Source: Saccharolobus solfataricus
GTDB lineage: Archaea; Thermoproteota; Thermoprotei_A; Sulfolobales; Sulfolobaceae
DNA: 32,000 nt
Assembly (NCBI RefSeq): GCF_900079115.1
Contig: NZ_LT549890.1
Coordinates: 2,310,001-2,342,000, forward strand
Direction: 5' to 3'
The translations under genes and the position numbers were made by a program. Under the pieces are notes generated by a model that saw nothing but the letters and a program-made list of their open reading frames with translations, ran no database searches and was not told where the DNA came from. This document shows positions 1-32,000 of the stretch, piece after piece. Positions within the stretch are counted from its first letter, which is position 1; each line of letters starts with the position of its first letter.

Positions 1-208
1 GAAGTGTTGATTTACCAATCCCAGACGGACCTACTATAGCTATAAGCTCCTTATCTTTAGTATACATGTTAATGTTTTCGAATACTAAATATCCATTTGG
101 ATAAGCATATGCTATATCAATGGCCTCTAGGATTCTTCCAACAGATTCACCGTTTTCTCTCTTCTTGTAAATTCTTAAAAGCTTTTCGATAGTTTTCCCT
201 ATTATAAC
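1..208 (-). CDS. ABC transporter ATP-binding domain, N-terminal part only (gene runs off the window start)
   Basis: Minus-strand translation reads VIIGKTIEKLLRIYKKRENGESVGRILEAIDIAYAYPNGYLVFENINMYTKDKELIAIVGPSGIGKSTL, which is an ABC beta-1 strand plus Walker A GPSGIGKS. No ATG/GTG/TTG lies between the upstream in-frame TAG (209-211) and a Met only 12 codons before Walker A. Confidence 0.6.
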
Positions 209-448
209 CTAAGTTGGGGATTTATCCCTACGGCGAAAAATATTGAATATCCTCCTTATTTTTATAAAGGAGTTTAGTATTAATAACTCTGTTAAAAAGA
301 TCAAACAAAGATATATGATATTAAAAGGAATTGTAGTTAAAAGATGATATACTGTATATCCGTAAACGACTCTAACACTCTCCATTCCAATCTTATAATC
401 AACGAATGTAAGCATTAGAGAGACCAAACCGATAATAATCCACTTCAC
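209..448 (-). CDS. Small hydrophobic (about 2-TM) protein, in frame with the downstream ABC ATPase domain and separated from it only by TAG
   Basis: 79-aa ORF with two hydrophobic stretches followed by a basic tail (RRIFNIFRRRDK). Same reading frame as the ABC domain at 1-208. May be the membrane part of a nonsense-interrupted fusion gene. Confidence 0.35.
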   Translation of the reverse strand: MKWIIIGLVSLMLTFVDYKIGMESVRVVYGYTVYHLLTTIPFNIIYLCLIFLTELLILNSFIKIRRIFNIFRRRDKSPT

Positions 449-482
449 ATTAATAGTATTAAAAAACTAAAAAATAAACTTT

Positions 483-980
483 TTAGTTTCGATTAACCGT
501 CTGTATCTTCTTTAGATATTCCATTATTCCTCCAGCTTGTAGAATTTCTAGTGCCATTCCAGTTATGCCCTTCCCCTTAAGTACCTTATTACCAACTAGG
601 ATCTCGCCAGTCTCTACGTTAATTCTAACGTACTCATTTTCATTAATCTCCCTCGTTGAATTAGGTAACGTTATAACTGGTAATCCATTATTTATTGCAT
701 TTCTATAGAATATTCTAGCAAAAGACTCTGCAATTACTGCCTTAACTCCAGCAGCCTTTAGCGCTATGGCAGCTTGCTCTCTTGATGATCCCATTCCAAA
801 TACCTTACCAGCAACTATCACAACACCTTTTGATGCCTTCTTGTAAAACTCTGGATCTAAAGGTTCCATGGCATGTTGTGCTAAATATTGTGGATCAGTG
901 TACTTTAGGTACCTAGCTGGAATTATTATATCAGTATCTATCTTATCGCCAAACTTAATTACTGGACCCTCTATTATCAC
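483..980 (-). CDS. leuD: 3-isopropylmalate (or homoaconitate) dehydratase small subunit, LeuD/HacB family
   Basis: 165 aa with a typical aconitase swivel-domain sequence ([23 protein letters not shown]). GTG start directly abuts the stop of the large subunit gene. The substrate-loop sequence YLKYT does not let me separate IPMI from homoaconitase. Confidence 0.8.
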
Positions 981-2231
981 TTAGACCACCCTAGGATCTG
1001 CAATTTTACCTTCCAATGCACTAATAGCTGCAACGGCTGGACCAGATAGGTAAATTTTCGCCTCGTTGCTTCCCATTCTTCCTTTGAAGTTCCTAGAGCT
1101 TGTGGATACAATATTTTCACCTGGGCCAGCTATACCGAAGTGACCACCCAAACAAGGTCCACAAGTTCCATACGTTACAATACATCCCGCATCAACTAAT
1201 GTCTGTATATAACCTCTTTCTAAAGCCTCTTTAAACATTCTATAAGATGCAGGAATTGCGATACATCTACTCTTAACTTTCTTCCCCTTCATTATTTTGG
1301 CAGCTATCTCGAAATCACTTAGCCTGCCATTAGTACAAGAACCTATGTAAACTTGATCTACTGGAGTACCCTCTAATTCATTTACGACCTTAACGTTATC
1401 TACACTATGAGGAGCTGCAACTAGAGGTTCCATTTTGTCTAGTTGAATAGTGTACTCATCAACATATTTAGCTCCGTTATCTGGTGTAACTAATTCTGGT
1501 TCGTATCCTCTCATCTCTTTTATGTATCTCTTAGTTTCTTGATCTGGTACGAACATTAGGGCATCTGCATTCATTTCAATTCCCATATTTGATACTGTTG
1601 CCCTATAATCCATTGGAAAACTTAACGGATCCTTGACAAATATCTCTAACGTCATTCCATTAAAGTAATCTGCCTTGAAGTCTCCCAGTAACTTTAATGC
1701 GACATCCTTACCAGTTATCCATTTAGCGGGTTTACCTTCTAAAACTACTTTAAATGGTTGTGGTACTACTAACCAAGTTTTACCAGTTATTACAGCAGCT
1801 GCAATATCACTAGCTCCCATACCCTGAGCGAATGCTCCAACAGCACCGGAAGTAGTTGTATGACTATCCGCTGCTAAAATAACTTGTCCAGGATTCGCGT
1901 ACTGCTCTATCATAACCTCATGTAAAATTCCGTAATTTATGTCATAAAAATTAGGAATACCTTCCGATTTCACGAATTTCCTTATATAGCCTTGAATTTC
2001 GGCACTCCTTACATCTGGAGGTGGAGCTAGATGGTCGAACGCTATTACTAACTTGCTTTTATCGAAAACTTTAATCATGTTAGCCTTTTCCATTACCTCA
2101 ATTACATGATAACCAGTTAGGTCGTGAAATGCTACTAGGTCAACTTTAGCTTCTATAACGTCTCCCGGCGAAACGTCCTTTCCAGAAGCTCTACTTAAAA
2201 TTTTCTCGGTTAACGTTTTTGCTGACATCAA
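981..2231 (-). CDS. leuC: 3-isopropylmalate (or homoaconitate) dehydratase large subunit, aconitase family
   Basis: 416 aa with [12 protein letters not shown] and Fe-S cluster Cys motifs (GTCGPCLG). Operon with the small subunit gene. Confidence 0.85.
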
Positions 2232-2316
2232 TAAGAAGTTAAAATTATTAATAAATAAGCATTTCTTACGAAGGAATTATATTTACATCGTAACAAATTC
2301 GAAAAAGAAACTCATT

Positions 2317-3612
2317 TTATTTTTGATCCTTGCATCTCTCGTAAAGTCTCTTTGCCAAATTTATCCTTATTCTCCAATCTACTATGGGATTAGGATAGTT
2401 TTTAAGAGTGTACTTATACGCATTATGTATAATCTTTGCATCATAGTCTTCCAACTCCTTTACCCACCTTTTTATATATTTAGCCTCAGGGTCATAGGTG
2501 ATCTGTTGCTTCCAAGGATCGAAAACTCTAAATATATAATCAGTGCCTACTGATGCTATCCATTGCCAGTTTCCATTATTTACTGAAGGATCATAATCGA
2601 TTAATTTACTTGCGAAGTACCTCTCACCAATTTTCCAATCAATTAGAAGAACCTTAACTAAGAAAAATGCTGTAAGCATCCTAACTCTATTTGGCATATC
2701 ACCAGTTTGATTTAATTGTCTCATTCCAGCATCTATTATGGGATATCCAGTTTTTCCATGAACCCATGCTTGAAGTAATTTTTCATTGTTTCCCCATTCG
2801 ATGCAACTATATTCCCTTCTTAACGGCTCGTAGAATACCCTCTCATTATAGTAGGCCAATAAGGTATAGAAATCCCTCCAATACAATTGCCTGATTATCG
2901 CTTGATTGTCTACTAGAGAATAATAAACTTCTCTTACGGATAAGGTTCCAAATTTCAGATGAGGTGAAAGGAAGGTCCTATTGTCCTCCGCCACGAAATC
3001 TCTCCTACTGTAATCGATTTGCTTCGCTCTATCTATTAGTTTTAAGCCCTCCTTTCTTCCTCCTCTTTCCCCTTGGCTAGGTGGTAATTCGTATTCATCT
3101 CCTAAAGAATTTTTATAGTAGTTAGTATAATTATTTTGAATGGGCTTCCTAACTTGTTTATTCTTTACTGCATTATAGAATGTTGTGAAATTCTTATAGT
3201 TCTTAAAATCATTTTTCGATGTAAGTAAGTAATCCTCAAAAGACTTCATAACTTTTCCTCTTTCTTCGCAGTATTTGCGAATCCTTTCGTCCCTCATTTT
3301 ACTAAAGGGCGTATAATCCTCATTTAGATATACTGCATCAACATCTTTAAGTAAGCTCTTTATTACTTCCTCAGCTAGTCCGAAATAGACATAAAGTCTT
3401 GATCCTCTCTTTCCTAACTCGTCATTTAGCTCATTCAAGGAATTAATCATGAAATTTATGGCAAACTCTGATTTGTACTGGTTTTCATCACCGACTTGCC
3501 TGGGATCTAATATAAAAGTTGGAATAACTTTCTCGCAGTTTCCTAAAGCCTTAATTAATCCAGTATTATCATCTAATCTCAAATCCCTTCTAAATATAAA
3601 TAGACAGAGCAC
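2317..3612 (-). CDS. phr: Deoxyribodipyrimidine photolyase (cryptochrome/photolyase family)
   Basis: 431 aa. N-terminal FRRDLRLDDN, C-terminal FAD-binding motifs WRDFY and DYDPSVNNGNWQW. Confidence 0.85.
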   Translation of the reverse strand: MLCLFIFRRDLRLDDNTGLIKALGNCEKVIPTFILDPRQVGDENQYKSEFAINFMINSLNELNDELGKRGSRLYVYFGLAEEVIKSLLKDVDAVYLNEDYTPFSKMRDERIRKYCEERGKVMKSFEDYLLTSKNDFKNYKNFTTFYNAVKNKQVRKPIQNNYTNYYKNSLGDEYELPPSQGERGGRKEGLKLIDRAKQIDYSRRDFVAEDNRTFLSPHLKFGTLSVREVYYSLVDNQAIIRQLYWRDFYTLLAYYNERVFYEPLRREYSCIEWGNNEKLLQAWVHGKTGYPIIDAGMRQLNQTGDMPNRVRMLTAFFLVKVLLIDWKIGERYFASKLIDYDPSVNNGNWQWIASVGTDYIFRVFDPWKQQITYDPEAKYIKRWVKELEDYDAKIIHNAYKYTLKNYPNPIVDWRIRINLAKRLYERCKDQK

Positions 3613-3681
3613 GTTTCTTTTTAATTCTGGAGTTATTAGATTTATGTTAAAAGGAGTTAGAATAAAAGGGAATTTAACATT

Positions 3682-5529
3682 ATGTATTATATGACTAGAT
3701 ATTTGATTTTGGGAAACGGTTCATTAACAGTTCTCTACGACAATAATTTTACAGTTAGAGAGATATACTGGCCATTAACAACTACAAATAATTTACATAG
3801 AGGTAGGTTTGGTGTTTTTGTTAATGGTAAGTTCTCATGGTTAGATAATTTAAATCCAAAGATCGGATATTCGGATGATACTTTAGCGGTATATTCATCT
3901 TTTTCCTTTGAGGGAATCGATTTTAATTTAGAAGATGTAATAGATATGGCTTATGATATTTGGATAAGGAAAGTTTCAGCAAAAAACGTAGAGGATAAGG
4001 ATGTCAGAGTTTTTACCGCATTTGATTTTCATGTTGGAGGAACACCAGACGGTAATACTGCACTTTTTGATCCTTACTCTGAGTCCATGATACAATATAA
4101 AGGTTCTAGGTGGTTTTTGCTTTCATCTTCTATTCCCTTTTACCAGTATGCTACGGGAATTAAGGAATATAAGGGACTTTTAGGGACATGGAAAGATTGT
4201 GAAGATGGTGAACTTTCAGGTAATCCAATTGCTCAAGGTTCAGTTGATTTTGCTAGTAGTTTCAAATTGTATGGAGAGGATTTCTATATATGGCTGGTAG
4301 CCGGTAAAAATTATAACGAAGTTAGAGGATTGAACGATTACGTGAGGAAGAGAACACCCCAGATATTATTCAAAAGGGTTAAGGATTATTGGAGAGCATG
4401 GCTAAGTAAAGTAAGTGATTACGGTGAGTACAATTCGATTTTAAAGAGAAGCTTACTGATTTTGCAATCACATATACAGAACAATGGTGCCATAGTAGCT
4501 TCACTAGATACTGATATTATGAAGTTTAATAGGGATACATACAATTATGTATGGCATAGGGATGCGGTATTCTGTATTTTAGCCCTTGAACTAATGGGCT
4601 ATTTTGATAGATCTAGACAATTCTTTGAATTTACTAGAAGGCTTTTCACCATAAACGGAGCTCTATTTCATAAATATACTGTTGATGGACATTTTGGTTC
4701 CACATGGCATCCTTGGACTTTAGACTATTTGCCTATTCAAGAAGATGAGACTGCATTAGTACTTTATGCCTTATGGTTTCATTTCTCAAGGTGGAAAGAT
4801 GTTGATTTTATAAAGACGTACTATAGGCCTATGGTGAAGGGAATAGCTGATTTCTTAGTAAATTACAGGGAAAAGGTAACTGGTCTTCCACTTCTCTCAT
4901 TCGATCTATGGGAAGAGAGGATTGGTATTCACTTTTATACTACAATAACTGTAATTGCAGGATTAAGAGCTGCAGCGAATTTTGCAAGATATTTTGGAGA
5001 AGATGATTTAGCACAGAAATATGAAAGCGTTGCAGATCAGATGCGTAGCGCGTTAGATTTATTTTGGGTTAGTGATCATTATGCAAGAACAATATACATA
5101 AGGGAAAGTCAAGTTTATAAGATAGATAAGACTGTTGACTCGAGTACGTTATTGGCGCCAATATTCAATGTAATTCCAATTGATAATTCTCGTTTTGTAA
5201 AAAATTTAGAGACTGTTGTAGAGACGTTAGGTATTAGAGGGGGATTAGCTAGATATGAGGGTGATCAATATTTGAGAGGAGGTAATAATCCAAATATTTG
5301 GTTTATATCTACATTATGGTTATCTGAAGTTTATTCGCTAATTGGCGATAAAGAAAAAGCTAAGGAGAAGATAGATTGGGTTTTGTCAAAATCTTTATCT
5401 ACGGGTGTTATACCAGAGCAAATCGACGAGAATAATAATTATCCATCAGTTTCACCTTTAGCGTGGAGTCATGCCGAGCTAATAAGGGCAATTTATGCAT
5501 TAAGAAATAATATATTGGATCAGAGATAA
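3682..5529 (+). CDS. Glycoside hydrolase family 15 protein (glucoamylase/trehalase-type)
   Basis: 615 aa. (alpha/alpha)6 catalytic-domain motifs including SFDLWEER (general acid Glu region). Archaeal GH15 architecture with an N-terminal beta-domain. The start could also be the ATG at 3691. Confidence 0.75.
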   Translation: MYYMTRYLILGNGSLTVLYDNNFTVREIYWPLTTTNNLHRGRFGVFVNGKFSWLDNLNPKIGYSDDTLAVYSSFSFEGIDFNLEDVIDMAYDIWIRKVSAKNVEDKDVRVFTAFDFHVGGTPDGNTALFDPYSESMIQYKGSRWFLLSSSIPFYQYATGIKEYKGLLGTWKDCEDGELSGNPIAQGSVDFASSFKLYGEDFYIWLVAGKNYNEVRGLNDYVRKRTPQILFKRVKDYWRAWLSKVSDYGEYNSILKRSLLILQSHIQNNGAIVASLDTDIMKFNRDTYNYVWHRDAVFCILALELMGYFDRSRQFFEFTRRLFTINGALFHKYTVDGHFGSTWHPWTLDYLPIQEDETALVLYALWFHFSRWKDVDFIKTYYRPMVKGIADFLVNYREKVTGLPLLSFDLWEERIGIHFYTTITVIAGLRAAANFARYFGEDDLAQKYESVADQMRSALDLFWVSDHYARTIYIRESQVYKIDKTVDSSTLLAPIFNVIPIDNSRFVKNLETVVETLGIRGGLARYEGDQYLRGGNNPNIWFISTLWLSEVYSLIGDKEKAKEKIDWVLSKSLSTGVIPEQIDENNNYPSVSPLAWSHAELIRAIYALRNNILDQR

Positions 5530-5619
5530 ATGGCAATTTTATCTATTCTCTTTTATCATTATAAATTAAGTTTACAAGTTACCAAAAGATTTTTAAGAGT
5601 TTTATGAAATCCTCTAATT

Positions 5620-6015
5620 ATGCAAGGTAAATCCGAAATAAGCATGCCGGATGGAAGAGTAGCTGATGTATTCAATGTAGTAAAATTCCTTTATGGGCTT
5701 AGTGATAGAGATATAGAAATTTTGAAACTACTAATTAAATCCCAGAGTTCTCTTACCATGGAAGAAATATCTAGCGAATTAAACATTACAAAATCTGTTG
5801 TAAATAAATCCATATTAAATCTTGAGAAGAAGAATATAGTGATTAAAGAAAAAGTGGAGTCTTCTAAAAAAGGGAGAAGGGCATATACATACAGAGTGGA
5901 TGTAAATTATTTAACTAGAAAACTAGTTACTGATCTAGATCAATTAATAAAAGATTTGAAGGTAAAGATAGCTGATGTTATAGGGATTCAGATAGAAAAA
6001 ACTGCTAGTGTATGA
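5620..6015 (+). CDS. Lrs14-family winged-helix transcriptional regulator
   Basis: 131 aa. Pattern LYGLSDRDIEILKLL...MEEISSELNITKSVVNKSILNLEKKNIVIKEKV...KKGRRAYTYRV matches the crenarchaeal Lrs14-type wHTH layout as I remember it. Confidence 0.6.
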   Translation: MQGKSEISMPDGRVADVFNVVKFLYGLSDRDIEILKLLIKSQSSLTMEEISSELNITKSVVNKSILNLEKKNIVIKEKVESSKKGRRAYTYRVDVNYLTRKLVTDLDQLIKDLKVKIADVIGIQIEKTASV

Positions 6016-6030
6016 AGTAAAAATATTGTC

Positions 6031-6321
6031 TTATTGTCTTATAGATAATACGCTATTGATTTTCTCTTTTAATTGATCCATATTCTTTCTCATTTCATTA
6101 AATTTCCTTATATCTTCAAGTAGTTCCTCTCCCTTTTTAGTTAACATATATTGTTTTCCTTCTTGTCTTATGATTTCCAAATCCATTAACATTTTTATAT
6201 ATCTTCCAGTTAGAGCATAGCTCAGATTTGCACCATACATTATTCTGGTCTTTGGAGAACCAGATTTACATGCCTCAAGTATTGCTTGTATAATTTCTAG
6301 CTTGCTTCTTTTCTTAGCCAT
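6031..6321 (-). CDS. Small winged-helix DNA-binding protein
   Basis: 96 aa. wHTH-like pattern [36 protein letters not shown] followed by a coiled C-terminal tail. Divergent from the ParA-like gene at 6457. Confidence 0.5.
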
Positions 6322-6456
6322 GGTAAACTTTCTATATATTGAAGTTTATAAACTTTTGCTTTACATCCGATGTATTACTAGTCTTTTTAGCCACTAGTTG
6401 TCTCTACTTTCTCATATCACTGGAAAGTGCTAATTTATTTAAGCTGTAATTATTAA

Positions 6457-7203
6457 ATGATTCTTGTAATGGAAAGAATTGATATAGCTAGTGTTAAAGG
6501 TGGTGTAGGAAAATCATTTATAGCTTATTTTCTGACTAGAGAACTAGCTAAAAGTCGTAGAATATTACTGATAGATAAAGATTTGACGTCTACAATTAGT
6601 AGGGTTTACAATATAAAAGGAAACTTATTATCTTACTTGGTGGGAGGTATATTACCTTCAATGTATTTCAGAGAAGTTGAAAATGGACTTACAGTAGTTA
6701 ACGTAGGCTGCAGTAGAAAGATAAAAAATGTAGAACCCAGAAAAATAGCAGAGATTTATAGTGGGTTTTCGGATTACGATTTGATGATAGTTGATAACCC
6801 ATCAATACCTTCAGATGTTTGTCTGGATACTGAGCTTCAAGCTTACTATACCTTTTTAAACGAGAAGAGATTAGATTATAATTTAATCGTGGTATTACCT
6901 TCTAATCAGTTTCTATTAGACGAAAGTCTAGCATTCATGCAATTATTTGCGGATTATATTAAGAATGAGTTAAGTACGTCTCTGGGAAACGATTCAGTAA
7001 ACTTTGATATAGTATCTTCAGTAATAAACATGTATAACCCTAGGGAGAAAATAGATATCACCAAGGTTGAGAATCTAACTAATAGAATAGTTAAAATTCC
7101 ATTCAAAAAGGAAGCCATTTACACACCTCTTAATCAACTAAATATGCCGAAGGAGATTAATGAATTAGCGAAATACGTACTGGAATATCTAGAGAGTAAG
7201 TGA
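6457..7203 (+). CDS. ParA/MinD-superfamily ATPase with deviant Walker A (orphan ParA-like 1)
   Basis: KGGVGKS deviant Walker A, LLIDKD (Walker A prime), DLMIVDN (Walker B). The TATA-like TTTATTTAA at 6435-6443 favours a leaderless start at the second ATG (6469, MERIDIASVKGG). Confidence 0.7.
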   Translation: MILVMERIDIASVKGGVGKSFIAYFLTRELAKSRRILLIDKDLTSTISRVYNIKGNLLSYLVGGILPSMYFREVENGLTVVNVGCSRKIKNVEPRKIAEIYSGFSDYDLMIVDNPSIPSDVCLDTELQAYYTFLNEKRLDYNLIVVLPSNQFLLDESLAFMQLFADYIKNELSTSLGNDSVNFDIVSSVINMYNPREKIDITKVENLTNRIVKIPFKKEAIYTPLNQLNMPKEINELAKYVLEYLESK

Positions 7204-7331
7204 AATGAAACTCTTCTTGGTTTCTGTTTATAAAGTAAATACCATACTATAGGTACTTTGATGTTTCAAACGATATAATGAAAGAAAGAATTATATATAT
7301 GAATTTCGAGGCGTTTGATAGAGGGTAAAAA

Positions 7332-7526
7332 ATGGTAAGTGGAAAAAATATAATAGCCGGAATATTACTTATAATACCATTTATTGCATATTTCGCAATA
7401 CCAACATATAATAAAGTAGAACCAGACTTAGGGGGGTTACCATTTTTCTATTGGTACCAAACATTATGGTTAGCACTATCGACTATACTTTTCTCAATAG
7501 CTGCACTTATTCTCACAAGAAGGTGA
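7332..7526 (+). CDS. Small 2-TM membrane protein, accessory subunit of the downstream symporter (DUF3311-like)
   Basis: 64 aa with two hydrophobic helices. Its stop lies 5 nt before the symporter ATG, and a GGTGA (7522-7526) overlaps its end. This pairing is typical for SSS-family transporters. Confidence 0.6.
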   Translation: MVSGKNIIAGILLIIPFIAYFAIPTYNKVEPDLGGLPFFYWYQTLWLALSTILFSIAALILTRR

Positions 7527-7531
7527 GGTAG

Positions 7532-9049
7532 ATGCTAGGATTAGCTGGAATAATAGCCTTTATAGCACTATTTGTAGTATTTATATTCCTTGGATTTTAT
7601 GGTGCCTATTGGAGAAGAGGAAATCTGGATTTACTTCACGAATGGGGATTGGCGGGAAGGAGACTGGGCACAATTCTAGTGTGGTTCTTAATGGGTGCGG
7701 ATTTATATACAGCATATACATTTATTGCGGTGCCATCGAGCCTTTATGCTAAGGGTGCTATATATTTCTTCGCAGTACCCTATGTTTCTCTAACCTTTGC
7801 AATAGCCATGTTAACAATGCCTAAACTATGGATTGTCTCGAGAAATAGAGGCTACGTGACTGCTGCTGATTTTGTGAAAGATAGGTTTAACAGTAGTATT
7901 TTAGCAGCTTTGATAGCACTAACTGGGGTAGTTGCTGAATTACCTTATATAGCGTTACAGATAGTAGGTATGAAATCAGTCTTACAGATTATGTTATTAG
8001 GAATTGGTAACGCGGGCTTAGTATCTGAGATTTCCTTAATAATCTCCTTCATAATTTTAGCGGCATTTACATACACTTCAGGTCTAAGGGGTGCTGCATT
8101 AACTGGCGTTTTTAAAGATATTTTGATTTGGATAACGGTGATATCAGTAATTGTAATTGTCCCACTACAATACGGGGGTTTCATCCATGCCTTTAATTCT
8201 ATAAATTTAGCAAAGCTCTCAGCTAGATATGATACACTACCGGATAATCTCCAAATGGCATATTGGAGTCTATTCTTCGGTAGTGCATTAGCTCTATACC
8301 TTTATCCACATTCAATAAATGGCTCATTAAGCGCTGATGATAAGAATAGGTTAATGTATAGTACAGCATTATTACCAATTTATGGCATTGGTCTAGCAAT
8401 AATAGCAATGTTTGGCATTTTAATTTACGCGGTACCAAATGCATTAGGTATTGTATCTAAATACGGTGGTGCTCTCACGGTTCCCGCGTTAATAACATCG
8501 ACCATGCCAGATTGGGCTGCTGGTATAATGCTACTTGGCATATTTGTTGGTGGTTTAGTCCCAGCTGCAATAATGGCAATAGCAGCAGCTAATTTACTGG
8601 TGAGAAATGTAATAAAAGAGGCAAAACCTAGCATTACACCAAAAGGGGAAACCACGCTAGCTAAGTGGATTTCGGCTGTTATAAAGTTCTTAGCTTTAGC
8701 TTTCGTTTTCCTAGTCCCGTCCACGTACGCAATCAACCTCCAATTATTGGGTGGAATAATTATAACACAGACATTACCGGCAGTGTTCCTAGGTTTATAC
8801 ACTAAATGGTTTAATCCATGGGCATTAACTGCGGGATGGGCTACTGGAATTATAAGCGGAACTTATATGTTTTTCACATTTGGGTTGCCTCGTGCAACAT
8901 CTCTATATCCGACACCTTTCGGTTTAATGTATGCTGCAGTGATAGCGCTAGTGTTGAATTTGGTAGTTTCAGTGATAGGTACACTTATAGCTTCTGCCCT
9001 CGGATTTAAGACTAGAAGTAATATATCTGCGGAGGATCTAAAGGGATAA
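7532..9049 (+). CDS. Sodium:solute symporter family (SSS) transporter
   Basis: 505 aa with about 13 predicted TM segments and an overall SSS-like pattern. Translationally coupled to the small membrane ORF upstream. Confidence 0.7.
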
Positions 9050-9114
9050 AAGTTAAAACTCAAACTCTTTTTTATTTTAAAATCTTATTTACCTTCTAGT
9101 GGTATATTCTAATT

Positions 9115-9858
9115 ATGGAATACGAGAAAATAGCTGAAGAACTTATTTCCTCTTCTTACGCGATAGCCTTTACCGGAGCCGGAATTAGTACGGCTTCCGG
9201 CATCCCTGATTTTAGAGGTCCACAAGGATTATGGAAAAAATACTCACCGGAACTAGCTACTGTAGAATATTTTGAAAAAGATCCAAAAAAATTTTGGGAA
9301 TTCTATTCATTAAGGATGAGAGGATTATTTAAAGCTCAACCGAACAAAGCACACTACTCTTTAGCTGCATTAGAAAAGATGGGACTTATAAAGGTCATAA
9401 TAACGCAAAATATTGATGGCTTACATCAGAAAGCTGGATCTAAGAACGTTATTGAACTTCACGGAACTATGAGGAGATCGTATTGTGTTTCATGCTTAAA
9501 GACTTATGACTCTTTAGACGTCTTAGATATGATAGAAAAAGGTGTTCTTCCACCTAAATGTGGTTGTGGCGGTACAATAAGGCCAGATGTTGTACTTTTT
9601 GGAGAACCAGTGAAGAATATTTATGAGGCTTTAAGTATTGCTTATCAGTCTGATCTTGTAATCTCGATTGGTTCTTCGTTAACTGTATATCCAGCTAATA
9701 TGATTCCACAAACCGTTAAAGAAAGAGGTGGTAAGTTAATAATTTTAAACATGGAGGAGACTCCATTGGATAGTGTTGCGGATTACGTTATCAGGGAACC
9801 CATAGAAATTTCATTGCCTAAGATAGAGGAGGCGGTGAGGCAGAAAATACTTTCATGA
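9115..9858 (+). CDS. sir2: NAD-dependent protein deacetylase, Sir2 family
   Basis: GAGISTASGIPDFRG, TQNIDGLH, and zinc ribbon CVSC...CGCGG. 247 aa. Confidence 0.9.
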   Translation: MEYEKIAEELISSSYAIAFTGAGISTASGIPDFRGPQGLWKKYSPELATVEYFEKDPKKFWEFYSLRMRGLFKAQPNKAHYSLAALEKMGLIKVIITQNIDGLHQKAGSKNVIELHGTMRRSYCVSCLKTYDSLDVLDMIEKGVLPPKCGCGGTIRPDVVLFGEPVKNIYEALSIAYQSDLVISIGSSLTVYPANMIPQTVKERGGKLIILNMEETPLDSVADYVIREPIEISLPKIEEAVRQKILS

Positions 9859-9877
9859 GTCCCAGTGGTGTTTTTAA

Positions 9878-10093
9878 ATGACGAATAATAACATGATTGA
9901 AGAAGAAGAGGAATTGAAATTGATAAAGCAAATATTTTTAGTAATCAAGGAGAATGTTCCAGACGACTGTAGGGATCTGGTAATAAATAGATTAGTGGAC
10001 AAGTTAATGAATGATATTAAGGATCTCGGTGTTAAGGAGACGATGAAAAAATGGTTAGGAGAGGAAGAGGATGAACTTATCTTAGTTCATTAG
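9878..10093 (+). CDS. Small acidic hypothetical protein
   Basis: 71-aa ORF, 20 nt downstream of sir2 on the same strand. Glu-rich at both termini. No recognisable motif. Confidence 0.35.
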   Translation: MTNNNMIEEEEELKLIKQIFLVIKENVPDDCRDLVINRLVDKLMNDIKDLGVKETMKKWLGEEEDELILVH

Positions 10094-10113
10094 ATCAGTC
10101 GCGGATTTGCTCT

Positions 10114-10818
10114 TCACCTTTCAGTGCTTAGCCCGTTCTTCATCTTTATTAAATCTTGAGACGCCTCTTCTATATCTTTTATTGTATCTATTGATCTCCA
10201 ATATGCATCATAATACTTGACTCCTATTAATAATGATTCTTTAGCGAGTTTCGGAAAAGTAAGTTTTTCCATGTCTCCCTTTTCTGGTAAGTATTTGAAT
10301 ATTTCATTTTTCATTAAATACACTCCTGCATTTATCCAGTAGTTTTCTAAGATTGGCTTCTCTTTAAAATCTACAATCTTATCATCTTTGGTTTCAACTA
10401 TTCCGTATGGACTCTTTAGGGGAACTAGTGACATTGCCATTATGTTTTCGCTAGGTACTCTTAACTTACTTATGTCCAAATTAGTTATTATATCACCATT
10501 GATGACAATAAATGCGTTTTCTGTACTTAATAATCTTTCGACCTTCCTAAGTGCCCCTCCAGTACCTAAAGGTTCCTCTTCTATTGAAAAATAGGTTGAA
10601 ATTCCCAATCTCTTTTCATTTTCACTTAGCCACTTTATAAGAACCTCCCATTTATAGCCTGTTAGTATTACAAAAGATGTTATACCAAATTGCTTAAGCC
10701 ATGAGATCTGCCATTCAATAATTGGTTTTCCAGCAACTTCAATTAATGGCTTAGGTTTATCATCTGTAAGTGGTCTTAATCTCTTACCATAACCGCCAGC
10801 TAGTATAACGGCATGCAT
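10114..10818 (-). CDS. Sugar-1-phosphate nucleotidyltransferase (NDP-sugar pyrophosphorylase)
   Basis: N-terminal [23 protein letters not shown] signature. 234 aa. Confidence 0.8.
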
Positions 10819-10954
10819 AACATATGTATAATTTCCAATTTAATAAACATTTTCCAATATGACCACAAATCTATATGTTCTGAGAAAGATAGTTTCAATT
10901 ATATGTTTTTATCTAAAAGCTTCTTCGTTAAATTTAATTTTATGTGCATAATAT

Positions 10955-11275
10955 ACTTATAGCCAGCTCGTGTTAGTGAACTACTCCGCCCTTACGGACA
11001 AGGCATCTCCACCTCGCGATTTCCTGCTTCTCGGAGAAACCTCGAATCCCTCTTCACCCACAGCGGAGGTTCCATCGAACCGTTCTGTAATGCCCTGTGT
11101 GGAAGAGAGGTTACGGGGGGTTTTCTGTTCACAGGCTTAAGTTCCCCCAGTCCCGCGACCAAGCTCTTTCAGCCAAGGTCAGATTCGTTTTTATTACTTC
11201 TTGGTAATAAACTTTTCTATAAGGGGCTATCTATCCTTACAGAAGGGGGACTTTCACCCCCTTAACTCCCATCAA
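10955..11275 (-). ncRNA. rnpB: Probable RNase P RNA (archaeal type A-like); ends uncertain by about 30 nt
   Basis: G+C-rich island in an AT-rich intergenic region. The minus strand carries, in the canonical 5'-to-3' order, UGAAAGUCC (11248-11256, CR-I-like), GUGAACAGAAAACC (11119-11132, CR-II-like), GGGUGAAGAGGG (11048-11059, CR-III-like) and ACACGAGCUGGCUAUA (10958-10973, CR-V-like). A G:U pair in the GGCU/AGCU hairpin supports the minus orientation. TTTAAAAG TATA box at 11325-11332 (minus). I could not trace convincing P1 or P4 pairings by hand. Confidence 0.55.
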
Positions 11276-11424
11276 GGTTAAAATCTCAATTCATCCTTTG
11301 TGAGACTGTAACACATTTGCATAACTTTTAAATACTTTTAATCATTTCACAATATGATCTTTATTATGATTATGTTTATATATTATTTCCTCTACATTAT
11401 AAATTGATGAACTCCATACTGATG

Positions 11425-11597
11425 ACGGGCTATGCTCACGAGGTATTGGGGGCGACAAATACGGATGGGAGGGTAGTGGTGTTTCCCTCGACTAGCCCCA
11501 ATGAGTTGAGGGTGAGTGTGTATGAGCCCTCAAGAGGGGTGCCCGTGGCGGAATTAGAAGTGGTTAAAAGTAAGCAGAAGTTACGCCACGGGTAAAC
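11425..11597 (+). ncRNA. Unclassified G+C-rich structured element with three perfect hairpins; candidate ncRNA (strand tentative)
   Basis: Perfect stems ATTGGGG/CCCCAAT (11445-11451 / 11496-11502), TTGAGGG/CCCTCAA (11506-11512 / 11527-11533) and CCCGTGGCG/CGCCACGGG (11542-11550 / 11584-11592). Visibly higher G+C than its flanks. TATA-like TTATAAAT at 11397-11404. Overlaps a 63-aa ORF (11404-11595) whose composition is atypical for this genome. Confidence 0.4.
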
Positions 11598-11607
11598 ACT
11601 TTCTACC

Positions 11608-12063
11608 TCAATCAGGTAATTTGACTCCCTCTAATTCCAATAAAGCTCTCTTTAACTTAACTCCTCTTGAATATCCTCCAATGCCATTTTCAGCTATTAC
11701 TCGGTGGCACGGTATGATAAGAAGAATTGGATTTTTGGATAATGCCATGCCGATAGCTCTTGGGGAAGTTCCGAGTGAATCTGCAATCTGTTTATACGTG
11801 TTAACTTTTCCCCAAGGAATCTTCATTACCTCTTTAAATACTGACAATCTAAAGGGATAGGTCTTTAAGCTAACTGGCTCTTTTAAGTCTACTGGCTTAC
11901 CCTCGAAGTAAAGATCTAACTTATGGAAGAAGTCAGTGAAACTGGTATCATCTCTTGAATTGTATTCCACACAATCACAAAAATCCAACATAATAAATCC
12001 CTTATTGTCCTTAGCTACAGTTATATTGCCAAAAGGACTTTTATATAAACCGTATACTACCAC
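11608..12063 (-). CDS. ogt: Methylated-DNA-protein-cysteine methyltransferase (O6-alkylguanine-DNA alkyltransferase)
   Basis: 151 aa with active-site PCHRV and the helix-turn-helix region YKQIADSLGTSPRAIGMAL. Confidence 0.9.
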   Translation of the reverse strand: MVVYGLYKSPFGNITVAKDNKGFIMLDFCDCVEYNSRDDTSFTDFFHKLDLYFEGKPVDLKEPVSLKTYPFRLSVFKEVMKIPWGKVNTYKQIADSLGTSPRAIGMALSKNPILLIIPCHRVIAENGIGGYSRGVKLKRALLELEGVKLPD

Positions 12064-12100
12064 AAGAGTTAATATACTATATTTTATTATAAAAAATTCA

Positions 12101-13738
12101 CTATTTTAACGCTTTTGCTGTAGTTTGCTCTACATCTCTTTGCGTAATCTCGGTAATCATCAAATCTAGGAACTTTTCAAACTTAACGTTTCTCACTTCA
12201 ATGTTACCTCTAGCTCTAACAGTTACTGTACCTTGACTAGCTTCCTTCTTACCTACTATCAATATGTATGGAACTCCTTGATCATATGCGTTCTTAATCC
12301 TCCTACTTAAAGTCTCACCCGCATAATCAATCTCTGCTCTTATTCTCCTCTTTCTCATATCGTTTAGCACTTTTTCAGCGTATTCATTTACTTCGTCAGT
12401 TATTGGCAAAACCTTAACTTGGACTGGGCTTAACCACGTTGGTAGCTTACCTTTAAAGTGCTCCAGTAGTATTGCAACGAATCTATCTATGGATCCGTAT
12501 ATTGCCCTATGGACCATTACCGGCCTCTTCTTTGTCCCATCCTTATCAATATACTCTAACTTAAACCTCTCTGGTAAGTTGAAGTCAACTTGTATTGTAG
12601 ATAATTGCCACCATCTACCTAGACTATCTCTTATCTCGAAGTCAATTTTAGGCCCATAAAACGCACCTTCTTTTTCCTTAATACCGAATTTTAAGCCCGA
12701 TTCTTGCAACGCGGAAATAAGCGCGTTAGTAGCTTTTTCCCACAGTTCATCAGATCCAATACTCTCATCCGGCCTGGTGCTCAGATAAGGTTTAATATCG
12801 TCATCCTTAAAGCCAAACTTATGCCAAACTTCCACTGTCTTAGAGATGAGCATCTTAATCTCTTCCTTTAGTTGATCCTCTTTAAGGAAGATGTGACCAT
12901 CGTCTTGGACGAAACCTCTAACTCTCAGTAACCCATATAATTCTCCTTTCTTTTCCCACCTATATACATGACCAAATTCTGAAAATCTTATTGGAAGATC
13001 ACGATAGGTTCTAGGTTTAGATTTGTAAATTAAAATGTGAGCTGGGCAGTTCATTGGTTTTACTCCGTACTCGTCACCTTCCATGTTAAAGACAATTAGT
13101 TTATCCCTATACAAGGTGTAATGACCGGATATTTTCCATATATCAGTCTTAAGAACGTGACTAGTGTAAACTTCTTGATACCCCATGCTATCATTTATCT
13201 CTCTCATAAATGTAATGAGTTCGTTTCTTAGGGTTTGCCCCTTAGGATGAAATAATACTAAACCTGATCCAGCTTCCTCGTGAAAACTAAACAAGTCTAA
13301 CTTCTCTCCAATTAACCTATGGTCAGTCTCTTCAGCCTTTTCCAACCAAGTAAGGTAGTCCTTTAACTGTTCTTCAGTCTCAAAAGCCACACCTCTAATT
13401 CTAACATATTGCTCATTGGGATTTGGATGATGGGTTGAGATATTCAAAATTTCAAAATACTTAGGATTCAGATTTGTCGGAATTGAAACCTTATCCTCTA
13501 CTATTGAAACCTTATTTCCTTTATACACTACTTGATTATTCTCAATGGGTACATTAGCTAGAACGTTCTTACTAATTGCCTTCTTAACCTCATCTAAGGT
13601 AATGCTAGTGTCTGATTTGATATCAATGTAGAAATCCCTTTCGCCTAGTCCAACTGCAACTGGCTTATATCCCCTCTCCATTAGGTTTATGGCTAAAATT
13701 ATTGCACCCTTTAGCCACATTGGCTTATAACTTTCCAT
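12101..13738 (-). CDS. thrS: Threonyl-tRNA synthetase, catalytic form lacking a full editing domain (ThrRS-cat type)
   Basis: 545 aa. Class II core motifs ([24 protein letters not shown]) and a C-terminal anticodon-binding domain. The N-terminal extension is only about 130 aa. Confidence 0.85.
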
Positions 13739-13789
13739 AAATATCGCTATGTCATTTAACTTAAATCTTTAGCTGTTACAAAGAGTATT

Positions 13790-14746
13790 GTGACAAGAAT
13801 CTTAATAATAGCTAGTGGTGGTGGTCATACAGGCTTCGCCAGAGCTATTGCCCAATACATAACCGAAAAAATAGATTTCGTAATACCCACAAATGATTCT
13901 TATAGTAGGCAAATGATATCGCAATACGCAAATAAAATCTACGAGATACCTAAAGGAAGAGAACCAGACGAAAGTAGTCTAGTATTATTTAAGAGGTTAT
14001 TCTCTATAATAGTAAAGAGCGCCAATATTAAGAAGTATGATTTAATCATAGCCACCGGAAGCAATCACTCTATATTTCCTTCGTTTTTCCAATACTTAAA
14101 AGGTGGGAAGGTTTACGGTATCGAAAGCCAAGATAGGCTCATCACCAAGGGAAAGGCAATAAGTATAATATCAAATTATGCCAAGGGTATATTTCTTCAT
14201 TGGCAAGAGCAGAAGAAGCTTTATGAAAAAAAGGGTATTGTTGTGGGACCAATCGTTGAAAAACCTAAGTACGAGAGTAAAGATGAAGGCTATATATTAG
14301 TTACAACTGGTAGCATGGGTTTTAAGAGGTTATTTGACGTAATTGTAAAATACGTTATAGGGAAGAGGATTGTAATACAAACGGGAAAAATAGATCCGTC
14401 AATTTATCGTAATCAAAATATTACTACGTTTAGTTTTGATCCAGATTTAGAAAAGTGGATAGCCAACGCATCTTTGGTGATAACACATCAAGGCAAGACT
14501 GCAATGGAAGCAGTAGTAATGTATAGGAAACCTGTAATAATAGTTTATAATAATGATTGGAAGAGTGCAACATCGATAAGCGATACCGAGAAATATGCCG
14601 AGATATTGGGAGCTACATTTTTGAGAGATCCTATAACGTGGAATGACTATAATGTTTTACTGGATGCCATAGAAAACGTTAAGAAACCTAATGTTTTTGA
14701 TATAGGAACTCCAAATCTAGTCAAGCACATACTAAGTGAGTTGTAA
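13790..14746 (+). CDS. agl24: Alg13/Alg14-MurG-like glycosyltransferase, Agl24-like (N-glycan chitobiose synthesis)
   Basis: 318 aa with a GTG start. N-terminal [10 protein letters not shown] (GGH motif, His13), Glu112 in YGIESQD, and C-terminal [11 protein letters not shown] resembling a GT28 C-terminal domain. Matches the described Agl24 signature as I remember it. Confidence 0.55.
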
Positions 14747-15429
14747 TGTTACGTCAGCTTCTTGAAATTCTCTTAGAAATATTTGAAAACAATAAAACTA
14801 TATTAAAGGAGAAAGGTTGGATAGTTTCATCTAAAACTTCTTATGAATGGTGGGATGGACTAAAAAGTGAAGAAGAGATAATCATTTCAGCAATACTGGT
14901 TCAAATGTCAAGATGGGAAATTGTGAAGAATAAAGTGGAGGAAATGAGGAATAAAGGTTTAACTGACTTTTATAAATTATACAATACGAGTGAGGAAGAA
15001 TTATATAGCGTGTTGAAAGGAATTAATTTCTATAAGACCAAAGTAAAGAGATTGATTAATATATCTAAGATCGTAGTAGATCTAGGTACTATTGAGAAAT
15101 TTTATGACAGAAATCTACTTTTAAGTATTGATGGTATAGGGCAAGAAACAGCTGATTCAATCTTGCTTTTCGCAGGGCACAAACCAAACTTTCCACCATC
15201 CGAGTACGGTAAGAGAGTATTATCTCGAGTATTAGGAACTAGTATAAAGAAAAAAGATGAAGTAAAAAGAATGGTAGAAGAAAATTTAGAACCAGATGTC
15301 TATAAATACAAATTACTTCATGCTGGAATAGTCACTGTAGGTAGGGCATTCTGTTTCACTAAAAAGCCTAAATGTGAGGATTGTATTTTGAAGAAAGTAT
15401 GTAAATATTACGGAGAAAATTCTCTGTGA
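14746..15429 (+). CDS. Endonuclease III-related HhH-GPD family protein with a 4Fe-4S cluster loop
   Basis: HhH motif LLSIDGIGQETADSILLFA. C-terminal CFTKKPKCEDCILKKVC (C-x6-C-x2-C-x5-C). Its ATG overlaps the upstream stop (TAATG). Confidence 0.7.
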   Translation: MLRQLLEILLEIFENNKTILKEKGWIVSSKTSYEWWDGLKSEEEIIISAILVQMSRWEIVKNKVEEMRNKGLTDFYKLYNTSEEELYSVLKGINFYKTKVKRLINISKIVVDLGTIEKFYDRNLLLSIDGIGQETADSILLFAGHKPNFPPSEYGKRVLSRVLGTSIKKKDEVKRMVEENLEPDVYKYKLLHAGIVTVGRAFCFTKKPKCEDCILKKVCKYYGENSL

Positions 15430-15513
15430 TACAAAATATACCTCTTTAAATACTTTTACTAAATTTAAGTAACGAGTAGTAATGTTTAAATTTTTATTCG
15501 ATAAGTATGTGGT

Positions 15514-16527
15514 ATGAAGTTGTACGAATACGAGGGAAAGAGTCTTTTTAAACGAGTAGGAATTCCAGTGCCTAATGGTATCGTAACTACAGAACCGATA
15601 AAATGGGGAGGAAAGGCTGTAGTGAAATCTCAACTTTTGGAAGGTGCAAGAGGCAAGAGAGGACTAGTAAGAGTAACTGACGATGTTTATAATACCATTT
15701 TAGAGTTGAAAAAACTAGGAGTAGAGAAATTCTTAGTGGAGGAGTTCGTTCCTCACGAGAAGGAGTTTTACGCTTCAGTATTATTAGATAGGGAATCTGC
15801 AGAACCAATGCTGGTTTTATCCAGAGAAGGAGGTATTGATGTTGAGCAAGCTAAGGACGTTAAGAAGATGATAATACCATTAGAAAGGGGAGTTAGGAGT
15901 TATGATATTATTGAGGCTGAGAAGTATCTAGGAGTTAAGGGATTAGGGCAAATAATACAAGGTTTATATAAATTATTTGTAGAATATGACGCTGAACTAG
16001 TTGAAATAAACCCATTAGCATTGACTAGTGATGGCAGATTATTGGCATTGGACTCTAAGGTGATTTTAGAGGACAACGCGTTATTTAGACATGAGGATTT
16101 GTTAAAGGAATTAGGAAGGCAAGAAATTCATGATAGTTATGTGGAACTAGATGGAGATATAGGAATAATAGGTAATGGAGCTGGATTAACCATGGCTTCA
16201 ATGGATTTAGTTAAATTAAATGGTGGGAATCCAGCTAATTTCTTGGATGTCGGTGGAGGAGCAAGTAGGGAACACGTTAAGGAAAGCGTACTCAAAGTAG
16301 GTAGTAATCCTAAAGTTAAGAAAGTTGTTATAAATATTTACGGCGGGATTACCAGATGTGATGAGGTAGCGTTAGGTATAGTTGATGCATTAAAGGAGAT
16401 AAAGAAGCCAATATTTGTTAGATTGCTAGGTACAAATGAGGAGTTAGGGAAGAAAATATTAAGAGAGAACGGAGTAAACGTATATGATGATGTATTAAAA
16501 ATGATAGGTGATGCAGTACGCTCATAA
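15514..16527 (+). CDS. sucC: Succinyl-CoA synthetase beta subunit
   Basis: [13 protein letters not shown]-terminus, ATP-grasp domain, [12 protein letters not shown] and GGITRCDE motifs. 337 aa. Confidence 0.9.
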
Positions 16528-17375
16528 ATAAGAACACTAGGGTAATAGTTCAAGGAATCACGGGAAGAGAAGGAAGCTTTCATACACAGCAAATGCTGAA
16601 ATATGGTACAAAAATAGTTGCTGGCGTCACTCCGGGTAAAGGTGGAACTCAAGTTAACAGCGTACCCGTATATGATACGGTAAAAGATGCAATGAAAGAG
16701 CACGAGGCTGATGCCTCTATAATTTTCGTTCCAGCTAAATACGCAGTAGATGCCATATACGAAGCAGTTGATGCAGGGATAAAATTGATTGTAACAATAA
16801 CAGAGCATATACCCGTTTTAGATATGGCTAAAGCTATAAAATATGCCAGAGCTAGGGGATCTAGAATAATAGGACCAAATTGTCCCGGGATAATAGCCCC
16901 AGAGGAAAGTCTAGTTGGAATACTCCCAGCTAGAGCATTTAAGAAGGGTAAAATAGGAATAGTATCTAGATCTGGTACACTAACATATGAAGTTTCAGAG
17001 CTACTTAAGAATCACGGTATGGGCCAATCTACTGTAATAGGAATAGGCGGAGATCCAATAATAGGAACAAGTATTTTAGAAGTGACAAAGATGTTTGATC
17101 AGGATCCAGAAACGGAAAAAATAGTCGTAATTGGAGAGATAGGAGGTACAATGGAGGAGAGGTTAGCAGAGGCATATAAGAGGAGAGAAATTAAAAAGCC
17201 AGTTATAGCTTACATAGCTGGAATGACTGCACCAAGAGAAAAAAGAATGGGGCATGCTGGAGCTGTAGTGTATATGGGCATGGGAACCTTTGAGAGTAAG
17301 ATTAAGGCATTTAAAGAGGCTGGAATCCCTGTTGCTAATACTCCTTATGATATTCCGAAGCTACTTCTTTCTTAA
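16524..17375 (+). CDS. sucD: Succinyl-CoA synthetase alpha subunit (start assigned to a non-canonical codon)
   Basis: The conserved N-terminus [20 protein letters not shown] (CoA-binding GxTGxxG) lies upstream of the first ATG (16593). The frame is open from 16512. Phosphohistidine region GHAGA is present. GGTGA at 16507-16511. Confidence 0.8.
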
Positions 17376-18401
17376 TCTATACGTGACTAAAGCCACAACT
17401 GCAACTAATATGATTGCAAATACGATATAAATGATGGAAGGTCCATTGCCAATCCCATTATTTTTTATATTAAAACTTCCATCAACGTAATTTGAGTAGT
17501 GATTACCAAATATAATTATTAGATTTCCCGAATACGGTATAGATATCATGTAGTAGTTTGTTCCTGGAATATAGCTTCCGATTATCGGTACAGATGTGTT
17601 GTAATAATACGCATTTCCCGTCGATGTTAATACAATGACATATGGGCTTTCATTATATATGAACTTGGATACTCCAAGTAAGTCGTTGAATGTAGTTATG
17701 GGAACTAGCAGACTTATGAACTTTGAACCGGTTATATTAAATGCCACGTGATTTGAGTAATTTAAGAGGTTAATCTCAGCACTTGAAGACGCTACAATAA
17801 AGAACAGATTTACGGTGTAGTTTTGGTATACGTAATTGAATGAAACGTTATATAAGTTGTATGGTCCAGTGTAAAAGTTTAAGTCACCTTCTGTCAACGT
17901 CGTGGTAGCGCTGTATGTTAGGTTTGAGGCCGGATTTATATTTATACTATAGTATGACTTTAGTGGTATCATGTATTGTAGGGAAATGTAAGTGTAGTTG
18001 TTGTAGTCTAGGAATTCCACAGCAGGAATTCCATTATAGTTAGTGAATTCTTTACCGGTTTCTAGAAATCCACTGGGAGTACCAGCGGCTGCAGTGTTAA
18101 TCCACACACTTAGAGGATATGGATATGAACCACTTATGTTCTCTATGGTCAAATTGTTTGTATTTATTGCTGGAAATACTTTGTTTATTGATTTTCCATT
18201 TATTACAAAAGCGGTTCCATTCCAAACTAGATTCATACTTATATTAAAGGTTAAGTAGGTTCCAAGTCTAGATGATGTTTCGTAAATGTTGTAACTAATT
18301 GTATTTCCAATGTTTAGAAAACTAAATTGGTTAGAAGAGTAAGTTGTTGGTACAAATATTATACTTGACAAAACTAAAAATAATATGAGATACCTTTTCA
18401 T
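17361..18401 (-). CDS. Secreted, C-terminally membrane-anchored, sequon-rich protein (probable surface glycoprotein)
   Basis: N-terminal signal-like [18 protein letters not shown]-terminal TM helix plus basic tail ([24 protein letters not shown]). I count 12 N-x-S/T sequons. Confidence 0.55.
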
Positions 18402-18494
18402 CTCGAATAGTACTGTACTTTTTATTAATATTTATTATTTATCCGGATCCTCAAACAACTATCGATTAAATATCTCCTTTATCGAATTAATACT

Positions 18495-18851
18495 GTGAAA
18501 AAGAAGGCATTAGGGCTAAGCAATGATGGTTACTATGTAATCTTTTTCATTTCGGAGAGTGAGATAGGGTATAAAAGGACTCGAATTAATGAGATGTATT
18601 ATATATCATTCATTATTACCTTACTAGTTTCCATTTTATATGTAGTTTTTAGATATATTTTCATTTTGGTACTCTTTATAATACCCATTTTAATATATCT
18701 ACTCACGATTGCAATATCTTTACATATATACAAGCCTGAGATTTATGAAAAAATAATCAGAGTTGAGATGAAAGAGAAGATCGTTAAAATTCACACTGCT
18801 AGCAAAACGTTTATAATACGTAGGGGAAAAATCCTTGGTTTCACTGACTAG
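18495..18851 (+). CDS. Small membrane protein, hypothetical
   Basis: 118-aa ORF with a GTG start and two hydrophobic helices in the middle. No motif recognised. Confidence 0.35.
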   Translation: MKKKALGLSNDGYYVIFFISESEIGYKRTRINEMYYISFIITLLVSILYVVFRYIFILVLFIIPILIYLLTIAISLHIYKPEIYEKIIRVEMKEKIVKIHTASKTFIIRRGKILGFTD

Positions 18852-19041
18852 ATTTAGGTTTTATCGTTATTGTCCCACTATCCTCATCAACTTGAAGCAT
18901 ATACTTTGTTCCAAATTTTTCTACCATCGACTTAGGCAAGTACAGATTCAATGGCAATGTGAAATATTCATACTCATATATTTTTCCTCTAACATTCTTC
19001 TTTCCAACTAATCTTTTAGCTTCTACTTCTCTTTCTTTCAT
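18841..19041 (-). CDS. Small AbrB/SpoVT-like DNA-binding protein (tentative)
   Basis: 66 aa. FTLPLNLYLPKSMVEKFGTKYMLQVDEDSGTITIKP resembles the swapped-hairpin AbrB pattern (xTIPxxxxxxxgixxGdxvxvxxd...i). No toxin partner is adjacent. Confidence 0.4.
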   Translation of the reverse strand: MKEREVEAKRLVGKKNVRGKIYEYEYFTLPLNLYLPKSMVEKFGTKYMLQVDEDSGTITIKPKSSQ

Positions 19042-19543
19042 AAGATAATGTCCGTACTCTCTCTTTTTAAAACTTTTCCATAATGTATTTTAACACCTTT
19101 TAGTAATATACGAGATCCCCTTACAACTCTTTAACCTTACCGAATATGTTCTTAATATAACTTCCCCCATATATAACTTACCATCTGCTTAATTTTATTT
19201 GGAAAGAGTAATTCAGAGAGCCTTTGACTTCTTAACTCTATTAAGAGAAGTGTCTATAACGCTCTTCCGTAAGTAGTTGATAATTCTTGACTCTAAAGCG
19301 AATAATATCTATAATAATTTGACCTTAATGTTGGTCTCACTACTATCTTAAGTTTCACGTTAGCGAAATTATTATATTTCGAGCTACTTCAATTGAAGAT
19401 CACGCAGGTAAACTTTAACTATGGAAATTTGTAATTCCATCTAGTCAAACGAATATATCAGATTTAATAAAGGTCATTCCTCAGTTAAACTTGGGTTGAT
19501 TTGGAATTCTATATTATTTTAATAATAGGGTTAATTACTATAT

Positions 19544-20317
19544 TTGGGAAAAGATTTAAATAGGATCCCAAGGAAGAAGGCACCCATGAACTCGTCCATA
19601 ATTATAGCTATCATAGTAATAGTAATAATTATAGCAGGAGTAGCTGCTTATCTAACACTAGGTCATCATCCTGCCACAACATCTTCTACAACAAGTTCGG
19701 CTACGACAACTTTCTTAACATCTTCTACCTCAAATTCAGTGCCTCCCACTTCGTCCTCAACATCTTCTACAACATCTTCATCCACAACTACTACGACACA
19801 GACGGCAACTCAGACGGTAACCCTACCCCCTGGGGCTAACGTTTTGCCTTACAACCCCAACAACAAGACTGTGTTCATTTATTTAACTGTAACAGTTACT
19901 GGTCCATCATTTAATTATAATGGTACTGCGTATGGGCAAATGAAACTTTATGTTCCTGCAGGATGGAATGTAATGATAATTTTGACTAATGATCAGTCCA
20001 TTCCCCATAACGCGAATATAGTATTAAACGAGACCCCAATACCAAATAACTCCAATATTTCCGCGGATGGCAAAATTTTACTGTATGTTGGCGACTCACC
20101 ATCGAACTTTATGAGTAATGGAGTTCAACCTGGCCAGACTGTAATTGGAATGTTAGATAATATTTCAGCTGGTTACTATTGGATTGCTTGTGGAATATAC
20201 GGTCATGCTGAAAGCGGAATGTGGGCTGATTTAATAGTCTCAAGCTCTGTCTCAGTCCCATACTCCATAATTTCATCTTCAACCTCCTCAACTTCATCAA
20301 CTCACAGCTGGGGCTAA
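19544..20317 (+). CDS. Sulfocyanin-like type-1 (blue) copper protein, membrane-anchored with a Ser/Thr-rich stalk
   Basis: N-terminal TM helix, long S/T linker, and cupredoxin ligands IPHN plus C-GIYG-H-AESG-M (Cys, His, Met loop). The likely true start is the ATG at 19586 rather than the TTG at 19544. Confidence 0.8.
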   Translation: MGKDLNRIPRKKAPMNSSIIIAIIVIVIIIAGVAAYLTLGHHPATTSSTTSSATTTFLTSSTSNSVPPTSSSTSSTTSSSTTTTTQTATQTVTLPPGANVLPYNPNNKTVFIYLTVTVTGPSFNYNGTAYGQMKLYVPAGWNVMIILTNDQSIPHNANIVLNETPIPNNSNISADGKILLYVGDSPSNFMSNGVQPGQTVIGMLDNISAGYYWIACGIYGHAESGMWADLIVSSSVSVPYSIISSSTSSTSSTHSWG

Positions 20318-20356
20318 GGGAAAATTTTTTATTTAATATTTTTCTTAAATATCAAT

Positions 20357-21121
20357 ATGTTTAAAAGACTAGCAATATCCCCTATTTTTCTGATACTCTC
20401 ATTAATAGCTTATTATCTTAGTAAAACTGACATACTTCTCTACTCGACAATATCCACAATATTTTTTTGGACATTCATAATCTTAATCTTACCGACTCCT
20501 TTCTATAATTACATTAGGAGTGGTATTGCAAAATATTGGAAAAGGAAAATATTTTGGCTCATAGTAGGATTATATATGGCATATCATGTGATTCTCTATT
20601 CATTCTTCTTCTATTTGTTACTCCCTGGATCTATCAAGAATATAAGTTTTAATTTCTCATTTAATGCAGGAATAGGATATTCTATACCACCCCCAATTAC
20701 CTACTTTCTTGAATGGGTATCAAATAGTCCTGCAATTTGGTTTTTCGTAGGTCCTTACGAGGGAGATATTATACCCTTCTCTACTTTTATGGGAATAGTT
20801 CTCGCATTATTGATAGGGTTAAATGTTATGGAAATATTGGAATTGTGGGGGATTTCAAATAAACTTAGTAAATCAATAGTTTTAATCCCATCTTTGGGAG
20901 TCGTATCTGGGTCATCATGCTGTGTATTCTTACCGAGTATAGTAATGTACTCTATTGCTCTTTCAATAAGCTCAATTACTGCAACAATACTTTCCATTTT
21001 GTCCTCATTTGCATATTTCATATTAGCCTATTATGCCCTACCAATAGTTTCAGCTCTTGTTCTATTTCACAATCTCGCCATGCTTAATAAACTGATCAAG
21101 AAATTATCATTTACCATGTAG
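20357..21121 (+). CDS. Polytopic membrane protein with an intramembrane Cys-Cys motif, hypothetical
   Basis: 254 aa with about 6-7 hydrophobic segments. GSSCCVFLPS lies within a TM stretch. 39 nt downstream of the cupredoxin gene on the same strand. Confidence 0.45.
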   Translation: MFKRLAISPIFLILSLIAYYLSKTDILLYSTISTIFFWTFIILILPTPFYNYIRSGIAKYWKRKIFWLIVGLYMAYHVILYSFFFYLLLPGSIKNISFNFSFNAGIGYSIPPPITYFLEWVSNSPAIWFFVGPYEGDIIPFSTFMGIVLALLIGLNVMEILELWGISNKLSKSIVLIPSLGVVSGSSCCVFLPSIVMYSIALSISSITATILSILSSFAYFILAYYALPIVSALVLFHNLAMLNKLIKKLSFTM

Positions 21122-21164
21122 AGTTTAGTAAGTTTATTAATTTATTTGCTATACATTAATACAT

Positions 21165-22148
21165 ATGTTCAAAGTAGAGTACCCTACTACACAAGTTATT
21201 TATGGACTTAACGCACTAGATTGGTTAGAAAACGTTAAGGGCAAAAGAATAGCTTTAGTTACTACTAGAAGTTTACTCAAAAGTAAAATTCTTGAACAAA
21301 TATTAAGTCATATAAAAGCTGAGGTAATTGAGGGACCAAGACAACACACTCCAGTAGATGACGTAAATAATTTAACGGAGAGACTTAAGGGATATGACAT
21401 TGTAATAGGCTTAGGAGGAGGAAGTATAATAGACGGTATAAAGCTTTCATTTAACGGTTACTATATAGTAATACCTACTACTTTTTCTGGAGCAGAGCAT
21501 ACTAGATCTGGAGGAGCAACAGTTAATGGAATAAAGAAAAGTAGAATTGGAAAAGAGGCAGATGTCGTAATATTAGATCCAAGAGCTACACTTGAAACAC
21601 CTAAATGGTTACTTATAGCAAGTGGAGTGAGGGCAATAGACCACGCAGTGGAAGCATTATACTCTAAGGATTCTACGCCATTTACTGATTCCTTAGCCAT
21701 AGAAGGGTATAAGAAGCTAGTTAAATGCTTGAGAAATTTAGATTCCCTTGAAGATAGGGGATTATGTCAAATAGGCACATGGTTATCATCCTTGACAATG
21801 AGATATGCCAAAATGGGGATAAGTCATAATTTCGGTTACGTTTATGGTCCTAGATTTAACATACCTCATGGTGTAACATCTTGTATATCACTACCATCAG
21901 CAATCAGGTTAAACTACAATGTTGCAAGAAATAAATTGAAGGAAATAGAGAATGAAGGAGAACCATTATATGAATTTATGGATAAATTCCTAAAGGAGAT
22001 AGGAGCTAGGCGAAGATTATCTGAATTTACCACATTAAATGAGGCATTAAAATATGTAAATACTTTTGTTGAGATTGTGAATAATAGTGGAAACCCGGTT
22101 AAAATTGACGTAGAAACTGCTAGAAAGTTCGTGGAAGAGGTCTTTTAA
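21165..22148 (+). CDS. Iron-containing (type III) alcohol dehydrogenase family protein, short form
   Basis: [12 protein letters not shown] nucleotide-binding motif and metal-site His residues (DHAVEAL, ISHNFGY, PHGV). 327 aa. Confidence 0.7.
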
Positions 22149-22149
22149 A

Positions 22150-22602
22150 ATGATAGCGTGGAAGGGATTTGGCAAAAGATGGGGTAAGTGTGAAGAGTGT
22201 TGGTTAGCCTATGAAAGAGGAGTCCAACACGAAAATTCTTTAAAATGTTACAAGCTGGGAATTCCGATAGATAACCTAAAAATTCCCTTAGACCAATTCT
22301 TAAGTATAACTAGAGATATGCCGGGAAAATATGCACTTTTTAGATTTCCCCTAAACCTCTTAAGTAAAGGGGTCATAATTCTTTATTTCGATACAAAAAT
22401 AGAGATGGAAAACTTTATTGAAAACATAAGGGATTATATTAAGGATGAAGTATCCCTTAGGGAAAAGAAGTTTTATGATATTTTTGGGAATGTAGAATGG
22501 GTCGGAGGTATGAATTGGAGAAGAGGGTGTCCAGAATACGATAAGAAGTTTGGCGATTGGAGAGTATGGAGAAATGCGACAAGCAAGACTAATAGTACCT
22601 AG
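22150..22602 (+). CDS. Hypothetical Trp/Cys-rich protein
   Basis: 150-aa ORF. Its ATG lies 1 nt after the stop of the Fe-ADH gene. CEEC motif near the N-terminus and a Trp-rich C-terminus. No family recognised. Confidence 0.4.
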
Positions 22603-22692
22603 AGACAATAAATAATAAAACAAATAGTTCTGTGATTAGGGAATAATATCCATATCAACTTTTAGATAACAAATGGTAAAAAGATCGAAGAT

Positions 22693-22711
22693 AGTTAGAA
22701 TCTTTCTAACT
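22693..22711. promoter_or_regulatory. Perfect palindrome AGTTAGAA-TCT-TTCTAACT immediately upstream of the TATA box of ParA-like gene 2; candidate operator
   Basis: 8-bp arms are exact reverse complements. TTTATTAA at 22716-22723 sits about 26 nt before the ATG at 22748, consistent with a leaderless mRNA. Confidence 0.45.
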
Positions 22712-22747
22712 AATCTTTATTAAGGGAAATACTTACCTAAAATAGAT

Positions 22748-23368
22748 ATGTCTATTTCAATTTTTATCCTAAGCCTAAAGGGGGGAATAGGGAAAAGCAG
22801 ACTATCTTACGAGTTATCTAAATATATCTCTAAAAAGAAATTTAAGAAGGTTCTCCTTATTGATAATGATTCTCTATCTACTTTATCAAATCTACTAGGT
22901 CACTATGGTGATGGATTATTGGATGGTTTCGATTTAGGATCCTCGCTAAAGGAAATAGATGGTATCTTCATACTTAAACTGCGGAATAAAATATGGTTTT
23001 TAGAGAAATTTTATGACGAGGAAAGATTAGAACAACTTAAATTCGTCTTATCGAGAAACTGGGATTATATTATAGTAGATAATTATGTTGGGATAAATGA
23101 GCAAAATCCAATAGTCAGAACTGTTTATGATTTCTCCCCTATTAAAATAGGTATTTTCCTAACTGATGAGTTATCGCTAGATTCTACAGTAGAGTATTCC
23201 AATTGTTGGAACCATCTAGACTCTAAACACGTACTACTAATTAATAAGAGCTTTGACGTAAATAATGTTATAGATAGAACTATCATTGACAATATATTAA
23301 ACCAAGATATCCCGAAGAAGAATGAACAATTTACTATAGAAAGAACTAATAAGATAAAAGTATTTTAA
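22748..23368 (+). CDS. ParA/MinD-superfamily ATPase with deviant Walker A (orphan ParA-like 2)
   Basis: KGGIGKS, LLIDND, DYIIVDN. 206 aa. Shares motif order with the protein at 6457-7203 but is otherwise strongly diverged. Confidence 0.65.
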   Translation: MSISIFILSLKGGIGKSRLSYELSKYISKKKFKKVLLIDNDSLSTLSNLLGHYGDGLLDGFDLGSSLKEIDGIFILKLRNKIWFLEKFYDEERLEQLKFVLSRNWDYIIVDNYVGINEQNPIVRTVYDFSPIKIGIFLTDELSLDSTVEYSNCWNHLDSKHVLLINKSFDVNNVIDRTIIDNILNQDIPKKNEQFTIERTNKIKVF

Positions 23369-23482
23369 GTATCAACTGGAATTTTTACCGTAAGATACTG
23401 ATCTAGAACTGAAAGGTACTAATTTAGAAACAGAATATGTGATATGTAAAAAGATTTTATATCTCCAATTTTAATATAATAT

Positions 23483-24738
23483 ATGCCCCTAGATCCTAGA
23501 ATTAAAAAGTTACTAGAATCAGCTCTTACTATACCAATTGGTAAAGCCCCAGTAGAAGAGGTAAGAAAGATATTTAGGCAATTAGCGTCGGCAGCTCCCA
23601 AAGTCGAAGTTGGAAAAGTAGAAGATATAAAAATACCAGGCAGTGAAACCGTTATAAACGCTAGAGTGTATTTTCCGAAGAGTAGCGGTCCTTATGGTGT
23701 TCTAGTGTATCTTCATGGAGGCGGTTTTGTAATAGGCGATGTGGAATCTTATGACCCATTATGTAGAGCAATTACAAATGCGTGCAATTGCGTTGTAGTA
23801 TCAGTGGACTATAGGTTAGCTCCAGAATACAAGTTTCCTTCTGCAGTTATCGATTCATTTGACGCTACTAATTGGGTTTATAACAATTTAGATAAATTTG
23901 ATGGAAAGATGGGAGTTGCTATTGCGGGAGATAGTGCTGGAGGAAATTTGGCAGCGGTTGTAGCTCTTCTTTCAAAGGGTAAAATTAATTTGAAGTATCA
24001 AATACTGGTTTACCCAGCGGTAAGTTTAGATAACGTTTCAAGATCCATGATAGAGTACTCTGATGGGTTCTTCCTTACCAGAGGGGAGTGTTCTCATGCA
24101 GTCATCTTATTCGATATCATATAGTAAAATTAAATTAGGTTAGAAATTTTCATAATTAGTCGTTTCGATCTAGATGTAGCTAAGGAATTAGAACGTGAAA
24201 AACAGCCTCTGAAAAGGGTTTATGTGGGAGGGTTATGAAATCTTTTTGTGGTAGTACTAGAATGAACCTCGTAAACTCTTGCACATAAGCTTTTCTAAAA
24301 TAATGTCTCTGTTCAAATTTCTATATCTTAAACGTTAAATGAGCGTTTTCCCATATTACTCCAATATTTTTACAAACATTTTTTGAATTTCATGACTGTT
24401 TGAGAACACTGCCTACCAGAGAGCATATAGAGTGGTTCGGTTCTCAATACTTACGAAGCCCTGCAGATTTGCTAGACTTTAGGTTCTCTCCAATTCTGGC
24501 GCAAGATTTCAACGGATTACCTCCAGCCTTGATAATAACAGCAGAATACGATCCACTAAGGGATCAAGGAGAAGCGTATGCAAATAAACTACTACAAGCT
24601 GGAGTCTCAGTTACTAGTGTGAGATTTAACAACGTTATACACGGATTCCTCTCATTCTTTCCGTTGATGGAGCAAGGAAGAGATGCTATAGGTCTGATAG
24701 GGTCTGTGTTAAGACGAGTATTTTATGATAAAATTTAA
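23483..24738 (+). pseudogene. Hormone-sensitive-lipase-family carboxylesterase interrupted by a 330-bp insertion
   Basis: The N-fragment (23483-24124 ORF) has HGGGF (oxyanion hole) and GDSAGG (nucleophile). The C-fragment (24400-24738 ORF) has DPLRD and HGF (Asp and His of the triad). Removing 24084-24421 joins FFLTR to EHIEWFG in frame, giving 918 nt, i.e. 305 codons plus stop. Confidence 0.9.
24084..24413. mobile_element. MITE-like non-autonomous element, 330 bp, with imperfect terminal inverted repeats and an 8-bp target-site duplication
   Basis: Left end GGGAGTGTTCTCATGCAGTCAT. Right end (reverse complement) GGCAGTGTTCTCAAACAGTCAT. Flanked by direct TACCAGAG at 24076-24083 and 24414-24421. 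AT-rich interior with no long ORF. Confidence 0.85.
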
Positions 24739-24755
24739 TAATCATCATCTTTATC

Positions 24756-24765
24756 TTTTTTTTTT
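24756..24765 (+). terminator. T10 tract downstream of the esterase stop; probable archaeal oligo-T terminator
   Basis: Uninterrupted run of 10 T about 18 nt after the TAA of the esterase C-fragment. Confidence 0.45.
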
Positions 24766-24828
24766 CTAAATTATTGTTTTAAGGCTTTATTAAAAACATT
24801 TAAAAAGAGTCAGTAACAAGATAGTATT

Positions 24829-25839
24829 ATGAAAGCCGTTGTTCTCCCAGCTCATAACCAAGGTTATAGAATAGAAGAGATAGCAGATCCTAAACCTTAT
24901 AAGGGAGAAGTCGTAATCAAGGTTAATAAAGCAGCCTTATGTTATAGGGACTTATTACAGATAAAAGGGTTCTATCCCAGATCTAAATACCCGCTAATTT
25001 TAGGTCATGAGGTAGTGGGAACAGTTGAGGAAGTTGGAGAAAACGTTAATGATTATAGGGAAGGAGATCGGGTAACCTCAATGCTTTTTGTGCCCGATTG
25101 GTCGTGTGAATATTGTAAGAGCGGAGAAGAAGTTTACTGTAAGAATAGGGTTCTATATGCTCAAGAACTAGATGGGTTTTTCGCAGAAAAGGCTAGGGTT
25201 AAGGCAAGCAGTTTAGTCAAAATACCTGAAAACGTTTCTGATGAAGGGGCTGTTATAGTTCCATGTGTTGCAGCAATGGTTTATAGGGGTTTGAAAAAGG
25301 CTGGAATAAAAGAAGGGGAAAATGTATTAGTTACTGGAGCGAGTGGTGGTGTAGGTATTCACGCAATTCAAGTAGCTAAGGCTCTAGGGGCTAAGGTGAT
25401 AGGCGTTACTAGTAGTGAGAGTAAGGCAAGGATTGTTTCCAAATTCGCTGACTACGTAATTGTAGGTGATAAGTTCTCAGAAGAGGCTAAAAAGATAGGC
25501 GATATTTCCATCGTTATTGAAAATGTTGGTCCCTACACTTTAGAGGAAAGTATGAGGAGTCTGAGGAGTGGTGGCAAGATTATTCAGATCGGGAATCTAG
25601 ATCCTTCTATAACATTTAATCTAAGGCTAGGCTATGTGATTCTTAAAGACCTAAGTTTAATTGGACATATAGGTGCGAATAAGAAAGACATAGTAGAAAC
25701 TTTAAACCTAGTTAAGGAAGGTAAAATAAAGCCTGTTATTGGGAGTGAGTTTAGGTTAGAGGATTTTGGAAAAGCTCTTGATTTACTTAAGGAAAATAAA
25801 AATAGGTATGGAAAAATATTGATTTCAAACTCTTTCTAG
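24829..25839 (+). CDS. Zinc-type medium-chain dehydrogenase/reductase (possibly enoyl/acryloyl-CoA-reductase-like)
   Basis: GHEVVG, structural-zinc motif CEYCKSGEEVYC, and Rossmann motif VTGASGGVG. 336 aa. The substrate assignment rests only on remembered similarity to crenarchaeal acryloyl-CoA reductases. Confidence 0.7.
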   Translation: MKAVVLPAHNQGYRIEEIADPKPYKGEVVIKVNKAALCYRDLLQIKGFYPRSKYPLILGHEVVGTVEEVGENVNDYREGDRVTSMLFVPDWSCEYCKSGEEVYCKNRVLYAQELDGFFAEKARVKASSLVKIPENVSDEGAVIVPCVAAMVYRGLKKAGIKEGENVLVTGASGGVGIHAIQVAKALGAKVIGVTSSESKARIVSKFADYVIVGDKFSEEAKKIGDISIVIENVGPYTLEESMRSLRSGGKIIQIGNLDPSITFNLRLGYVILKDLSLIGHIGANKKDIVETLNLVKEGKIKPVIGSEFRLEDFGKALDLLKENKNRYGKILISNSF

Positions 25840-27012
25840 AACTATTGCCCCACCTTGTCCTCCGCCTACACACAGTGTTGCAACACCATAATCTTTTCCT
25901 TCCATTATTAATTGTCTAGCCAATGTACCTACTAATCTAGCTCCAGTAGCTCCTAGGGGATGCCCTATGGCAATAGCACCTCCCTTCTTGTTTACTGTGT
26001 TCTCATCCAATTCCAATTGTTTTATAGCATATAATACTACAACAGCAAATGCCTCATTTATTTCCCATAAGTCTATTCTTCTAGTACTTAAATTAGCCTT
26101 TTCTAAGGCTTTCTTGGAAGCGGGTACCGGTCCCTTTCCCATCACCGCCGGAGGTACCCCTGCAAATCCAAAACTCTTTATCTTTGCCATTGGAGTTAAG
26201 CCGTACTTCTTCAACGCATTTTTTGACATTAAGAGTACATAAGAAGCTCCAGAATTCAAGGGTGCGGAATTTCCAGCAGTTATTGTACCATTGGGTTTAA
26301 AGGCTGGAGGTAATTGAGCTAATTTTTCCATACTGGTGTCTGGTCTAACTGATTGATCTAAGTTAACTACAGTTTTCTTCCCTTCGACTTCTACCTCAAT
26401 GGGTAAGATCTCGTCTTTAAAATACCCCTCCTGTATAGCTTTCCATGCTAATTGATGGCTCCTCAAAGACCACCTATCCATTTCTTCTCTTGTTATTTTA
26501 GCTTCTTCAGCTAATTTCTCAGCAGTTAATCCCATAACATATCCTGTAGTTAAATCGTATTCGATATATTTGCTATCGGTTAGAAACTTAGTGTTAATTT
26601 CAATGTGAGGATTATCAAACATTGGTGTTCTGGACAGCTTTTCAACCCCACCTGCTAGTACTATATCAGCCATGCCGGTTGATATTTCCATGGCTCCTAT
26701 GGAAACTGTAGTTAGTGATGAAGCGCATTGTCTATCAACAGCCATAGTTGGTATATTATAAGGCAATCTAGCAGCGAAAACTTCATGCCTACCTCCAAAA
26801 GCCCATTGTTCGCCTACTTGAAGTGCACATCCAGTGATTATTTCATCTATTTCTTCTGCCTTAATCCCATTTTTCTCTATTAATCTATTTATTACCATTC
26901 CAGCTAATTCCTCTGGTCTTATATTGTAAAACGGATCTTTTTGATAGTCCTTGCGTGAAAATCTCGTAAAAGCCGTCCTTACGTAATCGACTAGATATAC
27001 ATCCTCTAGCAT
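25825..27012 (-). CDS. Acetyl-CoA C-acyltransferase (thiolase)
   Basis: Active-site Cys region DRQCASS, NEAFA, GHPLGATG, and C-terminal CVGGGQG. 395 aa. Confidence 0.85.
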   Translation of the reverse strand: MLEDVYLVDYVRTAFTRFSRKDYQKDPFYNIRPEELAGMVINRLIEKNGIKAEEIDEIITGCALQVGEQWAFGGRHEVFAARLPYNIPTMAVDRQCASSLTTVSIGAMEISTGMADIVLAGGVEKLSRTPMFDNPHIEINTKFLTDSKYIEYDLTTGYVMGLTAEKLAEEAKITREEMDRWSLRSHQLAWKAIQEGYFKDEILPIEVEVEGKKTVVNLDQSVRPDTSMEKLAQLPPAFKPNGTITAGNSAPLNSGASYVLLMSKNALKKYGLTPMAKIKSFGFAGVPPAVMGKGPVPASKKALEKANLSTRRIDLWEINEAFAVVVLYAIKQLELDENTVNKKGGAIAIGHPLGATGARLVGTLARQLIMEGKDYGVATLCVGGGQGGAIVLERV

Positions 27013-27049
27013 CTTATCATCTACCCATTATATTATTTAACTTGATAGC

Positions 27050-27949
27050 TTATATAGGTTGTAGGAACTCGGAGATGTTAACTTTACTATTGTATAACTT
27101 ACTTAATGTGAGCGCTCTCCTTAAGTGAAGGTGAATATCGAGATCATCGGTAAATCCTATTCCTCCATGAACTTGTATACCACTTAATATAACCTTAGGT
27201 ATCTTTTTGTTTACTAAATCCTTAGCTACCCATGCGTACTTTATGTTTTCAGCAGCTTCCAGTACTAAAGATCTAGCTAATTCTACATCAATTGCGTCAT
27301 TAACTACCCTATGCTTTATTGCTTGATACGAACCTATAGGTTTTCCGAAAGCAACTCTCTCTTTACTATATTTAATCGACATACTAACTACTTCTTCACC
27401 ACTTCCGACCATCTGAGAGGCTAATGAAAGTGCAATTTCAGCGTTGTTAACTTCTATGTCTTCATGATTTCCAACGTGTTTGACTTTACTGATTTTCATG
27501 GAATTATCAAGAGAATTGAAAGTGTGAATTGTGCAATTGTCTCTCTTAATCAACTTGTTTCCTATTACTATATAATCAGCATCATCAGCTGAAGGCACAA
27601 AATTTGAATCAGACATAGCTATTTTTATTTCTCCAGAATACAGTCTATTTAAAACGTCTTTAGTCTTAATACCCCTAGATGCGACTACGCTACTTATTAC
27701 AATTCCCGGCAGTAATTTTCTACCAATAACCTCATTTATTATCACGTTATCTCTTAATGATAGTGTGGAAAGATAAGGCAAGATGTCAAGCTTAATTATT
27801 TCCCTCCATAGTTCCTCGGTATATTCCTTATTTCCCTCCATAATTGACCTTAACTTCTTCGTAGACCACCTTGAGTCCAGTAATTCATTTAAACTGTTTA
27901 GAATCAGTTTAAGATCCTCACTAATTTCGAAGTTTAAATCTAGGATCAT
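27050..27949 (-). CDS. Short acyl-CoA dehydrogenase-like protein, probably non-catalytic
   Basis: The C-terminal ACAD domain is recognisable (ERVAFGKPIGSYQAIKHRVVNDA, VHGGIGFTDD). The protein is only 299 aa, and the MCAD-type YEG catalytic-base motif reads YNS. Confidence 0.6.
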   Translation of the reverse strand: MILDLNFEISEDLKLILNSLNELLDSRWSTKKLRSIMEGNKEYTEELWREIIKLDILPYLSTLSLRDNVIINEVIGRKLLPGIVISSVVASRGIKTKDVLNRLYSGEIKIAMSDSNFVPSADDADYIVIGNKLIKRDNCTIHTFNSLDNSMKISKVKHVGNHEDIEVNNAEIALSLASQMVGSGEEVVSMSIKYSKERVAFGKPIGSYQAIKHRVVNDAIDVELARSLVLEAAENIKYAWVAKDLVNKKIPKVILSGIQVHGGIGFTDDLDIHLHLRRALTLSKLYNSKVNISEFLQPI

Positions 27950-27954
27950 TTAAA

Positions 27955-28881
27955 TCACCACGATTCGATCACATCTAAATCCCTTGGTAATAGTACATCT
28001 AATCTCATCTGCCTAGCTCTATTTATTGCGTCAATCCTAGTATTCAAAAGCTTTTTAGCGTAGTCTACCAGCTCCATATTGGTCAGATCAAAGGGTAGAT
28101 TTGTAACTTGGGGCATCGTAGGTTCAGAGAATATTCCTATAGCATAGGGTGCAAGATAATTAATGTGATCCATAGCAACCTTATATATTCCCTCTCCATG
28201 TTCCTTCACTAGTCTCGCGATTAAGTATACTCCAAACGCTATATGTCTAGACTCATCAGTGGCTATGAGGTTTATCATCTTGGCTAAACCAGGTAAGATC
28301 TTTCTCGTATTTGTTATCCGCCTAAAAATGTTATATCCTCCTTCAGCTGCAATACCTTCAACTACTAGATTGTAAGTTACCACGGCTTTAACTTGATTTT
28401 CCGGTGAAGGATCTTTAGATAAATTCCACATAGCTTTTGGTAATTCTTCATAGAATATCTTCCTATAATTAGGGGAGAGGTCTTTAGTGTATGCGCTCAG
28501 ATCTTCTATAACATTAACAGCGTCAAAAAACCTCCTAAAGGCTTCTACGTGCTTGGATTCCTCATAGACGAATTGCTCTAAATACATCACCTCTTCCACC
28601 TTTCCCTCCTTAACTAATGTAACGATTAGCGGGTGAAGATCCAATGCTACAGCTTCCTCTCCAGCGGCGAACTTTGAACCAACGTTTATTATAAACATTT
28701 TCTCTAAATCATTTAGCTTCTTCCAGTCTTCCGCATCTTTACTTAGATCTATATTAGCTGGATCCCAGAAAAGTCTTTTTCCAAGTTGATATAATTTCAT
28801 TGGGAAAAGTGACCAATTTAAACCTCCATGTCTTATCGACTTAAAATACTCATGTTTATATTCTTCAAAACTCATACCCAT
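27955..28881 (-). CDS. R2-like ligand-binding oxidase (ferritin-like di-metal carboxylate protein, RNR-R2 superfamily)
   Basis: Ligand pattern GEEAV ... EESKH ... YNLVVEG ... DESRH. Phe occupies the position of the RNR radical Tyr (His+4). Val lies at first-ligand-Glu+3 and Tyr at third-ligand-Glu-5, as in R2lox proteins. Confidence 0.7.
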   Translation of the reverse strand: MGMSFEEYKHEYFKSIRHGGLNWSLFPMKLYQLGKRLFWDPANIDLSKDAEDWKKLNDLEKMFIINVGSKFAAGEEAVALDLHPLIVTLVKEGKVEEVMYLEQFVYEESKHVEAFRRFFDAVNVIEDLSAYTKDLSPNYRKIFYEELPKAMWNLSKDPSPENQVKAVVTYNLVVEGIAAEGGYNIFRRITNTRKILPGLAKMINLIATDESRHIAFGVYLIARLVKEHGEGIYKVAMDHINYLAPYAIGIFSEPTMPQVTNLPFDLTNMELVDYAKKLLNTRIDAINRARQMRLDVLLPRDLDVIESW

Positions 28882-28973
28882 AATTAACTATAGATGATTC
28901 GTTTATATTTAAATTTTGCCTTAGATACGATAAAATAAAGTTTTAAGCTAAACTTTCAAACAAAAAGGTTATC

Positions 28974-29777
28974 CTATTTTATTCCACCTTTTATACTCTC
29001 TCCAGAATCTAACACAAACACTTGCCCAGTTAGAGACTCTATTTTAAGAATTGCAGCAGTGAACTCTGCTACCTCCTCTGGATCAAGAATTCTACCCATT
29101 AACGTGAATTTTTCACTAAACTCCTTTTCACTCATTCCTAATACCTGGAACATACTTTCACCTAGCTTAGTCTTCACAAATCCTGGGGCTATTGCATTAA
29201 CCCTTATTTTAGGAGCTAGTTCTAAAGCTAAGTATTTAGTTAATGCAATTACAGCAGCCTTCATTGCACCGTATATTGATAAGCCATAGGCTGGCGATAC
29301 TCCAGCAACTGATGCAACATTAACAATGGCTCCTCCATCTCTCATTTCTTTTGCGAAGATTTGAGAACAATAAACTACAGATTTAAAGTCAGTCGAGATA
29401 TGCTTGTCTAAAAGTTTATCATCTACGTTCAAAAAGGGAGAGAATAATCCTAAACCAGCATTATTTATCAATATATCAACTACTCTGTACCTATCTAGGG
29501 TTTCTTTAGCTAAAGTTTCGCATCCCTCCCTTGTTGAGACATCAGCTAAAACTCCACTAGCTTCTCCTCCATTCTCTTTTATAATCTTTATTGTTTCGTT
29601 CATCTCCTCAGCTCTCTTTTTCGCATTTACTACAACTAAACTACCTTCTTTAGCTAATCTCACAGCTATGGCTCTACCAATACCCCTACCAGAACCCGTT
29701 ACTACAACAACCTTATCCTTTAGAGAGTACATGAATAATGTTAATTTTTTATCAATAAAAAACTTTTCTAATTCCAC
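28974..29777 (-). CDS. Short-chain dehydrogenase/reductase (FabG-like 3-oxoacyl reductase type)
   Basis: TGSGRGIG cofactor motif, NNAG, and catalytic Y-x-x-x-K (YGAMK). The longest ORF starts at a GTG overlapping the upstream ADH stop. The ATG at 29732 (MYSLKDKVVVVTG) is the more typical SDR N-terminus. Confidence 0.8.
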   Translation of the reverse strand: MELEKFFIDKKLTLFMYSLKDKVVVVTGSGRGIGRAIAVRLAKEGSLVVVNAKKRAEEMNETIKIIKENGGEASGVLADVSTREGCETLAKETLDRYRVVDILINNAGLGLFSPFLNVDDKLLDKHISTDFKSVVYCSQIFAKEMRDGGAIVNVASVAGVSPAYGLSIYGAMKAAVIALTKYLALELAPKIRVNAIAPGFVKTKLGESMFQVLGMSEKEFSEKFTLMGRILDPEEVAEFTAAILKIESLTGQVFVLDSGESIKGGIK

Positions 29778-30814
29778 CTAATTATTGCTCTTATATGTAA
29801 TCCTTTCTTCAAATTCTCGTAAGCATCATTTATCTTGTCTGGAGTATAAATATGTGAAACTAACTTCTTAATATCTATCTTACCAGAAGATGCTAGACTA
29901 ACTAGCTCAGGTAGATCAATTCTAGGTCTATAACCTAAACTTCCTATTAAAGTTATACCTCTAGAGACAAATAGTGTTACGGGAATCTGTGCTAATGTAG
30001 AGAATCCCCCCAGTCCAGTAACAACTATAGTCCCTCCACTTTTGACAATTTCTAAAGGCAGTTTGAGATCTGGGTATGGTTTTGTCTCATATACTATATC
30101 AGCTCCATCTTCCAAAACTTCTAGAACTTTAGACCTAGCATCGTTTTCAGTAGCGTTAATAGTGTAAGTTGCACCTAATTCCTTGGCTTTCTTTAGTTTG
30201 TTCTCATCTATATCTACTGCAATAATTGGATTTAACCCCATGGCATTAGCCAACTGTATTGCAGCAGAACCTACACCACCGGAACCCACTATAACAACAC
30301 TCTTCCCAGAAGTAGTATTAGCACTTTTTAATGCGTTATAAGCAGTACCGTATGCACACGCAATCGGTGAAGAGTAGTACGGATCGAGGTTTTTGGCCAA
30401 GGGAATTACTGCTATCTCTGGGACAATTATATATTCAGCGTGGCCTCCATTAATCCCAATTAGACCTACTAATCTTTTCGCATTCTCTTTACAATAATTC
30501 TCTTTACCACTTGCACAATAACTACATATACCACATGGCACAATCCAAGATACTAGAACCGGATCTCCCTCCTTTAATCCATATGGATTCCTAACATTCT
30601 TACCTATCTTCTCGACCCATCCAGCAATCTCATGGCCAATTATAAATCCGTTAGGAAGTGGCCCAACTAATTCACCACTTAACAGATGTAGATCACTATG
30701 ACATATTCCGGTTGAAGCTACTTTCACTAAGATTTCCCCTTCTTTTGGAGTAGGATTAGGAACTTCTTCTATTTCTAATTGCAATCCATGTCCCTTATAT
30801 ATGGCTGCCTTCAT
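29768..30814 (-). CDS. Zinc-dependent alcohol dehydrogenase (MDR family)
   Basis: GICHSD, GHEIAG, structural-zinc motif CGICSYCASGKENYC, and GSGGVG Rossmann motif. 348 aa. Confidence 0.8.
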   Translation of the reverse strand: MKAAIYKGHGLQLEIEEVPNPTPKEGEILVKVASTGICHSDLHLLSGELVGPLPNGFIIGHEIAGWVEKIGKNVRNPYGLKEGDPVLVSWIVPCGICSYCASGKENYCKENAKRLVGLIGINGGHAEYIIVPEIAVIPLAKNLDPYYSSPIACAYGTAYNALKSANTTSGKSVVIVGSGGVGSAAIQLANAMGLNPIIAVDIDENKLKKAKELGATYTINATENDARSKVLEVLEDGADIVYETKPYPDLKLPLEIVKSGGTIVVTGLGGFSTLAQIPVTLFVSRGITLIGSLGYRPRIDLPELVSLASSGKIDIKKLVSHIYTPDKINDAYENLKKGLHIRAIIRWN

Positions 30815-31189
30815 AGTTTCCTTCTATTCTTTAATACAATTAATTTCTTACTTTATAATACTCGACTTTTTATTTAATACCTCTCTAATCAAATATAAAC
30901 TTCTCTACTAATATGAGGAACAATTTTAATGTAAAAATACACATTGTATAAAGTGTATATAACATAAAATACAAGCATAACAGTCAACTTTTAATGGTAG
31001 TGGCAGTGGTGTTTCACCAATTTTACTCAAAATGATACAATTTCTATGGAAGAGAAAAATATCAGAGCGGAGTTAGAAAAATCGGCTTATTTCAACACAA
31101 GAAGCAAAAAATTTTCATATTTGTTGAAGAAACTAACAGAAAACGAGTTTATATATAAAGAGTAATACCATTTGTCTAGTATTATCAAT

Positions 31190-32000
31190 AGAGGAAAGTA
31201 GGTGGAAGGACGAGATGAACAAGAAAAGGTTAAAGCGAGGGACTCCATAACTCCGTTATGCAAACCATGATATTACCCAAAACGGAGCTGAAGTCCCTCG
31301 CTATAACTTTAGCAACAAACAATATTAACGTTATCTCTCAAGATCTAGACCCGGAAATAGTGAAAGCAGCACCATCCTTGCTAACCGGAAACAGAGGAAA
31401 ATACTACTTGAAGGTAGTAAGACGAGGCGAGAAAGTAATTAGTAAAGGTCAGAGAACCTTCAAGTTCTACCCAATCTACAGAGAAGTAAAGGGAGAGATC
31501 AACGTAGTCGCTGTAGATGAGACCGGATTAACCGTGGGAGAAAAGGAACAAGAAAAAGCAGAGGGCTTTCTACTCTACAACTGGAAGAGAAAAGGAGTAA
31601 AGATGAGATCCTTGGACCTCGTATATCCCTTAAGGTTACCCCTCCTAGTGGAGGTAGCAGATTTGAGAAGCGACAGTCCATCACAGTTCCTACTCAGGAG
31701 CGTGAGGGAAGTAAGCCAATACATGGAAATAGATTACGTTGTAGCTGACGCCGGATTCTTGAACCTAGGGGTCATCAAGGAAATGCCCGTGAAGACCATT
31801 GTGAGAGGAAAGTCGAACTTGAAGGGATTCAAGGAACTATCTAACGTTCCATTAGTTGAGAAGAGATATGAGGTTAAGGACAAGGTTTACGTTGCGTATA
31901 GGGTCTTGGAATTTGAAGGGCTTTATTATTACGATGTGGTTTACGTTAAGGGGAAGCCGAGGCACTTCATGTTCGTAACGAACTTCGAGGGAGATCCCTA
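31190..32000 (+). mobile_element. Insertion sequence, left part (continues past the window end); left boundary approximate
   Basis: Abrupt rise in G+C around 31190-31200, followed by a DDE transposase ORF. I could not define the terminal inverted repeat because the other end lies outside the window. Confidence 0.6.
31258..32000 (+). CDS. DDE-type transposase (IS4/IS5/ISH3-like, Sulfolobus ISC-type), N-terminal about 247 codons
   Basis: Frame is open from the ATG at 31258 (MQTMILPKTELKSL...) to the window edge. Contains VVAVDETG (first Asp) and VVADAGF (second Asp) about 75 residues apart. Absent from the ORF track because it is truncated by the window. Confidence 0.7.
   Translation, partial: MQTMILPKTELKSLAITLATNNINVISQDLDPEIVKAAPSLLTGNRGKYYLKVVRRGEKVISKGQRTFKFYPIYREVKGEINVVAVDETGLTVGEKEQEKAEGFLLYNWKRKGVKMRSLDLVYPLRLPLLVEVADLRSDSPSQFLLRSVREVSQYMEIDYVVADAGFLNLGVIKEMPVKTIVRGKSNLKGFKELSNVPLVEKRYEVKDKVYVAYRVLEFEGLYYYDVVYVKGKPRHFMFVTNFEGDP

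What the first reader, a model, noticed from the sequence alone, without database searches (positions are those of the whole stretch)
25825..30814. R2-like ligand-binding oxidase embedded in a beta-oxidation-like gene cluster
Five co-directional minus-strand genes encode Zn-ADH, SDR, an R2lox-type di-metal protein, a short ACAD-like protein and a thiolase. The R2-like protein keeps both E-x-x-H pairs. It has Phe instead of the RNR radical Tyr. It conserves Val at ligand-Glu+3 and Tyr at ligand-Glu-5, the positions that form the Val-Tyr ether cross-link in characterised R2lox proteins. Those proteins co-purify with a long-chain fatty acid, and their physiological reaction is unknown. Here the ACAD-like gene starts 5 nt after the R2lox TGA, with a GGTGA overlapping that stop, which implies translational coupling and perhaps a complex. 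As I recall, the mycobacterial R2lox (Rv0233) also sits beside an acyl-CoA dehydrogenase gene (fadE4). If so, this is a cross-domain conserved association pointing to an acyl-CoA or fatty-acyl substrate, for example oxidative modification of a lipid-derived acyl chain.
Basis: partly seen in the sequence, partly recalled or inferred. Interest (0 to 1): 0.7.

Follow-up and report, generated by a model that had tools for sequence, protein, structure and literature searches.

The report
R2lox oxidase in archaeal fatty-acid cluster
A manganese/iron oxidase of unknown function (R2lox) sits in the known fatty-acid gene cluster of the archaeon Saccharolobus solfataricus, and the "short acyl-CoA dehydrogenase" coupled to it looks like the non-catalytic half of a two-subunit dehydrogenase rather than a dedicated R2lox partner.

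Summary
Window 25825-30814 (minus strand) encodes Zn-ADH, SDR, R2lox, a 299-aa ACAD-like protein and a thiolase.

The window is Saccharolobus solfataricus. The locus is the orthologue of the FadR-regulated fatty-acid cluster saci_1103-1126 of S. acidocaldarius. The R2lox is 73% identical to Saci_1112, which is the crystallised SaR2loxII (7QBK). In published RNA-seq, Saci_1112 and Saci_1113 have near-equal abundance and are derepressed together in a fadR deletion.

- R2lox is adjacent to the short ACAD in several Sulfolobaceae lineages, in both gene orders.
- None of 80 bacterial R2lox loci has an ACAD within about 8 kb. SCP2 is the commonest lipid-related neighbour there.
- The short ACAD lacks the catalytic Glu and the flavin-ring site. 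It keeps the motifs that contact the ADP part of FAD.
- Full-length ACADs with the complementary pattern lie in the same clusters. This is the beta/alpha pattern of heteromeric ACADs.

The result is a useful, testable lead on R2lox function but not a new kind of system.

The parts
29768..30814 (-). Zn-dependent MDR alcohol dehydrogenase (adh-9 type)
   Evidence: ADH_N and ADH_zinc_N domains. The four-Cys structural-Zn motif CGICSYCASGKENYC is visible in the translation. The exact sequence is named alcohol dehydrogenase in S. solfataricus, and the P2 homologue is Adh-9, AAK42635. It is 78% identical to the gene at the same position in S. caldissimus, and 66% identical to the Zn-ADH next to a distant R2lox in L171.
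28974..29777 (-). FabG-like SDR, a probable ketoacyl-CoA reductase. The likely true start is Met16 at 29732.
   Evidence: adh_short domain; NF004746 scores 470 bits against a cutoff of 320 and aligns residues 16-267 to the whole model. It is 88% identical to the SDR upstream of R2lox in S. caldissimus. Orthology to Saci_1104 is inferred from the shared annotation and was not aligned here.
28903..28916 (-). TATA-like box (AAATTTAAATATAA) about 28 nt upstream of the R2lox ATG; a candidate archaeal promoter for a leaderless R2lox transcript
   Evidence: Read directly from the sequence. The same GCAAAATTTAAATATAAAG box is found in L087, L091 and L092. AT-rich TATA-like boxes also precede R2lox in L001, L089 and L170. 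Promoter function is inferred, not shown.
27955..28881 (-). R2-like ligand-binding oxidase, orthologue of SaR2loxII (Saci_1112)
   Evidence: NF006198 scores 641 bits against a cutoff of 274. The best PDB hit is 7QBK, E 5.8e-154. It is 73% identical to Saci_1112. Ligand and cross-link residues are conserved. NCBI names the exact sequence R2-like ligand-binding oxidase.
27955..27959 (-). GGTGA Shine-Dalgarno-like motif overlapping the R2lox stop codon, 5 nt before the ACAD-like ATG
   Evidence: A GGTGA or AGTGA motif lies 4-7 nt (gap to the ATG) upstream of the short-ACAD ATG in L001, L087, L090, L091 and L092. Stop-to-start spacing ranges from a 4-nt overlap to 11 nt.
27050..27949 (-). Short (299 aa) ACAD-fold protein, beta-subunit-like and predicted non-catalytic; orthologue of Saci_1113
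   Evidence: Only the Acyl-CoA_dh_1 domain is detected. The best full-length family match is IpdE2, E 4e-31, below its cutoff. Asn287 occupies the catalytic Glu position. The middle domain is truncated, while R198..FGKPIG and IQVHGGIGF are invariant. The AF2 model has pLDDT 86.6 and an ACAD fold; the top Foldseek hit is the Tcur3481-3483 steroid ACAD.
25825..27012 (-). Beta-ketothiolase, orthologue of Saci_1114
   Evidence: Thiolase_N and Thiolase_C domains; NF005033 scores 764 bits. It is 84% identical to Saci_1114, which has been characterised as the beta-oxidation ketothiolase.
24829..25839 (+). MDR enoyl-CoA/acryloyl-CoA reductase, orthologue of Saci_1115; convergent with the thiolase and overlapping its 3' end by 15 nt
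   Evidence: ADH_N and ADH_zinc_N domains. It is 69% identical to Saci_1115, a characterised NADPH enoyl-CoA reductase. The same position and orientation are seen in L001, L087 and L090-L092.
23483..24738 (+). HSL-type esterase (Saci_1116 orthologue) disrupted by a 330-bp MITE-like insert at 24084-24413
   Evidence: The N-terminal part matches Abhydrolase_3 profile positions 1-132 and the C-terminal part matches 132-209. The insert has inverted terminal repeats and an 8-bp target duplication TACCAGAG.

Best explanation
The locus is the Saccharolobus solfataricus copy of the FadR-type, acyl-CoA-responsive fatty-acid/lipid metabolism cluster described in Sulfolobus acidocaldarius (saci_1103-1126).

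Operon structure. R2lox probably heads its own transcript from a TATA box about 28 nt upstream. The short ACAD gene follows with an internal GGTGA ribosome-binding site, so the two are made together. The thiolase follows and may also have a promoter of its own. Zn-ADH and SDR form a separate upstream unit.

Short ACAD-fold protein. It is most likely the non-catalytic beta-type subunit of a heteromeric ACAD. It has lost the catalytic Glu and the flavin-ring site but keeps the motifs that hold the ADP part of FAD. It pairs with an alpha-type full-length ACAD (Saci_1108 / S. solfataricus acd-4) encoded about ten genes away in the same cluster.

R2lox. It is inferred to be an O2-activating Mn/Fe enzyme that oxidises a long aliphatic chain, most plausibly by hydroxylating a hydrocarbon, fatty-acyl or lipid-derived chain. 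Its product would pass through the adjacent dehydrogenases and then into beta-oxidation.

Shown: gene identities, synteny, motif patterns, and co-regulation in the orthologue. Inferred: the promoter, translational coupling, alpha/beta pairing, and the R2lox reaction.
For: Identity of the cluster:
- The window proteins are 69-84% identical to Saci_1112 through Saci_1116 and lie in the same order.
- By GenBank accession order, the S. solfataricus FadR homologue (AAK42639) lies 4 genes beyond the Zn-ADH (AAK42635), and the alpha-type ACAD acd-4 (AAK42644) lies 9 genes beyond it.

Co-regulation:
- In the fadR deletion, Saci_1112, Saci_1113 and Saci_1114 change by log2FC 0.58, 0.62 and 0.62.
- Base means are 428 and 410 for R2lox and the short ACAD, against 1193 for the thiolase. 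Saci_1111 changes by only 0.33.

Operon signals:
- The TATA-like box before R2lox is conserved.
- The GGTGA motif and a spacing of -4 to +11 nt before the short ACAD are conserved.

Beta-subunit reading of the short ACAD:
- The catalytic Glu is replaced by Asn287.
- The middle domain is truncated and the C-terminal FAD motifs are invariant.
- The best whole-length family hit is IpdE2.
- In 48 of 73 loci, the closest bacterial full-length relatives sit beside a second, co-directional ACAD gene (abutting in about two-thirds, up to about 1.7 kb away in the rest). Most of the remaining contigs are too short to tell.
- Those partner genes have the complementary motif pattern.
- In 6 archaeal loci, all probably Sulfolobales, alpha-like ACADs (flavin-ring motifs and helix-G Glu present, trans-FAD motifs absent) lie in the same cluster as the short ACAD.
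- This is the published division of labour in alpha2beta2 ACADs.

R2lox and lipid chains:
- Homologues bind C16/C18 hydroxy fatty acids.
- GkR2loxI lies in an alkane/beta-oxidation cluster and has a reported alkane-degrading activity.
- SCP2 is adjacent or fused in 13 of 80 bacterial loci.
- A divergent archaeal R2lox (36% identical) is followed by a Zn-ADH 66% identical to this window's, then an ACAD, an acyl-CoA synthetase and an esterase.
Against: - No biochemical activity is known for this R2lox subfamily. Recombinant SaR2loxII was largely metal-free and ligand-free and had no cross-link.
- The Geobacillus alkane activity rests on crude lysates and small differences.
- The alpha/beta pairing is inferred from motifs and co-location only. 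The alpha gene is not adjacent, and it lies outside this window.
- R2lox/short-ACAD adjacency in two different gene orders is more than a generic beta-oxidation neighbourhood predicts, and leaves room for a direct functional link.
- The cluster also holds fatty-acid synthesis enzymes, so a catabolic role is not certain.
Confidence: 0.6

Rival explanations
1. R2lox and the short ACAD-fold protein form a physical complex. The catalytically dead ACAD scaffold binds an acyl-CoA and presents its chain to the Mn/Fe site, much as acyl-ACP reductase feeds aldehyde-deformylating oxygenase.
For: - The genes are tightly coupled in all Saccharolobus and S. acidocaldarius loci examined.
- Adjacency is kept with the order reversed in L089 and L170.
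- Transcript abundance is near-equal, 428 against 410.
- SaR2loxII, the paralogue next to the short ACAD, purifies empty and immature when expressed alone. SaR2loxI, which has no such neighbour, purifies loaded.
- R2lox researchers propose an unidentified protein partner that docks on a charged surface patch.
Against: - Short-ACAD homologues at 36-51% identity and the 266-aa paralogues occur without R2lox. They lie next to alpha-type ACADs or other beta-oxidation genes, or stand alone.
- The conserved motifs of the short ACAD are those that bind another ACAD subunit's FAD.
- No bacterial R2lox locus sampled has any ACAD nearby.
- No interaction data exist, and complex prediction was not possible with these tools.
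Confidence: 0.2
2. R2lox works in fatty-acid synthesis or modification rather than degradation. It could desaturate or hydroxylate acyl chains made by the archaeal fatty-acid synthase enzymes encoded in the same cluster.
For: - R2lox is flanked by the FabG-like SDR and by the enoyl-CoA reductase orthologue.
- The S. acidocaldarius counterparts of both act in acyl-CoA-based fatty-acid synthesis.
- The ligands that co-purify with R2lox homologues are hydroxylated, and some are unsaturated.
- Ferritin-like di-metal enzymes include acyl desaturases (general knowledge).
Against: - The immediate operon partner is the thiolase assigned to beta-oxidation, not the synthesis thiolase/DUF35 pair.
- FadR derepression by acyl-CoA follows catabolic logic.
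- In S. acidocaldarius the SDR is not next to R2lox.
Confidence: 0.15
3. The protein is a canonical class I ribonucleotide reductase small subunit, as many genome annotations say.
For: The Pfam Ribonuc_red_sm domain matches at E 1.6e-23. Several sources name it an RNR beta chain.
Against: - Phe115 replaces the radical Tyr.
- RNR beta family models score at most 63 bits against cutoffs of 237 or more, while the R2lox model scores 641.
- The protein is 73% identical to the solved R2lox 7QBK.
- No large subunit is present in the window.
Confidence: 0.01

Closest known systems
SaR2loxII (Saci_1112, PDB 7QBK) and the R2lox family (MtR2lox Rv0233, GkR2loxI, SaR2loxI, SeR2lox)
   Same: The window protein is 73% identical to SaR2loxII. 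It has the same six metal ligands, Phe at the radical-Tyr position and the Val/Tyr pair. Its genomic neighbours are the same as those of Saci_1112.
   Different: Nothing distinguishes it at the family level. Unlike MtR2lox, GkR2loxI, SaR2loxI and SeR2lox, this subfamily (as SaR2loxII) crystallised without ligand, with 0.35 metal occupancy and without the ether cross-link.
FadR-regulated fatty-acid/lipid cluster saci_1103-1126 of S. acidocaldarius (Wang et al. 2019; the archaeal fatty-acid synthase preprint)
   Same: The R2lox, short ACAD, thiolase, convergent enoyl-CoA reductase and esterase genes are in the same order. A FadR homologue and an alpha-type ACAD lie nearby by accession order.
   Different: - In Saccharolobus a Zn-ADH and the SDR sit directly upstream of R2lox. 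In S. acidocaldarius an acyl-CoA synthetase sits there.
- Here the esterase is broken by a MITE, and an IS element borders the Zn-ADH.
- The published main texts on the S. acidocaldarius cluster that were text-searched do not mention the gene. In the RNA-seq supplement it is listed as an RNR beta chain.
Alpha2beta2 heteromeric acyl-CoA dehydrogenases of steroid-degrading bacteria (ChsE4-ChsE5, ChsE1-ChsE2, IpdE1-IpdE2)
   Same: The motifs are split in the same way. One chain has the flavin-ring site and the catalytic Glu; the other has only the ADP-ribose contacts. IpdE2 is the best whole-length family match and is similarly short, with a 311-position model. The alpha and beta genes need not be adjacent.
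   Different: The IpdE2 score is far below the equivalog cutoff (108 against 450). The context is fatty-acid, not steroid, metabolism. The organism is an archaeon. No complex has been shown.
GkR2loxI (GK2771) alkane/beta-oxidation cluster of Geobacillus kaustophilus, and haloarchaeal R2lox clusters with ferredoxin and sterol-carrier proteins
   Same: R2lox is embedded among alcohol dehydrogenase, acyl-CoA synthetase, ACAD, reductase and thiolase genes. The lipid-carrier association matches the SCP2 adjacency or fusion seen here in bacteria.
   Different: The neighbours and their order differ. Those clusters have no short beta-type ACAD coupled to R2lox. This window has no SCP2 or ferredoxin gene.

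Membership tests
[quoted passage not shown] | Matches the curated R2lox family models above their cutoff | tested here: met
   NF006198 scores 641 bits (cutoff 274), NF006199 scores 293 (cutoff 286) and NF006200 scores 265 (cutoff 194).
[quoted passage not shown] | Six carboxylate/histidine metal ligands, with Glu as the first ligand | tested here: met
   E75, E108, H111, E175, E210 and H213 are invariant in 20 homologues and align with the 7QBK ligands.
[quoted passage not shown] | No radical-harbouring Tyr at the RNR R2 position | tested here: met
   Phe115 lies four residues after H111 and is nearly invariant.
[quoted passage not shown] | Val at ligand Glu +3 and Tyr at ligand Glu -5, forming the ether cross-link | tested here: inconclusive
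   V78 and Y170 are present and invariant. In the 73%-identical SaR2loxII crystal structure the cross-link is absent and Tyr170 points away.
[quoted passage not shown] | Heterodinuclear Mn/Fe cofactor and a bound long-chain ligand in a hydrophobic tunnel | not testable with these tools
   The orthologue showed 0.35 occupancy for both metals and no clear ligand density when made in E. coli.
Class I RNR small subunit (R2/NrdB/NrdF) | Radical Tyr, a score above the RNR beta family cutoffs, and a partner large subunit | tested here: not met
   Phe115 occupies the Tyr position. The best RNR beta model scores 63 bits against a cutoff of 237. No Ribonuc_red_lg-type ORF was found in the window.
Canonical homotetrameric acyl-CoA dehydrogenase | N, middle and C domains, with the flavin-ring motifs of the middle domain | tested here: not met
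   Only Acyl-CoA_dh_1 is detected. About 80 residues are missing, mainly from the middle domain. There is no S/T-E-P-x-x-G-S-D motif and no K-x-W-I-T/S-N motif.
Canonical homotetrameric acyl-CoA dehydrogenase | A catalytic Glu, either in the Y-E-G motif or at the helix-G position | tested here: not met
   Asn287 aligns with Glu367 of butyryl-CoA dehydrogenase. This position is variable across the family. There is no helix-G L-x-x-E-R motif.
Beta subunit of alpha2beta2 heteromeric ACADs | Lacks the catalytic base and the flavin-ring site but keeps the contacts to the ADP-ribose part of FAD | tested here: met
   R198, F201-G202, P204-I205, Q259 and G262-G263-x-G265-F266-T267 are invariant in 19 short ACADs. 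The defining division of labour is taken from the literature.
Beta subunit of alpha2beta2 heteromeric ACADs | A cognate alpha subunit with the complementary pattern in the same genome or cluster | tested here: met
   Alpha-like ACADs are present in L001, L002, L003, L004, L089 and L172. The S. solfataricus orthologue acd-4 clusters at 90% identity or more with a protein 82% identical to Saci_1108, and lies 9-11 accession numbers away. It is outside the window.
Beta subunit of alpha2beta2 heteromeric ACADs | Equivalog-level match to IpdE2; a physical alpha2beta2 complex with one FAD per alpha-beta pair | tested here: not met
   The IpdE2 model scores 108.7 bits against a cutoff of 450, so this is not an IpdE2 orthologue. 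Complex formation cannot be tested here.
FadR (TetR-type) acyl-CoA-responsive fatty-acid regulon of Sulfolobales | Orthologous gene content and order, a FadR gene in the cluster, and derepression in a fadR deletion | tested here: inconclusive
   Content and order are met. FadR proximity is inferred from accession numbers only. Derepression is shown only for the S. acidocaldarius orthologues.

The most novel reading that the evidence does not exclude
R2loxII works as a third component of the split alpha/beta ACAD, docking on the beta-type subunit. This would create a Mn/Fe-plus-flavin machine in which acyl-CoA bound by the ACAD scaffold is oxidised by O2 at the R2lox site, or in which electrons from acyl-CoA dehydrogenation reduce the Mn/Fe centre. 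That would give R2lox both its long-sought partner and its physiological substrate class, acyl-CoA thioesters.
Probability: 0.12. Interest if true: 0.8.

Novelty: new member of a known kind. Interest (0 to 1): 0.45.

Why it matters
R2lox enzymes have been studied structurally since 2009, but their physiological reaction and partner remain unknown. The authors of the SaR2loxII structure say that native-host expression and finding a partner are the way forward.

- Placing SaR2loxII and its S. solfataricus orthologue inside an acyl-CoA-responsive, FadR-repressed regulon narrows the substrate search to lipid-derived chains.
- It does so in a genetically tractable archaeon.
- The gene is made together with an ACAD-fold protein and a beta-oxidation thiolase, which names concrete candidates for interaction tests.
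- As a by-product, the analysis suggests that Sulfolobales use split alpha/beta ACADs with a miniaturised beta chain. I found no description of this arrangement for archaea in the searchable literature.

Tried and rejected
- **Canonical RNR small subunit:** rejected.
- **General, cross-domain R2lox-ACAD linkage:** rejected for the sample examined, which had 0 ACAD in 80 bacterial loci.
  - The sample is biased.
  - It returned no Actinomycetota such as Mycobacterium, no Geobacillus, no haloarchaea and no Sulfolobales.
- **Metagenome scan with the short-ACAD profile:** it gave only 7 Sulfolobales loci. The rest were bacterial full-length relatives. These were then used to show the tandem alpha/beta arrangement.
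- **Sigma-70 promoter and intrinsic-terminator scan:** uninformative for an archaeon, with 25 promoter-like sites against 19.6 expected. The archaeal TATA boxes were read by eye instead.
- **PDB sequence and profile searches for the short ACAD:** they matched only the C-terminal domain of many ACADs and did not separate alpha from beta chains. Foldseek put a heteromeric steroid ACAD first, but homotetrameric ACADs scored almost as well.
- **R2lox/short-ACAD complex prediction:** not possible. There is no multimer mode, and the two genes are in different reading frames.
- **The 266-aa short-ACAD paralogue as the partner of SaR2loxI:** rejected. It lies next to a MaoC gene and an alpha-type ACAD, and the SaR2loxI locus has no ACAD.

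Full report
**1. What is in the sequence**

The window has 31-40% G+C across 2-kb windows. Its proteins match Saccharolobus solfataricus exactly.

Five co-directional genes lie on the minus strand between 25825 and 30814. The family assignments are clear:
- a Zn-dependent MDR alcohol dehydrogenase
- a FabG-like SDR
- an R2-like ligand-binding oxidase (NF006198, 641 bits, cutoff 274)
- a 299-aa protein with only the C-terminal ACAD domain
- a thiolase (NF005033, 764 bits)

The residue-level claims about the R2lox hold in a 20-sequence alignment. E75, V78, E108, H111, Y170, E175, E210 and H213 are invariant. F115, at the RNR radical-Tyr position, is nearly invariant.

The junction reads TGG TGA TTTAA ATG, with GGTGA overlapping the stop. 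No RNR large subunit is found in the window.

Two corrections to the observation:
- The SDR probably starts at Met16.
- A TATA-like box about 28 nt upstream of the R2lox ATG is conserved in orthologous loci. This suggests that R2lox starts its own, probably leaderless, transcript.

**2. The locus is a known cluster**

The R2lox is 73% identical to Saci_1112 of S. acidocaldarius. Saci_1112 is the crystallised SaR2loxII, PDB 7QBK.

In S. acidocaldarius the same order is found: R2lox, short ACAD, thiolase, convergent MDR reductase, esterase. The gene numbering fits Saci_1112 to Saci_1116, because Saci_1109, 1114, 1115, 1120 and 1121 match their published functions. Identities to the window proteins are 84% (thiolase), 70% (short ACAD), 69% (MDR) and 73% (esterase N-terminal part).

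This is the 30-kb saci_1103-1126 cluster, which is repressed by the TetR-type, acyl-CoA-responsive FadR.

The RNA-seq supplement of that paper lists Saci_1112 as 'ribonucleotide-diphosphate reductase subunit beta':

| Gene | Product | Base mean | log2FC in fadR deletion |
|---|---|---|---|
| Saci_1111 | acyl-CoA ligase | not used | 0.33 |
| Saci_1112 | R2lox | 428 | 0.58 |
| Saci_1113 | short ACAD | 410 | 0.62 |
| Saci_1114 | thiolase | 1193 | 0.62 |

This fits a co-transcribed R2lox/short-ACAD pair, with extra transcription of the thiolase.

The main texts of the two cluster papers do not mention the R2lox. The R2lox structural paper does not discuss its gene context.

By GenBank accession order, the S. 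solfataricus P2 FadR homologue (AAK42639) and an alpha-type ACAD, acd-4 (AAK42644), lie 4 and 9 genes beyond the Zn-ADH, adh-9 (AAK42635). The cluster therefore continues past the IS element at the end of the window.

**3. How conserved is the R2lox-ACAD link?**

Within the Saccharolobus/S. acidocaldarius clade, R2lox sits directly upstream of the short ACAD in every locus examined: the window, L001, L087, L090, L091 and L092. Stop-to-start spacing ranges from a 4-nt overlap to 11 nt. A GGTGA or AGTGA motif lies 4-7 nt before the ATG.

In two more divergent loci (a Sulfolobaceae MAG and a related metagenome contig) (R2lox about 50% identical) the order is reversed. There the short ACAD comes first, and R2lox follows behind its own TATA-like box.

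Other short-ACAD homologues (36-51% identical) and the 266-273-aa paralogues have no R2lox nearby. They sit in beta-oxidation clusters or stand alone.

SaR2loxI has no fatty-acid genes beside it.

A distant archaeal R2lox (36% identical, L171) is followed by four genes: a Zn-ADH 66% identical to this window's, a canonical ACAD, an acyl-CoA synthetase and an esterase.

In 80 bacterial R2lox loci (1.04 Mb), tblastn with archaeal and bacterial ACAD seeds found the following:
- no ACAD
- one thiolase
- five acyl-CoA synthetases
- six loci with an MDR-ADH hit
- thirteen SCP2 genes, most directly upstream of or fused to R2lox

Pfam scans of the 140 immediate neighbours gave mainly methyltransferases (11, of which 7 also match the CMAS family), NUDIX proteins (10) and hydrolases.

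This sample is taxonomically biased. It lacks Mycobacterium and Geobacillus, where ACAD genes are nearby according to the literature.

The link to lipid metabolism is therefore recurrent. A specific, universal R2lox-ACAD pairing is not.

**4. What the short ACAD is**

The protein has the ACAD fold in reduced form. The AF2 model has pLDDT 86.6 and pTM 0.88. The best Foldseek hit is the heteromeric steroid ACAD Tcur3481-3483, although homotetrameric ACADs score nearly as well.

Sequence features:
- Asn287 occupies the catalytic Glu position, and that position varies across the family.
- The middle domain is cut down and lacks the flavin-ring motifs.
- The two C-terminal motifs R..FGKPIG..Q and IQVHGGIGFT are invariant.
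- The only whole-length family match is IpdE2, the short beta chain of a heteromeric ACAD (E 4e-31, below its cutoff).

Evidence from relatives:
- The closest full-length relatives are bacterial proteins, 25-29% identical.
- In 48 of 73 such loci they lie beside a second, co-directional ACAD gene (abutting in about two-thirds of these, up to about 1.7 kb away in the rest). Most of the remaining contigs are too short to tell.
- The partner genes show the reverse pattern. They have the flavin-ring motifs and a helix-G Glu but lack the C-terminal FAD motifs.
- Sulfolobales full-length ACADs of the Saci_1108 type have the same alpha-like pattern. They lie in the same clusters as short ACADs in six loci.
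- S. solfataricus has the orthologue acd-4.

This is the published division of labour in alpha2beta2 ACADs. Alpha binds the flavin ring, substrate and catalytic Glu; beta contacts the ADP-ribose.

I therefore read the short ACAD as a beta-type subunit. This is an inference from motifs and co-location, not a demonstrated complex.

**5. Most likely mechanism**

When acyl-CoA relieves FadR repression, R2lox and the beta-type ACAD chain are made together, along with the thiolase. The beta chain pairs with the alpha-type ACAD of the same cluster.

R2lox most plausibly oxidises a long aliphatic chain with O2, probably by hydroxylation. This would feed the neighbouring dehydrogenases and then beta-oxidation.

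Support for a lipid-chain substrate:
- Homologues co-purify with hydroxy fatty acids.
- SCP2 is often adjacent or fused.
- The Zn-ADH association recurs.
- Geobacillus GkR2loxI has a reported alkane activity, though the evidence is weak.

A direct R2lox/short-ACAD complex is not excluded. The points in its favour are adjacency in two gene orders, equal expression, and the immature state of SaR2loxII when made alone. I give it about 0.2.

**6. Verdict**

The R2lox and the cluster are already known, and the gene is now annotated as R2lox by NCBI.

Two points appear to be unreported, as far as the searchable literature shows:
- SaR2loxII-type R2lox belongs to the FadR fatty-acid regulon.
- It is coupled to a beta-type ACAD chain.

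This is a testable lead on an open question rather than a new kind of system. Interest is 0.45.

Noticed in passing
window 24076-24421: A 330-bp MITE-like element (24084-24413) splits the HSL-type esterase gene, the Saci_1116 orthologue. It has 20-nt inverted termini and an 8-bp target-site duplication, TACCAGAG. The two halves match Abhydrolase_3 profile positions 1-132 and 132-209, so the esterase is a pseudogene in this strain.
   Followed up: yes
window 31270-32000 (+): The 5' part of a DDE_Tnp_1 transposase gene runs off the end of the window, just beyond the Zn-ADH upstream region. An IS element therefore interrupts the fatty-acid cluster between adh-9 and the FadR/acd-4 side.
   Followed up: partly
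L001, L002, L003, L004, L089, L172 (archaeal loci, mostly Sulfolobales): Archaeal ACADs come in complementary pairs. Full-length 'alpha-like' chains lack the trans FAD-binding motifs. Short 'beta-like' chains of 266-300 aa carry only those motifs. I found no description of split ACADs in archaea.
   Followed up: partly
L007-L086 (bacterial R2lox loci); P0200, P0209, P0213, P0216, P0219, P0226: An SCP2 sterol-carrier domain is encoded directly upstream of R2lox, or fused to it, in 13 of 80 bacterial loci and in several proteins of about 440 aa. Methyltransferases (11, of which 7 also match the CMAS family) and NUDIX hydrolases (10) are the commonest immediate neighbours among 140.
   Followed up: partly
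L171:93-8098: A divergent archaeal R2lox (36% identical, 345 aa) has a divergently transcribed Nramp metal transporter upstream. Downstream lie a Zn-ADH 66% identical to this window's, a canonical ACAD, an acyl-CoA synthetase and an esterase.
   Followed up: partly
L088:11306-15578: The SaR2loxI locus has no fatty-acid genes next to it. Malate synthase and isocitrate lyase (the glyoxylate shunt) lie 2.4-5.3 kb downstream.
   Followed up: no
L004:10599-14943 and L172:3619-7948: These archaeal clusters combine an alpha-like ACAD, two SCPx-type thiolases, a DUF35/ChsH2-like protein and a MaoC hydratase. The gene set resembles bacterial steroid side-chain degradation operons.
   Followed up: no
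L045 and L066 (Ktedonobacteraceae); M. tuberculosis Rv0232-Rv0233: A TetR-family regulator gene lies directly upstream of R2lox in two Ktedonobacteraceae loci and in M. tuberculosis. This echoes the TetR-type FadR control seen in Sulfolobus.
   Followed up: no
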